Part shown: positions 1 through 64,000 of the stretch, in pieces | How the letters are laid out: each line of letters opens with the position of its first letter | How positions within the stretch are numbered: the stretch's first letter is position 1 | Assembly (NCBI GenBank): GCA_018817315.1 | Contig: JAHITV010000035.1 | Coordinates: forward strand, 22,473 to 86,472 | DNA length: 64,000 nt | DNA from: Patescibacteria group bacterium | GTDB lineage: Bacteria > Patescibacteriota > Patescibacteriia > UBA1558 > UBA10009 | Direction of reading: 5' to 3' | Translations under genes and position numbers: made by a program | The notes under the pieces: model-generated | Told to the model about the DNA's origin: nothing | Database searches by the model: none | The model's input: the letters and a program-made list of their open reading frames with translations, nothing else

Positions 1-767
1 TTAAGAATAATAAAGGACAAAAATTAATAGGAATTATCCATATCCCTGATAAAAATAAAAAGTATCCGGCGGTGATTATTTGCCACGGCTTTAAACAGAC
101 AAAGGAACAAATCATTCCTCTTGTTCTTTCGCGAAATTTAAGTGTCAATGGATTTGTTGTTTTACGTTTTGATTTTGCTAATTGGGGAGAAAGCGATGGA
201 CATTATTCTGATATGACCTTTAGCCAGGAAATAAAAGATGTTGATTATGCCACTAAATATTTATTAAAACAAAAATTTGTTGCTAAGAAAAAAATTGGCT
301 TGGCTGGTTTAAGTTTAGGCGGAGGAGTAACTTTGATTGCCTCGGCTAACAATCCTGAAATAGTAAAAACTGTTGTGGCTTTTTCACCAGCAGTAGATTT
401 TTATAAAATAATAACTAAGTATTTTGGGAAAAAAGATCAAATAGCAAAATGGAAGAAAGGTGGATACGCTTATATATATGACCAGGGGCGGGACATCTAC
501 TGGAAATTTAATCTCCCTTTTTACTATGACAGTCAAAAAACAAAAGCTTTAGATTATGTTGATAAAATCAAATGTCCTGTTTTAATGATTCAAGGAACAA
601 AGGATAATGCAGTCTCAATTTCTGATAATAAAAAATTTTATAACCTGCTAAAAGCGCCTAAAAAAATTTTACTGATTAAAGGCGGCGATCATCAATATCG
701 CCAGATTAATGCTTTAAACAAGGCAATTATAGAAGCCACTAATTGGTTCAAAAAACATTTGGTCTAA
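1..767 (+). CDS. alpha/beta hydrolase (dienelactone hydrolase-like), 5' end truncated by window edge
   Basis: ORF-track frame remains open back to nt 3 (KNNKGQKLIGIIHIPDKNKKYPAVIICHGF...). Nucleophile elbow GLAGLSLGGG (GxSxG), a conserved D and a C-terminal GGDH motif are typical of DLH/S9-type alpha/beta hydrolases. Confidence 0.6.
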   Translation, partial: KNNKGQKLIGIIHIPDKNKKYPAVIICHGFKQTKEQIIPLVLSRNLSVNGFVVLRFDFANWGESDGHYSDMTFSQEIKDVDYATKYLLKQKFVAKKKIGLAGLSLGGGVTLIASANNPEIVKTVVAFSPAVDFYKIITKYFGKKDQIAKWKKGGYAYIYDQGRDIYWKFNLPFYYDSQKTKALDYVDKIKCPVLMIQGTKDNAVSISDNKKFYNLLKAPKKILLIKGGDHQYRQINALNKAIIEATNWFKKHLV

Positions 768-790
768 AGATTTATTTACCTATAATTATA

Positions 791-1183
791 ATGCAACAAC
801 TTCTTATTAAAACCACTACCGAAAAACAGGTTGTTGATATTACTGACCAAGTTAATGATTTAATCAAAAACATTAAAGAAGGTTGGTGTTATTTATTTCT
901 TACCCACACCACTGCCGCTCTTAGTACTGCCGATTTAGATCAAGGCACAGATCTGGATATGTTAAACGCTTTTAGAGAAATGATACCTAAACTTAATTAC
1001 CGCCATCCGCATAATCCAGAGCATATGCCTGACCATATTTTATCCTCTTTAATCGGCACTTCTTTGATTCTACCCATCAAAGACAATGAATTAATTTTAG
1101 GTAACTGGCAGCGGGTAGTTTTGTTTGAGTTTTCTGGTCCGCGTGAAAGACGAATTATAATAACTATTAACGAATCTAAATAA
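791..1183 (+). CDS. YjbQ/UPF0047 family protein (secondary thiamine-phosphate synthase-like)
   Basis: About 130 aa with the LTHTTAAL motif characteristic of UPF0047. Start chosen at an internal ATG (MQQLLIK) to avoid overlap with the upstream gene. Confidence 0.65.
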   Translation: MQQLLIKTTTEKQVVDITDQVNDLIKNIKEGWCYLFLTHTTAALSTADLDQGTDLDMLNAFREMIPKLNYRHPHNPEHMPDHILSSLIGTSLILPIKDNELILGNWQRVVLFEFSGPRERRIIITINESK

Positions 1184-1232
1184 ATTAGAATAAAAATGGT
1201 ATAATAATAATCTAAATCTTAAATCAAAACTT

Positions 1233-3242
1233 ATGAACAAAGAAATTAGTACTATCTGGGGAATTCTTATTCTCCTGGTTGTTGGCAGCCTTACCTTGCT
1301 TTATTTCACCTTAACCAGTCAACCGCTCACTTCTGACTTGGTGCAATTGAATAACTTGATAAACACAAAAATTTCTGATACTAGCGGAACAATAACCAAT
1401 TTTACTTCTGAACAGGATTTTAAAGATTATTTGGAAGCTACTCCCAGCTACTTATCAATGTTTGGCGGCATGGATCGCGTAGGCGGCGAAGTTGCCGCAT
1501 CCTTATTAGAAGAATCAATGGGTATGGGTACAGCTGATGATTCACTTCAAAAAACTACCACTGATTCAGTGGATAGGGTTTCTGAAACCAATGTCCAGGT
1601 CACAGGAATTGATGAGCCGGATATTGTTAAAACCGACGGCAAAGAAATATATTTTTCCTCACGTTATTACTATGATTATAGATGGGAAGGAGGGATTGGC
1701 TTGCCAGAAATGATTCTTCCCCCTCAAGAAACAAAAAATACTTTTGCCCTTAAAGCTTTTCCGCCAACTAATTTAGCAAAAGACGCAACTATTGATAAAT
1801 ATGGTGAACTGCTACTTAAAGATAATATTCTGATTATTTTTTCTGGAGATAAAATTTACGGCTATAATGTTAGCAATCCTAAAAACCCTATAGAAAAATG
1901 GATAGTAGAGCTTGACGATAGAAATCAGCTAATTGGAACAAGAATGTATCAGGATAAAATTTATCTGATTACCAGAATGGCCATTAACACGCCTCATCCC
2001 TGTCCTATAGAACCTTTAAAAATTGACGGACAATCTTTAACAGTAAGTTGCGTTGATATTTATCACCCTTCAATCAACATACCCGTAGATGTTACTTATA
2101 ATGTCAGTGTACTTGATCCCCGTGAAGGCAAAACCAGTGATAATATTTCCTTTGTAGGATCAGCAAATAATTCCGTAATTTATATGTCGGAAAACGCCAT
2201 TTACTCCACTTATTTTTATTCAGGTGATTTAATTAAATTCATTTTTAATTTTACCAGTCTTAATCAGGATATTTTCCCACCATGGTTAATTGATAAATTA
2301 AGCAAACTGCAAACTTATGATATCAGCGACAATGCAAAATTTACTGAACTTAGCTCAATTATGGAAAAATATTATAGCTCCCTGGATAGCGACGAACGTC
2401 TAAGAATAGAAAATGAATTAACCAATAGAATGCAGGATTATTCTAAAAAACATTTTCGAGAGCTGGAAAACACAGGCATTATTAAAATTAGCGTTGCAGG
2501 ATTAAAAATTTTAGCTAATGGCAGTATACCGGGCAAACTTTTAAATCAGTTTTCTTTGGATGAATATCAAAATCATTTAAGAATAGCTACCACTGTAGGC
2601 GGAAATTGGTTTGGTATAGGTATTGGCAACGGAACTACAGAAAGCGCCAATGATCTTTATGTCCTTGATGAAAACCTGAAATTGACCGGTGCTATTAAAG
2701 ATTTAGGATTAAGCGAAAGAATTTATTCAGCAAGGTTTATTGAAGATAAAGGATATCTAGTTACTTTCAGACGCATTGATCCGTTTTATGTGCTGGATTT
2801 ATCCAATCCCCAAAATCCCCAGTTAAAAGGAGAATTAAAAATTCCTGGTTATTCTTCGTATCTTCATCCTTTAGCTAAAAATAAGATCTTAGGCATTGGA
2901 GAAGAAAATAATAAAGTTAAAATATCTTTGTTTGATGTTACTTCTCCTGCTAATCCCATTGAAATATCTAAATATACTTTAAATGAATATTGGTCTGAAG
3001 TTTCTAGTACTCATCATGCTTTTTTGCAGGATGCCAAACATCAAGTTTTCTTTATGCCTGCCAGCCAAGGAGGTTATATTTTCTCCTATCAAGGAAATGA
3101 ATTAAAATTACAAAAAGCAATCAGTGATATTGTGGCTAAACGCGCTTTATATATTAATGATTATCTTTATATAGTTGGAGAAGATAAATTGGTTGTTTTA
3201 GATGAAACAAACTGGGAAAAAGTAAATCAATTAGAATATTAA
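1233..3242 (+). CDS. hypothetical secreted/membrane-anchored protein, possible beta-propeller fold
   Basis: N-terminal TM/signal anchor (ILILLVVGSLTLLYF). Long C-terminal region has repeated Gly/aromatic-rich beta-strand blocks reminiscent of COG4880-type beta-propeller proteins. Confidence 0.4.
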   Translation: MNKEISTIWGILILLVVGSLTLLYFTLTSQPLTSDLVQLNNLINTKISDTSGTITNFTSEQDFKDYLEATPSYLSMFGGMDRVGGEVAASLLEESMGMGTADDSLQKTTTDSVDRVSETNVQVTGIDEPDIVKTDGKEIYFSSRYYYDYRWEGGIGLPEMILPPQETKNTFALKAFPPTNLAKDATIDKYGELLLKDNILIIFSGDKIYGYNVSNPKNPIEKWIVELDDRNQLIGTRMYQDKIYLITRMAINTPHPCPIEPLKIDGQSLTVSCVDIYHPSINIPVDVTYNVSVLDPREGKTSDNISFVGSANNSVIYMSENAIYSTYFYSGDLIKFIFNFTSLNQDIFPPWLIDKLSKLQTYDISDNAKFTELSSIMEKYYSSLDSDERLRIENELTNRMQDYSKKHFRELENTGIIKISVAGLKILANGSIPGKLLNQFSLDEYQNHLRIATTVGGNWFGIGIGNGTTESANDLYVLDENLKLTGAIKDLGLSERIYSARFIEDKGYLVTFRRIDPFYVLDLSNPQNPQLKGELKIPGYSSYLHPLAKNKILGIGEENNKVKISLFDVTSPANPIEISKYTLNEYWSEVSSTHHAFLQDAKHQVFFMPASQGGYIFSYQGNELKLQKAISDIVAKRALYINDYLYIVGEDKLVVLDETNWEKVNQLEY

Positions 3243-3383
3243 TTAAGCTAAAATAAAAGTAGATCCAGAAAGGGTCTGCTTTTATTTAAATCAAGGAAGT
3301 TAAAATTTGATTGAAAATTTATTTTTAATATAATAAACTAATGTTGTCTAAATAATTAATAAATTGTATAATTAAATTAACTT

Positions 3384-4250
3384 ATGAAAGAAATTCGCAA
3401 AGCAGTTATACCAGTTGCTGGTTTTGGCACAAGGTTCTTACCAGCAACCAAAGCCCAGCCCAAAGAAATGTTGCCGATCGTTGATAAACCGGCTATTCAA
3501 TATATTGTAGAAGGTTGTGTGGCTGCTGGCATCAAAGATATAATCATTGTTACCAGTAGTAATAAACGGGCAGTGGAAGATCATTTTGATTATTCCTCGG
3601 AATTAGAAAAATGGTTGATAAAACAAAAAAAAATCAAACAATTACAGGAAATCAGAAGAATAGCTAAACTGGCCAACTTTATTTATATACGTCAAAAGGG
3701 TCACTTGGGAAATGGTACACCCGTCCTAAATGCCGAAGCAATTATTGGCAATGAACCTTTTGCTGTTTTTTGGGGAGATGAATTTTATCAAGGAAAAACT
3801 TCTTGGATTAAACAAATGATAAAAGTTTATCAGAAATATCATGACCCGGTTTTGGCAGTAACTAAAACAGATGCTGAAGGACAAAAAAGGTATGGCATTA
3901 TTGACGGCCTAGAAGTTGAAAAAAATATCTATCAGATAAAAAGGGTTGTCGAAAAACCCGGTCCCAAACTCGCTCCTTCAAAGTTAGCTATAATCGGCGG
4001 ACAAATTCTCACTCCTGATATTTTCCCTCTTTTGAAAAAATTGAAGCCAGGTAAAAATGGCGAGGTTTGGTTGGTTGATGCTATTCAGCAACTTAGCCAA
4101 AAAAGAACAATTTACGCTAAAAAGATTGAAGGTAAACTTTATGATGCAGGAAACTTAATGGGTTGGCTTAAAGCCAATATAGAATTGTCATTAACCCATC
4201 AAGATATTAAAGAAGAATTTAGAAAATATCTCAAAAAACTTAAAGTTTAG
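3384..4250 (+). CDS. galU: UTP--glucose-1-phosphate uridylyltransferase
   Basis: N-terminal IPVAGFGTRFLPATKAQPKEMLPIVDKP nucleotidyltransferase signature. About 288 aa, typical of GalU. Confidence 0.85.
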   Translation: MKEIRKAVIPVAGFGTRFLPATKAQPKEMLPIVDKPAIQYIVEGCVAAGIKDIIIVTSSNKRAVEDHFDYSSELEKWLIKQKKIKQLQEIRRIAKLANFIYIRQKGHLGNGTPVLNAEAIIGNEPFAVFWGDEFYQGKTSWIKQMIKVYQKYHDPVLAVTKTDAEGQKRYGIIDGLEVEKNIYQIKRVVEKPGPKLAPSKLAIIGGQILTPDIFPLLKKLKPGKNGEVWLVDAIQQLSQKRTIYAKKIEGKLYDAGNLMGWLKANIELSLTHQDIKEEFRKYLKKLKV

Positions 4251-4261
4251 ACCTTAATTTT

Positions 4262-5638
4262 ATGAACTTAATAAAACAAAAAAAGATAATCACTTTAGTT
4301 CTTATAGCGGTCCTAATAATGACTTCTGGTTTATCTTGTAAACTTTTGCCTACCAAAAAACCTCCTTTAAGTTTAACCAAACCTATTGAATTATCTTACT
4401 GGGGAGTGTGGGATAGCAGCGATGATTGGCAACCCCTAATTGATGATTTTAATATCATGCACCCTAACATTAAAATCATTTATAAAAAATTCAGGTATGC
4501 TGAATATGAACAAAAACTATTAGAAGCCTGGGCAGAAGACAGGGGGCCGGATATCTACAGTATTCCTGCTACTTGGCTAAAAAAGTATCAAGAAAGAATA
4601 ACTCCTATGCCCGCCAGTGTTAAATTATCTTTTCGGGAGGTTAAAAAAGTTTTGGGCAAAACCGAAATATCTGATGTCGTAAGACAACTGCCCACTTTTT
4701 CTTTAAATGACATTAAAAATAAATTTGTAGATGTAATTAATGATGATATTATTATGGATGGCCAGATTTATGGCCTACCTTTTAGTGTAGACACCTTAGT
4801 CCTTTATTATAACCGTGATATTTTGGATAGCAATGGCATAGCGGTCCCTCCTGGTAATTGGACTGAGCTTGCTGAAACTGTAAAAAAAATAACCAAAGTG
4901 GATAAAAATAATAACATTATCCAGTCAGCTATAGCTTTAGGCACAGCCAATAATGTCCCTCAAGCCTTTGATATTGTTTCTTTACTAATGATGCAAAACG
5001 GAACACAAATGATAAGCAGTACTGGTCAAGTTAATTTTCATTTATCTCCTACTAAAGAAAGAGATAATCTGCCCGGTCTGCAGGCTTTGCTCTTTTATAC
5101 TGATTTTGCCAACCCTATCAAGGAAGTATATTCTTGGAATGCAGAACAACTAAATGCTTTTGAAGCTTTTATTTCTGGAAAGTTAGCTATGCTTTATGGT
5201 TATTCCTATTATCTGCCCTTAATTAAAACTCAAGCGCCAAAACTGGATGTTGGCATTGCTCCTATGACCCAAATTCAAGGCGCTACCAACCCACTTAATT
5301 ACACTGATTACTGGGTAGAAACTGTTTCCCATAAAACTAAAAGTATTGATGCTAGTTGGGGCTTTTTAACTTTTGCTGCCAGTCAAAATGAAACAGAAAA
5401 ATACTTAGAAAAAACAAAAAAGCCAGCCGCTTTAAGAAATTTAATTACTAAACAAAGAGAAGATCCGGAAATCAGTGTCTTTGCCAACCAAACTTTATCA
5501 GCTACTCACTGGTATAAAGGTAAGGATATTCTAAAAGCAGAAGAAATATTTAAAGAGCTTATTGAGACTTTGCCCAACAGCGCTGAACCTACAAAATTAC
5601 TGGAATTAACTGCTAAAAAAATTAACTTAACTTTATAA
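4262..5638 (+). CDS. extracellular solute-binding protein (ABC transporter family 1 SBP-like)
   Basis: N-terminal signal anchor. YEQKLLEAWAEDRGPDIYS motif and overall length are typical of SBP_bac_1 sugar-binding proteins. Confidence 0.5.
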   Translation: MNLIKQKKIITLVLIAVLIMTSGLSCKLLPTKKPPLSLTKPIELSYWGVWDSSDDWQPLIDDFNIMHPNIKIIYKKFRYAEYEQKLLEAWAEDRGPDIYSIPATWLKKYQERITPMPASVKLSFREVKKVLGKTEISDVVRQLPTFSLNDIKNKFVDVINDDIIMDGQIYGLPFSVDTLVLYYNRDILDSNGIAVPPGNWTELAETVKKITKVDKNNNIIQSAIALGTANNVPQAFDIVSLLMMQNGTQMISSTGQVNFHLSPTKERDNLPGLQALLFYTDFANPIKEVYSWNAEQLNAFEAFISGKLAMLYGYSYYLPLIKTQAPKLDVGIAPMTQIQGATNPLNYTDYWVETVSHKTKSIDASWGFLTFAASQNETEKYLEKTKKPAALRNLITKQREDPEISVFANQTLSATHWYKGKDILKAEEIFKELIETLPNSAEPTKLLELTAKKINLTL

Positions 5639-6309
5639 TGAAACCTAAACCTTCCAGTCTTTTAATTTATTTTCTTATTCTAATTGGCTTGTTGTTTTTA
5701 CCACTGCTGGTTAAAGCGCAAATTTTACCTGCCTGCAGTACTACGGGTAATTGCGGAATCTGTGATTTTTTAGACACTTTTGTTAATATTATCCGTTGGG
5801 TATTGGGTGTGGTAGGAGGCCTGGCTTTATTACTGATGGTCTGGCACGCTTTTGGCTGGCTAACATCAGCAGGTAATGAAGAAAAAATAAAAACTTCGCG
5901 GCAAGGTATAGTACATACTATTTTAGGTGTGGTTATTATTTTAGTGGCCTGGCAGTTAGTTAATATTATTATTGTGCTGTTAGTAAGTCCGCAAGGTGGA
6001 AATGAAATTAAACTTTTTGGAAATAATGGCAAAATCTGGTACAGATACTGTAGTGAAGTAAATGAATGTATTGGCCGGGCAGATGGCAGTCCTTGTGGAG
6101 ATGGTTATTATTGTGAAAATCAAAGCTGTAATAACACCGGAGAAAGTGCTTGTAATTATTGGGCAACCTATAAGGATCCTGCTAAAATGGGCGGTACTAA
6201 TCCTTATGCTGAATACAGATGTTTAACTAAAGATCAATGTGATCCTTATGAAAATTTAGGTCCGGCTTACTGCCCAGGAACAGAAGAAAGCTGTTGTAAA
6301 CCCAAATAA
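5638..6309 (+). CDS. VirB2/TrbC-like pilin family protein, paralog 1, with Cys-rich N- and C-terminal extensions
   Basis: Signal peptide, then conserved two-helix core (ALLLMVWHAFGWLTSAGNEEKIKTSRQGIVHTILGVVIILVAW) shared with 8 downstream paralogs. C-terminal 90 aa contains about 16 Cys. ATG overlaps the upstream stop (TAATG). Confidence 0.55.
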   Translation: MKPKPSSLLIYFLILIGLLFLPLLVKAQILPACSTTGNCGICDFLDTFVNIIRWVLGVVGGLALLLMVWHAFGWLTSAGNEEKIKTSRQGIVHTILGVVIILVAWQLVNIIIVLLVSPQGGNEIKLFGNNGKIWYRYCSEVNECIGRADGSPCGDGYYCENQSCNNTGESACNYWATYKDPAKMGGTNPYAEYRCLTKDQCDPYENLGPAYCPGTEESCCKPK

Positions 6310-6343
6310 CTTAACCCATAAAATTATTTTAAACAAATCTTCT

Positions 6344-6727
6344 ATGAATTTATTTAAAAAAACAGTTGCTCTTATTATTTTTATTTTACTGTTTAATTTA
6401 TTAATCGGATATAATGCTAATTTGGTTTATGCGCAAAACACTAATGAATCTGGTACATATTTAGAAAATCCTTTGGGTTCAGAAAGTTTAACTGCCATTG
6501 ATATTTATGCCCGCCTTATTTATGCTTTTATGGGTTTTACTGGAATTTTAGCGTTAATTATGTTTATTCTTGGCGGTTTTCAGTGGATGACAGCCGGGGG
6601 TAATGCTGAAAAAATCAAAAAGGGCAGAGACACTTTAATTTGGGCTGTTTTGGGTCTAGTTATTATTTTTGCTAGTTACGCTATTCTTAGAGCTGTGTTT
6701 CAAACTTTACAATTTGGCGCAGGATAA
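6344..6727 (+). CDS. VirB2/TrbC-like pilin family protein, paralog 2
   Basis: Signal peptide plus core GGFQWMTAGGNAEKIKKGRDTLIWAVLGLVIIFASYAI. Confidence 0.6.
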   Translation: MNLFKKTVALIIFILLFNLLIGYNANLVYAQNTNESGTYLENPLGSESLTAIDIYARLIYAFMGFTGILALIMFILGGFQWMTAGGNAEKIKKGRDTLIWAVLGLVIIFASYAILRAVFQTLQFGAG

Positions 6728-6888
6728 ACTTATACCTAAAACTAGCTAAAAACAATCAATTATTGTATAATTATATTGATAAATTGGTTTCAAAGTTATC
6801 CACATTATTAATTAATAAATAAAATAATACACTGGAATTTTTATTCTTAAGTGAATATAATTTCCAAACGTGGAAGGGGGTGAAGACA

Positions 6889-7257
6889 ATGAAAAAATTT
6901 TTAACAAAGAAAAATTTAATTGCTCTGGCCGGAGGCCTGTTATGGGCAATCCCTCTAATGGTGGGAGCTCAAGCATCTTTAGGTATAGAGATTGGAGGTT
7001 CTACTGGTTTAGGTAGTCGTGATCTTAAAGAAACCATTGCTTCTGTTTTAAATGTACTTCTTGGTTTCTTGGGTATAATTGCAGTAATTGTTATCCTTCT
7101 AGGTGGTTTTAAATGGATGACAGCCGGGGGTAATGAAGATAAAGTAGCAGAAGCTAAAAAACTTTTAGGCGCGGGTATTATTGGCTTAATAATTATTCTA
7201 GCTGCCTATGCTATTGCTACTTATGTCATTAGTACCATTTCAACCGCCACTCAATAA
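6889..7257 (+). CDS. VirB2/TrbC-like pilin family protein, paralog 3
   Basis: Core GGFKWMTAGGNEDKVAEAKK. ATG at 6889 is preferred over the GTG at 6880 because a GAAGGGGG Shine-Dalgarno sits 6-10 nt upstream. Confidence 0.6.
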   Translation: MKKFLTKKNLIALAGGLLWAIPLMVGAQASLGIEIGGSTGLGSRDLKETIASVLNVLLGFLGIIAVIVILLGGFKWMTAGGNEDKVAEAKKLLGAGIIGLIIILAAYAIATYVISTISTATQ

Positions 7258-7399
7258 TCCCTGCTCCATAATAGTCAGCATTAATAACAAATTTTGTTAA
7301 ATTTACAATTTATACTATATCCCGTCCCGCCATTGGTATGGCGGGATAAGGCATAAATTGTAAGGATTATAAATTATTTATAATTTGAATCTTAAATTA

Positions 7400-7840
7400 A
7401 TGAGCTTTTTATTTAAAAAAAATAAATTATGGCAGTTGGGCTTTGTTGCCCTGTTTTTATTTTTAACCGCTTCTTTTTTATTGCCTTGTTCTCTTTTTGC
7501 TCAAGAAGCTCCGCCTCCTGCCAGTGCGGCCTTAGAAGGATTAGATTTAACTGCCCAAAAAGCTCAAATTAATACGGAAATTACTGCCACGCAAATGGTC
7601 GGTTATATTATAAACTTAATTCTAGGATTTTTAGGCGTTATCTTTTTGGTTTTGGTTATTTATGGCGGTTTTCAGTGGATGACAGCCGGCGGTAATGAGG
7701 AAAAAGTAAAAAAAGGACGTGACATGATTGTTCAAGCAGCTATTGGTCTGGCTATTATTCTCTTTGCTTTTGTTTTAACCAACTTTGTCATCTTCAGATT
7801 ACTTGGCATTGCTGTAGGAAATGGTTCTTCCCCTTATTAA
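7400..7840 (+). CDS. VirB2/TrbC-like pilin family protein, paralog 4
   Basis: Core GGFQWMTAGGNEEKVKKGRD. The ORF track begins at TTG 7385; the first ATG is at 7400. Confidence 0.55.
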   Translation: MSFLFKKNKLWQLGFVALFLFLTASFLLPCSLFAQEAPPPASAALEGLDLTAQKAQINTEITATQMVGYIINLILGFLGVIFLVLVIYGGFQWMTAGGNEEKVKKGRDMIVQAAIGLAIILFAFVLTNFVIFRLLGIAVGNGSSPY

Positions 7841-7849
7841 TTAAGAAAT

Positions 7850-8419
7850 ATGAAAATCAAAATCTTATTTGTAATAATTTTCTTTCTACTAGGATATTTC
7901 TTGTTCCCTAATTTATCTTTTGCTCAAAATATTGATGTTAGTGATACTTGCCCGCCTGGAATGTCTTTGCAGGACTGTATTAGAATGGGTTTAGGCCAAG
8001 TGGGTGATACCAGTGGTTATGGTCCGGCCGGACCCATAGAAGCCACTGCTATTTCCGAAAAAGTTGGTAATATTATTTCTTATGTTCTGGCTTTTTTAGG
8101 CGTTATCTTCTTGGTTATCACTGTTGCTTCTGGTATCCAATGGATGACAGCCGGCGGTAATGAGGAAGTGGTTAAAAAAGCGCGGACTAGACTGGTTAAT
8201 GCTACTGTGGGCTTAATTATTGTAGTAGCTGCCTATGCTATAACCTGGTTTGTAGTTACCAAACTTAGACAAAGTATTGATATAGGTGCTGGTTCTGGGT
8301 CTACCTCTTTGAGTTGTAGTGATCCCATTGACTGTGAAGGTACTAGTTGGGCTAATGAATGTTACAGTAGTGGTGGATCGGTTAATTGTATAGATAACTT
8401 TTGTGCATGTACTTATTAA
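7850..8419 (+). CDS. VirB2/TrbC-like pilin family protein, paralog 5, with Cys-rich C-terminal tail
   Basis: Core SGIQWMTAGGNEEVVKKARTRL. Tail CSDPIDCEGTSWANECYSSGGSVNCIDNFCACTY. Confidence 0.6.
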   Translation: MKIKILFVIIFFLLGYFLFPNLSFAQNIDVSDTCPPGMSLQDCIRMGLGQVGDTSGYGPAGPIEATAISEKVGNIISYVLAFLGVIFLVITVASGIQWMTAGGNEEVVKKARTRLVNATVGLIIVVAAYAITWFVVTKLRQSIDIGAGSGSTSLSCSDPIDCEGTSWANECYSSGGSVNCIDNFCACTY

Positions 8420-8441
8420 TAAAATATTATATTGGATATAA

Positions 8442-8807
8442 ATGAAAAAAATCTTCACAATCATTTTAATATTATTCTTTCTGTTTTTAAGCACTTCTTT
8501 TGTTTTAGCAGCTGATCCTTTGGAAGATAATCTTAAGGCAATCGGCCAAGGCGCTGATTATTCTACCAATGTTGGCGAGGAAACCATTCCTTCTTTTATT
8601 GGCCAAATGGTAGCTATTATCTTGGGTTTTATCGGCTCAATCTTTTTCATTATTGTTGTTTATTCTGGTATTCAGTGGATGACAGCCGGAGGTAATGAAG
8701 AAGTGGTTAAAAAATCACGTACCAGGTTAATTAATAGTATTATTGGACTGGCTATTACAACTGCTGCTTATTTTATTACCCAGCTAATCAGTAGAGCTTT
8801 TATCTAG
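8442..8807 (+). CDS. VirB2/TrbC-like pilin family protein, paralog 6
   Basis: Core SGIQWMTAGGNEEVVKKSRTRL. Shares a 20+ bp identical DNA stretch with paralog 5. Confidence 0.6.
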   Translation: MKKIFTIILILFFLFLSTSFVLAADPLEDNLKAIGQGADYSTNVGEETIPSFIGQMVAIILGFIGSIFFIIVVYSGIQWMTAGGNEEVVKKSRTRLINSIIGLAITTAAYFITQLISRAFI

Positions 8808-8830
8808 ATTATAAACTGCTTTTTAACTCC

Positions 8831-9418
8831 ATGAACAAACTTTCAACTAAGATAGGGCTATTGTTTCTGTCTGTATTAATACTTTTTTGTATTTTACCGA
8901 TAAATACACTGGCCCTAGATATTGATAAATATTCTGATATTATAGCTGAAAGAGGAGGTTATCAAACTGGCGGCGATGTTGAAACTTTTTTTGACACCTT
9001 TATAGGAAGAGTTATTGCTTATGTATTAGGATTTGTCGGCATAATCTTTTTGATTTTGATTATTATTTCCGGCTTTCAGTGGATGACAGCCGGAGGAAAT
9101 GAAGAAAAAGTCGGTATAGCCCGCAAACGGATAGTTAGCGCAGTAATTGGTTTATTTATTATCCTTGCCGCCTATCTTATAACTTATTTTGTCTACACTA
9201 CTATTAAAACTGCCAGCGAAGGGGGAACGCCAGCAAATTTACAAGAGGGCTTTGAATGTCAATATAATACTGATTGCACTGATCCTAGCGAACCTTACTG
9301 TCAGCATTTCCCTACCTGGAGTTTTTGCGCAAGATGTACAGAAGACAGCCATTGCGGACCAGGAGAACAATGTTGTACATCTTTAACTAGTAACTGGTGC
9401 GCTGGCTCTTGTAATTGA
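8831..9418 (+). CDS. VirB2/TrbC-like pilin family protein, paralog 7, with Cys-rich C-terminal tail
   Basis: Core SGFQWMTAGGNEEKVGIARKR. Tail CQYNTDCTDPSEPYCQHF...CARCTEDSHCGPGEQCCTSLTSNWCAGSCN. Confidence 0.6.
   Translation: MNKLSTKIGLLFLSVLILFCILPINTLALDIDKYSDIIAERGGYQTGGDVETFFDTFIGRVIAYVLGFVGIIFLILIIISGFQWMTAGGNEEKVGIARKRIVSAVIGLFIILAAYLITYFVYTTIKTASEGGTPANLQEGFECQYNTDCTDPSEPYCQHFPTWSFCARCTEDSHCGPGEQCCTSLTSNWCAGSCN
9024..9090 (+). repeat. 67-bp segment identical to 9628..9694 (inside paralog 7 core region)
   Basis: Direct read: tattaggatttgtcggcataatctttttgattttgattattatttccggctttcagtggatgacagc is identical in both genes. Confidence 0.85.
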
Positions 9419-9428
9419 TAATAATAAT

Positions 9429-10022
9429 ATGAAACCTGCCAAAAAAATTTGTATAATCATAATTTTTATTTCATTATTGACAATTATTTTTTCCTATCAA
9501 ATAAATAACGCTCTAGCCTTTACTCAAAGTGAAAAATATAAAGGTTATCTTGATATTGCCAGAGAACAAAGCGGCTATAATACAATAAATGATGTTAGTC
9601 AGCTACCTGCTAGAATTATTGTCTTGATATTAGGATTTGTCGGCATAATCTTTTTGATTTTGATTATTATTTCCGGCTTTCAGTGGATGACAGCAAGCGG
9701 CAATGAGGAAAAAATTAGCAGTGCCCGTAAACGAATAATTAATGCTTCTATTGGTCTGGGTATTACTTTATGCGCCTTTATTATCTCTTATGGTATTTTT
9801 AAACTGTTTTATGAACAAACCTTACAAGTACCAAGCGGAGGTATAGAACCGCCGCCAGGGGCAGGAGAAATAATTCCTTGCAGTTCTGATATACAATGTG
9901 AAGATAGATCGCCAAGAATTTATTGTCTTAGTGGAAACTGTGTTGAATGCATAGAAGACGCTCACTGTACTCTTGATAAATATTGTCATCCCAGTTGGCA
10001 TGCCTGCCTGCCTTCTCCTTAA
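9429..10022 (+). CDS. VirB2/TrbC-like pilin family protein, paralog 8, with Cys-rich C-terminal tail
   Basis: Core SGFQWMTASGNEEKISSARKR. Tail CSSDIQCEDRSPRIYCLSGNCVECIEDAHCTLDKYCHPSWHAC. Confidence 0.6.
   Translation: MKPAKKICIIIIFISLLTIIFSYQINNALAFTQSEKYKGYLDIAREQSGYNTINDVSQLPARIIVLILGFVGIIFLILIIISGFQWMTASGNEEKISSARKRIINASIGLGITLCAFIISYGIFKLFYEQTLQVPSGGIEPPPGAGEIIPCSSDIQCEDRSPRIYCLSGNCVECIEDAHCTLDKYCHPSWHACLPSP
9628..9694 (+). repeat. 67-bp segment identical to 9024..9090 (inside paralog 8 core region)
   Basis: Same 67-mer as above. Confidence 0.85.
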
Positions 10023-10042
10023 AGATTATTTATTATACCTAT

Positions 10043-10450
10043 ATGAAAATTATAAATAAAATTAAAATCAAATTAATTCTTTTACTGGCGAGTTTAACTT
10101 TTTTGCCGGCTGAAATTTCTAAAGCCCAAAATCCTCTTGAGCGTTTAAAAAGTACTGCTTCTCAATCCGGCTATGCCACTCAACAGGTTACCCCGGCAGA
10201 AACTGTAGCTACTATTATTATTTATGTGCTGGGATTTATTGGTTTAATTTTTCTGGCAGTTACAATTTTTTCCGGCTTTCAGTGGATGACAGCCGGAGGC
10301 AATGAGGAAAAAATCAGTGAAGCTAAAAAACGTTTGCAGTATGCAGTTATTGGCTTACTAGTAATCTTAGCGGCTTATACTATAACCATCTTTGTTTCTC
10401 GTGCTCTAATTCATTCAACTACCCAATATTATTACGGTCCTTATCCATGA
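10043..10450 (+). CDS. VirB2/TrbC-like pilin family protein, paralog 9
   Basis: Core SGFQWMTAGGNEEKISEAKKR. Start at internal ATG (MKIINKIKIK) rather than the overlapping upstream ATG at 9983. Confidence 0.55.
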   Translation: MKIINKIKIKLILLLASLTFLPAEISKAQNPLERLKSTASQSGYATQQVTPAETVATIIIYVLGFIGLIFLAVTIFSGFQWMTAGGNEEKISEAKKRLQYAVIGLLVILAAYTITIFVSRALIHSTTQYYYGPYP

Positions 10451-10469
10451 AAATATTTATTGATTTATA

Positions 10470-10497
10470 AGAGCCCTGAAAAGTGGCTCTTTTTTAT
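10470..10497 (+). terminator. rho-independent terminator closing the pilin array
   Basis: agagcc-ctgaaaagt-ggctct hairpin followed by TTTTTTATTT. Confidence 0.55.
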
Positions 10498-10525
10498 TTA
10501 AATTAAAATTGATAAAATAGGAATA

Positions 10526-12490
10526 ATGCCAATCTTTCTAAAAAAACATTCTAAAAAAATCCTGTGGCTGGGGATCTTTCTTTATTTTTCTATTTTTTGT
10601 GGAATCTGTATCTGGAAATATTCCCAGTTTGGCTATAATGGCTTGGATTTAGCGATTTTTAATCAGGTTTATTCCAACTCAACTGTTGGGCAACTTTTTC
10701 AATTTACTATTCATCCCCAATCTTATTTAGGCGATCACCTGGCTTTGATTATTATTCCCCTGCTACCGCTTTATTATTTTTTCCGACATCCTCTTTGTTT
10801 ATTAATCATGCAAACCTTGATTATTGCTCTTACTGCTTGGCCTATTTATAAAATCTCTCAAAAATTGTTTGCTGGCTTATGGCCTTTGTTTTTTAGTTTG
10901 GCCTGGCTATTTAATCCTTTTACGCAAAATATTAATATTTTTGAGTTCCATCATCTGCCTTTTGCTGTTTTTTTGATTTTTTGGGCTTTTTATTTTTACC
11001 AAAATAAACGTTTTACTTATTTTATTCTGTTTACTGTACTTAGTTTAATGGTCCGTGAAGATGTTGCTTTGGTAATGGTAATGTTTCCGATTCTGGCTCT
11101 TTTAGAAAAAAGAGGGATTAAATGGATTATCTGGCCTGGTTTAATTTCTCTTGGTTGGTTTTTTGTAGCTATAAAAATAATCTCTTATTTTTCTCCGGAA
11201 AGTCAATATAAATTTCTTTATTACTATTCCTGGCTTGGTCAAAGCTGGACAGAAATAATCATCAATACTTTCGCTCATCCTTTATTAGTGCTTAAACACC
11301 TTGCCACTTGGCATAATTTGATGTTCACCTTGGGGTTAATGCTACCCTTTGCTTATCTTTTAAAAATCAGATATTTATTATTAGGATTTCTGATTTATTT
11401 ACAGCTTATTTTTGGCGGTTCTAGTAATTCCACTATTATTCTTAGTCTTCATTATTCAGCTTTGCTTTTACCAGCGCTTTTTATTGCTTTTATTTATTTT
11501 ATAAAAAATATTACGAAATTATCTCCGCAAAATAAATTAAAGCTTTTTTTAGGCAGAGAAAAATTATTAACTGTCAGTATTATAACTATAGCAATTATTT
11601 ATTCCTGCTTGACCCTTGGTCCCTTACCTGCAGTAATAAAAAATCTGGTTAAACCAACCAAAACAATAGAAATTACTAATGCTAAAAAGGAATTCCTACA
11701 AACTGTATCAGTTAAAAACAGTGTTGTTACTACTTATGAATTTTTAGCACCGCTTTCTAATCGTTCTGATATTTACTCACTTCATTATGCTTTTATTGGC
11801 AAACAACAATTCTCTGATGTTAATTATACTTTGCCTGAAAATTTAGATGTAATGCTTATTGACTTTGATGATTTTCTTACTTATGAATTGCAATTCCCTA
11901 ATATTAAAGCTTGGCAACAATATTATCAAGATGGCGATAATAATATAAGAAAATTAATAAAGGAACGAGACTTTAAAGTAACTAAAGTTTTTGATTCTTT
12001 AGTCCTAATGGAAAAAGATAAGGACTTGGATATAATTTTATATGAAAGAGGAAATAATTTTAATAATATTCAACACCCCAAAAAAATAAATCTTGATAAC
12101 AAGATAAATTTTCTAGGCTGGAATGATAATCAATCAATCTCTGATCAAAATTTAAAATCTTTCAGTTTTTATTGGCAAGCTACTAAAAAACTGGAAGAAA
12201 ATTACCAGCTTAAATTAATTTTAAAAGATGAAAATGATCAGATTATTTATGAAAAAATTTATGCCTTAGCTTATGGTCTTTGCCCTACTACTGAATGGCA
12301 AACCAATGAAGTAATTAAAACAAATTATTGGTTTTATACCCCTCAAAAAATAGCTAATCTTAGCTATAAAATAGAACTTGAATTAGTTGAGTTAAAGGGC
12401 TTTTTAAAACTTGATGGCTTACGTTCTGTTATACCAATAATTACTAAAGAAAATAAATTAACTCCCCATATCAAATTACTTGATAAATAA
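10526..12490 (+). CDS. DUF2079-like polytopic membrane protein
   Basis: More than 12 predicted TM helices. N-terminal YSQFGYNGLDLAIFNQVYSNS motif resembles DUF2079 proteins, with a large C-terminal extracytoplasmic domain. Confidence 0.45.
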   Translation: MPIFLKKHSKKILWLGIFLYFSIFCGICIWKYSQFGYNGLDLAIFNQVYSNSTVGQLFQFTIHPQSYLGDHLALIIIPLLPLYYFFRHPLCLLIMQTLIIALTAWPIYKISQKLFAGLWPLFFSLAWLFNPFTQNINIFEFHHLPFAVFLIFWAFYFYQNKRFTYFILFTVLSLMVREDVALVMVMFPILALLEKRGIKWIIWPGLISLGWFFVAIKIISYFSPESQYKFLYYYSWLGQSWTEIIINTFAHPLLVLKHLATWHNLMFTLGLMLPFAYLLKIRYLLLGFLIYLQLIFGGSSNSTIILSLHYSALLLPALFIAFIYFIKNITKLSPQNKLKLFLGREKLLTVSIITIAIIYSCLTLGPLPAVIKNLVKPTKTIEITNAKKEFLQTVSVKNSVVTTYEFLAPLSNRSDIYSLHYAFIGKQQFSDVNYTLPENLDVMLIDFDDFLTYELQFPNIKAWQQYYQDGDNNIRKLIKERDFKVTKVFDSLVLMEKDKDLDIILYERGNNFNNIQHPKKINLDNKINFLGWNDNQSISDQNLKSFSFYWQATKKLEENYQLKLILKDENDQIIYEKIYALAYGLCPTTEWQTNEVIKTNYWFYTPQKIANLSYKIELELVELKGFLKLDGLRSVIPIITKENKLTPHIKLLDK

Positions 12491-14120
12491 CCACCTCATT
12501 ATTCTGATAAACAGGTTTAAGATAATTTTTTTCTTGCGGATTAAAACTTTCTAAAAATCTTTCTTGCGAACCGTAAAATATATAGTTAATACCCTCATAT
12601 TTTAACCACTCATATTTTTCTTTATCCCCTTTATTGGTTTTAAAAAACCATAATTTGACTTTGAATAATTTGAACATCCAATCGCCTGTCTGATGACCGT
12701 GACCGATATACACTTTATTGGCAGTAACAGCTGGAATTATATTACCGGTTTTTGCACTGCTTAAAATTACCTTATCCTTACTGATGTTATTTTTAAGCCA
12801 AAGCATGGCTTGATATTCTTCTTGTTTGAGATAATAAAGCGGAGGCCTGGTGCTTAAAATCACAATATCTTGACCGACATTATAAAAAGTGGAAGAAATT
12901 AATAAAAACCCCAAACTCATTACTAAAAAAGCGCGAACAGAATAATATTTAAGCATTTCCTGCCAGAAAAATCTTTTATTCAGATAATTAATGACTAAAT
13001 ATAATCCTAAAACTGCAATTATAACCATTGGCAAATGCAGTCCGTTTGATAATCTTCTTTGAAACTGCAAAGGCACAAATAATAAAAACCAACCAACAAT
13101 TGACCAAATGCCCAAGAAACGCCAATAATTATTTTGGCTCTTTACTGCTTTATAAATACCGAATAAATAGAAGATAAAAATCAAACCATAGCCAACAGCA
13201 TAATTAAAAAATCTAGGAGATAAAGTTATATTTTGTACTGCCCAGACTGCAAAAGAGGAATCAGTGAATTTTAACCATAAAAAATATAAAATAGCCAAGC
13301 TGGAAACCACGAATATAACTGCCAGTTTAGAAAACTGTTTCCATGAGATCTTTTTTTGTTTTAGACAATTAACTAAAAACCAGCAACCAACCACAGTATA
13401 AATAATTATCAGATCATAAGGATGAAAAATACCTAAGAATAAAGTTATAAAACTGATAAATATAACAGATAACCAATTAGTTTTGTTTAATCGTTCAATT
13501 AACCACCAAAAAATAAATAAAATGAAAATTTGTGAAAGAATAAATAAAGGTGAATGATATAAAGTTAAAAAAGTATTACCTTCCGAAACCCACATATCTG
13601 TACCAAAAGTATTATACATATTTTCTGCGCTCCAAGGTTTATTAAGAGTAAATACTCCTAAACCTGATCCCAAACAAATAGCAAAAAAACAAACTTTTTT
13701 CCATTTGATTTTATTAAAAAATCTACTAATAAACAGATAAATAAAATATAAAAAAACAGCACCTAGTAAAATTCTGGCAAAATGGAAAATAAATACTTTT
13801 GATAAACCGGTTATTGCCGTCAGCCAACCCAAAACCAGCCAAACCGGCGAAAAAATCTTTGCTACAGCTGCTTCGGAAGTATAAAGATTATGGAATAAAA
13901 GATGGCCTTGCATGGCTTCTTCTATTTGCGAAAAATAAACCATTTTATCTGCTCCGGCAATAACAGTAAAGCCAGTGTAATGTAAATTTGGAGGAGTAGA
14001 AAGCCAGCCATAAATGACTGGTATCACCGAAATTAATAAGGTAAGAAAAATCAGGAAAAAAACAAAATTCTTTTCTTTACCACTGATTGATTTGTGAACT
14101 TCTTTAATAAAAGAAAACAT
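12471..14120 (-). CDS. polytopic membrane protein, putative GT-C fold glycosyltransferase (PMT/ArnT-like)
   Basis: 549 aa with about 12 TM helices, a first-loop acidic motif and a C-terminal soluble domain. Architecture resembles GT39/GT83 enzymes; no motif-level certainty. Confidence 0.4.
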   Translation of the reverse strand: MFSFIKEVHKSISGKEKNFVFFLIFLTLLISVIPVIYGWLSTPPNLHYTGFTVIAGADKMVYFSQIEEAMQGHLLFHNLYTSEAAVAKIFSPVWLVLGWLTAITGLSKVFIFHFARILLGAVFLYFIYLFISRFFNKIKWKKVCFFAICLGSGLGVFTLNKPWSAENMYNTFGTDMWVSEGNTFLTLYHSPLFILSQIFILFIFWWLIERLNKTNWLSVIFISFITLFLGIFHPYDLIIIYTVVGCWFLVNCLKQKKISWKQFSKLAVIFVVSSLAILYFLWLKFTDSSFAVWAVQNITLSPRFFNYAVGYGLIFIFYLFGIYKAVKSQNNYWRFLGIWSIVGWFLLFVPLQFQRRLSNGLHLPMVIIAVLGLYLVINYLNKRFFWQEMLKYYSVRAFLVMSLGFLLISSTFYNVGQDIVILSTRPPLYYLKQEEYQAMLWLKNNISKDKVILSSAKTGNIIPAVTANKVYIGHGHQTGDWMFKLFKVKLWFFKTNKGDKEKYEWLKYEGINYIFYGSQERFLESFNPQEKNYLKPVYQNNEVVIYQVI

Positions 14121-14189
14121 CTCTTATATTTTAATAAAGATTTTAAAATAAACAATGGAAAATTATTAAAGTTATTGCTGGCCTCTTTT

Positions 14190-15758
14190 TTATTTCCATA
14201 AATTAGTTTGCCAATAATAAATTTTGCTTTCTGAATCTTCATATAGCAAAGTAAAGTTAGGGTTTAGTTTTAAAGTATTATCTAGGGTCTGATGTTTTTT
14301 ATCCAAAAAAACATAATCAGCTTTAAACTGTTCTTGAATAATTTTACCTAAATCTATCTGTCTACTGCCTAATGTTATATTAACATACTGCCAATATTTC
14401 TCCTTATTATATTCATACATAAAAGTGGGGTCAAGACCAGTAAGATAATAATTATGATCATTGTAATAAAAAAGGGCGGGAAAATCATCCCAATCAGCAT
14501 GAAATATTACTGAATGAAGCGGCGTATTCTCTCTTAACCAACTACTGGCTTTTTGGTAATGGTTTAAGGGAAATCCTTGCTCCATATCCTTTTTAACTGT
14601 TCTTAAATCATAAGGGATATTAATAATAAGGCCTAGTAAGATTACTGAAAACAATAAGCTAAAGGTCCATTTCCAGGTTCTACTTAAACCTAACCAGAGT
14701 TTTTGCGCTATTCTACTTTTAATGAAATCACTTAAACTAAAAGCAAAGAAAATAACAGTAAAAGGCACATACACCTCAACATAACGGCGGGATTTTAAGG
14801 TTAAAAGAAAAAAAGCTATGCCAAGTACGCCCCATAACCAGGAATAAACTGACTGTTTTTTTAAAGTTAAAATAAAAACGAAAATACCAACTAATAATAA
14901 AGAACAAATCAAAGGAGCGTCAGTTATTAGTTTTAAGAAACCATAAGGATACCATTCACCGCCCACTCCTATAACACGGTGATAATTTATCACAGCAATT
15001 TTTACAAATTGTTGCCAATAAAAAAACAAATTAGCAGGAAAATAAGGATTAATAACAATACCCGCTAAAATACCGCCGCCCAAACATGCTAATTCTGAAG
15101 CAGGAGACAATAATTTTTGATTAGTCTGATGTTTTCTACGAATAATCTTAACTATTTTAACTAAAATAGCATACAATACGCCCATTACTACTATTAAAGG
15201 CCAACCAGCATAAAGCCAAACGGAAGCAAAAGCAATAATAAATAACAGGATTTTCTTTTGATGGGTTAAACAATAAAAAGCTAAAATCATCAGAATTAAA
15301 AAAACTACTGGTACTTTGACTAAACTGATTCTAAAAAGCCAAGGTTGCGCTGCTAATAAAAAACAGATGAAAATAAAAGGCCATTTAATATGATACTGTT
15401 TAAATAACCAATAAATAATTAAAACTAAAAGAGTAGCAAAAATTACAGTAGCAGCTTTTACCCCGACTAGAGGGTTAAAAAAACTCACGACTGGTATTAA
15501 GAGTAAGTGATAAAGAAAATGATGGTCAACAAAAACATCTTTGAGGTTTGTTTCCTGGAGCCAAGGCAGTTGTTTAAGAATTTTTCCTGAACTTAATAAT
15601 TCTGATACTTTAGCATGATAAAAAGAATCTGGTTCAGGCAAGGTCTGGCTTGACTGTAGCCAAAAAAATAAGGTTAAAGCTAAAAGAACCACTAAAAAAT
15701 AGTCAAAAAGATACTTATAATTTATTCTTTCTAGCCATAATTTTAATTCATTAAACAT
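14190..15758 (-). CDS. polytopic membrane protein, putative GT-C fold glycosyltransferase (PMT/ArnT-like)
   Basis: 522 aa and multi-TM. Loop-1 PDSFYHAK resembles the DE/DxxY(H) motif of GT-C mannosyltransferases. C-terminal periplasmic domain. Confidence 0.4.
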   Translation of the reverse strand: MFNELKLWLERINYKYLFDYFLVVLLALTLFFWLQSSQTLPEPDSFYHAKVSELLSSGKILKQLPWLQETNLKDVFVDHHFLYHLLLIPVVSFFNPLVGVKAATVIFATLLVLIIYWLFKQYHIKWPFIFICFLLAAQPWLFRISLVKVPVVFLILMILAFYCLTHQKKILLFIIAFASVWLYAGWPLIVVMGVLYAILVKIVKIIRRKHQTNQKLLSPASELACLGGGILAGIVINPYFPANLFFYWQQFVKIAVINYHRVIGVGGEWYPYGFLKLITDAPLICSLLLVGIFVFILTLKKQSVYSWLWGVLGIAFFLLTLKSRRYVEVYVPFTVIFFAFSLSDFIKSRIAQKLWLGLSRTWKWTFSLLFSVILLGLIINIPYDLRTVKKDMEQGFPLNHYQKASSWLRENTPLHSVIFHADWDDFPALFYYNDHNYYLTGLDPTFMYEYNKEKYWQYVNITLGSRQIDLGKIIQEQFKADYVFLDKKHQTLDNTLKLNPNFTLLYEDSESKIYYWQTNLWK

Positions 15759-15815
15759 ATCACTTTAAACAAAGAAAAAATCCGAGAAAAACGGGCTTTT
15801 AATCTGCAAATATAA

Positions 15816-16838
15816 TCAACTCTTTAACTTGTTTTTTAAATAATCAACCCAAGGAATTTTGTTAGGATCAACTTTATTTATCTTAGCCAATTGATAAGAA
15901 AGTAAACTGCCAAAAACCAACATTTCCATAGCCTGGCTTGTTTTATCACCCTTAAATTCAAGGTTATTGTAAGTTATTTTTTTTCGGTAAAGAATTTTTT
16001 GGGTTATTAAATAACGTTTCTGATTTCTTAAATTATAACTTTTGGAAAAAAAGAAAAGAAAATGTAAAGTTTTCCTGTTACTTTTAGGAAAAGTTAATCC
16101 TTCCAAAAGATGATGGTTTAATTCCGGAATAGCGTAATAACAAGCTAGTTGTTTGGCTGATTCATTAATTTGGTTGGAAATAATATGAGCATTGCCTTGC
16201 AAAAATTCTGATGAGACAATAACAGGAATTTTGTTTACCAGCTTTTGGCTATACTTTTTTATTTGATCAAAATTCTGATATTTAATAAAGGCTTTATTAG
16301 TATATTTGATCATTTTAACTGCTTGATCTTGTGTTAATTTAATGAATTTTAATTTTTCAAGAATTGCTATTACTGAACCAATTAAATAACCAATACCTAT
16401 TCTGGGCTGTCCTGAGGGATTATTAATTGGCTCAAATATATAAAAGGGGATTTGTTTATTTTCAGCAATTTTTGCCAATTTACCATTACTGGTGATAATC
16501 ACCGCTTTTATTTTAAATTTAGTTATTAATTTACTTATAGTTATTACTTCTTCGGTATTACCAGAATAACTTATTAAAAAAACCAAAGTTTTTTTATCAA
16601 CAAATTTAGGCAAATAATAACCCCTTACTTGGGTGATGGGTAATTTTATTTTTTGGCTGAATAAATGACGGACCAAGTCAACTCCCAATTGCGAACCGCC
16701 CACGCCACAAGTTACGATCTTATTAACTTGTTTATAATCATCAGGTAATCTGATTTTTTTAGCTTCAGTATAAGACTGTTCTATTTGACTTCCTAATAAT
16801 TTAATGGATTGTAAATATACAGATTTGGTTTGTCTCAT
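15816..16838 (-). CDS. bifunctional phosphoglucose/phosphomannose isomerase (SIS domain)
   Basis: CGVGGSQLGVDLV SIS-domain phosphosugar-binding motif. About 340 aa, typical of archaeal-type PGI/PMI. Confidence 0.6.
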   Translation of the reverse strand: MRQTKSVYLQSIKLLGSQIEQSYTEAKKIRLPDDYKQVNKIVTCGVGGSQLGVDLVRHLFSQKIKLPITQVRGYYLPKFVDKKTLVFLISYSGNTEEVITISKLITKFKIKAVIITSNGKLAKIAENKQIPFYIFEPINNPSGQPRIGIGYLIGSVIAILEKLKFIKLTQDQAVKMIKYTNKAFIKYQNFDQIKKYSQKLVNKIPVIVSSEFLQGNAHIISNQINESAKQLACYYAIPELNHHLLEGLTFPKSNRKTLHFLFFFSKSYNLRNQKRYLITQKILYRKKITYNNLEFKGDKTSQAMEMLVFGSLLSYQLAKINKVDPNKIPWVDYLKNKLKS

Positions 16839-16998
16839 TAAAAAATTTTAAATTGTTAGTAATTAAATTATATCATAATTAAACACTATTTACGATTTAT
16901 CCAACGCCCTGCTTAGCGAAAGTGTTGGATTGTATAAAATGCTTGATTTTTTCCTTAAAATAAGGTAAAATTATTTATAATTGGGCTAATTTATTTTT

Positions 16999-17703
16999 AT
17001 GTCTGGCCACTCAAAATGGGCTACCACAAAAAGACGAAAAGCAGTTGTAGATGCTAAACGATCCTCTCTCTTTACTAAATTGGCTAATGCTATTTCTGTA
17101 GCGGCACGAGCAGGCAATGATACTGATAGTAACTTTAAATTAAGAATGGCTATTGATAAGGCCAAATCTTTTAGCTTGCCTAAAGATAATATTGAAAAAG
17201 CTGTTAAACGCGGTGCTGATAAACTTGACGGTAGTCAATTAGAAGAATTAATTTATGAAGGATACGGCCCAGAAAAAATTGCCTTAATTATGGAGGTAGT
17301 TACTGATAACAAAAATCGTACTTCACAAGAAATAAAACATCTTTTAACTAAATATGGGGGCACCTTGGCAGGACCAGGCAGTGTTAAATGGCAATTTGAA
17401 TATCAAGGCGTAATTACTTTGGATAAACAAAGTTTAACTGATGAAGAAGAATTAGCTATTATTGATGCCGGCGCAGAAGATATTAAAAATAAAGATGGTA
17501 TTACTATTTATACTAAAGTTGAAAGATTAGAAGAGGTAAAAAAGAAAATTGAAAAATTAAATTTACCGATATTAGATGCTGGGCTAGAATATATTGCCAA
17601 AAATTTAGTTAAACCTAAAAATGAAAACAGTCTTTTAAAACTTTTTGAAGCCCTGGATAAAGTTGATGATATTAGTAATTTTTATTCTAACGCTGATATT
17701 TAA
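16999..17703 (+). CDS. yebC: YebC/PmpR family DNA-binding transcriptional regulator
   Basis: Canonical N-terminus MSGHSKWATTKRRKAVVDAKR. Confidence 0.9.
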   Translation: MSGHSKWATTKRRKAVVDAKRSSLFTKLANAISVAARAGNDTDSNFKLRMAIDKAKSFSLPKDNIEKAVKRGADKLDGSQLEELIYEGYGPEKIALIMEVVTDNKNRTSQEIKHLLTKYGGTLAGPGSVKWQFEYQGVITLDKQSLTDEEELAIIDAGAEDIKNKDGITIYTKVERLEEVKKKIEKLNLPILDAGLEYIAKNLVKPKNENSLLKLFEALDKVDDISNFYSNADI

Positions 17704-18234
17704 ATGTCAAAACTCCTTAAAAAACCTATAATCATTCTGGGGTTGGATCCAGGATTAGCTGACACTGGTTATGGCATAATTAAAAAAAGAGGTCACCAAT
17801 TAAAAATGGTGTCTTATGGCAGTATTAAAACTAAAGCGGGAGAAAATTTTATTAAGCGGCTTGAAAAAATTTATCAAGCATTAACTAAAATAATAAAAAA
17901 ATATCAACCAGATTTAGTGGCGGTGGAACAACTTTTCTTTTGCAAAAATGTTAAAACGGCTCTTTTGGTTGGTCAAGCACGAGGTGTTTGTCTACTAACT
18001 ATTAGCCAACATCAACTACCTTGTTACGAATATACGCCACTGCAAATTAAACAAACTTTAACCGGCTATGGTAGGGCTGAAAAAAAACAGCTTGGCCAGA
18101 TGTTAAAAATTTTACTTAATCTTAAAACTATACCCGAATCTGATGATGCTGTAGACGCCCTGGCTATTGCTATTACCTGTAATCGTTTTTACGAAAATAA
18201 AATTTTGTCTAATTACTTTCCTAAAAAGAATTAA
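17704..18234 (+). CDS. ruvC: crossover junction endodeoxyribonuclease RuvC
   Basis: ILGLDPGLADTGYGII catalytic Asp motif. Sits immediately downstream of yebC, the common arrangement. Confidence 0.85.
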   Translation: MSKLLKKPIIILGLDPGLADTGYGIIKKRGHQLKMVSYGSIKTKAGENFIKRLEKIYQALTKIIKKYQPDLVAVEQLFFCKNVKTALLVGQARGVCLLTISQHQLPCYEYTPLQIKQTLTGYGRAEKKQLGQMLKILLNLKTIPESDDAVDALAIAITCNRFYENKILSNYFPKKN

Positions 18235-18240
18235 ATAATT

Positions 18241-18942
18241 ATGAAAGTGATAGGTTTATCTTCGGATATTTTATATAAAACAGTTCCTCCTACCTCAAAA
18301 AAAATCTTTAAAATATTTCGTAAAATTAACTGCCGCGCCGTTGAAATACATTGTCCTGCCAGCGAATTATCCTCTTTAGAAAGAATTGATCCTGCTGATT
18401 TACAAGGATTTACGCATGTTTCTCTTCATTTACCAAGTAGAGGGATAATTTATGACAATAATTCTAAAACCAAAAGAATTCTTGAACTAATACAAAGAAC
18501 TAAGGAAAAATTAAATTTTAAATGGGTGATAGTTCATCCTCATAAAGTAAAGAATTGGAATATCTTTAAGAATTGTTCATTCACAGTTGCCGTGGAAAAT
18601 ATGGATTATAAAAGAAATTTTGGTAAAAACGTTGAAGATTTAAAAAAAATTTTTAAAAATACTTTTCTAAAATTTATTTTAGATATTAATCATTGTTTTA
18701 CTAACGATAGATCATTAAAGCTAGTGGATGATTTATATAAAAATTTTAAAGATAAATTATGCGAAATCCATGTCAGTGGTTTTATCAAAAACCATGAGCC
18801 ACTACACCTAACCAAACAAAAGAAAATCCTGCAAGCGATTCCTGATTGTACTTGTCCTATTATTATTGAAAGTGTCTGTCTTAACGAAGATCAACTTAAG
18901 AAAGAATTTACCTATATTAATAATTTTTTCCATGCCTCATAA
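18241..18942 (+). CDS. hypothetical protein, possible sugar phosphate isomerase/epimerase (xylose isomerase-like TIM barrel)
   Basis: Spaced VIVHP...AVENMD...LDINHCF...EIHVSG motifs resemble the metal-ligand pattern of AP-endonuclease-2/xylose-isomerase-like TIM barrels. Confidence 0.3.
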   Translation: MKVIGLSSDILYKTVPPTSKKIFKIFRKINCRAVEIHCPASELSSLERIDPADLQGFTHVSLHLPSRGIIYDNNSKTKRILELIQRTKEKLNFKWVIVHPHKVKNWNIFKNCSFTVAVENMDYKRNFGKNVEDLKKIFKNTFLKFILDINHCFTNDRSLKLVDDLYKNFKDKLCEIHVSGFIKNHEPLHLTKQKKILQAIPDCTCPIIIESVCLNEDQLKKEFTYINNFFHAS

Positions 18943-20392
18943 ATTAAAAATTGTTTCTATTGCTTCGGAAGTATACCCTTTTAGTAAAAGCGGTGGTTTA
19001 GCTGATGTCGTGTGTAGCTTGTCTAAAATCCTAAAACAATTAGGCCATGATATAATAGTTATTACCCCTTTTTACGGAGAAATCATTGACCGAAAAAAAT
19101 ATAATCTAAAACCGGTTTTTGAAAATGTCTCTTTGGAAATGGACAAGGAAACAAAAATTAAAGTAAATTATTTACAGGGGTATTTAGATAATGACCTGCC
19201 TATTTATTTTGTGGCAAACGAAAAATTCTTTTCCCGTAAAAAAGAATTATATGGCAGTACTAAAGAAAATAAAAGATTTTACCTTTTTGACGTTGCCGCT
19301 TTAAAACTAATTGATTTGCTTAAATTTAGGGCTAATATTATTCATTGTCATGACTGGCACGCTGGTTTGGTTCCTGAATTATTGCATAAAAATTTTAACA
19401 ATAATAAATATCCTTCTTTAAAAAACAGTAAAACAGTCTTCACTATTCATAATTTAGCTTTTCAATTGGGTTATGATTGGTGGCAGGTGCCTTTAACAGA
19501 GAAAGATTATGGCCGCAAAGCTTTACCTAAATTTTACGATCCTAAAATGGAGTATATTAATTTTGCTAAACGAGCCATTACCCATGCTGATATTATTAAT
19601 ACTGTTTCTGAACAATATGCCGAGGAAATTTTAACCAAAGACTTTGGGCAAGATTTACAGCGAATACTTAACAGTAATAAAAAAAAGCTTTTTGGTATCA
19701 TTAACGGCATTGATGAAAAAGAATATAATCCAGCTACTGATCCAGGATTAGCAAAAAATTACAGCGTTGACAGTCTTTATTTTAAAAAACAAAATAAAGA
19801 AGCTCTGCAAAAACTTTTTAATCTGCCTGTTAAAGACGTTCCGGTTATAGGTATGACCTCGCGTTTAGTTGAACAAAAGGGCTTTAATTTATTAGATAAA
19901 ATTTTAGAAACTTTGTTGTCATTTGATTTGCATTTTATAATTATGGGTGACGGGGATAAAAAATATGTAAGTATAATCAATAAGATGGAAAAAAAATATC
20001 CTAAAAAATTGGCTTATTCTAAGTTTGAACAAAAAATAGAAACTAGTATTTATGCTGGTGGTGACATGCTTTTAATGCCTTCCCGTTTTGAACCTTGTGG
20101 TTTAAACCAGCTTTATGCTCTACGTTATGGCTGTATTCCTATTGTCCATAAAATCGGTGGTTTAGCAGACACGATTACAGAATTTAATCCCAAAACCAAT
20201 AAAGGCAATGGTTTTACTTTTAAACATTATCATGAATATAAATTACTTATGGCTATAACCAGAGCAATGGTAACATATCAACATAAAGATGTCTGGAAAG
20301 GTTTAGTAGAAAAAGCTATGAGAATGTCATCTTTTTGGACATTTTCTGCTAAAAAATATGTTGTTTTATATAAAAAAGTTCTAAAAATTTAA
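18932..20392 (+). CDS. glgA: glycogen (starch) synthase, GT5 family
   Basis: KIVSIASEVYPFSKSGGLADVV N-terminal KxGGL motif. C-terminal GT1-like domain (GGLADTI). Start set at the internal ATG MPHKLKIV. Confidence 0.85.
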   Translation: MPHKLKIVSIASEVYPFSKSGGLADVVCSLSKILKQLGHDIIVITPFYGEIIDRKKYNLKPVFENVSLEMDKETKIKVNYLQGYLDNDLPIYFVANEKFFSRKKELYGSTKENKRFYLFDVAALKLIDLLKFRANIIHCHDWHAGLVPELLHKNFNNNKYPSLKNSKTVFTIHNLAFQLGYDWWQVPLTEKDYGRKALPKFYDPKMEYINFAKRAITHADIINTVSEQYAEEILTKDFGQDLQRILNSNKKKLFGIINGIDEKEYNPATDPGLAKNYSVDSLYFKKQNKEALQKLFNLPVKDVPVIGMTSRLVEQKGFNLLDKILETLLSFDLHFIIMGDGDKKYVSIINKMEKKYPKKLAYSKFEQKIETSIYAGGDMLLMPSRFEPCGLNQLYALRYGCIPIVHKIGGLADTITEFNPKTNKGNGFTFKHYHEYKLLMAITRAMVTYQHKDVWKGLVEKAMRMSSFWTFSAKKYVVLYKKVLKI

Positions 20393-20419
20393 TCTTTTTA
20401 TTAAAAAACAAATAATTTT

Positions 20420-21901
20420 ATGTACTGGGCAAACCTTCTACATATTTACCAACCCCCCAATCAAATACCAGATATTCTGGAAAGGATTGTTAATGAAAGC
20501 TATAGAGCATTGATACATGGTCTTAAAACAAATCCCAAAGCTAAATTGACTTTAAATCTTAATGCTTGTTTAACTGAACTTCTAGCTAGAAAAGGATATC
20601 TTGATGTTATTAAAACATTAAAATTTTTAGCCAAGCGCGGTCAGCTTGAATTTACTGAAACTGCTAAATACCATCCTTTTCTACCAAAGCTACCTGAAAA
20701 AGAAATTGTTAGACAAATAAAATTAAATTATTCAACCAATAAAAAATATTTTGGAGCAACTTATCAACCTCAAGGGTTTTTTTCTCCGGAAATGGCTTAC
20801 AGTAAAAAATTGGCAAAAATTGTCAATGGTTTAGGATATAAATGGCTAATTATTGATGAAATTGCTTATAATGGCAAGAAGGCCAGTATTGATTTTTCTC
20901 AAATATATAAACTAAAAAATAGTAAAAATTTTTACGTTTTTTTCAAAAATGAACGTTACAGTAATCTGATTGCTGGAGCTATAACCCGTTCAGTGCCTTC
21001 TTTTATAAAAGAGCTGGGAAAGGATTATAGTAAAGATAAATATATTATTACAGCTATGGATGGCGAAACTTTCGGACATCACCGCCCTGGTTTAGATGAA
21101 TTTCTTTTTAATCTTTATGCCTCCAAAAAATTCACTTCTATCTTTGTCTCTGAAATACCTAATTATTTTTCTAATCAGGAAATTGTTGATCCCCTGCCTT
21201 CTACCTGGTCTTGTAATACAGAAGATTTAAAAAATAATTTACCCTACAAGCTCTGGTATCAGCCAGATAATCCTATTCATCAGTTACAATGGCAATTTCT
21301 TTATTGGAGCTTGAAAACAGTAGAAAGTCTTAAACCAAAAAATTCTCATCACTATAAAAAAGCTCGGAAGCTTTTAGATGCAGCTTTAAACTCCTGTCAT
21401 TTTTGGTGGGCTTCAAAATACTGGTGGAGTTTGGAAATAATTGAACAAGGGGCTTATGATTTTTATCAAGTGAGTGTAGCTACTAACTCAGCAAAGTTGA
21501 TAAAAAAAGCTAAAGATTATTATCAAAAAATCTTAAGCTTAGCTTTTCAGTGGCAACGTGACGGCACTATTAGAAAATTTCATAAAGATAAGGAATTCTG
21601 GCAAAAAACACCTTTTAAAAACAGAACACCCAAAGAATGGTTTAATCAGATCATCTTAGAATTTGAGGATGAAATGAAAAAAGCAGCTAGCGCGCAAGAA
21701 TATGAAAAAGCTATTAAATGGCGGGATGCTGTTATTAAACTAAAAAGTGGGGTTGATGTTTATGATGTTTTGCATATTGTTAATGAATTAAACACTGTTC
21801 GTAAAATTCCTTCATTAAAACCTTTTCTACAACATAAAAAATTTTCCAAGTTTACCTTAAAATATTTCCAGCCACATCCATATTTAAAAAATAAAAAATG
21901 A
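20420..21901 (+). CDS. glycoside hydrolase family 57 protein with C-terminal UVR domain
   Basis: GH57 motifs are present: H-x-Y-QP near the N-terminus, RGQLEF (GQxE), and TAMDGETFGHH (DGE nucleophile region). The C-terminal EFEDEMKKAASAQEYEKAIKWRDAVIKLK matches the UvrB/UvrC UVR-domain consensus. Confidence 0.7.
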   Translation: MYWANLLHIYQPPNQIPDILERIVNESYRALIHGLKTNPKAKLTLNLNACLTELLARKGYLDVIKTLKFLAKRGQLEFTETAKYHPFLPKLPEKEIVRQIKLNYSTNKKYFGATYQPQGFFSPEMAYSKKLAKIVNGLGYKWLIIDEIAYNGKKASIDFSQIYKLKNSKNFYVFFKNERYSNLIAGAITRSVPSFIKELGKDYSKDKYIITAMDGETFGHHRPGLDEFLFNLYASKKFTSIFVSEIPNYFSNQEIVDPLPSTWSCNTEDLKNNLPYKLWYQPDNPIHQLQWQFLYWSLKTVESLKPKNSHHYKKARKLLDAALNSCHFWWASKYWWSLEIIEQGAYDFYQVSVATNSAKLIKKAKDYYQKILSLAFQWQRDGTIRKFHKDKEFWQKTPFKNRTPKEWFNQIILEFEDEMKKAASAQEYEKAIKWRDAVIKLKSGVDVYDVLHIVNELNTVRKIPSLKPFLQHKKFSKFTLKYFQPHPYLKNKK

Positions 21902-22848
21902 CTCTATTAGAAAAAAATATTAAACAAATTTTAACCAAACATAAACTTACCTCAACCAAAGTTATTCGTTTAAGTAACCGTTTTTTAGTTATCAAAGGAA
22001 AGCTTAAAAGTCAAAAAGTTATTTTTAAAATTTTAATCTCCCAAAATCAGTATGAGCAAGATAAAGCCGGTCAAGCTCTAATCAAAGAAGTAAAATTTTT
22101 AAACTTCTTACAAAATAAAGGAACAAAAATCATAAAACAATCAGTCAACCGAATTATTGATTACCAAAAAAATAAACACAGCTGGTATTTAAAAAATTGG
22201 TTACCTGGTCAGTCTCAAAAAGTTATTGGTAGTGGTTGGTTTTTTAAAGACAATTTTTTTACTACAAAAAATGTTGAGTATTTAAGCTGTTTCTATAATG
22301 ATTTATATCAATTATCAGAATCTTTACCAGCTGATTTACAGAAAATTTTTACACGTTCTAAATTAAGTGATTACGAAAATTTCATTGATTGGAAAAACTT
22401 ATTAATCTTTTTGAGACTAGCCAATCTGCCAATAAAAAAAGATGTTGATAAGATAAAAAAATTTATTATAAGGCACAGAAAAATTTTTGACTCACAACAA
22501 AATGTTATTAATCAATATGAGCCCTACGCTGACCATCTTTTAACCCATAAAAATAAAACTGCTATAATTGACTGGGAAAACGTCAATTTTGGCGATATCG
22601 CCCATGATTTAGCAGTTGTCTGGCTACGTGCTTTTAATCATCCTGACTGGCAGAAATCATTGGTAAATAATTTTAAACACTTACCTTATTTTAAAGAATT
22701 AATGAATCTACAAATTGTCATTCAAAGTGTTTCCAATATTCGTTACTTTTTAGAAACCTCTTATTCAATAGACGAAAAAAACTCCACTAAAATAATAAAA
22801 ATACTTCAAAAATTTGTTAAGCAAGCTTTAAATGACCAAATCATCTAA
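21898..22848 (+). CDS. phosphotransferase family protein (APH/choline-kinase-like fold)
   Basis: LTHKNKTAIIDWENVNFGDIAHDLA carries the catalytic-loop and DFG-like motifs of aminoglycoside-phosphotransferase-like kinases. Confidence 0.5.
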   Translation: MTLLEKNIKQILTKHKLTSTKVIRLSNRFLVIKGKLKSQKVIFKILISQNQYEQDKAGQALIKEVKFLNFLQNKGTKIIKQSVNRIIDYQKNKHSWYLKNWLPGQSQKVIGSGWFFKDNFFTTKNVEYLSCFYNDLYQLSESLPADLQKIFTRSKLSDYENFIDWKNLLIFLRLANLPIKKDVDKIKKFIIRHRKIFDSQQNVINQYEPYADHLLTHKNKTAIIDWENVNFGDIAHDLAVVWLRAFNHPDWQKSLVNNFKHLPYFKELMNLQIVIQSVSNIRYFLETSYSIDEKNSTKIIKILQKFVKQALNDQII

Positions 22849-23737
22849 CAAAAAATTTATTGACCTACATTTCCATTCAGTTTATTCTGATGGTTCTTTA
22901 ACTATTCCTGAATTAATCAATCAATTAAAGAAGTATGATCTTAAAGCAGTTTCTCTAACTGATCATAATACCGTAGCTGGTATTAAAGAATTTTTAAAAA
23001 AAGGCGAAAAAGCAGGCATAAAAATTATTCCGGGCATTGAACTATACACTCATTATAAAAAGTTTGAACTACATATTTTGGGTTATAATTTTGATTACAA
23101 TTATCCGCCTCTGCAAAAAAAATTAGCTATACTTGCAACACAAAGAATTATTGATATTAAAAAATCCTTAAAAATTTTAAAAAAGCAGGGGTTTAAAATA
23201 AATGAAAAACATTTATTCAATGGTCCTTCTAAATATATTGGCTTTGGAGGAATTGTTAAAGAACTTTACCAATTTCCTGAAAATGTTAAAAAGTTACAAA
23301 AAGAAATGAAAACAACGATTCCTCATTTCTTCTCTATTATCAACAAATATTTTAGTAAAAAAAGGCCTGCTTATCTTCCTGAAACTAGCATCCCTATCAA
23401 ACAAGCTGTTGCCTTAATTCACCAAGCCGGAGGATTAGCAATTTTAGCTCATCCGGCTCAACAATTGGGTCGGAAAAGTAAAATTGTTGAAGAGCTTAAA
23501 AAAATAGGCCTAGATGGACTGGAATTACTTTCACCGTATCATCGCTGGCATGATATTGAATATTGGCAAAGGATAGCTAACAGTTTACAATTAATAGTAA
23601 CTGGTGGATCTGATTTCCATTCGACTATTTTTGATCCAAAACAAGCTTTAATAAAAGAACAATGGCAATATCATAAAGTACCTTATCTGATTTATGAGAA
23701 ACTTAAACCATCTTTAAATAAATATAAGAAAAAATAA
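22832..23737 (+). CDS. PHP domain-containing phosphoesterase
   Basis: FIDLHFHSVYSDGSLTIPELI, the N-terminal His-rich PHP motif. Confidence 0.75.
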   Translation: MTKSSNKKFIDLHFHSVYSDGSLTIPELINQLKKYDLKAVSLTDHNTVAGIKEFLKKGEKAGIKIIPGIELYTHYKKFELHILGYNFDYNYPPLQKKLAILATQRIIDIKKSLKILKKQGFKINEKHLFNGPSKYIGFGGIVKELYQFPENVKKLQKEMKTTIPHFFSIINKYFSKKRPAYLPETSIPIKQAVALIHQAGGLAILAHPAQQLGRKSKIVEELKKIGLDGLELLSPYHRWHDIEYWQRIANSLQLIVTGGSDFHSTIFDPKQALIKEQWQYHKVPYLIYEKLKPSLNKYKKK

Positions 23738-23749
23738 TTAATTATTTTA

Positions 23750-25213
23750 ATGGATCGTCAGCTTAAAATCTTATTTGTCGCTAGTGAACTAACTCCTTTG
23801 GCTAAAGTTGGAGGGTTAGCCGATGTTATCGGTTCTCTACCCCAAGCTTTAACTTCTTTAGGGGTTGATGCTAGAGTAGTTATTCCTAAATATGGAATTA
23901 TAGATGAAAAAAAATATTCTCTAAAACTCTTGGCTCAAAAACTTAACACCACTTTTGCTGAAAAAAAAGAAGAGTTTAATATTTACCAAACATATCTTAC
24001 TTCAAGCTCACTTCGCGCTGCTCAAAAAACTCCTCTTTATTTAATAGATCATCAAAAATATTTAGGACAAGGCGGTGTTTATCCTTCACCAGATGCTTCT
24101 TCAGAAGGATCAGCTGAAGAAGCTTATCGTTTTACTTTTTTCACTAAAACAGTTTTAGAAATCTTTAAAGATATTAACTGGCTGCCAGATATTATTCATT
24201 GTCATGACTGGCATGTAGCTATGCTACCGCTACTGGCTAAACAAAGTAAAGAATATTTGCCTACCCTTTTGACTATTCATAACCTTGCTTATCAAGGCGA
24301 TTACCCTGCTGATCTAATAATAAAAATACTTGGTCAACAAATAATCAATTGTCCCTCTATTAGACAAAGGTTAAAAAAATCAGACACTATTAATTACTTG
24401 GAACAAGGAATTTTAAATGCTGATTTAATCAATACTGTTAGTCCAACTTATGCCAGTGAAATACTAACCCCAGAATTTGGTTGTGGCTTGGAAAATGTTT
24501 TGGCTAAACGCAGGCCCTATCTTTTTGGAATCTTAAATGGCATTGATACTAGCCGTTTTAATCCAGAAACTGATCCGGAAATTAATCATAATTATTTAGC
24601 CACTAATTTACAAGGGAAAGTAAAAAATAAAAAGGATTTACAAAATGAATGTGGGCTAAAAATTGAAGAAAACGTTCCGATTATTTCTATGATTTCCCGC
24701 TTAACTGAACAAAAAGGTTTAAATATTCTATTACCCGCTTTAAAAAAACTAATCAAAGAAAAGGCGCAGTTTGTTTTCCTGGGAACGGGCAGTTTAACTT
24801 ATGAAAAAAAGTTAGAACATTTTGCTAAACATAAAAATATTTTTGTAAAAATCGGCTTTGATGCAGCTCTGGCTCAACGTATTTATGCTGGCAGCGACAT
24901 GTTTTTAATGCCTTCTCGTTTTGAACCTTGTGGTTTAGGACAATTAATTAGCTTACGTTACGGCACTATCCCTATTGCCAGGGCTATTGGTGGCCTAAAA
25001 GACACCATTACAGAGCTTGGACCCAATAACGGCAGTGGTTTCCTTTTTTACCCTTATGAAGCGAAAGCGCTGATCAAAACAGTTAAGCGGGCTATCAAGG
25101 TCTTTGCTGACCAAAAAGGCTGGCAACAAGCTCAAAAAAGAGTAATGCAACTGGATTTCTCCTGGATAAAATCAGCAAAAAAATATTTAGAGCTTTATCA
25201 GCGACTTACTTAA
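23750..25213 (+). CDS. glgA: glycogen (starch) synthase, GT5 family, second paralog
   Basis: KILFVASELTPLAKVGGLADVIGSLPQAL. HCHDWH and C-terminal GGLKDTI motifs. Confidence 0.9.
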   Translation: MDRQLKILFVASELTPLAKVGGLADVIGSLPQALTSLGVDARVVIPKYGIIDEKKYSLKLLAQKLNTTFAEKKEEFNIYQTYLTSSSLRAAQKTPLYLIDHQKYLGQGGVYPSPDASSEGSAEEAYRFTFFTKTVLEIFKDINWLPDIIHCHDWHVAMLPLLAKQSKEYLPTLLTIHNLAYQGDYPADLIIKILGQQIINCPSIRQRLKKSDTINYLEQGILNADLINTVSPTYASEILTPEFGCGLENVLAKRRPYLFGILNGIDTSRFNPETDPEINHNYLATNLQGKVKNKKDLQNECGLKIEENVPIISMISRLTEQKGLNILLPALKKLIKEKAQFVFLGTGSLTYEKKLEHFAKHKNIFVKIGFDAALAQRIYAGSDMFLMPSRFEPCGLGQLISLRYGTIPIARAIGGLKDTITELGPNNGSGFLFYPYEAKALIKTVKRAIKVFADQKGWQQAQKRVMQLDFSWIKSAKKYLELYQRLT

Positions 25214-25246
25214 ATATTTAATTTATTTTTAGATAACCAATAATTT

Positions 25247-26194
25247 ATGAAAAAAAATCTTCTGCCAGAAATCCGTAAAGATTATATTCAGGATAAATAT
25301 GTCATTATCGCTCCTCTGCGGACCAAGCGTCCTTTTAATTTAGAAAGGCCCCAACAAAAAAAGCCAGAAACAAAAAAGAAATGTGTTTTTTGTCCTGCCC
25401 AAGTTAATAAAGTTAAAGATAGACTGACTATTTATCAACACCAAAAAAAAGAATGGTTGGTAAAAATTATTCCTAATAAATTTCCGTCAGTTAGCCCTGA
25501 TTACCCTCAAGCTTACGGACTGCAAGATGTGGTTATTGAAACACCTGATCATCAACTGGAATTAGAAGATTTATCAATTGATCATATTGCCAACATTTTA
25601 AAAGCTTATGCTCAAAGAACTTTTGAAATTTCTCAAGATAAAAAAATTGAATATATTCTAATTTTTAAAAATAATGGTGGTAAAGCTGGCGCTTCTATTG
25701 CTCATGCTCACTCTCAAATCTTTGCCACCCACTTTTTACCTCCACATCTCTTTGATAAATCTCAAAAACAACAAGCTTATAAATTAGAACATAACAGCTG
25801 TATCTATTGTAATGTTATTAAAAAGGAATGTAAAGGTCCTAGATGGATTTATGAGAATGGACACGTGGTTTGCTTTACTCCTTATGCTTCTATGCATAAC
25901 TATGAAGTCTGGATTATGCCTAAAAGACATTTAGATAACATTACCTTATTAACTGACGAGGAAAGACATTCTTTTGCTAAAATACTTAAACACTTATTAA
26001 AAAAAATAAATCAATTGGGTTTACCTTATAATTTTTATTTCCATCAGGTTATTAATGATGAAGATCAACATTTATATTTAAAAATAAAACCTCGGGGCAA
26101 TATCTGGGCCGGCGTGGAAATTGGTTCTGGTTTAATTATTAATCCAGTCTTACCAGAAGAAGCTGCAAAATATTATAAACAAGGATTAAAATAA
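25247..26194 (+). CDS. GalT-like nucleotidyltransferase (galactose-1-phosphate uridylyltransferase / ADP-glucose phosphorylase family, HIT superfamily)
   Basis: CVFCPA zinc motif, active-site AHAHSQIFA (HxHxQ) and a second CIYCN motif. Confidence 0.7.
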   Translation: MKKNLLPEIRKDYIQDKYVIIAPLRTKRPFNLERPQQKKPETKKKCVFCPAQVNKVKDRLTIYQHQKKEWLVKIIPNKFPSVSPDYPQAYGLQDVVIETPDHQLELEDLSIDHIANILKAYAQRTFEISQDKKIEYILIFKNNGGKAGASIAHAHSQIFATHFLPPHLFDKSQKQQAYKLEHNSCIYCNVIKKECKGPRWIYENGHVVCFTPYASMHNYEVWIMPKRHLDNITLLTDEERHSFAKILKHLLKKINQLGLPYNFYFHQVINDEDQHLYLKIKPRGNIWAGVEIGSGLIINPVLPEEAAKYYKQGLK

Positions 26195-26200
26195 TAGAAT

Positions 26201-27031
26201 ATGCTTAAAAAACATATTTTAGGAATAGACTTGGGTGGTACCTTCACAAAATTTGGCTTAGTTAATGCTGGGTCAGTTTTGTTAAAATTTGAGGAAGTGC
26301 CCACTCCCGAAAACAAAGAAAAAATTATTGATCTGCTTATTAAAAAAATAAGGTTATATCAAGCAGATATTTCTAAAATTGGTATTGGTATTCCAGGTAT
26401 TGTTAATTCCAAAGACGGGAAAATCTTAACTACACCCAATCTACCTTTAAGCAATTTCTCTTTACTTAGATTTTTGAAAGAAAAGATTAAATTGCCCATC
26501 AAAATTGAAAATGATGTTAATTGTTTTACTTTAGCCGAAGCTTTAATCGGCTCTGCCAGAGCTTATCAAAATGTTATTGGACTGACTTTAGGCACTGGTA
26601 TTGGTGGCGGTATTGTTATTAATAAAAAAATATATCATGGACATGGTTATGCTGGAGAATTCGGTCATCAATTTATTGATTATAAAAACAATAAAGATTT
26701 GGAGGATTTACTAGGAGCTAAAAAGTTAAAACTTGAAGGTTTTGATTATAAAAAACTGGCCAAAGATGCTTTAAGCAAGAAGGTGGTAGCTTTGAATTTT
26801 TGGAAAAATTTAGGAAACGTTCTTGGCTATGGTTGCCTTAATCTTATTCATCTTTTTGATCCTGAAATAATCGTTCTAGGTGGGAAACAAACACAATTTT
26901 TTAATTTATTTTATCCTTCACTTATAAAAACTGTAAAAAAACATTGTCTGGTACCGCTTCCCAAGATTACTAAATCCCGTTTAATTGATAAAGCAGGGGT
27001 TATTGGCGCCTGCCTACTGTTTAAAAAATAA
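26201..27031 (+). CDS. ROK family glucokinase/sugar kinase
   Basis: ILGIDLGGTFTKFGLV ATPase motif. ROK-type central region GIGIPG...CGLGxxGC is degenerate. Confidence 0.7.
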   Translation: MLKKHILGIDLGGTFTKFGLVNAGSVLLKFEEVPTPENKEKIIDLLIKKIRLYQADISKIGIGIPGIVNSKDGKILTTPNLPLSNFSLLRFLKEKIKLPIKIENDVNCFTLAEALIGSARAYQNVIGLTLGTGIGGGIVINKKIYHGHGYAGEFGHQFIDYKNNKDLEDLLGAKKLKLEGFDYKKLAKDALSKKVVALNFWKNLGNVLGYGCLNLIHLFDPEIIVLGGKQTQFFNLFYPSLIKTVKKHCLVPLPKITKSRLIDKAGVIGACLLFKK

Positions 27032-27032
27032 A

Positions 27033-29921
27033 ATGCCTACAAAACTTACTCCTAAAATTTATTCTCCTAGGGATTGGCGCCATGGTCGCACTAGCCGCTT
27101 TTTGTGTAGAACACATCATCAATCAAAAAGTCCTCGCCATTTAAAAAATCCCAAACGTCCTAAAGCTAAAAAAATCTTTCTGCTTTTTAAAAAATTTCTA
27201 CCCCATCTGATTTTTATCGTTTTTATAGGAATACTTTTTCTTATTGGAACCTTTGCTTGGTATTCACGTAGTTTACCCACCCCCGATAGATTACTTGCCC
27301 GTGATATTGCTCAAAGCACAAAAATATATGACCGCACTGGCGAACATTTATTATATGAAATTCACGGCGAACAAAAAAGAACTTTGGTGCCTTTAGAAAA
27401 AATACCAGATTATGCAATTAAAGCCACTTTAGCTTTAGAAGATCAACATTTTTATGAGCATCGTGGCTTTTCTTTATGGGGAACGTTTAGAGGGGTAATT
27501 TTAAGTTTCTTTAGAGGTAAAAGAGCTCAAGGTGGTTCTACTCTTACTCAACAACTGGTTAAAAACGCAATTTTAACCAGTGAAAGAAGTATCAAAAGAA
27601 AAATCAAAGAACTAATTTTATCGTACCAACTAGAAAGAAAATATACTAAAAATCAGATTTTGCAAATGTATTTTAATGAAATTCCTTACGGTTCTACTGC
27701 TTATGGTATTGAAGCGGCTAGCTATAATTATTTTAATAAAAGCACCAAAGAACTTACTATTGCTGAAGCGGCGCTGTTAGCAGCTTTACCCCAAAGACCC
27801 AGTTACCTTTCGCCTTATGGTAGCCATATTGATGAACTTTATGGCCGTCAGCATTACTGTTTAAGCCAAATGGCAAAACTGGGATATATTACAGCAGCAG
27901 AAGCTGAAGCTGCCAAAAATGAAAAAATTGTTTTTAAACAAAAGATTGAAGGTATAACCGCTCCTCATTTTGTCTTTTATGTTAAAGAATTATTAAGTGA
28001 AAAATATGGCGAGAAAATGATTGAGCAGGGTGGCTTAAAAATAATTTCCACGCTTGATTTTGAAATGCAAAAACAGGCCGAAAATATAATTATAGAACAG
28101 GCCGAAAAAAACCAAAAAAACTTTGCTGCTTCTAATGCTGCTTTGGTTTCTCTTGATATTTCAACAGGGCAAATTTTAGCCATGGTTGGCTCTAAAGATT
28201 TTTTTGATGAAACAATTGATGGCCAGGTTAATGTGGCTATTTCACCCAGACAACCGGGTAGTTCTTTTAAACCTATTGTTTATACGGCTGCCTGGCAAAA
28301 GGGTTATGTGCCAGAGACTGTTATTTATGATTTAGAAACGGTTTTTCCTTCACCCCAAAAAGACTATTTTCCTCACAATTATGATTTAGAGGAACGCGGA
28401 CCAGTTTCTCTCCGTCAAGCTTTAGCTGGATCTTTAAATATTCCTGCAGTTAAAATGATTTATCTTGTTGGTATTGACAATGTTTTGAATTTAGCAGAAA
28501 AAATCGGCTACACCACCTTAAAAGATCGCAGCCGCTTTGGTTTATCATTGGTTTTAGGAGGAGGGGAGGTTAAACTTTTAGAACACACCAATGCTTTTGC
28601 TGTTTTTGGCCGGGAAGGTAAATTTTTACCTACGGCTGCTATTTTAAAAATAGAGGATAATAATGGACGTATTATAGAAGAATTTCACACTCAAAGAGGA
28701 GAAAAAATCATGGAACCAGATATAGCCAGAATAACTAATGATGTTTTAAGCGATAATGACGCTCGTACTTTTATTTTTGGTGCTAATAATCACTTAACCC
28801 TAACTAACAGGCCAGTCACAGCTAAAACAGGCACCACTAATGACTATCGTGATGCCTGGACTATTGGTTATACACCTTCCTTGGCTACTGGTGTTTGGGT
28901 GGGTAATAATGATAATTCAGCCATGGAACGTGGGGCAGATGGAAGTGTGGTAGCAGCCCCTATCTGGCAAAAATTCATGAATGAAGTTTTAAAAGATAAA
29001 CCCGTAGAAACTTTTATTAAACCCAGTTATCAAATATCTAATAAACCCATGTTAGGCGGAGATGCCAGTGGTATAAAAGTAAAAATTGATAAAATATCAG
29101 GTCTGTTAGCCACCGAAGAAACTCCAACTCATTTAATAGAGGAAAGACTTTTTAAACAAGTTCATAATATTTTGCATTATTTAGATAAAGATGATCCACT
29201 CGGGCCTATTCCTCAAAATCCTGAAAATGATCCATATTACCAATATTGGGAAGAGTCAGTAACCAAATGGACAGAGGAACAAGGAATAACCAATGAAATT
29301 CCACCAAGCCAAGAAGATAATATTCACCGCACAGATGACAAACCCCAAGTTACTTTTGTTTCTCCTACTGATAATCAAACCATTTCCGAAACTCAATTTC
29401 ATCTAGAAGTTTCTGCTTCTGCCAGGCGAGGCATAACCAGGGTAGAATTTTATCTTGGTGATAATCTTTTAAACACTATTTATCAGGGTCCTTATATTAT
29501 TAATGTTGATATACCGCAAAATATTCTAAACGGCAATTACCAGCTTAAAACCAAAGCTTATGATGATATAGAAAATATGGGAGAAGTACAAATATCTATA
29601 AATTTACAAAGAGAAAATTATATAAATATTACTTGGGTGCAACCCAATATTAGCACTACTCTTGATCAAACATCTTTTCCTTATGACTTAATATTATATA
29701 TAGAAGAAATTGAACGGGTTAATAAAATTGATTTTTATTATCGTTTAGTTGATGATCAGCAATCTAATTGGCTTGGTTTTCTTGATAATGTTTATGACAA
29801 TCTTAATCAATTTACCTGGTCCCAACCCCCTGGCAATGGTATCTACAAAATTTATCCTTTAATTACTGATTATTTAGGAAAGGCTGTTACTGGACCAGAA
29901 ATAACAATAAGCATTGAATAA
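27033..29921 (+). CDS. penicillin-binding protein 1A (bifunctional transglycosylase/transpeptidase) with C-terminal Ig-like extension
   Basis: GT51 motifs ALALEDQHFYEHRGFS and GGSTLTQQLVKN, plus transpeptidase SSFKP and KTGTT. Start set at internal ATG MPTKLTPK just after the upstream stop. Confidence 0.9.
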   Translation: MPTKLTPKIYSPRDWRHGRTSRFLCRTHHQSKSPRHLKNPKRPKAKKIFLLFKKFLPHLIFIVFIGILFLIGTFAWYSRSLPTPDRLLARDIAQSTKIYDRTGEHLLYEIHGEQKRTLVPLEKIPDYAIKATLALEDQHFYEHRGFSLWGTFRGVILSFFRGKRAQGGSTLTQQLVKNAILTSERSIKRKIKELILSYQLERKYTKNQILQMYFNEIPYGSTAYGIEAASYNYFNKSTKELTIAEAALLAALPQRPSYLSPYGSHIDELYGRQHYCLSQMAKLGYITAAEAEAAKNEKIVFKQKIEGITAPHFVFYVKELLSEKYGEKMIEQGGLKIISTLDFEMQKQAENIIIEQAEKNQKNFAASNAALVSLDISTGQILAMVGSKDFFDETIDGQVNVAISPRQPGSSFKPIVYTAAWQKGYVPETVIYDLETVFPSPQKDYFPHNYDLEERGPVSLRQALAGSLNIPAVKMIYLVGIDNVLNLAEKIGYTTLKDRSRFGLSLVLGGGEVKLLEHTNAFAVFGREGKFLPTAAILKIEDNNGRIIEEFHTQRGEKIMEPDIARITNDVLSDNDARTFIFGANNHLTLTNRPVTAKTGTTNDYRDAWTIGYTPSLATGVWVGNNDNSAMERGADGSVVAAPIWQKFMNEVLKDKPVETFIKPSYQISNKPMLGGDASGIKVKIDKISGLLATEETPTHLIEERLFKQVHNILHYLDKDDPLGPIPQNPENDPYYQYWEESVTKWTEEQGITNEIPPSQEDNIHRTDDKPQVTFVSPTDNQTISETQFHLEVSASARRGITRVEFYLGDNLLNTIYQGPYIINVDIPQNILNGNYQLKTKAYDDIENMGEVQISINLQRENYINITWVQPNISTTLDQTSFPYDLILYIEEIERVNKIDFYYRLVDDQQSNWLGFLDNVYDNLNQFTWSQPPGNGIYKIYPLITDYLGKAVTGPEITISIE

Positions 29922-29939
29922 TTTTATACAAAAAAGAGT

Positions 29940-29967
29940 CTTTTAAAACGGCTCTTTTTATTATTAA
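29940..29967. terminator. bidirectional terminator hairpin between convergent PBP1A and SemiSWEET genes
   Basis: aaaagagtc-ttttaaaac-ggctcttttt: stem with one G-U, A-run upstream and T-run downstream. Confidence 0.45.
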
Positions 29968-29973
29968 ATTTTA

Positions 29974-30228
29974 CTATTTATATCTAATCTTCAAATATAG
30001 AATTGAAATTGCTATAATAAGCCCTACAAAATTCATTAAAGCTACAGGGTTATTTTTTATAATAACCGCATAAATTATCCAAAGAATTAATCCGATAATA
30101 TATATAATATACCTCCATAATGAAATATTTGTTGTTGATTTTGTTTTCCAGCTTTTAATTAATTGGGGTAGTAAAGATATAACCACTAAAATTCCTGCTA
30201 TATAACCAAGAGTATCTATATAATCCAT
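29974..30228 (-). CDS. SemiSWEET sugar transporter (PQ-loop / MtN3 family, 3-TM)
   Basis: 84 aa and 3 TM. ISLLPQLIKSWKTKST...ISLWRY...GLILWIIY...P reproduces the PQ motif and overall pattern of bacterial SemiSWEETs. Confidence 0.7.
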   Translation of the reverse strand: MDYIDTLGYIAGILVVISLLPQLIKSWKTKSTTNISLWRYIIYIIGLILWIIYAVIIKNNPVALMNFVGLIIAISILYLKIRYK

Positions 30229-30246
30229 AAGTTAATATTTTTAAAC

Positions 30247-31356
30247 TTACTGCCTGATAGGCATCACTAAATATAAATAATTATTGTTATCTGCTGGTTT
30301 TAAAATTCCTGGCACCCTGTCTCCTACCATTTCTAATATTGCTTCACTGGTTCCTAAATTATTTAAACCATCCAAAAGATAGCGGTAATTAAAAACCATT
30401 TCATTCTCTTCGCCCTCTATTTGTATGGGTAAAGTAATGGTGTTTTCTCCCACTCCACTATTAGTTGCTGAAATTACTAACTGATTTTTTGCCGAATTTA
30501 ACACTAATTTTACATCATTAATTCCTGGTTTACAAAAAAGAGCGGCGCTTTTTATTATTCGCGACAACTCTGCTACATTAATTTTTGTTTGGGTTTTATG
30601 TTTATCAGGAATAATTTGCTGATAATCAGGATATTGCCCTTCAATTAAACGAGAAATTAATTCTGTTTCTCCGTTAATCAAGAAAAGTATTTGATTTTCA
30701 TTAATATAAATCGTGGTATCAGATTCATCATTATCTTCTAAAATCCTAAAAACTTCTTGTAAAGTTCTTAAAGGTACAACCACTTTATACTCACTATTTA
30801 TTGTTTCGTTTAGGGTAATTCTTTTTTCTGCCAAACGATAACTATCAGTACCAACCAAAGTTAAGGTTTTATTATTTATAAAAAATAGTGCTCCGCTAAT
30901 TTCTGGTCTAGATTCATCTAAAGTAATAGCAAATATAACCTGGCTTAGGGCTTGTTTTAAATCATTGCTTTTTATTAAAATGGGTTGTTTTCTCTCTATT
31001 TCAGGAATTACCGGAAAATCATTAGCTTCCATACCCTTAATATAAGTTTGGTGGTTTTCACAATTTATATAAAGGTTTTGCTCTTTTAATTCAACCTCGA
31101 TGTTTTTTTTAGGTAAAAGAGAAATATAATCAGTAATTAATTTTGCTTGGGTGGTGAAAATACCCTCTTTTTCTACTTTACCCCTTAATTGTGTATTAAC
31201 ACCAATTTCTAAGTTAGTAGCGCTTAAATTAATTAATCCTTTTTTAGCCTGGATGAGAACATTATTTAAAATAGGTAAAGCAGTGCTACGACCAGCAATA
31301 TGACTCACAACCAACAAAGCTTTATTAAAATTTTCTTGTGTACAAATAAATTTCAT
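30247..31356 (-). CDS. dnaN: DNA polymerase III subunit beta (sliding clamp)
   Basis: MKFICTQENFNKALLVVSHIAG N-terminus. 369 aa, immediately downstream of dnaA. Confidence 0.9.
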   Translation of the reverse strand: MKFICTQENFNKALLVVSHIAGRSTALPILNNVLIQAKKGLINLSATNLEIGVNTQLRGKVEKEGIFTTQAKLITDYISLLPKKNIEVELKEQNLYINCENHQTYIKGMEANDFPVIPEIERKQPILIKSNDLKQALSQVIFAITLDESRPEISGALFFINNKTLTLVGTDSYRLAEKRITLNETINSEYKVVVPLRTLQEVFRILEDNDESDTTIYINENQILFLINGETELISRLIEGQYPDYQQIIPDKHKTQTKINVAELSRIIKSAALFCKPGINDVKLVLNSAKNQLVISATNSGVGENTITLPIQIEGEENEMVFNYRYLLDGLNNLGTSEAILEMVGDRVPGILKPADNNNYLYLVMPIRQ

Positions 31357-31613
31357 ATATATATTTATTTATTAGTTATTAATAATAAAGGAAGTGTAAA
31401 TGTTGAAAAGATTATTTTTTCTTTGTTGTTTAGCCAAATTTTTAATTCTATTAGGTGTGAAAAACCTGCTAATCATTTTTTAATAAACAGGGTAAAAGTA
31501 ACAATAATAGTTTAAAAGGTAAAATGTTTGTGGATATTTATTTGTTTAATCAACAGTTAATACAGTTGTTTTTCTAAAACTTATTTCAAACCTTTACCCA
31601 ACTTATTAAAAGT

Positions 31614-32975
31614 TTATTGGTATAATTTTTGTTTTATTAAACCCAGATCATTCTTCATTTTTTCATCTTTCTCTAAAAACCTAATTATTTTATTACAAGC
31701 ATGAATAGCTGTAGTATGATCTCTACCTCCTAATTCTTGTCCTATTGAAGGATAAGATGATTTAATTTCTTCTCTCATTAAATACATTACTATTTGGCGC
31801 GGTATTACCAACTCTTTACGTCGGCAATTACCAATTAAACTTTCTATACTTATATCAAAATACTCTGAAACAATTTTAATTATTTTTTTGGGGGTTAAAT
31901 TACCCTTTAAAGAGCTGGCAGCTAAATTATCTATAATTTGTTTAGTAGACTCTAGGGTTATTTCAGTTTTATTAAGTTGATAATGAGCAATAATACGGTT
32001 TAGAGCCCCTTCTAATTCTCTGATGTTATTTTGGATGTTTTTAGCTAAATATTCAATAATTTCCGGCTTTAGGGTAATGTTTTTTTCGTGACTTTTAGCC
32101 TCTAAAATGGCAATTCTAGTTTCTAAATCCGGAGAAGAAATATCAGCAATCATTCCCCATTCAAATCTGGAAACAAGCCTTTGTTCAATATCAGGAATAG
32201 CTTTAGGTGGTCGGTCAGAACTTAAAACAATCTGTTTATTATTTTGATGAAGAGCGTTAAAGGTATGAAAAAATTCCTCTTGGGTTTGTTCTTTGCCGGA
32301 AATAAAATGAATGTCGTCAATTAATAGAACATCAACTTGTCGGTAGGTGTTTTTAAACTTTTCGGTTTGGCCGCTTTTAATAGCTTGTATATAATCATTA
32401 GTAAACTTTTCACTGGTAACAAATAAAATTTTATTTTTAAGTTTTTTTTCCAAAAGGTAGTTACCAATAGCTTGCACTAAATGGGTTTTACCTAAACCTA
32501 CGCCGCCATATATAAAAAGTGGATTATAGGAAAATCCTGGTTTTTCCGCTACTGCTTTAGCGGCAGCATTAGCAAGCTCATTACCTTTACCAACCACAAA
32601 AGTATCAAAAGCGTATTTTTTATTTAAACCAAACTCATTTAATTTAACTTTTTCTATAATTTTTTCTTCGTCTAAAACTGCAGAACGAGGAGTAATAGCA
32701 TCTATCTTTAATCTACTTATTGTTTTACTGGTTTCTACTATGTATTCTATATGCTCAATAGTTCCGCTTGTTATATTTTTTAAAGCTTGAAGTATTTGAT
32801 CGCTGTATTTTTTTTCCAACCAAGCTTTGGTAAAGGCATTGGGCGTTCCAATAATTACCTTACTATTTTCCAAAGAGCTGATAAAAGTGTTTTTAAACCA
32901 AGTGGTAAAATTTGCTTTACTGATTAAAAGTTCTAGTTCGCCCAGGGTGACTTGCCAAAGTTGTTCGTTGGTCAT
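31614..32975 (-). CDS. dnaA: chromosomal replication initiator protein DnaA
   Basis: Walker A GGVGLGKTHL, Walker B LLIDDIHF, and the C-terminal DNA-binding signature IGQELGGRDHTTAIHACNKI. Confidence 0.95.
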   Translation of the reverse strand: MTNEQLWQVTLGELELLISKANFTTWFKNTFISSLENSKVIIGTPNAFTKAWLEKKYSDQILQALKNITSGTIEHIEYIVETSKTISRLKIDAITPRSAVLDEEKIIEKVKLNEFGLNKKYAFDTFVVGKGNELANAAAKAVAEKPGFSYNPLFIYGGVGLGKTHLVQAIGNYLLEKKLKNKILFVTSEKFTNDYIQAIKSGQTEKFKNTYRQVDVLLIDDIHFISGKEQTQEEFFHTFNALHQNNKQIVLSSDRPPKAIPDIEQRLVSRFEWGMIADISSPDLETRIAILEAKSHEKNITLKPEIIEYLAKNIQNNIRELEGALNRIIAHYQLNKTEITLESTKQIIDNLAASSLKGNLTPKKIIKIVSEYFDISIESLIGNCRRKELVIPRQIVMYLMREEIKSSYPSIGQELGGRDHTTAIHACNKIIRFLEKDEKMKNDLGLIKQKLYQ

Positions 32976-33167
32976 ATTTATTTTAGTAGTTTTTAAAGTA
33001 ATTGAATCTTATCACAAAAAAAAGTTTGTCAAAATACCCATAATTAACAAATAAATGTTTATAAATTGTGCATAGAATTGGGATAACATTTAATAATTGA
33101 CATAAAAAATAAAAATTGTTAGAATTATTACGCTTAATTAAAAAAACTTCATAGTACATTCACTTTT

Positions 33168-33305
33168 ATGCCTAAAAGAACTTACCAACCGAAAAAAAGG
33201 AAAAGATCAAAAAAACACGGTTTTAGAAAAAGAATGGCCAGTAAAAATGGCAAGAAAATTTTAAAAAGAAGACGTGCTAAGAAACGAACCAGATTATCTC
33301 ATTAG
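33168..33305 (+). CDS. rpmH: 50S ribosomal protein L34
   Basis: Hand translation gives [45 protein letters not shown] (45 aa). It is absent from the ORF track because of the length cutoff. Canonical position upstream of rnpA and divergent from dnaA. Confidence 0.85.
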
Positions 33306-33369
33306 TTAAATTTTGCCCTAGTGATTATAATTTTAGAGCAGTAATTATTAATTAGGGCAATTTTATTTT

Positions 33370-33708
33370 ATGATTCCTAAAACCAATCGTCTTTTAAAAG
33401 AAAAAAACTTTAAAAGAGTGGCTAAAAACGGGAAGTATTTTTTTGGCCGAACTTTAGTTTTAAAAGTAATTAAATCACCATTAACAGTAACTCGTTTAGC
33501 TATTATTGTTTCTGCAAAAGTTTCAAAAAAAGCAGTTGAGCGTAATAAAATAAAACGTCGTTTAAGGGAAGTTATCCGTTTAAATTTACCTAATCTAAAA
33601 AAAGGTTTTGATGTTATGATTTTAGTAAAACCCTTGGCTAAAGAAAAAAATTCCGCCGAATTATCCCAAATTTTAGAAGAGTTATTTAAAAAAGCTAATT
33701 TATGTTAA
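33370..33708 (+). CDS. rnpA: ribonuclease P protein component
   Basis: Basic 112 aa with [25 protein letters not shown], downstream of rpmH. Confidence 0.85.
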
Positions 33709-33938
33709 AGAAAGCAATCCTAAAATTAATTTTAATATACCAAAAAACTTTATCTCCTGATACTGGTTGGTTAGCTATAAAACATCCACATGGCTTTTGT
33801 CGTTATTATCCTACTTGTTCAAGTTATAGTTATCAAGCTATAAAAAGACACGGTTTGGTCAAAGGTTTTTTAAAATCTTTAATAAGAATATTAAAATGTA
33901 ACCCTTTTTCTAAAGGTGGTTATGATCCTTTAAAATAA
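33702..33938 (+). CDS. yidD: membrane protein insertion efficiency factor YidD
   Basis: [11 protein letters not shown]...[19 protein letters not shown], the conserved YidD motif. Confidence 0.85.
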
Positions 33939-33941
33939 TAT

Positions 33942-34667
33942 ATGTTAACCACAATCTATCACACTATTCTTTATCAGCCAATTTTAAATTTATTAGTCTT
34001 TTTTTATAATATTATTCCTGGTAATGATCTGGGTTTAGCCATAATTCTTTTAACTATTGTTATTAAAATTATCTTTTCTCCCCTTTTTGTTCAGTCAATC
34101 AAGGCGCAACGCGCCATGCAGGCCATTCAACCGAAATTAAATGCTTTAAAAGAAAAATATAAAGATAATAAAGAAAAAATGGGCGTAGCCACCATGGATC
34201 TTTATAAACAAGAAAAGGTTAATCCCCTTTCTTCATGTTTGCCTTTGCTTATTCAACTTCCTTTTTTAATTGCAGTTTATCAAGTTTTTAGAACTGGTTT
34301 AACGGGTGAACATTTAGATTTACTTTATTCTTTTATTTATAATCCTGGTTCCTTAAATCCTATTTCATTTGGTATTCTAAATTTAAGTAAAGCAAGTATA
34401 GTGATGGCACTTTTAGCAGGACTGGCTCAGTTTTGGCAATCAAAGACAATGTTAGGGAAGCAGCAAAAAACCAACGGCAAAGAAGTTAGTTTAGCCAATA
34501 CTATGACAAGACAAATGACTTATATGATGCCCGTTTTAACCGTTGTTATTGGTGCTTCTTTACCTGCTGGTTTAACTTTATACTGGTTTTTAGTAACTAT
34601 CTTAGGGGCCTTGCAACAGTTTATTATTTTTAAAAGAATGGATAAAAGAGTACCTTCCTCTTCTTAA
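33942..34667 (+). CDS. yidC: YidC/Oxa1 family membrane protein insertase (short form)
   Basis: Five-TM core with conserved LPLLIQLPFLIAVY and C-terminal GLTLYW motifs, in the rpmH-rnpA-yidD-yidC context. Confidence 0.85.
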   Translation: MLTTIYHTILYQPILNLLVFFYNIIPGNDLGLAIILLTIVIKIIFSPLFVQSIKAQRAMQAIQPKLNALKEKYKDNKEKMGVATMDLYKQEKVNPLSSCLPLLIQLPFLIAVYQVFRTGLTGEHLDLLYSFIYNPGSLNPISFGILNLSKASIVMALLAGLAQFWQSKTMLGKQQKTNGKEVSLANTMTRQMTYMMPVLTVVIGASLPAGLTLYWFLVTILGALQQFIIFKRMDKRVPSSS

Positions 34668-34677
34668 AATACAAGAT

Positions 34678-34956
34678 ATGTATATTCTTTCTAAAAAATT
34701 AAAGAATTTACCGGTTTACACTAAAAGTAAGGAATATTTAGGTAAAATTCAAGAAATAGAAATTGATTTAGATAATCAAAATATTGTCCGATATCTAGTA
34801 AAGAGTAATCAGATGGTTAAAAGACTGGTTGGCAAACAGTTAATTATCAAACCTCCTCAAGTATTAAGTTTAGATGAAGAGAAAATGGTTGTTGAGGATA
34901 ATATTATTAAAGAAAAAAAAGCAGGCTTGGTTAGAGAACCAGCCACTCTTTCATAA
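34678..34956 (+). CDS. PRC-barrel domain protein (YlmC/YmxH-like)
   Basis: 92 aa. The LGKIQEIEIDLDNQNIVRYLV pattern resembles PRC-barrel proteins. Confidence 0.4.
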   Translation: MYILSKKLKNLPVYTKSKEYLGKIQEIEIDLDNQNIVRYLVKSNQMVKRLVGKQLIIKPPQVLSLDEEKMVVEDNIIKEKKAGLVREPATLS

Positions 34957-34982
34957 TTTTCTGTTTTTAGTGTAAAGTCAGT

Positions 34983-35744
34983 TTAAAATTGTCTTTTACT
35001 GCCCACAATTACATTTAATTTTTGTGGAGCGATACTAACCTCTACAGGTGTTTTAAAGATCGCTTGTTGATCAATAGTAATGGTGGCTGGCCCACCCTCA
35101 CTGTTTATCCTTACTTTTTTAAAAGAAAAAATGCTTTGTTGAGCAGTTTTTTTTAGTTTATTCAACAAACCACCTTTGGTTTGTTCTACCACTACCTCTA
35201 AAAGTCCATCAGTAGGGTTAGAAATGTTTCTGTAAATTTGAGGACTACTGGTTAGAAGTCCAAGGTTACAAATACTGATTAAAGAGTCTTTAAAAAGAGG
35301 AGTGATTTTATATTTGTTAAATTCTAAAGTAACCGGTGAATGAGTGATGATGGCTGAATCAATAAAATATTGTTGATTGATTTTACCTAAATCAATTTTT
35401 TTTATTAAGCGTTGAGCTAAAATATCACAAGCGTTTTCTGCTGGGGGTACACCAAGAATTTGAGCAATTTTACTTTTATTACTAACAGGTATTAAACCCA
35501 AAGTAATATTTAGATCAACAATAATATTAATCATTTTGCTAAAAGTTTGATCGTCTCCTACTACCACAATAGTTTTAACTCCCTGTTTTATCCCCTCTTC
35601 AACCATCTCTTTCATATTTTTTAAGATGTTCAGACGGTAAATTTTTCCTTTAATTTCCAGATCTGTTAAACGGTTTTCTATTCTGTTTAAAATGCCAGCA
35701 AATTTTTTATTATTTAAAAAAGTGTCGTAAATATAAAGATACAT
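34983..35744 (-). CDS. NAD kinase / DAGK-catalytic-domain family protein with degenerate GGDGT motif
   Basis: IVVVGDDQTFSKMINII aligns to the GGDGT loop of ATP-NAD kinases and YegS-type lipid kinases. About 253 aa. Confidence 0.4.
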   Translation of the reverse strand: MYLYIYDTFLNNKKFAGILNRIENRLTDLEIKGKIYRLNILKNMKEMVEEGIKQGVKTIVVVGDDQTFSKMINIIVDLNITLGLIPVSNKSKIAQILGVPPAENACDILAQRLIKKIDLGKINQQYFIDSAIITHSPVTLEFNKYKITPLFKDSLISICNLGLLTSSPQIYRNISNPTDGLLEVVVEQTKGGLLNKLKKTAQQSIFSFKKVRINSEGGPATITIDQQAIFKTPVEVSIAPQKLNVIVGSKRQF

Positions 35745-35746
35745 AA

Positions 35747-36151
35747 TTAATTATTTTTTTCACTCATTTTAACAGAGGGCTTTGGTTGTTGATCAGCCGC
35801 CTGTAGGTCCATAGTAACCCTGCCGTTTAAATAAGCACCTTTTTCCACTGCTAGTTGTTTGGTTTCAACATCACCAGTAATTTTGGCTGTAGCAGTAAGT
35901 TCTAAACTTTCTTTAATAGTTAAGTTACCAGTAATTTCACCGGCTACATAGGCATTTAAAGCTTCTACGTCAGCTTTGATTTTAGCGTCTTTGCCAACAC
36001 GTAAAAAGTTTTTAGTTTTTAAATTACCCAGAACAATTCCTTCTATAATCATATCTCCGTTCCCTGCAAAATCACCTTCCACTTTTACTGAAGGACCAAT
36101 TATTGTTTCTACATTTTGAGACTGTTTTGTTTTATCCTCTGATTTGAACAT
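35747..36151 (-). CDS. bactofilin family cytoskeletal protein
   Basis: Repetitive beta-helical DUF583 pattern (IEGIVLGNLKTKNFLRVGKDAKIKADVEALNAYVAGEITGNLTI...) with Pro/Lys-rich termini. Confidence 0.75.
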   Translation of the reverse strand: MFKSEDKTKQSQNVETIIGPSVKVEGDFAGNGDMIIEGIVLGNLKTKNFLRVGKDAKIKADVEALNAYVAGEITGNLTIKESLELTATAKITGDVETKQLAVEKGAYLNGRVTMDLQAADQQPKPSVKMSEKNN

Positions 36152-36614
36152 AAGTTTATTTGTTATGATTTGAATAGTTAAATTTTAAGGAAAAGTTTAA
36201 TAAAAGTCAAAAAATTTAGACAATAAGCCCAAATTGTATTATATTATGAAATAAACGTAAAATAAAGTTTTTTAAACATTAATTAACCAAAGATGGAAAA
36301 GAAATATATAAAGAGAGATTTTATAAAGATATTTGTTTTAGCGTTTTCTTTTACTGCCTTTTTAATTCTATTGGCTATTTGGGATAAAAATTCCCAAGTA
36401 TTACAGAAAATAGCAGAGAATTGGATAAATTAATATTTTGCGACGCAATAATATAGCTTAATATAGCGAAATTCTGTTAAAATTTCTTAAAAAACTACTA
36501 AATTGTTCCACGTGGAACACTACATGTTCCGTGAAATAATTTCTAAATAGTAAGAATATCAACCTAAATTTATTATCCCCGTAGTTCAATGGATACCTGC
36601 CTGACTTACCTAAC

Positions 36615-36689
36615 GTCCCTGTAGTTCAATGGATAGAACAAGAGACTCCTAAGCTCTGGATAGAGGTTCAATTCCTCTCAGGGACACCA
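36615..36689 (+). tRNA. tRNA-Arg (anticodon CCT), CCA encoded
   Basis: Hand-folded cloverleaf: acceptor gtccctg/cagggac, D-arm gttc-aatggata-gaac, anticodon loop cTCCTaa, T-arm agagg-ttcaatt-cctct, then A-CCA. Confidence 0.85.
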
Positions 36690-36690
36690 T

Positions 36691-36767
36691 GGGCCGTTAG
36701 CTTAGTTGGCTAGAGCGCTACATTCGCATTGTAGAGGTCGCCGGTTCGACTCCGGCACGGTCCACCA
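36691..36767 (+). tRNA. tRNA-Ala (anticodon CGC), CCA encoded
   Basis: Acceptor gggccgt/acggtcc with the G3-U70 alanine identity pair. Anticodon stem ctaca/tgtag, loop ttCGCat. T-arm gccgg-ttcgact-ccggc. Confidence 0.85.
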
Positions 36768-36802
36768 AATCCACTTTAAACTATTCATATCTACGTATAT
36801 CT

Positions 36803-37123
36803 ATGGGAAATTATTGGAGAAAGCTTCTTAAAAAGAATCTGATGAAAGATCCTACCTATTACAGTGATGATAAAATATATAGGCACGAACATAGAAATGA
36901 CTTTTTTACACCAGAGAACCTCATAATAACCATTAAAACCAAAGTGAAACATTATAGTTTTGGCGGTCCCGTATACAGCGCTGTCGTTAATCTTTATAAG
37001 GAAGAAGTTCGGATTACATTTGTTCCGCCTAGATATAAAGGTGCCCAACAATATGAGATTAAATGGGATAAAATTTTAGAGGTAGACTTCCATTTTTTCC
37101 CCAAGGTTTCAAGAATAAAATAA
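36803..37123 (+). CDS. hypothetical protein
   Basis: 106-aa ORF between tRNA genes with no recognisable motifs. A partially overlapping antisense ORF (36791..37051) is equally uninformative. Confidence 0.3.
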   Translation: MGNYWRKLLKKNLMKDPTYYSDDKIYRHEHRNDFFTPENLIITIKTKVKHYSFGGPVYSAVVNLYKEEVRITFVPPRYKGAQQYEIKWDKILEVDFHFFPKVSRIK

Positions 37124-37256
37124 TTTGGTTCCAACTGGCACAGACGGTATCCACCATAGTCAAATTATAAATTATAATAAGATAGTTTCTACCAAAGGCG
37201 GACAATCCTTTGTGTTTCCACTAAACTAAGAATTATTGATAAATATTCATTTATTC

Positions 37257-37285
37257 TTGACTTTTTGCTAAAATTGGCTTATATT
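37257..37285 (+). promoter_or_regulatory. sigma70-like promoter for tRNA-Ala(GGC)
   Basis: TTGACT (37257-62), 17-bp spacer, TATATT (37280-85). The tRNA 5' end lies 15 nt downstream. Confidence 0.45.
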
Positions 37286-37299
37286 AGTATAAAATTGTA

Positions 37300-37376
37300 G
37301 GGGATATAGCTCAGTTGGCTAGAGCGTCTGCATGGCATGCAGAAGGTCGAGGGTTCAAGCCCCTCTATCTCCACCA
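37300..37376 (+). tRNA. tRNA-Ala (anticodon GGC), CCA encoded
   Basis: Acceptor ggggata/tatctcc with G3-U70. Anticodon stem tctgc/gcaga, loop atGGCat. T-arm gaggg-ttcaagc-ccctc. Confidence 0.85.
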
Positions 37377-37504
37377 CTTGATTCGCCCCTCATTACATTC
37401 GGAGCTTACTCGTGGTCGATGACTAAAATATAAATATAGCAAATAAGTTTTAGAGTGTCCTGAGCTTGCCGAGGGGCAAATAAAATAATTTAAAAAACAA
37501 AGAT

Positions 37505-38416
37505 ATGAAAAAAATTATAATCATCGGTTCTGGTCCAGCTGGTTTAACTGCAGCTATTTATGGAGCAAGAGATAGTTTTGAAATATTAGTTATTGAAGGG
37601 TCTCAACCAGGCGGACAATTAACCACTACTACAATTGTTGAAAATTATCCTGGTTTTGAAGAGGGTGTAAATGGGGTGGAATTAATTCAAAAAATGAAGA
37701 AACAAGCCCAAAAATATGGTGCTTCTTTTATTTCTGAATCAGTAAAATCAGTTAATTTTAGCCAAAAACCTTTTAAAATTGTTACTAATTCTAGTGAATA
37801 TTCAGCCGATGTTGTAATTATTGCTACTGGAGCAAGATCAAGAAGTTTGGAATTGCCTAATGAAAAGGCGTTTTGGGGTAAAGGTATTCATACTTGTGCT
37901 ACTTGTGATGGTTATTTTTATAAAGATAAAAAAGTGATAGTTGTTGGTGGTGGTGATTCAGCCATGGAAGAAGCAGGTTTTTTGGCAAAATTTGCTGAAA
38001 AAGTTATGCTTATACACCGAAAAAATATCTTTACTGCCTCAAAAATTTTACAGGAACGTATTTTAAATAATCCTAAAATTGAGGCGTTTTGGGATACAGA
38101 AATCAAGGAATATCTGGGTAAAGACAGAATAAATGCTGTTAAATTGATTAATAACAAAAATAATCAGGAATCAAAAATGTTAATAGATGGCATATTTATG
38201 GCCATTGGACATATACCTAATACAGAATTCTTAAAAAATCAGCTAAAATTAGGCAAAAATAATTATATTGAGCCGATTAATAATGTTTATACAGAAATAA
38301 AAGGTGTTTTTGTAGCTGGTGATGTGGCTGACTGGAGATATCGTCAAGCGATTACAGCTGCTGGATTTGGTTGTATGGCAGTTTTAGCAGCTGAAAAATA
38401 TTTAGATGAAAGGTAG
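37505..38416 (+). CDS. trxB: thioredoxin-disulfide reductase
   Basis: FAD motif IIIGSGPAGLTAAIYGAR, redox-active CATCDG, NADPH motif VVGGGDSAMEEA. Confidence 0.9.
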   Translation: MKKIIIIGSGPAGLTAAIYGARDSFEILVIEGSQPGGQLTTTTIVENYPGFEEGVNGVELIQKMKKQAQKYGASFISESVKSVNFSQKPFKIVTNSSEYSADVVIIATGARSRSLELPNEKAFWGKGIHTCATCDGYFYKDKKVIVVGGGDSAMEEAGFLAKFAEKVMLIHRKNIFTASKILQERILNNPKIEAFWDTEIKEYLGKDRINAVKLINNKNNQESKMLIDGIFMAIGHIPNTEFLKNQLKLGKNNYIEPINNVYTEIKGVFVAGDVADWRYRQAITAAGFGCMAVLAAEKYLDER

Positions 38417-38493
38417 ATAAGAATTAGAATCTATAAATATTCCAACTAATTCAAATTGTTTTCAGAAACGTCAAATGTTCTCTGGAACGTTAA

Positions 38494-38520
38494 ATGTTCC
38501 ACGTGGAACATTTTTTGTTT
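38494..38520 (+). terminator. intrinsic terminator downstream of trxB (palindrome ATGTTCCACGTGGAACAT + T-run)
   Basis: Perfect 18-bp palindrome followed by TTTTTTGTTTATTTT. A degenerate copy lies 19 nt upstream at 38475-38490. Confidence 0.55.
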
Positions 38521-38661
38521 ATTTTATAATTAAAAATGAGAAATAGTACTAATTTTAGCATAAATTAAGTGTCGCAAAACAGATTATATTTATAAATTAG
38601 ACACTTAACTATAAATGGATTATAATGTATTTACTTCTTTAATTATTAAATTCAAGAAAAT

Positions 38662-38985
38662 ATGGCAGAAGTAAATTTAACTGATCAAAATTTTGAAAAA
38701 GAGGTTTTAAAATCAGATAAACTTGTTTTGGTTGATTTTTTCGCCATTTGGTGTGGCCCCTGCCAAATACAATCTCCTATTATTGAGGAATTAGCAAAAG
38801 AATATAAGGATAAGGTAAAAATTGTAGTGATGGATGTGGATGAAAGTTCTGCTACTGCTGGAAAACTTCAGATTTCCAGTATTCCTACTTTGATTATATT
38901 TAATAAAGGGAAAGAAGCAGAAAGATTAATGGGCTTACAACAAAAACCAGTTCTTAAGGAAAAATTGGATAATTATCTTAAATAA
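38662..38985 (+). CDS. trxA: thioredoxin
   Basis: WCGPCQ active site, 107 aa. Confidence 0.9.
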   Translation: MAEVNLTDQNFEKEVLKSDKLVLVDFFAIWCGPCQIQSPIIEELAKEYKDKVKIVVMDVDESSATAGKLQISSIPTLIIFNKGKEAERLMGLQQKPVLKEKLDNYLK

Positions 38986-39084
38986 TAAATTAACTATAAA
39001 CTTTTAAAATATTGCTAAGATCTAGCAATATTTTAAATAAATCCAGCCCCTGCTTAGCGGGACTGGATAAAAATAAAATTATCA

Positions 39085-40356
39085 ATGACTAATTTATTTC
39101 AAAACAGTGTTAGCCAACTTGAAAAAGTAGCAGAACTCTTAAAGTTAGATAAAAAGACAGTAAAAAAGTTAATTACTCCTCAACGAGTTTTATCTAAGAA
39201 AATTACAGTAACCATGGATGATGGCTCAAGGAAGAAATATGATGCTTATCGGGTACAATTTAATAATGCCAGAGGACCTTTTAAAGGTGGTATTCGTTTT
39301 CATCCTCAAACCGATTTAGATGAAATTAAAACTTTAGCCTTTTTAATGGCCATAAAATGTGCAGTAGTGGATATTCCTATGGGCGGGGCAAAAGGCGGCG
39401 TTACTATTAATCCCAAAAAGTTAAGCATTAAAGAGTTAGAAAATTTATCCAGAAACTGGGTTAAAGTTTTCAAAGATTATCTTGGGCCAACCAAAGATGT
39501 GCCTGCTCCAGATGTTTATACCACACCTCAAATCATGGACTGGATGATGGATGAGTACAGTAAGTTAGTTGGTCGTCATGAGCCGGCAGTAATTACTGGT
39601 AAGTCTTTAAAACAAGGAGGTTCTCAAGGAAGAGACACAGCCACTGCTCAAGGAGCAATGTATGTTTTGGAAGAAGCCGTAAAAAAATTAAAATTGGATC
39701 CCAAAAAAGCCAAAGTTGCTGTGCAGGGTTTTGGCAATGCCGGCTATAACATAGCAGAACTTGTTTATAAAGCCGGTTATAAAATTATTGGCCTTTCTGA
39801 TTCCCAAGGTGGGATTAGCGATTTAAGAAACAGCGGTATGGATCCTAAAAAAGTTTTAAAGACCAAAAAAGCTGAAGGGCAAATTCATAGCTGTTATTGT
39901 ATCGGTACAGTTTGTGATTGCGTCAATTATAAAAAAATCACTAATCAGGAGATTTTAGAATTACCGACTGATATTTTAATTCCGGCGGCACTGGAAAATC
40001 AGATAACAGAAAAAAATGTTCATAAAATAAAAACTAAATTAATTTTGGAAATAGCTAACGGCGCAATTGATCCGTCTGTCAGCGAAATTTTAAAAAGAAA
40101 GAATATTATGGTTATACCAGATATTTTGGCTAATGCCGGCGGTGTAACTGTTTCTTGTTTTGAATGGTATCAAAACAGGCATAAAGAAAATTGGTCAAAA
40201 CAAAAAGTGTTTAAAAAGCTTAAAGAAAAAATGATGAAAAGTTTTAATCATCTTTGGTTGATTAAGGATAATTATAAAACAGATTTAAGAACTGCTGCTT
40301 ATATTTTAGCTGTTGGCCGAATAATTGAAGCAATGAAATCAAAAGGAAGAATATAA
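39085..40356 (+). CDS. gdh: Glu/Leu/Phe/Val dehydrogenase (glutamate dehydrogenase)
   Basis: Catalytic-lysine motif PMGGAKGGVTINPKK and NAD(P) Rossmann motif VQGFGNAGYN. Confidence 0.9.
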   Translation: MTNLFQNSVSQLEKVAELLKLDKKTVKKLITPQRVLSKKITVTMDDGSRKKYDAYRVQFNNARGPFKGGIRFHPQTDLDEIKTLAFLMAIKCAVVDIPMGGAKGGVTINPKKLSIKELENLSRNWVKVFKDYLGPTKDVPAPDVYTTPQIMDWMMDEYSKLVGRHEPAVITGKSLKQGGSQGRDTATAQGAMYVLEEAVKKLKLDPKKAKVAVQGFGNAGYNIAELVYKAGYKIIGLSDSQGGISDLRNSGMDPKKVLKTKKAEGQIHSCYCIGTVCDCVNYKKITNQEILELPTDILIPAALENQITEKNVHKIKTKLILEIANGAIDPSVSEILKRKNIMVIPDILANAGGVTVSCFEWYQNRHKENWSKQKVFKKLKEKMMKSFNHLWLIKDNYKTDLRTAAYILAVGRIIEAMKSKGRI

Positions 40357-40380
40357 TTTAGAATTATTTGTTATTTAGAG

Positions 40381-40406
40381 ATGTTCCACATGGAACATTT
40401 TTGTTT
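40381..40406 (+). terminator. intrinsic terminator downstream of gdh (palindrome ATGTTCCACATGGAACAT + T-run)
   Basis: 18-bp palindrome, one centre change relative to the copy at 38494, followed by TTTTTGTTTTAT. Confidence 0.55.
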
Positions 40407-40418
40407 TATAATTAAATA

Positions 40419-41066
40419 ATGGAATATCCTAAATTCACTTTAGAAAAAAAGCTTTTTCAAGAAGGTTATCAAAATATTGTGAGTATTGATGAAGCAGGCA
40501 GGGGCGCTTTAGCGGGGCCATTAGTGGCAGCGGCAGTGATTTTAAATCAAAAGCAGACATCAATCATCAAAAGTATAAATAATTTAAAAATTAGAGAATC
40601 AAAGTTGTTAACTGAAAATTTAAGAGAAAAGTTATTTGATCAATTATCAGGCAAGTTAAACTGGTCTTTAGGTATAGTCAGCCATAAAGAAATTGATAGA
40701 ATAGGCATTACCAGAGCCAATATCTTAGTGTTTAAAAGAGCTTTAAAAAATTTTAAAAACGAAGTTGATTATTTGTTGCTGGATTATGTTTATGGATTTA
40801 AACATTCTAAACCATACGATTTAATCAAAAAGGGTGACCGAGAAATTTTATCAGTTGCTATAGCTTCAATCCTGGCAAAAGTTTCCCGGGATAGAATAAT
40901 GAGGCAATATCATCAAAAATTTCCTCAATATTTTTTTAATAACCATAAAGGTTATGGTACAAAATTACATCATAGTTGTTTAAAAAAACATGGAGTCTGT
41001 AAAATTCACAGATTAAGTTATGGACAAGTTAATATTTCTTATCAAGATGAAGAATCAACAAACTGA
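40419..41066 (+). CDS. rnhB: ribonuclease HII
   Basis: IVSIDEAGRGALAGPLVAAAVIL active-site DEAGRG motif. Confidence 0.9.
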   Translation: MEYPKFTLEKKLFQEGYQNIVSIDEAGRGALAGPLVAAAVILNQKQTSIIKSINNLKIRESKLLTENLREKLFDQLSGKLNWSLGIVSHKEIDRIGITRANILVFKRALKNFKNEVDYLLLDYVYGFKHSKPYDLIKKGDREILSVAIASILAKVSRDRIMRQYHQKFPQYFFNNHKGYGTKLHHSCLKKHGVCKIHRLSYGQVNISYQDEESTN

Positions 41067-41144
41067 ATAACTTTAAATTGATATTGTAATTAGTCATTGT
41101 TTACTGTTATAATTATAATAAGAAACTTATCATTTCATTAATTT

Positions 41145-41705
41145 ATGAACAATCAACGAATCGCTGGCGGCAATGAATTACTAAACCCAGAACATTTATT
41201 AAAAAATATTTTGAAGATAGCTTACCAATCTAAGGTGGCTGATTTAGGATGCGGTTCCATGGGTTTTTTTACTTTACAAGCAGCTAAACTAATTGGTGAT
41301 AAAGGCACAGTATATGCCGTTGATATATTAAGAGAAGTCCTTTCCAGTATAGAAAGCAGATCAAGACAGGAAGGTTTATATAACATTAAAACTATTTGGT
41401 CTAATTTGGAAATAGTAGGAGCAACTAAGATTCCTCAAGAAAGTCTGGATTATACTATTTTAGTTAATACTTTGTTTCAAACACAAAAACATAGAGAAGT
41501 GTTGGCAGAATCTTTTAATTTATTAAAAGCAGGAGGCAGGCTTTTAGTAGTAGAATGGAAAACTTCTGGCGGTCCTATTGGACCCACGCAAGAGATGCGC
41601 ATCAGTCTTGAAGAAGTTAAACAATTATCCATTGAACTAGGTTTTAAAATAGAAAGAGAATTTGTAGCCGGTGATAATCATTACGGAATTATTTTTATAA
41701 AATAA
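41145..41705 (+). CDS. class I SAM-dependent methyltransferase
   Basis: Motif I VADLGCGSMGFFT, post-I acidic residue, motif IV LKAGGRLLVVEW. Confidence 0.7.
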   Translation: MNNQRIAGGNELLNPEHLLKNILKIAYQSKVADLGCGSMGFFTLQAAKLIGDKGTVYAVDILREVLSSIESRSRQEGLYNIKTIWSNLEIVGATKIPQESLDYTILVNTLFQTQKHREVLAESFNLLKAGGRLLVVEWKTSGGPIGPTQEMRISLEEVKQLSIELGFKIEREFVAGDNHYGIIFIK

Positions 41706-41780
41706 AAATATTATAGATAATAGTCTTTTTTTCTTGACTATTTTTAATTGATTAATTATACTGCTGGATAAATAGATAAA

Positions 41781-42182
41781 ATGTTAGAGAATATTTTAAA
41801 AACTGATTATTGGTTCGCTACTAAACCTTTGGCTTTTAATCCTTTGATTTTAAAGATTCTTTTAGTGGTGTTTATTGTAATCATAATTTTGGCGATAATA
41901 TCTTCACTTTTATTTTTAAAAAAACCAAAGGACAAATTATCCAAAAAAATATGGTCCAAACTTACTAACTGGCTTTATGCTTTTGGAATTGTTAATTTGA
42001 TTTTTGTCTTTTTTAGACAGGAAAGAATTCCTTATTTAAGTATGAGATTGATAATGTTTTTATGGTTATTGGCAAGCTTTATTTGGTTAATATTTATTTT
42101 AAGGTTTATGTTTTTGAAAATTCCAAAAGTAAAGAGAGAACAGACGCAAAAAGAAGAGCTGGAAAAATATCTTCCTAAATAA
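41781..42182 (+). CDS. hypothetical small membrane protein
   Basis: 133 aa with three predicted TM helices and no recognisable motifs. Confidence 0.35.
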   Translation: MLENILKTDYWFATKPLAFNPLILKILLVVFIVIIILAIISSLLFLKKPKDKLSKKIWSKLTNWLYAFGIVNLIFVFFRQERIPYLSMRLIMFLWLLASFIWLIFILRFMFLKIPKVKREQTQKEELEKYLPK

Positions 42183-42269
42183 AATATTTTAAAATATTCA
42201 ATAAAAAACAGGGTTTACAGAAACCTTGTTTTTTAAATAGATAATAATGGATAATCAAAAAAGTTTTGA

Positions 42270-42312
42270 TTAGTAGGATAAAAAAAGGCCGAGGAATTTG
42301 ATGTCTTCCTCG
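42270..42312 (-). terminator. GC-rich intrinsic terminator for the minus-strand repeat-protein gene
   Basis: ggccgaggaa-loop-ttcctcggc (9-bp stem). On the minus strand it is followed by TTTTTTT. Confidence 0.55.
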
Positions 42313-42347
42313 GCATGTAGAGAATGCGATTTTGTTGCAGAAAGTTG

Positions 42348-42917
42348 TTAGTCGCCCTTTTGTTGATCGCGCAATGTTTTTAGGTGGGTGATCACGCCTT
42401 GTTTAGCAAGGTTAAACATCCAGATCATTGTTGAATCTTCGGTAAATATATGGCCATTGAACCTCGCGTTGTTGCAGTTGAAATCCCTAAACGTCGCTCC
42501 TTTGCAGTCGAAATCGTTACAGTGAAACTCCCCATTAAACGTCGCTTCGCTGCATTCGAAAATCCCATTAAACGTCGCTTTGTGGCAGTAAAACTCCCCA
42601 TTAAACGTCGCTTTTTTGCAGTTGAAATCCTCGAACGTCGCTCCGTGGCAGAAGAAGCTTTCATTAAACGTCGCTTCGCCGCAGTCGAAATTTTTTGTGA
42701 ATCGTGCTTTTTGGCAAAGGAAATGTCCTGAAACCTCCAGGTTACCACACGAGAAATCTTTCTCGAAGATGGTATTAGCCAACTCAATACCATGAGCAAA
42801 AGTCATCGAAGAAAGAGAGACATCCTTGGTAACAATCAAATTTTCTGGGAGCTGACCGTTATTCTTTTCCAGGAGTTCAAAGAACTCCTTAGCAGTTATT
42901 CGTTTACTTTCAGACAT
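42348..42917 (-). CDS. Cys/Phe-rich tandem-repeat protein (11-aa repeat xCxxATFNGEF), pentapeptide-repeat-like
   Basis: Start ATG at 42917 has an AGGAAA SD 8 nt upstream; the longer ORF-track start at 43034 is unsupported. Protein carries at least 7 repeats (FDCGEATFNES/FFCHGATFEDF/NCKKATFNGEF/YCHKATFNGIF/ECSEATFNGEF...). The region is visibly more GC-rich than its flanks. Confidence 0.5.
   Translation of the reverse strand: MSESKRITAKEFFELLEKNNGQLPENLIVTKDVSLSSMTFAHGIELANTIFEKDFSCGNLEVSGHFLCQKARFTKNFDCGEATFNESFFCHGATFEDFNCKKATFNGEFYCHKATFNGIFECSEATFNGEFHCNDFDCKGATFRDFNCNNARFNGHIFTEDSTMIWMFNLAKQGVITHLKTLRDQQKGD
42455..42720. repeat. tandem 33-bp imperfect DNA repeats (about 7 units) inside the repeat-protein gene
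   Basis: Repeated unit ccccattaaacgtcgcttNNNNgcagtNgaaatNN, e.g. at 42488, 42535, 42568, 42601, 42634 and 42667. Confidence 0.8.
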
Positions 42918-43072
42918 TGTTTTCCTACTTTCTTTTTTCTTTGTTTTTTTTGTTGCATTTGTCAAAAAATCGATTAATGTATAATAATAGCATATTTTAA
43001 TATTTTTGTCAAGTATTTTAGATATAAATAACAAAACTATTTATATATTTGGCTAATATTAGCTAAAAAATT

Positions 43073-43438
43073 ATGAAAAATAATCAAAAAACAGCTAAAC
43101 TTGGCGAAGATTTAGCTTGCCAGTATTTAATCAGGAAAAAATATCAGATTTTAGGTAGAAATATTAAGTATAGAGAAGGTGAAATTGATATTATTGCCCA
43201 AAAAGACAAGCAACTTATCTTTATAGAAGTAAAAACCCGGACAAATTTTAGATTTGGTTATGGAGAGCAGTCTTTTGATTTAAGGAAGAGGCAAAAATTG
43301 GAAAAAGCCATTTTAAAATATATTTATCAACATAATTATCAGGGTGCATGGCGCGTGGATCTAATAACTATTGAAATCAATAATAAAAAAGCTTGGTTAC
43401 GTCATTATTTATCACAAGAGCTTGGGCATGAATATTAA
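43073..43438 (+). CDS. YraN family (UPF0102) putative endonuclease
   Basis: GEDLACQYLIRKKYQILGRNIKYREGEIDIIAQKD...FIEVKTR, a PD-(D/E)xK core typical of YraN. 121 aa. Confidence 0.75.
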   Translation: MKNNQKTAKLGEDLACQYLIRKKYQILGRNIKYREGEIDIIAQKDKQLIFIEVKTRTNFRFGYGEQSFDLRKRQKLEKAILKYIYQHNYQGAWRVDLITIEINNKKAWLRHYLSQELGHEY

Positions 43439-43504
43439 CTTATTTTCCATAGTTTATACACAATTTTTCATATTGATTTTTAAAATGAATAAAGTTAAGT
43501 TAGA

Positions 43505-44524
43505 GTGGCGAAAATAAGTTTTTATTCTATGTTTAAAAGAATATATTTATTGATTGGTGTAGTTATTTTTGTTTTTTTAGGGATCTTTTTTAAAGCACAA
43601 ACCATCCAAGCAGACGAAGGTCAATGTCATTTAAAACATTGTTTGGTGCCTGCACCAACAATTGTCATGCCGGAGATTAATACAGAAGTGACATCATTTC
43701 GCCCAGCTATTAGAGGTTTAACTTGGAAGACTACGGTTGTTAAAGTTTATTTAGATGGTAAAGAACTTACTAATATAGAACAAAGAAAGCATGAGGATTA
43801 TTATGCCAGTTTTTTTGTGGTACCAGATTATGATTTAACAGCTGGGGAGCATTACCTTTATACTATTGCTCATTCTGAAAAGCCAGGTTGGTATGATCAA
43901 AGTAAAGAGTCTTTATATATTTATTTTAAAGTTGTTCGTCCGCCGACTAAGATTCCAGAAAAAACCGTTTCCCCCAAAGAACCTCAAACTGAAGTTAAAG
44001 AAGAGGTGACGGAATCTGTGAATATAGAAAAAGAGCTGCAAGAGCTTTATCAACAAACCAATAAACTGGAAATTGTTCCCACTACACCTGATTATTCTAT
44101 TTTTGTTAAAGAAAAATCTACGACTATCCTACAACAACAAGAGGCAGCTGGTTTAAGTGATTTAGGGGAAATATTAAAAAAAGAGCTTATTAAAGAAAGT
44201 TATAAAGATAAACAAAAAAAGAATCGCTTTATTGGCTTGGTGATATTAGGTGTTATTTTGGCGATAATAGCTTTACAGAAAATAATTGAAATAAACTTTA
44301 GAATAAAAAAAGATAAAGTAATGGATGATCAAGGAGAATTACCGCCGCCGCCTCAACCGCCCAAAAAAGACAAACTTTCTTTAGAAGATTTAGAAAAGGT
44401 AAAACAAGAAATTTTAGGTGATTATAGTGATTCTGTTGGGGAAAAAATTGATGAAATAATATCAACACCAGAGTCTAAGATTGTTGCCGAAGAAGAATCT
44501 GATGAACAGGATAAGTTAATCTAA
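43505..44524 (+). CDS. hypothetical exported protein with C-terminal TM anchor and acidic tail
   Basis: Signal peptide, about 130-aa beta-rich domain, low-complexity linker, one TM (FIGLVILGVILAIIAL), then a Pro/Glu-rich C-terminus. Confidence 0.35.
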   Translation: MAKISFYSMFKRIYLLIGVVIFVFLGIFFKAQTIQADEGQCHLKHCLVPAPTIVMPEINTEVTSFRPAIRGLTWKTTVVKVYLDGKELTNIEQRKHEDYYASFFVVPDYDLTAGEHYLYTIAHSEKPGWYDQSKESLYIYFKVVRPPTKIPEKTVSPKEPQTEVKEEVTESVNIEKELQELYQQTNKLEIVPTTPDYSIFVKEKSTTILQQQEAAGLSDLGEILKKELIKESYKDKQKKNRFIGLVILGVILAIIALQKIIEINFRIKKDKVMDDQGELPPPPQPPKKDKLSLEDLEKVKQEILGDYSDSVGEKIDEIISTPESKIVAEEESDEQDKLI

Positions 44525-44624
44525 ATACATTCTTGATTTGACTTAATTGATAATTTGTTATATTCTATGATAGTAAGCTAGTGTTAATACACTAGCTTTT
44601 TATGATAATTTAAACTAAAAATAT

Positions 44625-45866
44625 ATGTCTGATTTAGAAACAGCCATCCAACAAATTTGCGATGAAAAAAATATACCCATTGAAGCTGTTTTAGAAACCA
44701 TTGAAACAGCTTTAGCCGCTGCCTACAGGAAAGATTTTGGGCAGAAAAACCAGAACATTAAGGTTAAATTTGATATTGTTACCCAGAATATGGAGGTTTA
44801 TGATGTCAAAACTGTGGTTGAGGATATGGATTTAGAGGAGTTAGAGAAACAACGAGAAGAACTAGAAGCTAAAAAACTCGCCGGTGAAGAAATTGATGAA
44901 TCCCAACTAAAAAGATTTAATCCCAAGACAGAAATCATGCTTACAGAAGCCAAGGAACTTGACCCTAAAGCAGAAATTGATCAGGAAATAAAAACTAAAT
45001 TGGAAGTGCCTACTGAATTTGGCCGAATGGCTGCCCAAACCGCTAAACAAGTTATTATTCAAAAGTTAAGAGAAGCTGAACGTGATATTATTTATAGTGA
45101 GTTCAAGGAAAAAGAAGGACAATTGGTTAATGCAGTAGTGCAGCGCCGTGAAGGCAGAATTGTTTATTTAGATATTGGTCACACTTTAGCTATTTTGCCT
45201 TATGAAGAGCAGGCAACTAATGAAAAATATGTTTCGGGCCAACGTTTAAAAATTATCATAGTTTCGGTGAACTTAACCCCTAAAGGACCAGAAATAATTG
45301 TTTCGCGTGCGCGGTCAGCTTTATTGGAAGAATTATTTAAAGCCGAAGTTCCAGAAATAAATTCAGGTATTGTAGAAATTAAGACCATAGCCAGAGAAGC
45401 AGGTTTACGGTCAAAAATTGCAGTTCTTTCTCATCAGGAAAGTATTGATCCCATTGGTTCTTGCGTGGGTCAGCGCGGTACACGCGTTCAAACAATTATT
45501 AATGAATTAGGAGGTGAAAAAATTGATATTGTTGAATGGAGTGAAGATCCGGAAAAATTTATTATTAATGCTTTGTCACCAGCTAAGGTTACTTCTTTAA
45601 AATTAAATGATGAAAATAATTCAGTTTTAGTTAAAGTTGCCGAAGATCAACTATCTTTAGCTATTGGAAAATCTGGACAGAATGTTCGGCTAGCCGCTAA
45701 ATTAACTAACAGAAAAATTGATATTGAAGGAGTAGAAAAAGTAAAACAAGAGACTGAAACAGAAGCAGAAAAAAGTAAAGAAGAAGAGAAAGACTCTAAA
45801 GATGTTACTAAAAATCAGGATACCCCAAGGATAGATAGCAAAGAAAATAAGGAAAATAAATCCTAA
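44625..45866 (+). CDS. nusA: transcription termination/antitermination factor NusA
   Basis: N-terminal domain, S1 domain and two KH domains (IGSCVGQRGTRVQTIINELGGEKIDIVEW), plus a C-terminal acidic/Lys-rich tail. Confidence 0.9.
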   Translation: MSDLETAIQQICDEKNIPIEAVLETIETALAAAYRKDFGQKNQNIKVKFDIVTQNMEVYDVKTVVEDMDLEELEKQREELEAKKLAGEEIDESQLKRFNPKTEIMLTEAKELDPKAEIDQEIKTKLEVPTEFGRMAAQTAKQVIIQKLREAERDIIYSEFKEKEGQLVNAVVQRREGRIVYLDIGHTLAILPYEEQATNEKYVSGQRLKIIIVSVNLTPKGPEIIVSRARSALLEELFKAEVPEINSGIVEIKTIAREAGLRSKIAVLSHQESIDPIGSCVGQRGTRVQTIINELGGEKIDIVEWSEDPEKFIINALSPAKVTSLKLNDENNSVLVKVAEDQLSLAIGKSGQNVRLAAKLTNRKIDIEGVEKVKQETETEAEKSKEEEKDSKDVTKNQDTPRIDSKENKENKS

Positions 45867-45951
45867 ATTCCGTTCGGCCTGTCTCGATGCCGAATCGACA
45901 CGGAGGTGAGCTCACAGCCGAAGGCTAAACAAATTTTAATAATATAAATTT

Positions 45952-47946
45952 ATGTCAACAGGATTAATCTTTTCTTTAATAGCAGCTGTAACTGCTTTAA
46001 TTTACGGAGTGATTTTAATCAGCTTAGTTTTTAAGAAACCTAAAGGTTCTCCTAAAATGCAAGAAATCGCCGGTGCAATTCAGCAGGGAGCCAAAGCATA
46101 TTTAAATCGTCAATACAAAACAATTGCAGTTATTGCCATTGTTTTATTTTTTCTTCTTTGGGTGGTTTTAGGTTTTAAGATTGCTTTAGGATTTATAATC
46201 GGAGCTATCCTTTCTGCTTTAGCCGGTTATATTGGTATGAATGTTTCTGTTAGAGCCAATGTAAGAACTTGTGAAGCTGCTAAAACTGGCTTAGCTCCTG
46301 CCTTAAAAATAGCAGTTAATGGCGGGGCAGTAACCGGACTTTTAGTGGTAGGTTTGGGACTATTGGGCGTTGCTGGTTTTTATGCCTTAACCGGTGATGT
46401 TAAAGCTTTAATCGGTCTTGGTTTTGGCGGAAGTTTAATTTCGATTTTTGCTCGTTTGGGTGGCGGTATTTTTACCAAAGCCGCTGATGTGGGCGCAGAT
46501 TTGGTAGGTAAAGTTGAAGCCGGTATTCCAGAGGATGATCCCAGAAATCCAGCAGTTATTGCAGATAACGTTGGTGATAATGTAGGAGATTGTGCTGGTA
46601 TGGCCGCTGATTTGTTTGAAACATATGTAGTCACTTTAGTGGCAGCCATGCTTTTGGGTCTTTTAACCTTTGGTTTGTATCCCAATGCTTTGGTTTACCC
46701 TTTGGTTATTGGCGGTGTTTCCATTTTAACTTCCATTATCGGCGTTTGGTTTATTAGACTTGGTAAAAAGAATAATATTATGGGAGCTTTGTATAAAGGT
46801 TTACTGGTCAGTGGAATTCTGGCTGCTATTATTTTTTATCCTGTAACTCGTTGGTTAATGAGCGAGACTGGGCAATATTCAATTTTACCTTTATATCTGG
46901 TTTCTTTGATTGGTTTAGTGGTTACAGCTTTAATGGTAATTATTACTGAATATTATACTTCTACTAAATATCAACCAGTTAAATCTATTGCTAAAGCTTC
47001 TCAATCAGGTTCTGGTCCTAATATTATTATTGGTTTGGCTGTGTCTTTAAGGTCAACAGTCTGGCCTATTGTAGTGATTGGTGCAGCAATTCTTGCTAGT
47101 TATGAATTAGCCGGACTTTACGGTATAGCTATTGCTGCTATGAGTATGTTGTCTTTGGCTGGGATTATTGTAACTATTGATTCTTATGGTCCGATTACTG
47201 ATAATGCCGGAGGTATTGCTGAAATGGCAGGTTTGGATGAATCAGTAAGAAAAGTGACTGATCCTTTGGATGCCGTTGGAAATACCACTAAAGCAGTTAC
47301 TAAAGGTTATGCTATTGCTTCTGCAGGACTGGCTACTTTGGTTTTATTTGCTTCTTATGTTCAAGAATTTGCTAACCGTGGTATTAGTTTGGATTTTCCT
47401 TTGGACAACCCCTTAGTTTTAGTCGGTTTGTTTATTGGAGGAGTTTTGCCTTATATTTTCGCTTCTTTTGCCATGGGTGCTGTAGGTAAAACTGCGGGCG
47501 CTGTAGTAACTGAAGTGCGCAGGCAGTTTAAGGAAATAGCGGGAATTATGGAAGGAACCGCTAAGCCGAATTATTCTAAAACCGTGGATATTGTTACTAA
47601 AGCTGCTTTAAAACAAATGATTCTCCCCTCTTTGATTCCGGTAGTTATTCCAGTTTTAGTTGGTTTTATTTTAGGACCTATTGCTTTGGGCGGAGTTTTG
47701 GTGGGCAGTATTATTACCGGATTATTTGTGGCAATTTCTATGACTTCTGGCGGCGGTGCTTGGGATAATGCTAAAAAATATATTGAAGAAGGTAATTACG
47801 GCGGCAAAGGTTCAGCAGCGCATAAAGCTGCAGTTGTCGGTGATACAGTTGGTGATCCTTATAAAGATACAGCCGGCCCTGCTATTAATCCGATGATCAA
47901 AATATTGAATATTGTGGCTTTGTTGTTGGTGGCGTTGTTGATATAA
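45952..47946 (+). CDS. hppA: H+-translocating (V-type) inorganic pyrophosphatase
   Basis: [18 protein letters not shown] and [11 protein letters not shown] motifs. 16 TM and 664 aa. GNTTKA (Lys, not Ala) suggests the K+-independent subtype. Confidence 0.9.
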
Positions 47947-47986
47947 TTTAGTTGTTTAGGCCTAAATAAATACTACCAATAATTCT

Positions 47987-48928
47987 ATGGACAAAACATT
48001 AGGTAAAATAACCAAAGTTGATTTAAGAAAGGCTTGGAAAAATGAAGAATATGATTTTTCAGCTTGGCTTAGTGAAGAGGTTAATCTAGCTTTACTTAGT
48101 GAGGAGATAGGAATTGATATTAGATTGATGAAAAAAGAAGCCGAGGTAGGTAAATATAGCTTAGACATTTTAGCCGAAGAAGAAGCTACGGGCAGGAAAA
48201 TAGTTATTGAAAATCAATTGGAAACCACAAACCATGACCATTTAGGAAAAATTATCACTTATGCCGCCGGATACGACGCTGATATTATTATCTGGATTTT
48301 TAGAGAAATTCGTGAGGAACATCGCCAAGCAATTGATTGGTTAAATGAGAACACAAACGAGGATGTTGCTTTTTTTGCCGTAAAATTAGAGTTATGGCAG
48401 ATAGATAATTCAGTCCCAGCACCTAAATTCCAAATTATTAGTAGCCCAAACGAATGGGCAAAAATCCTCAAGCAAGGTGGTAATAAAGATGAATTAACTG
48501 ATACTAAACTTAAGCAGCTTGATTTTTGGACAAAATTAAAAACCTATGCTCAAGAGCAAAAATCACCAATCAAATTTCAAACTCCACGACCCCAACATTG
48601 GTATGATGTTAGTATTGGTTTTTCAGAAGCTCATATTCTATTGACCGTTAACACAAGAGATAATTTTATTAGTTGTGGACTCTATGTAAGTAATGATAAA
48701 AAATTATATACTGATTTAAAGGATAAAGAAATTTTCATCGAAAAGGAACTTAATGTTAAATTAGAGTGGCGGGACAGAGATGTTGCGTCGTTAATTATTG
48801 ATAAGAAAGATGGTTTTGATATTCAGGATGAACAAAATATGCAGGAATATTTTAACTGGCTAATTGAAAGGACTTTGGCTTTTAGTAAAGTGTTTGGGAA
48901 ACTGATTAAAGAATATAAAAAATATTAG
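47987..48928 (+). CDS. hypothetical protein with PD-(D/E)xK nuclease-like N-terminal core
   Basis: LDILAEEE...KIVIENQLETTNHDHLGKIITYAA resembles a restriction-endonuclease-like D...E-x-K/Q core; no family assignment possible. Confidence 0.3.
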   Translation: MDKTLGKITKVDLRKAWKNEEYDFSAWLSEEVNLALLSEEIGIDIRLMKKEAEVGKYSLDILAEEEATGRKIVIENQLETTNHDHLGKIITYAAGYDADIIIWIFREIREEHRQAIDWLNENTNEDVAFFAVKLELWQIDNSVPAPKFQIISSPNEWAKILKQGGNKDELTDTKLKQLDFWTKLKTYAQEQKSPIKFQTPRPQHWYDVSIGFSEAHILLTVNTRDNFISCGLYVSNDKKLYTDLKDKEIFIEKELNVKLEWRDRDVASLIIDKKDGFDIQDEQNMQEYFNWLIERTLAFSKVFGKLIKEYKKY

Positions 48929-48930
48929 CA

Positions 48931-48953
48931 TTTTCGTAACAGCGAGCCGTGCT
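48931..48953 (+). terminator. GC-rich hairpin after the 47987..48928 gene
   Basis: aacagcgagc-cgt-gctcgctgtt, a 10-bp perfect stem. The downstream T-run is weak. Confidence 0.4.
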
Positions 48954-48976
48954 CGCTGTTGCCGTTATCAATAATT

Positions 48977-50254
48977 ATGCAATTTCAAAAAAATCAACTT
49001 AAAGAGTCAGAAATTCAGTTTACGATTGAAATTACACCCCAAGAATATCAACCTTTTTTAGAAAAAGCTGCCAAGAAACTTTCTAAGGAAATAAAAATTG
49101 AAGGATTTAGACCAGGTAATGCTCCTTATTCAGTGGTTAAACAAGAGGTTGGTGAGATGAAAATTTATGAAGCAGCCCTAGAAGAGCTTATTACGCATTT
49201 TTATTGGCAAGTAGTTACGCAGGAGAAAGTAAACACGGTGGGTCAACCAAAGATTGAAATTGAAAAACTAGCGCCAGGAAATCCTCTTGTTTTTAAAACC
49301 ACCACTGCTTTAATGCCTCAAGTTAAACTGGCAAACTATAAATCAGTAAAAGTAAAGAAAAAGCAGGTGAATATTGAAGAGAAAGAAATTGCTAAAACTA
49401 TTGAAAATCTAAGAAAAATGCAAGCTAAGGAAACCTTGGAAGATAAATTTATAGAAAAAGGCGATCGGACAGAAATTGATTTTACTGTTTCTTTAAATAA
49501 AGTAGTGATTGAGCACGGAGTAGGTAAAAAATATTCGGTGGTAATAGGTGATAATTTTATGATTCCAGGGTTTGAAGATCAGCTTTTAGGCATGAAAAAG
49601 GATAAGGAGAAAGAGTTTCAGTTAACTTTTCCCCAAAATTATCAGGATAAAATGGTAGCTGGCAAAAATTGCGATTTTAAGGTAAAGGTACTGGCAGTTT
49701 ACAAACGCCAATTGCCACAAGTTGATGATGAATGGGCCAAAACCCTTGGTTCAAATAATTTAGCTGATTTAAAAGAAAGGATCAAAAAGAATCTTGAGGA
49801 CGAAAGAAAGTTTCAGGAAGAGCAACGGACAGAAATTGAAATGTTACAGGAAATTGTTAAGCTTTGCGAATTTTCAGAAATCCCAGAAATTTTAATAGAT
49901 AACGAAGTTCAGCGCATGCTTTATGAATTTGAAGATAACATTTCTCATCAAGGTTTAAAATTTGAAGACTATTTATTGAGTATTAAAAAAGAGCGTAAGG
50001 ATTTGGAAAATGAATTCAGACCAAAAGCCAAAGAACGGGTTCAGACCTCGCTGGTTATCAGAGAAATTGCCGAAACTGAAAATGTTAGTGTCAGCGAAGA
50101 GGAAGTTAATCAGGAGATTGAGAAAATCATTAATCAATTACCAGATGAAGAAGCCAAGAAAAATACTCGTTCAGCCGGTTATAAGCAGTATGTTAGCAAT
50201 ATTTTAAGGAATCAGAAGGTGATTGAAAAATTGAAGAAAGAATGTATAATTTGA
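48977..50254 (+). CDS. tig: trigger factor
   Basis: N-terminal ribosome-binding domain (GFRPGNAPYSVVKQ signature region). Central FKBP-type PPIase (PGFEDQLLGMKKDKEKEF). C-terminal arm domain. Confidence 0.8.
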   Translation: MQFQKNQLKESEIQFTIEITPQEYQPFLEKAAKKLSKEIKIEGFRPGNAPYSVVKQEVGEMKIYEAALEELITHFYWQVVTQEKVNTVGQPKIEIEKLAPGNPLVFKTTTALMPQVKLANYKSVKVKKKQVNIEEKEIAKTIENLRKMQAKETLEDKFIEKGDRTEIDFTVSLNKVVIEHGVGKKYSVVIGDNFMIPGFEDQLLGMKKDKEKEFQLTFPQNYQDKMVAGKNCDFKVKVLAVYKRQLPQVDDEWAKTLGSNNLADLKERIKKNLEDERKFQEEQRTEIEMLQEIVKLCEFSEIPEILIDNEVQRMLYEFEDNISHQGLKFEDYLLSIKKERKDLENEFRPKAKERVQTSLVIREIAETENVSVSEEEVNQEIEKIINQLPDEEAKKNTRSAGYKQYVSNILRNQKVIEKLKKECII

Positions 50255-50288
50255 CCACAATTCCATTTTAGAGTATTATAATGTTGTT

Positions 50289-50645
50289 ATGGATTTTATA
50301 TATAGACTCTTTAAGAAAAAACAGTTATCTCAAGAAGCATTTGATGCTTATTTTAATCGTTTGCCCGATATAATCCAAGTTGAATGGTTCAGGGACGGCA
50401 AGTTTATTATTGGCAAGATTAATGCTGAAGGAGAAGAATTTTTAACCCAAGCATTTTCAGCTGAAGAATTTGTTAAAATGGTTAATGATACTCTTTTAGC
50501 AGTTTATGAAATTCCGAAAGAGTATTTTGATGTTCTTTTAAAGGTAAAAAGGTTTGTACCAGATGAAGATCAATATAAAAGGTTGAATGATGTTGCTATT
50601 ATAAAATCGAATATTGATTTTGAAAAAAAGTTAGTGAAAGCTTAA
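50289..50645 (+). CDS. hypothetical protein
   Basis: 118-aa soluble ORF with no motifs recognised. Confidence 0.35.
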   Translation: MDFIYRLFKKKQLSQEAFDAYFNRLPDIIQVEWFRDGKFIIGKINAEGEEFLTQAFSAEEFVKMVNDTLLAVYEIPKEYFDVLLKVKRFVPDEDQYKRLNDVAIIKSNIDFEKKLVKA

Positions 50646-50848
50646 TTATTATTGTATATGGCTGGGTATGCGAATGTGAAGAGATGTATATACAGTAAAA
50701 TATTTCCTTTGGAACCGCCCTTATCCTGTTCCATTTAAACACAACGAAATTAATAAGTTTATTGTTAAAGAATTAGTAAAAAAATTAATAGATTCAGAGA
50801 TTTGTACAAAAAAAGAAATTGAAGAAAAGTTAAAATAAATTAAAAATT

Positions 50849-50872
50849 CGGGAGCAAAAATCCCGATTTTTT
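50849..50872 (+). terminator. intrinsic terminator
   Basis: cggga-gcaaaaa-tcccg followed by ATTTTTT. Confidence 0.5.
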
Positions 50873-50891
50873 GATATAATGAAAGTCAGGT

Positions 50892-50963
50892 ATCGGTAAT
50901 CAGTAATTAGTAACCAGGAAATTTTCTTCCTGATTACTAATTACTAATTACTGATTACTTTTT
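50892..50963 (+). promoter_or_regulatory. about 30-bp near-perfect hairpin (29 of 31 pairs) plus U-run in the nfo leader, containing (TAATTAC)3
   Basis: Paired by hand: 50892-50920 with 50927-50955, two mismatches and a 6-nt loop. TTTTT at 50959-63. The nfo ATG is at 50966, so the start region lies immediately 3' of the hairpin. A TATAAT sits at 50875-80. Confidence 0.5.
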
Positions 50964-50965
50964 CA

Positions 50966-51814
50966 ATGTTTTTTGGAGCTCATGTTTCAGCGGCCGGCGG
51001 AATTGATAAAGCGCCGGCAAATGCCCGCGCTATTGGTTGCGAGGTTTTTCAGATGTTTTCACGCCCGCCTCAAGGTGGTCCGGCTAAACTAATAACGCCG
51101 GCGCTGATTAAAAGTTTTAAATCAGCAATGATCAAAAATAAACAGGCCGAATGTTACATTCATACTCCTTATTATATTAATTTAGCTTCTACTAATAATC
51201 GCATTCGCTACGGTTCAATCAAAGTTATCCGTGAAGAATTAGAACGAGGCTCGCTTATTGGCGTAAAATATATGATGACGCATTTAGGCAGTGCCAATAA
51301 TTTACCAAGAAACAAAGCAATTAAAAAGGTGATTGAGGGAGTAAAAAAAATTTTGGAAGGATACAATAACTCAACCATGTTTTTAATAGAAAATTCCGCA
51401 GGTAGCGGGAATATAATCGGCGATCAATTTGAAGAAATAAGAGCGATTATCAAGGGGGTCCCTCGGCAAGCTCGGGACAGACTTGCAGTCTGTTTTGATA
51501 CCTGTCATGCTTTTTCTTCCAATTATGATTTAAGAAATAAAAAAGCGATTGATCAAACCTTAAAGAAATTTAATCAGCTTATTGGTTTGGATAAATTAAA
51601 GTTAATCCATATTAATGATTCTAAAACTGATTTAGGTTCTCACATTGATCGTCATGAGCACATTGGTTTAGGTAAAATTGGCCTTAAAGGATTTAAAGAA
51701 TTAATCAATCATCCAAAATTAAAAAAGACTAACATGATTTTAGAAACACCAATTGATGGACGCGGTGGGCAGGAAGATGATTTAAAAAAGATTAAAAAAT
51801 TAAGAAGAGCTTAA
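50966..51814 (+). CDS. nfo: deoxyribonuclease IV (endonuclease IV)
   Basis: MFFGAHVSAAGG N-terminus. Metal-binding His/Glu/Asp pattern of the Nfo TIM barrel. 282 aa. Confidence 0.9.
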   Translation: MFFGAHVSAAGGIDKAPANARAIGCEVFQMFSRPPQGGPAKLITPALIKSFKSAMIKNKQAECYIHTPYYINLASTNNRIRYGSIKVIREELERGSLIGVKYMMTHLGSANNLPRNKAIKKVIEGVKKILEGYNNSTMFLIENSAGSGNIIGDQFEEIRAIIKGVPRQARDRLAVCFDTCHAFSSNYDLRNKKAIDQTLKKFNQLIGLDKLKLIHINDSKTDLGSHIDRHEHIGLGKIGLKGFKELINHPKLKKTNMILETPIDGRGGQEDDLKKIKKLRRA

Positions 51815-51822
51815 TTAAAACA

Positions 51823-52392
51823 ATGGAAATAAGCAAAGAACAAATAAAAAAAATTGAAAAATTTGTTTCCCAAAAATTAACTTCTTTAATTTGGTATCAC
51901 ACACAGGCAATTCGTCCTCTGGCTAAAAAGTTAGCTGGTTTGGAAAAAGCCGATAAAGAGATTGTTGATGCAGCGATTTTATTTCATGATATAGGTTATG
52001 TCAAAGGCGGCAGCAATGATCACGCTCAAAGAAGTGCGGAAATCGCCAGAAAGTTTTTAGAAAAAGAAGGATTTGAACAGAAATTTATTGAAGAGGTGGT
52101 GTATTGTATTTTAGTTCATAGTGCACCTTGGGAAAATCAGTCAAATTTAGTTAAAACAATTGAAGCAAAAGTTGTGTTTGATGCTGACATGATTCAACAA
52201 TTATCAGAATTTGGCATTATTAAACATACACTTCTTTACCAGGAGACAATACTAAAAGATTTCATTAAAGGAATTATTCAGTCTCGTGATCAGTTTTTTA
52301 AAGCTTATAACTTAATTATTACCCAAAATGGTCGTAAACTTGCAGAAGAAGGTTATAAATATGTTAAAAATTTTTATAAGGAGTTATTATGA
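51823..52392 (+). CDS. HD domain-containing phosphohydrolase
   Basis: AILFHDIGY (H...HD) motif. Confidence 0.7.
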   Translation: MEISKEQIKKIEKFVSQKLTSLIWYHTQAIRPLAKKLAGLEKADKEIVDAAILFHDIGYVKGGSNDHAQRSAEIARKFLEKEGFEQKFIEEVVYCILVHSAPWENQSNLVKTIEAKVVFDADMIQQLSEFGIIKHTLLYQETILKDFIKGIIQSRDQFFKAYNLIITQNGRKLAEEGYKYVKNFYKELL

Positions 52393-53141
52393 AAATAACT
52401 ATTTTAGGTTCAGGGGCCAGTCGAATTAATCTAAAAAGAAGCTCACCCGCTTATTTATTAGAGGTAAACAGTAAGAATATTTTAATAGACGCCGGTCCAG
52501 GTTGCGTTAAACAATTACTTAAGATTAAAAAAACCGTTTTTGATATTGACGCTATTTTATTTACTCATTTTCATAAGGATCATTATTTGGACTTACCGGT
52601 AATTTTAGGCGAATTACATCATCAAAAAGATCGGCCGGAATTAGGTTGTTATCCAAAATTGAAGATCGGCAAAATAAAAATTTATGGTCCAGCTGCTTTA
52701 AAGAAAATCGTAGCTCCAATTAAAAGAGATTTACCTTTAGAGACCAGAGTTATAGGAAATAGTAAATTCAAGCTCTTTGGTCTAAAAATTAGCTCATTAT
52801 TATTAGAACATATGGGGGAAATAATTGGTTATAAAATAGAAAATGGTAAAAGGAATTTTACTTTCACTTCTGATTCAAAATATTGTAAAAATTCCATTGA
52901 ACTTGCAAAGAATACTGATGTTTTAATTCATTCAGTGGGTCTGCCGAAAAAATTTAAAGTAACCTCGGCTCATCCAACGCTAATAGATGTAGGCAAAGTA
53001 GCTGATCAAGCCAAAGTAAAAAAATTAGTTTTAACCCATTTTTATCCGGTAATGGATAAATATAATTATCTTAAAGATGTAAGAAAGAATTATAAAGGAC
53101 CGATTATAGCAGCTAAAGATTTAATGAAAATAAATATATGA
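52389..53141 (+). CDS. MBL-fold metallo-hydrolase (RNase Z/ElaC-like)
   Basis: FTHFHKDHYLD (HxHxDH) motif. 250 aa. Confidence 0.7.
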   Translation: MKITILGSGASRINLKRSSPAYLLEVNSKNILIDAGPGCVKQLLKIKKTVFDIDAILFTHFHKDHYLDLPVILGELHHQKDRPELGCYPKLKIGKIKIYGPAALKKIVAPIKRDLPLETRVIGNSKFKLFGLKISSLLLEHMGEIIGYKIENGKRNFTFTSDSKYCKNSIELAKNTDVLIHSVGLPKKFKVTSAHPTLIDVGKVADQAKVKKLVLTHFYPVMDKYNYLKDVRKNYKGPIIAAKDLMKINI

Positions 53142-53641
53142 AAATCGCTATCATTTCTGATATTCATGATAATGTGCCAAATTTGGAAAAGGCCTTAAAT
53201 TGGCTGAAACAGAATAAAATTGAACAACTTATTTTTTGCGGAGATTTATGCGCTCCTTCAATTTTAGCTAAAGTTTTGGCGCCAAATTTTTCTGGGCCGA
53301 TTCATATGGTGTTTGGGAATGTTGAAGACCGGAATTTATTACCTAAAATGGTAGCTAGCTTCCCCCAGGTTCAGCATTATGGCGATCAAGGTGAAATTGA
53401 GCTTGAAAATAAAAAAATTGCTTTTGTCCATTTTCCCAAGCAAGCCAGAAGATTGGCAGAATCACAAAAATATGATTTGGTTTTTTACGGTCATGATCAT
53501 AAACCCTGGGAAGAAAAGATTAAACAAACCAGATTAGTTAATCCCGGAACTTTAGGCGGCTTATTTTCTTTGGCTACTTTTGCAGTTTATGATACAGTCT
53601 CTGATAATTTAGAATTAAAAATTTTACATACTTTAAAATAA
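53138..53641 (+). CDS. metallophosphoesterase (YfcE-like phosphodiesterase)
   Basis: IAIISDIHDN...CGDL...GNVED...GHDH, the calcineurin-like motif series. Confidence 0.7.
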   Translation: MKIAIISDIHDNVPNLEKALNWLKQNKIEQLIFCGDLCAPSILAKVLAPNFSGPIHMVFGNVEDRNLLPKMVASFPQVQHYGDQGEIELENKKIAFVHFPKQARRLAESQKYDLVFYGHDHKPWEEKIKQTRLVNPGTLGGLFSLATFAVYDTVSDNLELKILHTLK

Positions 53642-53647
53642 TTTTTT

Positions 53648-54436
53648 ATGATTAATTTGATCAAAGAAAAAAGATTAGCCAAAAAAGTGGCACTAGAAGC
53701 CGGCCAACTGTTAAAGAAGAATTTTAATAGTTTTGATCGTTCCAAGGGCTACAAAATGAAGTCTAAAAGACAGATCCAAACCTGGTTGGATCGGGCAGCT
53801 GAAAAAATAATTTTACAGCAAATTAAAAAAAATTTTCCTTCCCATCATATTTTAAGCGAAGAAGCAGGAGAAAATCAAAAAGTTTCTGATTATTTTTGGA
53901 TTATTGATCCTTTGGATGGTACAACTAATTACACCATGCATTTGCCTGCTTATGGAGTTTCTATTGCTTTAGCTTATAAAGAAAAGATAGTTTTAGGCGT
54001 TACTTATATTCCTGAACTTAATGAATTAACAGTGGCAGAAAAATGCCAGGGTGCTTTTAAAAACGGAAAAAAAATAAAGGTTTCAAAAAAGAAAGATATT
54101 AATAAGTCGCTTTTAACTTTTTGTCATGGCAGTATGTATGATGGCGTAGGAAGAGCAATTAAGTTATATGCTAAGTTTAAACTTAAAGCGCTTGATTATC
54201 GTCAGATTGGCAGTGCTGTAGTAGAATTCAACTTTGTCGCTACTGGCCGGACCGAAGCCATTATGTTGCCCGGTGCCAATCTTTATGATGTGGCAGCAGG
54301 CGCTTTAATTATTAGGGAAGCAGGCGGCAAAGTCACTGATTTTAATAACAAAGAATGGACAATTAAATCAAGAGATATTTTAGCATCTAATGGTTTAGTC
54401 CATAAACAAGTTTTGAAAATCATTAATGAAAATTAA
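53648..54436 (+). CDS. inositol monophosphatase family protein
   Basis: WIIDPLDGTTNY motif and C-terminal DxxAGxxI motif. Confidence 0.8.
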   Translation: MINLIKEKRLAKKVALEAGQLLKKNFNSFDRSKGYKMKSKRQIQTWLDRAAEKIILQQIKKNFPSHHILSEEAGENQKVSDYFWIIDPLDGTTNYTMHLPAYGVSIALAYKEKIVLGVTYIPELNELTVAEKCQGAFKNGKKIKVSKKKDINKSLLTFCHGSMYDGVGRAIKLYAKFKLKALDYRQIGSAVVEFNFVATGRTEAIMLPGANLYDVAAGALIIREAGGKVTDFNNKEWTIKSRDILASNGLVHKQVLKIINEN

Positions 54437-54656
54437 GGTTAAAGTCATTACTTGTTCCAGTCAGCCGGGCATTGAAAAAGATTCAATCGTTGATTTAAAA
54501 GTCAGGTTAAAATCTGCTCCGGTTGAAGGTAAAGCTAATCAAGAGCTTATTCGTTATTTAGCTGATTATTTTAAAACAACTAAAAGTAATATAGAAATCA
54601 TTAAAGGAAAAAATTTCAAAAATAAGATCATTGAAATAAAGAAGGAGGAAAGTTAA
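54426..54656 (+). CDS. DUF167 (YggU) family protein
   Basis: GKANQELIRYLADYFKTTKSNIEIIKGKNFKNKII, typical of DUF167. 76 aa. Confidence 0.6.
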   Translation: MKIKVKVITCSSQPGIEKDSIVDLKVRLKSAPVEGKANQELIRYLADYFKTTKSNIEIIKGKNFKNKIIEIKKEES

Positions 54657-54745
54657 TTCTTCCTTGATGTCTTTACAAAATTATTCTATTTGATATAATC
54701 CTTAAGAATTAAAAAATAAATAGTAATATAATAATATTTATTTGA

Positions 54746-54820
54746 GCGGGAGTAGCTTAGTGGTAGAGCGCTTCCTTGCCAAGGAAGAGGTCGCGGGTTC
54801 GATCCCCGTTTCCCGCTCCA
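54746..54820 (+). tRNA. tRNA-Gly (anticodon GCC), CCA encoded
   Basis: Acceptor gcgggag/ttcccgc. Anticodon stem cttcc/ggaag, loop ttGCCaa. T-arm gcggg-ttcgatc-cccgt. Confidence 0.85.
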
Positions 54821-54870
54821 CCCCTCGACAAGCTCGGGGTGTCACGTTGGATTCTAAAAAATATCAATTT

Positions 54871-54957
54871 GCTGGAGTGGCGGAACTGGTATACGCGACG
54901 GACTTAAAATCCGTTGTCCGTAAGGACTTGTGGGTTCGAGTCCCACCTCCAGCACCA
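54871..54957 (+). tRNA. tRNA-Leu (anticodon TAA), class II long variable arm, CCA encoded
   Basis: Acceptor gctggag/ctccagc. Anticodon stem acgga/tccgt, loop ctTAAaa. Variable-arm hairpin gtcc-gtaa-ggac. T-arm gtggg-ttcgagt-cccac. Confidence 0.85.
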
Positions 54958-55490
54958 TCCTAAATAAATTTTAAATAGAAATTCCTCACATCTTTTGATA
55001 GGAGGAATTTTAGTTTGACAAAAATTTTGACTTTGCTAGGATTTAAAGAGAAAGTAGTGACGGCTCTAAAATGTGCGCCGTCACAATAAAGCAGTAATAC
55101 CTTCTTTTTAGCTAATTTATCAATAAATATCTGCTTGCCGTCACTATTATTAGTTAAAAAAGAATAAGGTATATCTTGGGTAAAATATAAAAAAGCTTAT
55201 AAATTAGCCAAAAATCAATTATATGTTAATTAAAGTAAAGAAAATAAGTCAGTTTCTAATAAGAAAGAAGTATTTGAACAGAATGATTAAAGAGGTGAAT
55301 CAGGGTGTAAAAAAACCAAAACCCGCCGAATGGGCGGATCTTGGCGAAAAGCGATTTTGATGGCGTAATCTACCTACCCCGTTTGACGGGGGGAGATAAA
55401 TAGCCTTCAATCACCATCATATATATGAAATAATAGCTTGTCAAGTAGGGGTGAATTAAAAATTAAGTTCCATAAAGAAAATTAAACTTT

Positions 55491-55925
55491 ATGGAAAAAA
55501 GAAAGGCGATTTATATGGACGTTAATAAAGTGATTTTACTGGGCAGATTAGTTAAAGACCCAGTGGCTAAAGCTTTATCTTCGGGTCAGGAAATTTCCCG
55601 TTTTACTTTAGCGACTAATTATCTGTATAAAGACTCTAAGACAAAAGAAAAGAAGGAAAATGTAGATTTTCATTCTATTGTGGCTTGGGGTAAGATTGCA
55701 CAGATTTCTAATAAATATCTTACTCAAGGAAGTAAAATTTATATAGAAGGCCGTTTAAACAATAGGAATTGGGAAGATAAAAATAAGCAAAAGCATTACC
55801 GGACTGAAATAGTTGTTTCTGAACTTAATATGCTTGGAGGAGGCAAGAAAAAAGAAGAAACCAAACAGGAAGAGTTAGCACAAGAGGAAATTACAGTTGA
55901 GGAAGTTCCAGTAAATAATAACTAG
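55491..55925 (+). CDS. ssb: single-stranded DNA-binding protein
   Basis: OB-fold signature (VILLGRLVKDPV...IVAWGKIAQ...YIEGRL) and acidic C-terminal tail. The true start may be the internal ATG at 55515. Confidence 0.75.
   Translation: MEKRKAIYMDVNKVILLGRLVKDPVAKALSSGQEISRFTLATNYLYKDSKTKEKKENVDFHSIVAWGKIAQISNKYLTQGSKIYIEGRLNNRNWEDKNKQKHYRTEIVVSELNMLGGGKKKEETKQEELAQEEITVEEVPVNNN

Positions 55926-64000: not shown

What the first reader, a model, noticed from the sequence alone, without database searches (positions are those of the whole stretch)
42348..42917. GC-enriched island encoding a Cys/Phe-rich 11-aa tandem-repeat protein on the opposite strand
This region is visibly richer in G+C than anything around it. 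It is built from about seven 33-bp tandem DNA repeats, which translate to xCxxATFNGEF units. A GC-rich intrinsic terminator follows, and the gene lies on the minus strand amid plus-strand housekeeping genes. Compositional deviation plus repeat structure suggest horizontal acquisition. Alternatively, the protein may be under repeat expansion and contraction, like a contingency locus. The repeat is pentapeptide-like (A-x-F-x-x) but with an unusual period of 11.
Basis: seen in the sequence. Interest (0 to 1): 0.5.

Follow-up and report, generated by a model that had tools for sequence, protein, structure and literature searches.

The report
Foreign pentapeptide-like beta-helix gene insertion
A small gene with foreign-looking codon usage has been inserted between two conserved housekeeping genes of a Patescibacteria (CPR) genome; it encodes a rod-shaped repeat protein distantly related to the common pentapeptide-repeat family, and its function is unknown.

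Summary
Window 42348-42917 (minus strand) is a real 189-aa gene. It is the GC maximum of the window (42.8% against 32.6 +/- 3.5%). It contains ten degenerate repeat units (7 x 33, 2 x 30 and 1 x 15 bp), and a 9-bp hairpin plus U7 terminator follows it.

The excess GC lies entirely at third codon positions: GC3 is 0.52 against 0.24 +/- 0.03 in 54 other ORFs (z = 8.7). In six of nine syntenic relatives the two flanking genes sit 42-108 bp apart. Here the gap is 890 bp and holds only this gene. Horizontal acquisition is therefore well supported.

The 11-residue period is a 5+6 double unit and is normal for PF13576, so it is not unusual. What differs is the second half-unit, F-x-C instead of A-x-[FL].

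The contingency-locus reading is not supported, because the units average only 59.5% DNA identity. Function is unknown. My low-confidence guess (about 0.2) is a Qnr/MfpA-like mimic that binds a partner protein. Interest is modest.

The parts
42348..42917 (-). Coding sequence of a 189-aa, 21.6-kDa protein (ATG at 42917-42915, TAA stop at 42350-42348) with no signal peptide. It is a divergent Pentapeptide_3-like beta-helix protein.
   Evidence: ORF and translation. There are 99 protein-level relatives, the best at E = 6e-22. AlphaFold2 gives pLDDT 78 from the single sequence and 90.7 with an alignment. GC3 is 0.519 against 0.242 in the other ORFs.
42450..42755 (-). Repeat array, residues 55-156. 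It holds ten units F-x-C-x-x-A-T-F-N-G-x: seven of 33 bp, two of 30 bp and one of 15 bp. Two units make one beta-helix coil of 21-22 residues.
   Evidence: The DSSP strand pattern repeats every 21-22 residues.
42864..42893 (-). N-terminal capping helix, residues 9-18. The motif ITAKEFFELL is conserved as ITAxEFxxxL in the family.
   Evidence: Alignment A2; DSSP assigns helix 9-18 at pLDDT 95-98.
42357..42434 (-). Two C-terminal helices, residues 162-172 and 179-187. The family motif is AWVIxxYKxxGV. This is a candidate dimerisation element by analogy with MfpA, Qnr, AlbG and PENT.
   Evidence: (pLDDT 85-88), and the description of C-terminal helix dimers in PMC8145042. Dimerisation itself is inferred and was not tested.
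42280..42314 (-). Intrinsic terminator of the gene: a 9-bp stem with 6 G-C pairs and a 9-nt loop (42288-42314), then C and U7 (42280-42286).
   Evidence: -16.7 kcal/mol, z = -4.5, 0 of 200 shuffles fold as well. Sequence.
42202..42235 (+). Terminator hairpin of the upstream plus-strand membrane-protein gene (41781-42182). It faces the target gene's own terminator and is conserved in the closest relative, L007.
   Evidence: Inverted repeat I7, 15-nt arms, 93% complementary. The homologous hairpin is visible in L007 8363-8392.
42984..43012 (-). Sigma-70-like promoter: TTGACA, 17 nt, then TG-extended TATTAT (11 of 12 positions match). It lies about 65 nt upstream of the ATG.
   Evidence: This is weak evidence on its own, because 3 such sites were found in the region against 2.4 expected.
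42923..42926 (-). Shine-Dalgarno-like AGGA, 5 nt upstream of the ATG.
   Evidence: Read directly from the sequence.
42236..43072 (.). Approximate extent of the DNA present here but absent from the closest syntenic relatives. It runs from the end of the membrane-protein terminator to the yraN start codon.
   Evidence: The gap between the membrane-protein gene and yraN is 42-108 nt in L007, L009, L006, L005, L010 and L011, against 890 nt here. There is no tblastn hit of the protein in any of 81 related loci.
42251..42262 (+). Left copy of the 12-nt word ATAATCAAAAAA. It sits within ATGGATAATCAAAAAA, at the position where yraN starts in L007. The right copy, at 43080-43091, is the true yraN 5' end. 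This may be a junction duplication or a microhomology used in the insertion.
   Evidence: (direct repeat D3). The chance probability is about 3-4%, so this is tentative.

Best explanation
The region is a real, monocistronic, recently acquired foreign gene. It sits in a variable spot of an otherwise conserved housekeeping block of a Patescibacteria (CPR) genome related to Komeilibacteria.

It encodes a cytoplasmic 189-aa protein that folds into a right-handed four-sided beta-helix. The parts are: an N-terminal capping helix; about five to six coils of 21-22 residues, each made of two 11-residue units (A-T-F-N-G-x + F-x-C-x-x) whose Phe, Ala and Cys side chains stack as ladders in the core; and two C-terminal helices.

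It is a divergent, stand-alone, minimal relative of the Pentapeptide_3 (PF13576) branch of the pentapeptide-repeat superfamily. It belongs to a rare, unannotated family of small proteins.

Mechanism (inferred, not shown): like other small stand-alone pentapeptide-repeat proteins, it most likely acts as a rigid rod, probably dimerising through its C-terminal helices, that binds a partner macromolecule by surface shape and charge. My single best guess, at a probability of about 0.2, is a DNA mimic that binds a DNA-handling enzyme such as DNA gyrase, as Qnr, MfpA and AlbG do.
For: The gene is real and on the minus strand. There are 99 protein relatives (14 at E <= 1e-10), and the non-repeat N- and C-terminal motifs are conserved. 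The sense frame is fully open in homologues, while the antisense frame carries 7-8 stops in L082 and L084. A terminator, an SD-like motif and a promoter-like site are present.

Family. 52 of 62 large hits and 10 of 38 proteins in the small set (37 hits plus the query) match PF13576. hhalign of the family profile against bona fide PF13576 segments gives 97% probability, E = 9e-11, over 123 columns in register.

Foreign origin. GC3 z = 8.7 with normal GC1 and GC2. The host's rare codons GCG, ACG and GGG dominate the repeats. The gene is absent from all syntenic relatives, and the flanking genes are adjacent in six of them. A different small gene occupies the same site in L013, and other ORFs do in L002. 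Homologues in other contigs match the GC of their own hosts.

Not an assembly artefact. An independent Logan contig spans both junctions at 100% identity.

Architecture. The size and the terminal helices resemble the topoisomerase-protecting pentapeptide-repeat proteins described in PMC8145042.

Against: No mobility gene, tRNA or clear target-site duplication marks the insertion. The 12-nt junction repeat has a 3-4% chance probability. No hit was found in the phage, plasmid or IMG/VR collections.

Against the DNA-mimic guess: the pI is only 5.5 and the family ranges from 4.6 to 8.9. No neighbour is conserved among six genomic contexts. There is no PADLOC hit. No Qnr or MfpA model matches.
Confidence: 0.72

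Rival explanations
1. Contingency or phase-variable locus: the 33-bp repeats expand and contract frequently, varying the protein between cells.
For: The array is in frame, so changes in unit number would keep the reading frame. A 23-nt exact repeat at 66-nt spacing exists. In a relative with near-perfect repeats, two sequences that are 97% identical differ by exactly one 11-aa unit (P0002 and P0108).
Against: Units average 59.5% DNA identity (range 39-85%), far from the near-identity that drives slipped-strand mispairing. The six members of the P0001 cluster (85-93% identical) are all 196 aa with no indel. The only other assembly of this locus is identical, although it may come from the same sample. 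The protein is cytoplasmic rather than a surface antigen, and the repeats are structural coils.
Confidence: 0.06
2. Native, vertically inherited gene: its GC excess only reflects amino-acid composition or repeat homogenisation, and the relatives have lost it.
For: Ala, Gly and Cys codons are GC-rich. The closest relative recovered is distant (73% NusA identity), so independent losses are conceivable. The site is variable in other lineages.
Against: GC1 and GC2 are normal, and only GC3 deviates (z = 8.7). The non-repeat N- and C-terminal parts also have GC3 of 0.42 and 0.47 against 0.24. Synonymous choices are the host's rarest codons: GCG has a background frequency of 0.07 and ACG 0.05. The gene is absent from all nine syntenic loci.
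Confidence: 0.07
3. The real gene is the antisense plus-strand ORF 42450-42731 (93 aa), as a public gene call has it, or the region is non-coding.
For: The gene caller used for Logan contig SRR6514274_127123 called exactly that plus-strand ORF. In that frame the GC-rich position is codon position 1, which looks more native to a low-GC genome.
Against: The antisense frame is interrupted by 7-8 stops in homologues L082 and L084, while the sense frame is intact. The sense protein has conserved non-repeat termini, 99 relatives and a high-confidence fold. The terminator and the SD-like motif serve the minus strand.
Confidence: 0.02
4. Metagenome assembly chimera: the GC-rich segment belongs to another organism.
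For: The source is evidently a metagenome-assembled CPR genome, and the segment is compositionally foreign.
Against: Both junctions lie inside one independent 1,905-bp Logan contig that is 100% identical to the window. The host's synteny resumes precisely on both sides. The flanks carry a matched promoter and terminator, and the neighbour's terminator is intact.
Confidence: 0.03

Closest known systems
Pfam PF13576 Pentapeptide_3 repeat proteins (pentapeptide clan)
   Same: Both have the 11-residue (5+6) double unit with an A-T-F-[SN]-G-x first half. Both have an N-terminal 'ITAxE...' helix and cap ahead of the repeats. 62 of the 99 sequence relatives carry PF13576, and the profile-profile match is 97% in register.
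   Different: The query itself scores nothing on the PF13576 model. Its second half-unit is F-x-C-x-x instead of A-x-[FL]-x-x, so the large and small core residues are swapped, giving a Cys ladder. It is a minimal stand-alone 189-aa protein, whereas most PF13576 relatives are proteins of 500-1,700 aa, often with membrane or NTPase modules.
Topoisomerase-protecting pentapeptide-repeat proteins: MfpA (2BM4), QnrB1 (2XTW), AhQnr (3PSS), EfsQnr (2W7Z), AlbG (2XT2) and PENT (6FLS)
   Different: Sequence identity in the structural alignments is only 6-16%, and there is no sequence-level match. The coils have 21-22 residues rather than 20, and there are about 6 coils rather than 8-10. The surface is not markedly acidic (pI 5.5; family 4.6-8.9). 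No evidence links it to gyrase.
Canonical pentapeptide-repeat proteins of PF00805 (Rfr fold, for example Np275/276 and Rfr32)
   Same: [quoted passage not shown]
   Different: The canonical definition is at least 8 contiguous 5-residue repeats with four per 20-residue coil (PMC8145042). Here the units alternate between 5 and 6 residues. A Pentapeptide_3-type profile aligns to solved pentapeptide-repeat proteins only with recurrent one-residue gaps, about one per 11-residue unit. No solved structure of the 11-mer type was found.

Membership tests
Pfam PF13576 Pentapeptide_3 | Score at or above the curated gathering threshold (27 bits) on the family HMM | tested here: not met
   There is no Pfam hit at all, even at E <= 10. 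Only 10 of the 38 proteins in the small set reach E <= 0.01.
Pfam PF13576 Pentapeptide_3 | An 11-residue (5+6) double repeat with an A-T-F-[SN]-G-x first half | tested here: met
   The spacings between successive A-x-F motifs are 11, 11, 10, 11, 11, 16 and 10, and the unit table is. Bona fide PF13576 segments have a strict period of 11.
Pfam PF13576 Pentapeptide_3 | Detectable homology to accepted members | tested here: met
   phmmer relatives include 62 PF13576-positive proteins. hhalign gives 97% probability and E = 9e-11. Repeat composition may inflate these scores.
Pentapeptide-repeat superfamily (Rfr fold) | At least 8 contiguous 5-residue repeats of consensus [STAV][DN][LF][STR][G], four per 20-residue coil (PMC8145042) | tested here: not met
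   The units alternate between 5 and 6 residues, and every second one is F-x-C-x-x. The coils have 21-22 residues. PF00805 does not match.
Pentapeptide-repeat superfamily (Rfr fold) | Right-handed quadrilateral beta-helix | tested here: met
Qnr/MfpA/AlbG-type topoisomerase-protecting pentapeptide-repeat proteins | Small stand-alone beta-helix with a C-terminal dimerisation helix | tested here: inconclusive
   C-terminal helices 162-172 and 179-187 are predicted. Dimerisation could not be modelled with these tools.
Qnr/MfpA/AlbG-type topoisomerase-protecting pentapeptide-repeat proteins | Acidic, DNA-like surface | tested here: inconclusive
   Net charge is -7 and pI 5.5. Relatives range from pI 4.6 to 8.9. 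No surface electrostatics were computed.
Qnr/MfpA/AlbG-type topoisomerase-protecting pentapeptide-repeat proteins | Binds DNA gyrase and protects it from poisons | not testable with these tools
   This needs biochemical assays or MIC measurements.
Qnr/MfpA/AlbG-type topoisomerase-protecting pentapeptide-repeat proteins | Sequence membership in the curated Qnr or MfpA models | tested here: not met
   There is no NCBIfam hit for the query, and none in this class for 37 relatives. There is no sequence match in the PDB.
Contingency (phase-variable repeat) locus | Tandem repeats of near-identical sequence that are prone to slippage | tested here: not met
   Mean unit identity is 59.5% and the longest exact repeat is 23 nt.
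Contingency (phase-variable repeat) locus | Copy-number differences between closely related genomes or reads | tested here: inconclusive
   The only other assembly is identical. One 11-aa indel occurs between two relatives that are 97% identical, and none among the six members of another cluster.
Horizontally acquired gene or islet | Composition deviates from the host at synonymous sites | tested here: met
   GC3 is 0.519 against 0.242 +/- 0.032, z = 8.7.
Horizontally acquired gene or islet | Absent from the conserved syntenic context in relatives | tested here: met
   the flanking genes are adjacent in six relatives, and the protein has no tblastn hit in 81 loci.
Horizontally acquired gene or islet | Mobility signatures (integrase or transposase, tRNA target, flanking direct repeats) | tested here: inconclusive
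   No mobility gene or tRNA is adjacent. There is only a 12-nt junction repeat with a chance probability of about 0.03-0.04.

The most novel reading that the evidence does not exclude
The protein represents a structurally unsolved class of beta-helix: 22 residues per coil, alternating 5- and 6-residue sides, with internal Cys ladders. In this reading a CPR bacterium acquired it horizontally as a DNA or protein mimic, to shield its gyrase from a toxin or to block a nuclease of its host or a phage. That would be the first functional assignment for any Pentapeptide_3-type protein.
Probability: 0.12. Interest if true: 0.5.

Novelty: new variant of a known kind. Interest (0 to 1): 0.25.

Why it matters
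This is mainly a clean, small example of single-gene horizontal insertion into a streamlined CPR genome.

Three points are of modest wider use:

1. A rare family of small Cys/Phe-rich beta-helix proteins is invisible to Pfam and NCBIfam.
2. No solved structure was found for the 11-residue (5+6) pentapeptide variant, so its 22-residue coil geometry is known only from prediction.
3. Because GC3 is high, a public gene call picked the antisense ORF. Members of this family acquired by low-GC genomes may therefore be under-represented in protein databases.

If the protein proved to be a gyrase-protecting or nuclease-blocking mimic, it would extend that mechanism to the Pentapeptide_3 branch and to CPR bacteria.

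Tried and rejected
Searches that gave no hit for the query or led nowhere:
- Pfam, NCBIfam and PADLOC gave no hit for the query. PHROGs gave none for the query and only scattered single-member hits to unnamed families among its relatives.
- The word-indexed search of 5.8 billion proteins found nothing. Only the exhaustive phmmer search found relatives.
- PDB sequence searches with the protein and with the family profile gave only spurious interleukin-4, gp120 and GFP matches.
- Pattern scans for the protein in genome, metagenome and viral contigs found no relatives.
- tblastn against the phage and plasmid collections gave no match.
- Exact look-up of the protein and of a longer TTG-start version found nothing on record. 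The reason is that the public gene call is on the antisense strand.
- Literature searches for PF13576 or Pentapeptide_3 function returned nothing relevant.

Ideas considered and set aside:
- A RiPP precursor or radical-SAM substrate: no maturase genes are nearby.
- An integron cassette: no attC-like site or integrase was seen.

Correction: I labelled 45952-47946 'IF2'. It is an H+-pyrophosphatase.

Full report
**1. What is in the sequence**

Window 42348-42917 holds a minus-strand ORF of 189 codons, with its ATG at 42917 and a TAA stop. An AGGA motif lies 5 nt upstream of the ATG. A TTGACA-17-TG-TATTAT promoter-like site lies at 43012-42984. That site is weak evidence, since three such sites were found in the region against 2.4 expected.

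Downstream there is a 9-bp stem (GCCGAGGAA / UUCCUCGGC, 42288-42314) with a 9-nt loop, followed by C and U7. It folds at -16.7 kcal/mol, z = -4.5 against shuffles. It stands back-to-back with the terminator of the upstream plus-strand gene (42202-42235).

Tandem Repeats Finder reports periods of 33 and 63 nt. Parsed on the protein, residues 55-156 form ten units F-x-C-x-x-A-T-F-N-G-x: seven of 11 aa, two of 10 aa and one of 5 aa. The protein has 10 Cys and 25 Phe.

**2. Composition**

The region is 42.8% GC against 32.6 +/- 3.5% for the window, and it contains the GC maximum of the 64 kb. The runner-up, at 42.5%, lies inside an H+-pyrophosphatase gene.

The two peaks differ in kind. The pyrophosphatase has normal GC3 (0.25). 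The target has normal GC1 and GC2 but GC3 of 0.519, against 0.242 +/- 0.032 in 54 other ORFs (z = 8.7). The shift affects the N-terminal part (0.42), the repeats (0.59) and the C-terminal part (0.47). It is carried by codons that are the host's rarest: GCG has a background share of 0.07, ACG 0.05 and GGG 0.08. TTC is used for 14 of 25 Phe codons against a background of 0.13. This is a synonymous-site signature, not an amino-acid effect.

**3. Context and origin**

The neighbours are thioredoxin, glutamate dehydrogenase, RNase HII, a SAM methyltransferase, a 133-aa membrane protein, UPF0102/YraN, a 339-aa protein, NusA and H+-PPase.

NusA-based retrieval of 80 loci places the window in the Patescibacteria. 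The best match is 73% identical (L007), followed by Komeilibacteria, Kerfeldbacteria and Uhrbacteria at 55-62%.

The block RNaseHII - methyltransferase - membrane protein - YraN - 339-aa protein - NusA - H+-PPase is conserved. In L007, L009, L006, L005, L010 and L011 the membrane-protein gene and yraN are 42-108 nt apart. Here they are 890 nt apart and the gap holds only the target gene. The protein has no tblastn hit in any of the 81 loci.

At the same site L013 carries a different 120-aa gene, and L002 carries two other ORFs. The spot is therefore variable.

Homologues elsewhere match their own hosts' GC: 0.48/0.46, 0.37/0.39, 0.45/0.45, 0.29/0.34 and 0.32/0.37 (gene/contig).

An independent Logan contig from SRR6514274 spans both junctions at 100% identity, which argues against a chimera.

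The 12-nt word ATAATCAAAAAA occurs at the left junction, inside ATGGATAATCAAAAAA, exactly where yraN begins in L007. It occurs again at the true yraN start. Its chance probability is about 3-4%, so a junction duplication or microhomology is possible but unproven.

No integrase, transposase or tRNA is adjacent, and no phage, plasmid or IMG/VR relative was found. Horizontal acquisition is well supported. The vector is unknown.

**4. What the protein is**

Pfam and NCBIfam give nothing, even at E <= 10. An exhaustive phmmer search of 1.84 billion cluster representatives finds 99 relatives, 14 of them at E <= 1e-10 and the best at 6e-22 with 47% identity.

The closest are proteins of 146-275 aa sharing the whole architecture:
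- an N-terminal ITAxEFxxxL helix;
- a cap;
- F-x-C-x-x-A-x-F-x-x-x repeats;
- a C-terminal AWVIxxYKxxGV helix.

These clusters are tiny (1-6 members) and unnamed.

Among the hits, 52 of the 62 large proteins and 10 of the 38 proteins in the small set (37 hits plus the query) match PF13576 Pentapeptide_3. Segments with strong PF13576 scores (106-146 bits) have a strict 11-residue period, A-T-F-S-G-x-A-x-[FL]-x-x. The family profile aligns to them in register at 97% probability, E = 9e-11.

The period of 11 is therefore the norm of that family, a 5+6 double unit. The new feature here is the second half-unit, F-x-C in place of A-x-[FL].

AlphaFold2 gives pLDDT 78 from the single sequence and 90.7 with the family alignment. 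Confidence is 93-98 over residues 1-130, lower at the irregular units 131-160, and 85-88 for C-terminal helices 162-172 and 179-187. The strand pattern repeats every 21-22 residues.

A Pentapeptide_3-type profile aligns to solved pentapeptide-repeat proteins only with recurrent one-residue gaps, about one per 11-residue unit. No structure of the 11-mer type appears to have been solved.

**5. Repeat dynamics**

The 33-nt units are 59.5% identical on average (range 39-85%), and the longest exact repeat is 23 nt. These values fit old, structurally constrained coils. They do not fit a slippage-prone contingency tract.

Two relatives that are 97% identical differ by exactly one 11-aa unit. Six members of another cluster show no indel. 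Unit gain and loss therefore occurs in the family, as in other solenoid proteins, but nothing indicates phase variation here.

**6. Function**

Six genomic contexts of family members share no neighbour. No defence-system model matches, and no literature on PF13576 function was found.

The protein resembles the topoisomerase-protecting pentapeptide-repeat proteins in size, in being stand-alone and cytoplasmic, and in its capping and C-terminal helices. Those proteins dimerise head-to-head through a C-terminal helix and act as DNA mimics on gyrase (PMC8145042).

The resemblance is structural only. The pI is 5.5, the family spans 4.6-8.9, and no Qnr or MfpA model matches.

I therefore commit to 'rigid, probably dimeric, partner-binding rod', with 'DNA mimic acting on gyrase or another DNA enzyme' as the single most likely specific mechanism at about 0.2. 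This is inference.

**7. Verdict**

The gene is a divergent variant of a very common kind of protein, carried on an ordinary single-gene insertion. Interest is modest (0.25).

A side result worth recording concerns annotation. Because the GC-rich codon position mimics position 1 of the opposite strand, the public gene call for this locus is the 93-aa antisense ORF. This is why the real protein is absent from the large protein collections.

Noticed in passing
window 42450-42731 (+), and L085 968-1249: The public gene call for the identical Logan contig (SRR6514274_127123) is the 93-aa antisense ORF, not the 189-aa minus-strand gene. The real protein is therefore missing from the protein collections. 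High GC3 in a low-GC genome probably misleads gene callers, and other members of the family may be hidden in the same way.
   Followed up: partly
window 56053-63699 (+): A giant 2,548-aa ORF with SpvB, TcdB_toxin_midN, FG-GAP and RHS-repeat domains. This is an Rhs/Tc-toxin-like polymorphic toxin, notable in a small CPR genome.
   Followed up: partly
L013 8317-8679 and L002 7978-8785: The intergenic site between the 133-aa membrane-protein gene and yraN holds different small genes in different relatives: a 120-aa plus-strand ORF in L013, and two ORFs with no yraN in L002. It is a recurrent variable spot in an otherwise conserved block.
   Followed up: partly
window 42251-42262 and 43080-43091: The 12-nt word ATAATCAAAAAA is duplicated at the left junction of the insertion and at the yraN start codon region. 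The left copy follows an ATG at the position where yraN begins in L007. The chance probability is about 3-4%.
   Followed up: yes
P0002 and P0108 (relatives, not in the window): Two sequences that are 97% identical differ by exactly one 11-residue repeat unit inside a near-perfect GDFFCGEATFE array. This is direct evidence of unit gain or loss in the family.
   Followed up: yes
window 45952-47946 (+): The second-highest GC peak of the window (42.5% at 46181-46750) lies in an H+-translocating pyrophosphatase gene. Its GC3 is normal (0.25), so this peak reflects amino-acid composition and is not foreign. It serves as a useful internal control.
   Followed up: yes
window 36615-36767 and 37300-37376 (+): A tRNA-Arg(CCT) and tRNA-Ala(CGC) tandem, plus tRNA-Ala(GGC). 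The tRNA-Ala(CGC) would read the GCG codons that are rare in the host but dominate the inserted gene's repeats.
   Followed up: no
L001 and L085 (Logan, SRR6514274): Two short contigs from run SRR6514274 are 100% identical to window 43364-46554 and 41483-43387. The same organism, and possibly the same sample, is therefore present in that run.
   Followed up: partly

Follow-up and report, generated by a model that had tools for sequence, protein, structure and literature searches.

A heptamer-built hairpin between the promoter and the start codon of nfo in a Patescibacteria genome

Why should a nearly perfect palindrome made of 7-nt repeats fill the space between a promoter and the start codon of a housekeeping repair gene, and what could it do there? 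The gene is nfo, and it lies in a stretch of 64,000 nt from a Patescibacteria bacterium, which we call the window. A first-pass annotation had described a terminator, a -10 box and a long hairpin directly before nfo, and had supposed that so stable a structure would block initiation unless it were melted or processed; an attenuator, an RNA thermometer, a processing site and an arrangement for leaderless translation were named as possible roles. The element is a repeat-built 5'-UTR hairpin, a kind already known. Its features, all on the forward strand, are as follows.

50848-50866 (stem) and 50867-50872 (T6): intrinsic terminator of the upstream unit, stem plus T-run, from the consensus scan
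50872-50880: extended -10 element TGATATAAT (TG at 50872-73, TATAAT at 50875-80), read from the sequence and invariant in relatives
50881-50885: GAAAG, outer 5' segment of the palindrome, pairing with 50960-50964 in the fold of 50881-50965
50887-50888: inferred transcription start, 6-7 nt past the -10 box, from the TATAAT-N6-ATG spacing of leaderless genes
50892-50920: 5' arm, with GTAATCA (50896-902), GTAATTA (50903-09) and GTAACCA (50910-16), then GGAA; from the inverted-repeat search, the fold and TRF
50921-50926: loop ATTTTC, 6 nt, from the fold
50927-50959: 3' arm, with TTCC, then TGATTAC (50931-37), TAATTAC (50938-44), TAATTAC (50945-51) and TGATTAC (50952-58); from the inverted-repeat search and TRF
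50959-50965: U/T-run TTTTT (50959-63) followed by CA; it separates the stem from the AUG as a single-stranded stretch and may be a terminator tail
50966-51814: nfo (endonuclease IV, 282 aa), from comparison with homologues

The core arms of the hairpin (50892-50920 and 50927-50955) are 29 nt each, and 27 of the 29 positions are paired, by 26 Watson-Crick pairs and one G-U pair, with two C-A mismatches on the sense strand; the earlier hand count of 29 base pairs out of 31 is untenable for arms of this length. The three exact copies of TAATTAC that had been read in the 3' arm come down to two, together with two TGATTAC variants, but the heptamer repeat itself is real: TRF gives the 3' arm a period of 7, 3.9 copies and a 95% match, and finds period-7 tracts at 50892-50917 and 50933-50959, downstream of the conserved -10 box. 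With heptamers in both arms, the stem can also pair out of register by 7 nt. The main stem ends 10 nt from the ATG, or 6 nt from it with two more pairs (50888-89 with 50958-59), not 3 nt as first reported, and the U-run past the hairpin is present as T5 at 50959-63. As DNA, the palindrome takes up exactly the interval that begins after the -10 box and stops 2 nt short of the nfo ATG (50881-50964), and its outer GAAAG bases (50881-85) probably lie upstream of the transcription start.

Calculation of the folding energy bore out the extreme stability of the hairpin. The minimum free energy of the RNA is -34.5 kcal/mol (z = -9.45), a stability that none of 200 shuffled sequences equalled, and the DNA fold reaches -17.4 kcal/mol (z = -7.2). 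We scanned the whole 64-kb window in 90-nt windows with a step of 20 nt, and the most stable fold of all is at this site, at -37.1 kcal/mol against a mean of -12.4 (sd 5.0); it outranks the tRNA genes in fold stability even though it contains only 29% G+C. The inverted repeat is the longest short-range one in the window except for one low-identity palindrome. A search for further copies of the hairpin sequence in the window, as expected of a dispersed repeat, MITE or REP, found none, the matches at 29860, 31126 and 34799 being single chance hits inside coding regions. With Rfam at the gathering score, tRNAs alone pass in the window, and no riboswitch or leader family does; at a permissive threshold the hairpin region is matched by generic miRNA-precursor hairpin models alone, far below threshold. 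The heptads make a poor match to degenerate copies of the -10 box or to complements of the 16S rRNA tail, and we rejected both readings; the window contains no rRNA gene.

The start of nfo is well placed. Its product begins MFFGAHVSAAGG, with M1, G4 and H6 invariant across 25 homologues, which upholds the ATG at 50966, and no alternative in-frame start lies upstream of it before the TAA at 50945. Judged by its Nfo homologues, the contig belongs in Patescibacteria, near Komeilibacteria and Kerfeldbacteria. The gene is at the head of a cluster whose other members, on the same strand, encode HD-domain, MBL-fold and metallophosphoesterase proteins. In most close relatives the trigger factor gene (tig) immediately precedes nfo, and in the window the two are separated by an insert of about 590 bp, which consists of a 118-aa ORF, without a Pfam match, and a start-less ORF fragment. 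DUF4325 ORFs stand upstream of nfo in two relatives (L167 and L170) and are unrelated to the 118-aa ORF of the window. We found no conserved neighboring regulator near nfo, and no HutP- or TRAP-like gene nearby. A replication origin, terminus or dif site at about 50.9 kb is unlikely, as the GC skew does not flip there.

Both the terminator and the -10 box noted upstream of nfo in the first pass are present, the former by the scan and the latter as a motif conserved in relatives. The terminator stem has 6 bp, four of them G-C pairs, and is scored as a terminator on both strands. Its T-run merges into the nfo promoter, so that the TG of the -10 element overlaps the end of the run; inspection of the sequence shows no recognizable -35 box. 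The motif TTTTTTG[GA]TATAAT is invariant across nine aligned relatives, with a terminator preceding the module in each, and the same arrangement of terminator, T-run and TATAAT is found at other genes of the 64-kb window. Because leaderless genes here and in relatives show the layout TATAAT-N6-ATG (in the window, the ORF at 50289, with its layout at 50277-50291, and the gene at 40419; in relatives, the nfo loci L168 and L092), we place the transcription start at about 50887-88. At the window's own nfo the -10 box is 85 nt away from the ATG, so the layout there is not the leaderless one. Neither the terminator and promoter scan nor inspection of 50881-50965 showed an internal promoter from which nfo would be transcribed without a leader, and the hairpin contains no usable -10 box.

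The lack of a free Shine-Dalgarno (SD) sequence at nfo, noted in the first pass, is correct as an observation, but it is nothing special. A core of GGAG, GAGG or AGGA occurs upstream of just 3 of 54 window genes, as against 15 of 130 internal in-frame ATGs (11.5%). Because SD cores are rarer at the starts of window genes than at internal ATGs, their absence at nfo is not gene-specific: the missing SD is a property of the genome, not of nfo. A subgroup of Parcubacteria is known in which the 16S rRNA has no anti-SD motif (PMC9297842). We also folded the predicted nfo transcript, from 50888 through 60 nt of coding sequence, at 10-70 C. Across this range the AUG is predicted to be unpaired with a probability of 0.89-0.94 and positions -10 to -1 with 0.61-0.77, while the hairpin arms are unpaired with only 0.07-0.18. 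The mean accessibility of nfo from -12 to +12 is 0.59, which ranks 26th of 36 genes and lies above the median of the window. The start codon that the hairpin was thought to block is thus predicted to be open, and on this model the hairpin is not a translational lock in an SD-less and often leaderless setting.

To see how the leader varies, we traced 12 relatives with Nfo proteins 69-75% identical to that of the window, from the closest proteins to their contigs. Every lineage in which nfo has kept a promoter of its own has the module of terminator and -10 box. The stretch between the conserved -10 module and the nfo ATG differs from lineage to lineage, as listed here by locus.

L168: ATG 6 nt after the -10 box (leaderless); fold not applicable
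L166: ATG 8 nt after the -10 box (leaderless); fold not applicable
L092: -10 box 6 nt from the nfo ATG (leaderless)
L164 and L165: leader of 17 nt; fold not applicable
L081 and L167: 45 nt with five direct heptamers, no fold and no 3' arm (z = -0.6 and +0.4)
L161: 97 nt, GATACAC-type heptamers mirrored into a hairpin (z = -6.2)
L171: 72 nt, GATACAC-type heptamers as in L161 (z = -3.7 to -4.1)
L163: 68 nt, 9-mers TTAAGTCCN, mirrored (z = -5.3)
L172: 68 nt, AGAGCAA-type heptamers, a short hairpin and a U-run (z = -2.8)
L169: 100 nt, a 16-bp hairpin (z = -3.7 to -4.1)
L173: 144 nt, a long imperfect hairpin (z = -1.6 to -1.9)
L170: promoter absent, nfo fused to the upstream DUF4325 gene; fold not applicable

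Conservation of the hairpin, on which the first pass had made its case depend, thus has two sides. The sequence itself is not kept, yet 6 of 11 relative lineages have a hairpin in the same position; its sequences are unrelated and consist for the most part of 7- or 9-nt repeats, and it is weaker in L172 and L173. Since some relatives have no hairpin, the element is dispensable. The idea of leaderless translation fares in a similar way, failing for the 85-nt spacing at the window's own nfo but holding in L168 and L166, where the same promoter stands 6-8 nt from the ATG.

The direct array shared by L081 and L167 (GTAATCA, GTAACTG, GTGACTG, GTAATTA, GTAAATA) is homologous to the 5' arm of the window. 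In L168, GTAAnnn heptamers lie upstream of the terminator, outside the transcribed leader. Of 169 loci, only the window, L081, L167 and L168 have the 14-nt pattern TAANNAGTAANNAG, apart from one chance hit. Direct heptamers without a 3' arm, as in L081 and L167, fit an order in which arrays came first and inversion later. These two loci represent the same strain save for one recombined patch of 108 nt inside nfo, and show no change in repeat copy number; being so nearly identical, they carry no information on constraint or repeat instability.

We tentatively favor the possibility that the element is a young, heptamer-built insertion into the leader, which acts as a 5'-terminal dsRNA element and tunes the level of nfo mRNA. 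As to the transcription start, the evolutionary path and the effects on stability and processing, we infer the following. Transcription from the extended -10 promoter, with its start at about 50887-88, would yield an nfo leader of about 78 nt, whose first 70 nt or so would form a single stem-loop of 27-29 bp at the 5' terminus and leave the AUG and its U-rich flanks single-stranded. The gene would ancestrally have been leaderless, or have had a short leader, behind its terminator-adjacent extended -10 promoter. The short spacer from the -10 box to the ATG would then have grown by slippage of 7-nt units, a state that L081 may represent, and in the lineage of the window the array would have been copied in inverted orientation, giving a palindrome across the whole leader. 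The hairpin would tune the amount of nfo mRNA after initiation; intact, it could shield the 5' end from 5'-end-dependent decay, and a 27-bp stem would in principle be long enough to serve as a substrate of RNase III. The U5 tract may contribute some leaky termination. No RNase III (rnc) signature was found within the 64-kb window, a result that concerns the window only and says nothing about the rest of the genome.

Two kinds of studied leader bear on this reading. Stabilizing stem-loops at the 5' terminus are found in the leaders of E. coli ompA and of B. subtilis ermC and aprE; they have about 5-15 bp, are conserved in sequence and are not built from repeats. The nfo hairpin would resemble them in starting within 0-5 nt of the predicted mRNA 5' end and in leaving the initiation region free, but its 27-bp, repeat-built stem, which begins at 50888 or 50892, is unlike their short and conserved stems. 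By analogy of architecture, the closest studied parallel is the leader of hmw1A in H. influenzae, whose (AUCUUUC)n 5'-UTR repeats form one arm of a long hairpin that acts in cis on expression; RNase III cleaves it, which alters expression and the dynamics of the repeats (PMC12721329). This parallel lends the earlier suggestion of a processing site some plausibility. In hmw1A and hmw2A, as in nfo with its inferred start, 7-nt tandem repeats lie between promoter and start codon, in the 5'-UTR, and form an arm of a long and stable hairpin. The two differ in their repeats: one arm of hmw1A consists of at least 11 perfect repeats and pairs with a G-rich arm that is not repetitive, whereas nfo has three to four imperfect units per arm in a true palindrome, too few for a highly mutable SSR of the hmw1A kind. 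Moreover, the hmw1A hairpin is 54-175 nt from the ATG, while that of nfo ends 6-10 nt from the AUG. Phase variation by copy number is proven for hmw1A, in a host that uses SD sequences; for nfo, a housekeeping repair gene of an SD-less organism, no change in copy number is seen between L081 and L167.

Somewhat unlikely, in our estimate, is an account without any function, in which spacers grow by slippage and fold-back duplication and the palindrome is a neutral by-product of mutation; such filler would be tolerated, since SD-independent initiation would need merely an open, AU-rich start region. The start site unaffected by the hairpin agrees with this, as do the sequences at the site, which are unrelated between lineages and absent in some. 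So does the folding of the two strands: the sense strand folds better in 7 of 12 hairpins and the antisense strand in 5 of 12, and with no strand bias, nothing shows selection on the sense RNA rather than a symmetric DNA process. The palindrome also ignores the inferred transcript boundary: in the window, L161 and L171 it reaches past that boundary on the upstream side, which points to an origin at the DNA level. Tandem arrays with periods of 7, 10, 11, 19 and 22 fill most of the longer intergenic spacers of relatives. On the other hand, in genomes this compact the recurrence of 70-145 nt of filler at one gene calls for explanation, and the near-perfect arms (27/29) imply either a recent origin or maintenance.

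The distribution of the arrays also speaks against pure filler. With one array criterion applied alike to all genes in the collected Patescibacteria loci and to the whole window, 7 of the 45 nfo upstream regions carry a strong repeat array, as do 5 of the 182 regions before other genes (Fisher p = 0.003). The period is 7 in 12 of the 14 strong arrays, whereas only 0.02% of random AT-rich 56-mers satisfy the criterion at lag 7. In 71 distinct 70-mers from upstream of Patescibacteria nfo genes, self-similarity is raised at lag 7 (z = 6.0) and lag 14 (z = 5.0), and these are the only raised lags in the spectrum, lag 1 aside; at 95 archaeal and other bacterial (non-CPR) nfo loci there is no lag-7 signal (z = -2.1). 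The potential for slipped-strand events that the first-pass annotation saw in the heptamers thus has a wider basis, as 7-nt arrays recur upstream of nfo across Patescibacteria. A search for four successive GTAANNN units in viral contigs returned at least 120 stretches and no interpretable link.

Arrays of this kind also stand before other genes. In L171, the HD gene is preceded by seven direct GTAAYNG heptamers that reach its ATG; in L122, ACAACTA/TCGTAAG heptamers form a hairpin 8 nt before the gene for an RRM protein; and in L161, units of 10-11 nt form a hairpin of -64.5 kcal/mol that ends about 12 nt before Vut_1, with a counterpart in L163. Repeat-built hairpins before Vut_1 and the RRM gene mean that any function is not specific to nfo. 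Unit sequences vary between genomes and inside one (in L171, GAYACAC at nfo and GTAAYNG at the HD gene), which argues against one sequence-specific binding protein. A broader proposition is that 7-nt arrays of variable unit sequence, direct or mirrored into hairpins and abutting start codons, are a feature of SD-less Patescibacteria as a clade. We judge this unlikely as it stands. If it were true, it would imply either a heptad-specific DNA process, with a defined 7-bp duplication followed by fold-back inversion, or a signal independent of sequence and used in SD-independent expression, such as a helix, or repeats in phase, by which ribosomes or RNA-processing enzymes are brought to the first AUG that is open.

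The leader could instead be a terminator or attenuator, such that promoter, hairpin and U-run make a short RNA, most transcripts end at about 50960-65 and nfo is expressed by read-through, possibly aided by a factor that binds the repeated motifs of the 5' arm. The stem is indeed followed by UUUUU and then by CA-AUG-UUUUUU, the L172 hairpin is likewise followed by CGAUUUUUGUUUU before the nfo ATG, and long AT-rich stems stand at gene ends in this genome, as at 38995-39040. NAG triplets at 7-nt spacing in the 5' arm presumably recall antiterminator sites of the HutP type, but no HutP- or TRAP-like gene is nearby, and the repeat sequences differ among relatives. Known intrinsic terminators and attenuators share with nfo a leader stem-loop and a U-run. 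The terminators called by the scan here have 5-13 pairs, at least three of them G-C, and an adjoining T-run, whereas the nfo stem, with 27 bp and an AU-rich base, is not called. Nor does the leader (50888-50965) contain anything besides the hairpin, such as an alternative antiterminator fold or a sensor domain. The U-tract is not kept in relatives: it is clear in the window and L172 only, missing in L163, L169 and L173, and weak in L161 and L171. We regard a leaky leader terminator of this kind as unlikely but, like the neutral account, as a serious rival.

A DNA operator is a very improbable explanation. By analogy with known operators, the 7-bp heptads past the -10 box would bind a cooperative repressor that blocks the nfo promoter. 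The omega/ParB protein of pSM19035, a ribbon-helix-helix protein, binds heptad arrays cooperatively, in direct or inverted orientation, with one consensus for one protein. Like omega operators and parS, the nfo leader has contiguous 7-bp direct or inverted units by a promoter, and operators of the omega type would tolerate both the direct-only heptads of L081 and L167 and the inverted ones of the window. The absence of strand bias in folding would fit a DNA site, as would the GTAAnnn heptads that L168 has beyond the transcribed leader and L171 before a gene other than nfo. Unlike the units bound by omega, however, heptads of the nfo type vary in sequence between genomes and genes, being wholly different among relatives and even inside L171, and no cognate protein is evident: no conserved candidate regulator lies nearby, where the window has the 118-aa ORF, for which Pfam gives no hit, and where in relatives there is DUF4325 or nothing. 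In addition, L163 has 9-mers and other spacers have 10-11-mers.

Occlusion of the start site until the hairpin melts and admits the 30S subunit, including an RNA thermometer, can be dismissed as scarcely credible: the 3' end of the stem is just 6-10 nt from the AUG, but we rejected both readings because the AUG and its flanks are predicted to be open and the arms to stay at least 82% paired at all temperatures folded (10-70 C), there is no SD to mask in a genome that uses none, and a stem of -34.5 kcal/mol far exceeds the stability of thermosensor helices. REP and BIME palindromes are likewise stable intergenic hairpins able to affect mRNA stability; REPs form dispersed families of many copies, while the nfo hairpin is unique in the 64-kb window and different in every relative.

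Patescibacteria that lack the anti-SD/SD interaction are uncultured organisms. The nfo locus provides a natural series on one promoter, from leaderless starts through direct heptamers to heptamer hairpins, and is well suited to questions about SD-independent initiation. Even if the palindrome were neutral filler, it would still record an unusual way for reduced genomes to mutate, by heptamer slippage and subsequent inversion. The most interesting lead is the period-7 signal specific to upstream regions of Patescibacteria, which makes a prediction that can be checked genome-wide and links these genomes to hmw1A, the sole heptamer 5'-UTR hairpin to have been studied, where RNA folding and RNase III feed back on the instability of the repeats.

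Heptamer arrays of the kind found in the nfo leader of the window, whose hairpin 5' arm is built of GTAATCA, GTAATTA and GTAACCA units, also occur at other Patescibacteria loci. At positions 1877-1948 of locus L171, seven direct GTAAYNG heptamers are followed by AGAATWA units that reach the ATG of an HD-domain gene. This array draws on the same unit family as the nfo leader of the window but, unlike that leader, lacks an inverted arm and does not fold (z = -0.5). Upstream of a gene for an RRM-type RNA-binding protein (L122, 1385-1462), the leader comprises five copies of ACAACTA followed by three of TCGTAAG, which form a G-U-rich hairpin whose end is 8 nt upstream of the ATG. A further heptamer array, (CGTAACA)x4.4, lies immediately 3' of an nfo stop codon at a contig end (L170, 1513-1544).

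At two loci (L161, 4600-4722; L163, 4600-4710), the spacer that separates the M50B peptidase gene from Vut_1 holds very stable hairpins made of tandem units of approximately 10-11 nt, with the Vut_1 ATG about 8-12 nt downstream of the hairpin ends. The L161 hairpin has a folding energy of -64.5 kcal/mol (z = -9.7).

Two otherwise near-identical strains, represented by loci L081 and L167 (4 differences in approximately 2,100 nt), differ at 24 positions inside a 108-nt patch of nfo (L081, 1165-1272), which looks like a short recombination tract.

Tandem DNA repeats of 33/63 nt at 42525-42691 of the window fall within the following feature:

42347-42920, minus strand, ORF containing the tandem repeats

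The repeats are thus neither a CRISPR array nor non-coding. In our translation by hand, a Cys-x-x-Ala-Thr-Phe motif recurs in the product, which by its sequence looks pentapeptide-repeat-like.

Compared with most relatives, where the trigger factor gene tig directly precedes nfo, the window carries an insert of approximately 590 bp (50255-50838) that contains two open frames:

50289-50645, leaderless ORF of 118 aa
50680-50838, open frame of 52 codons with no start codon

The 118-aa ORF has no Pfam match, and the start-less frame is probably a gene remnant.

A near-identical palindrome, ATGTTCCAC(G/A)TGGAACAT, occurs in two terminators of the window (38492-38513, preceded by 19-nt direct repeats at 38451-38509, and 40376-40403), followed in each by a T-run and then a TATAAT box. 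Separately, a long AT-rich hairpin at 7303-7363, with 22-nt arms that are 86% complementary (-31.7 kcal/mol, folded as 90 nt), lies 3' of a gene end and just upstream of the TATAAT box of the next gene.

Shine-Dalgarno usage is essentially absent from this genome (3 of the 54 genes, counting all those in the window). Several genes of the window have the layout TATAAT-N6-ATG (for example, at 50277-50291 and 40376-40421), often directly 3' of a terminator T-run, and this spacing indicates that they are leaderless.
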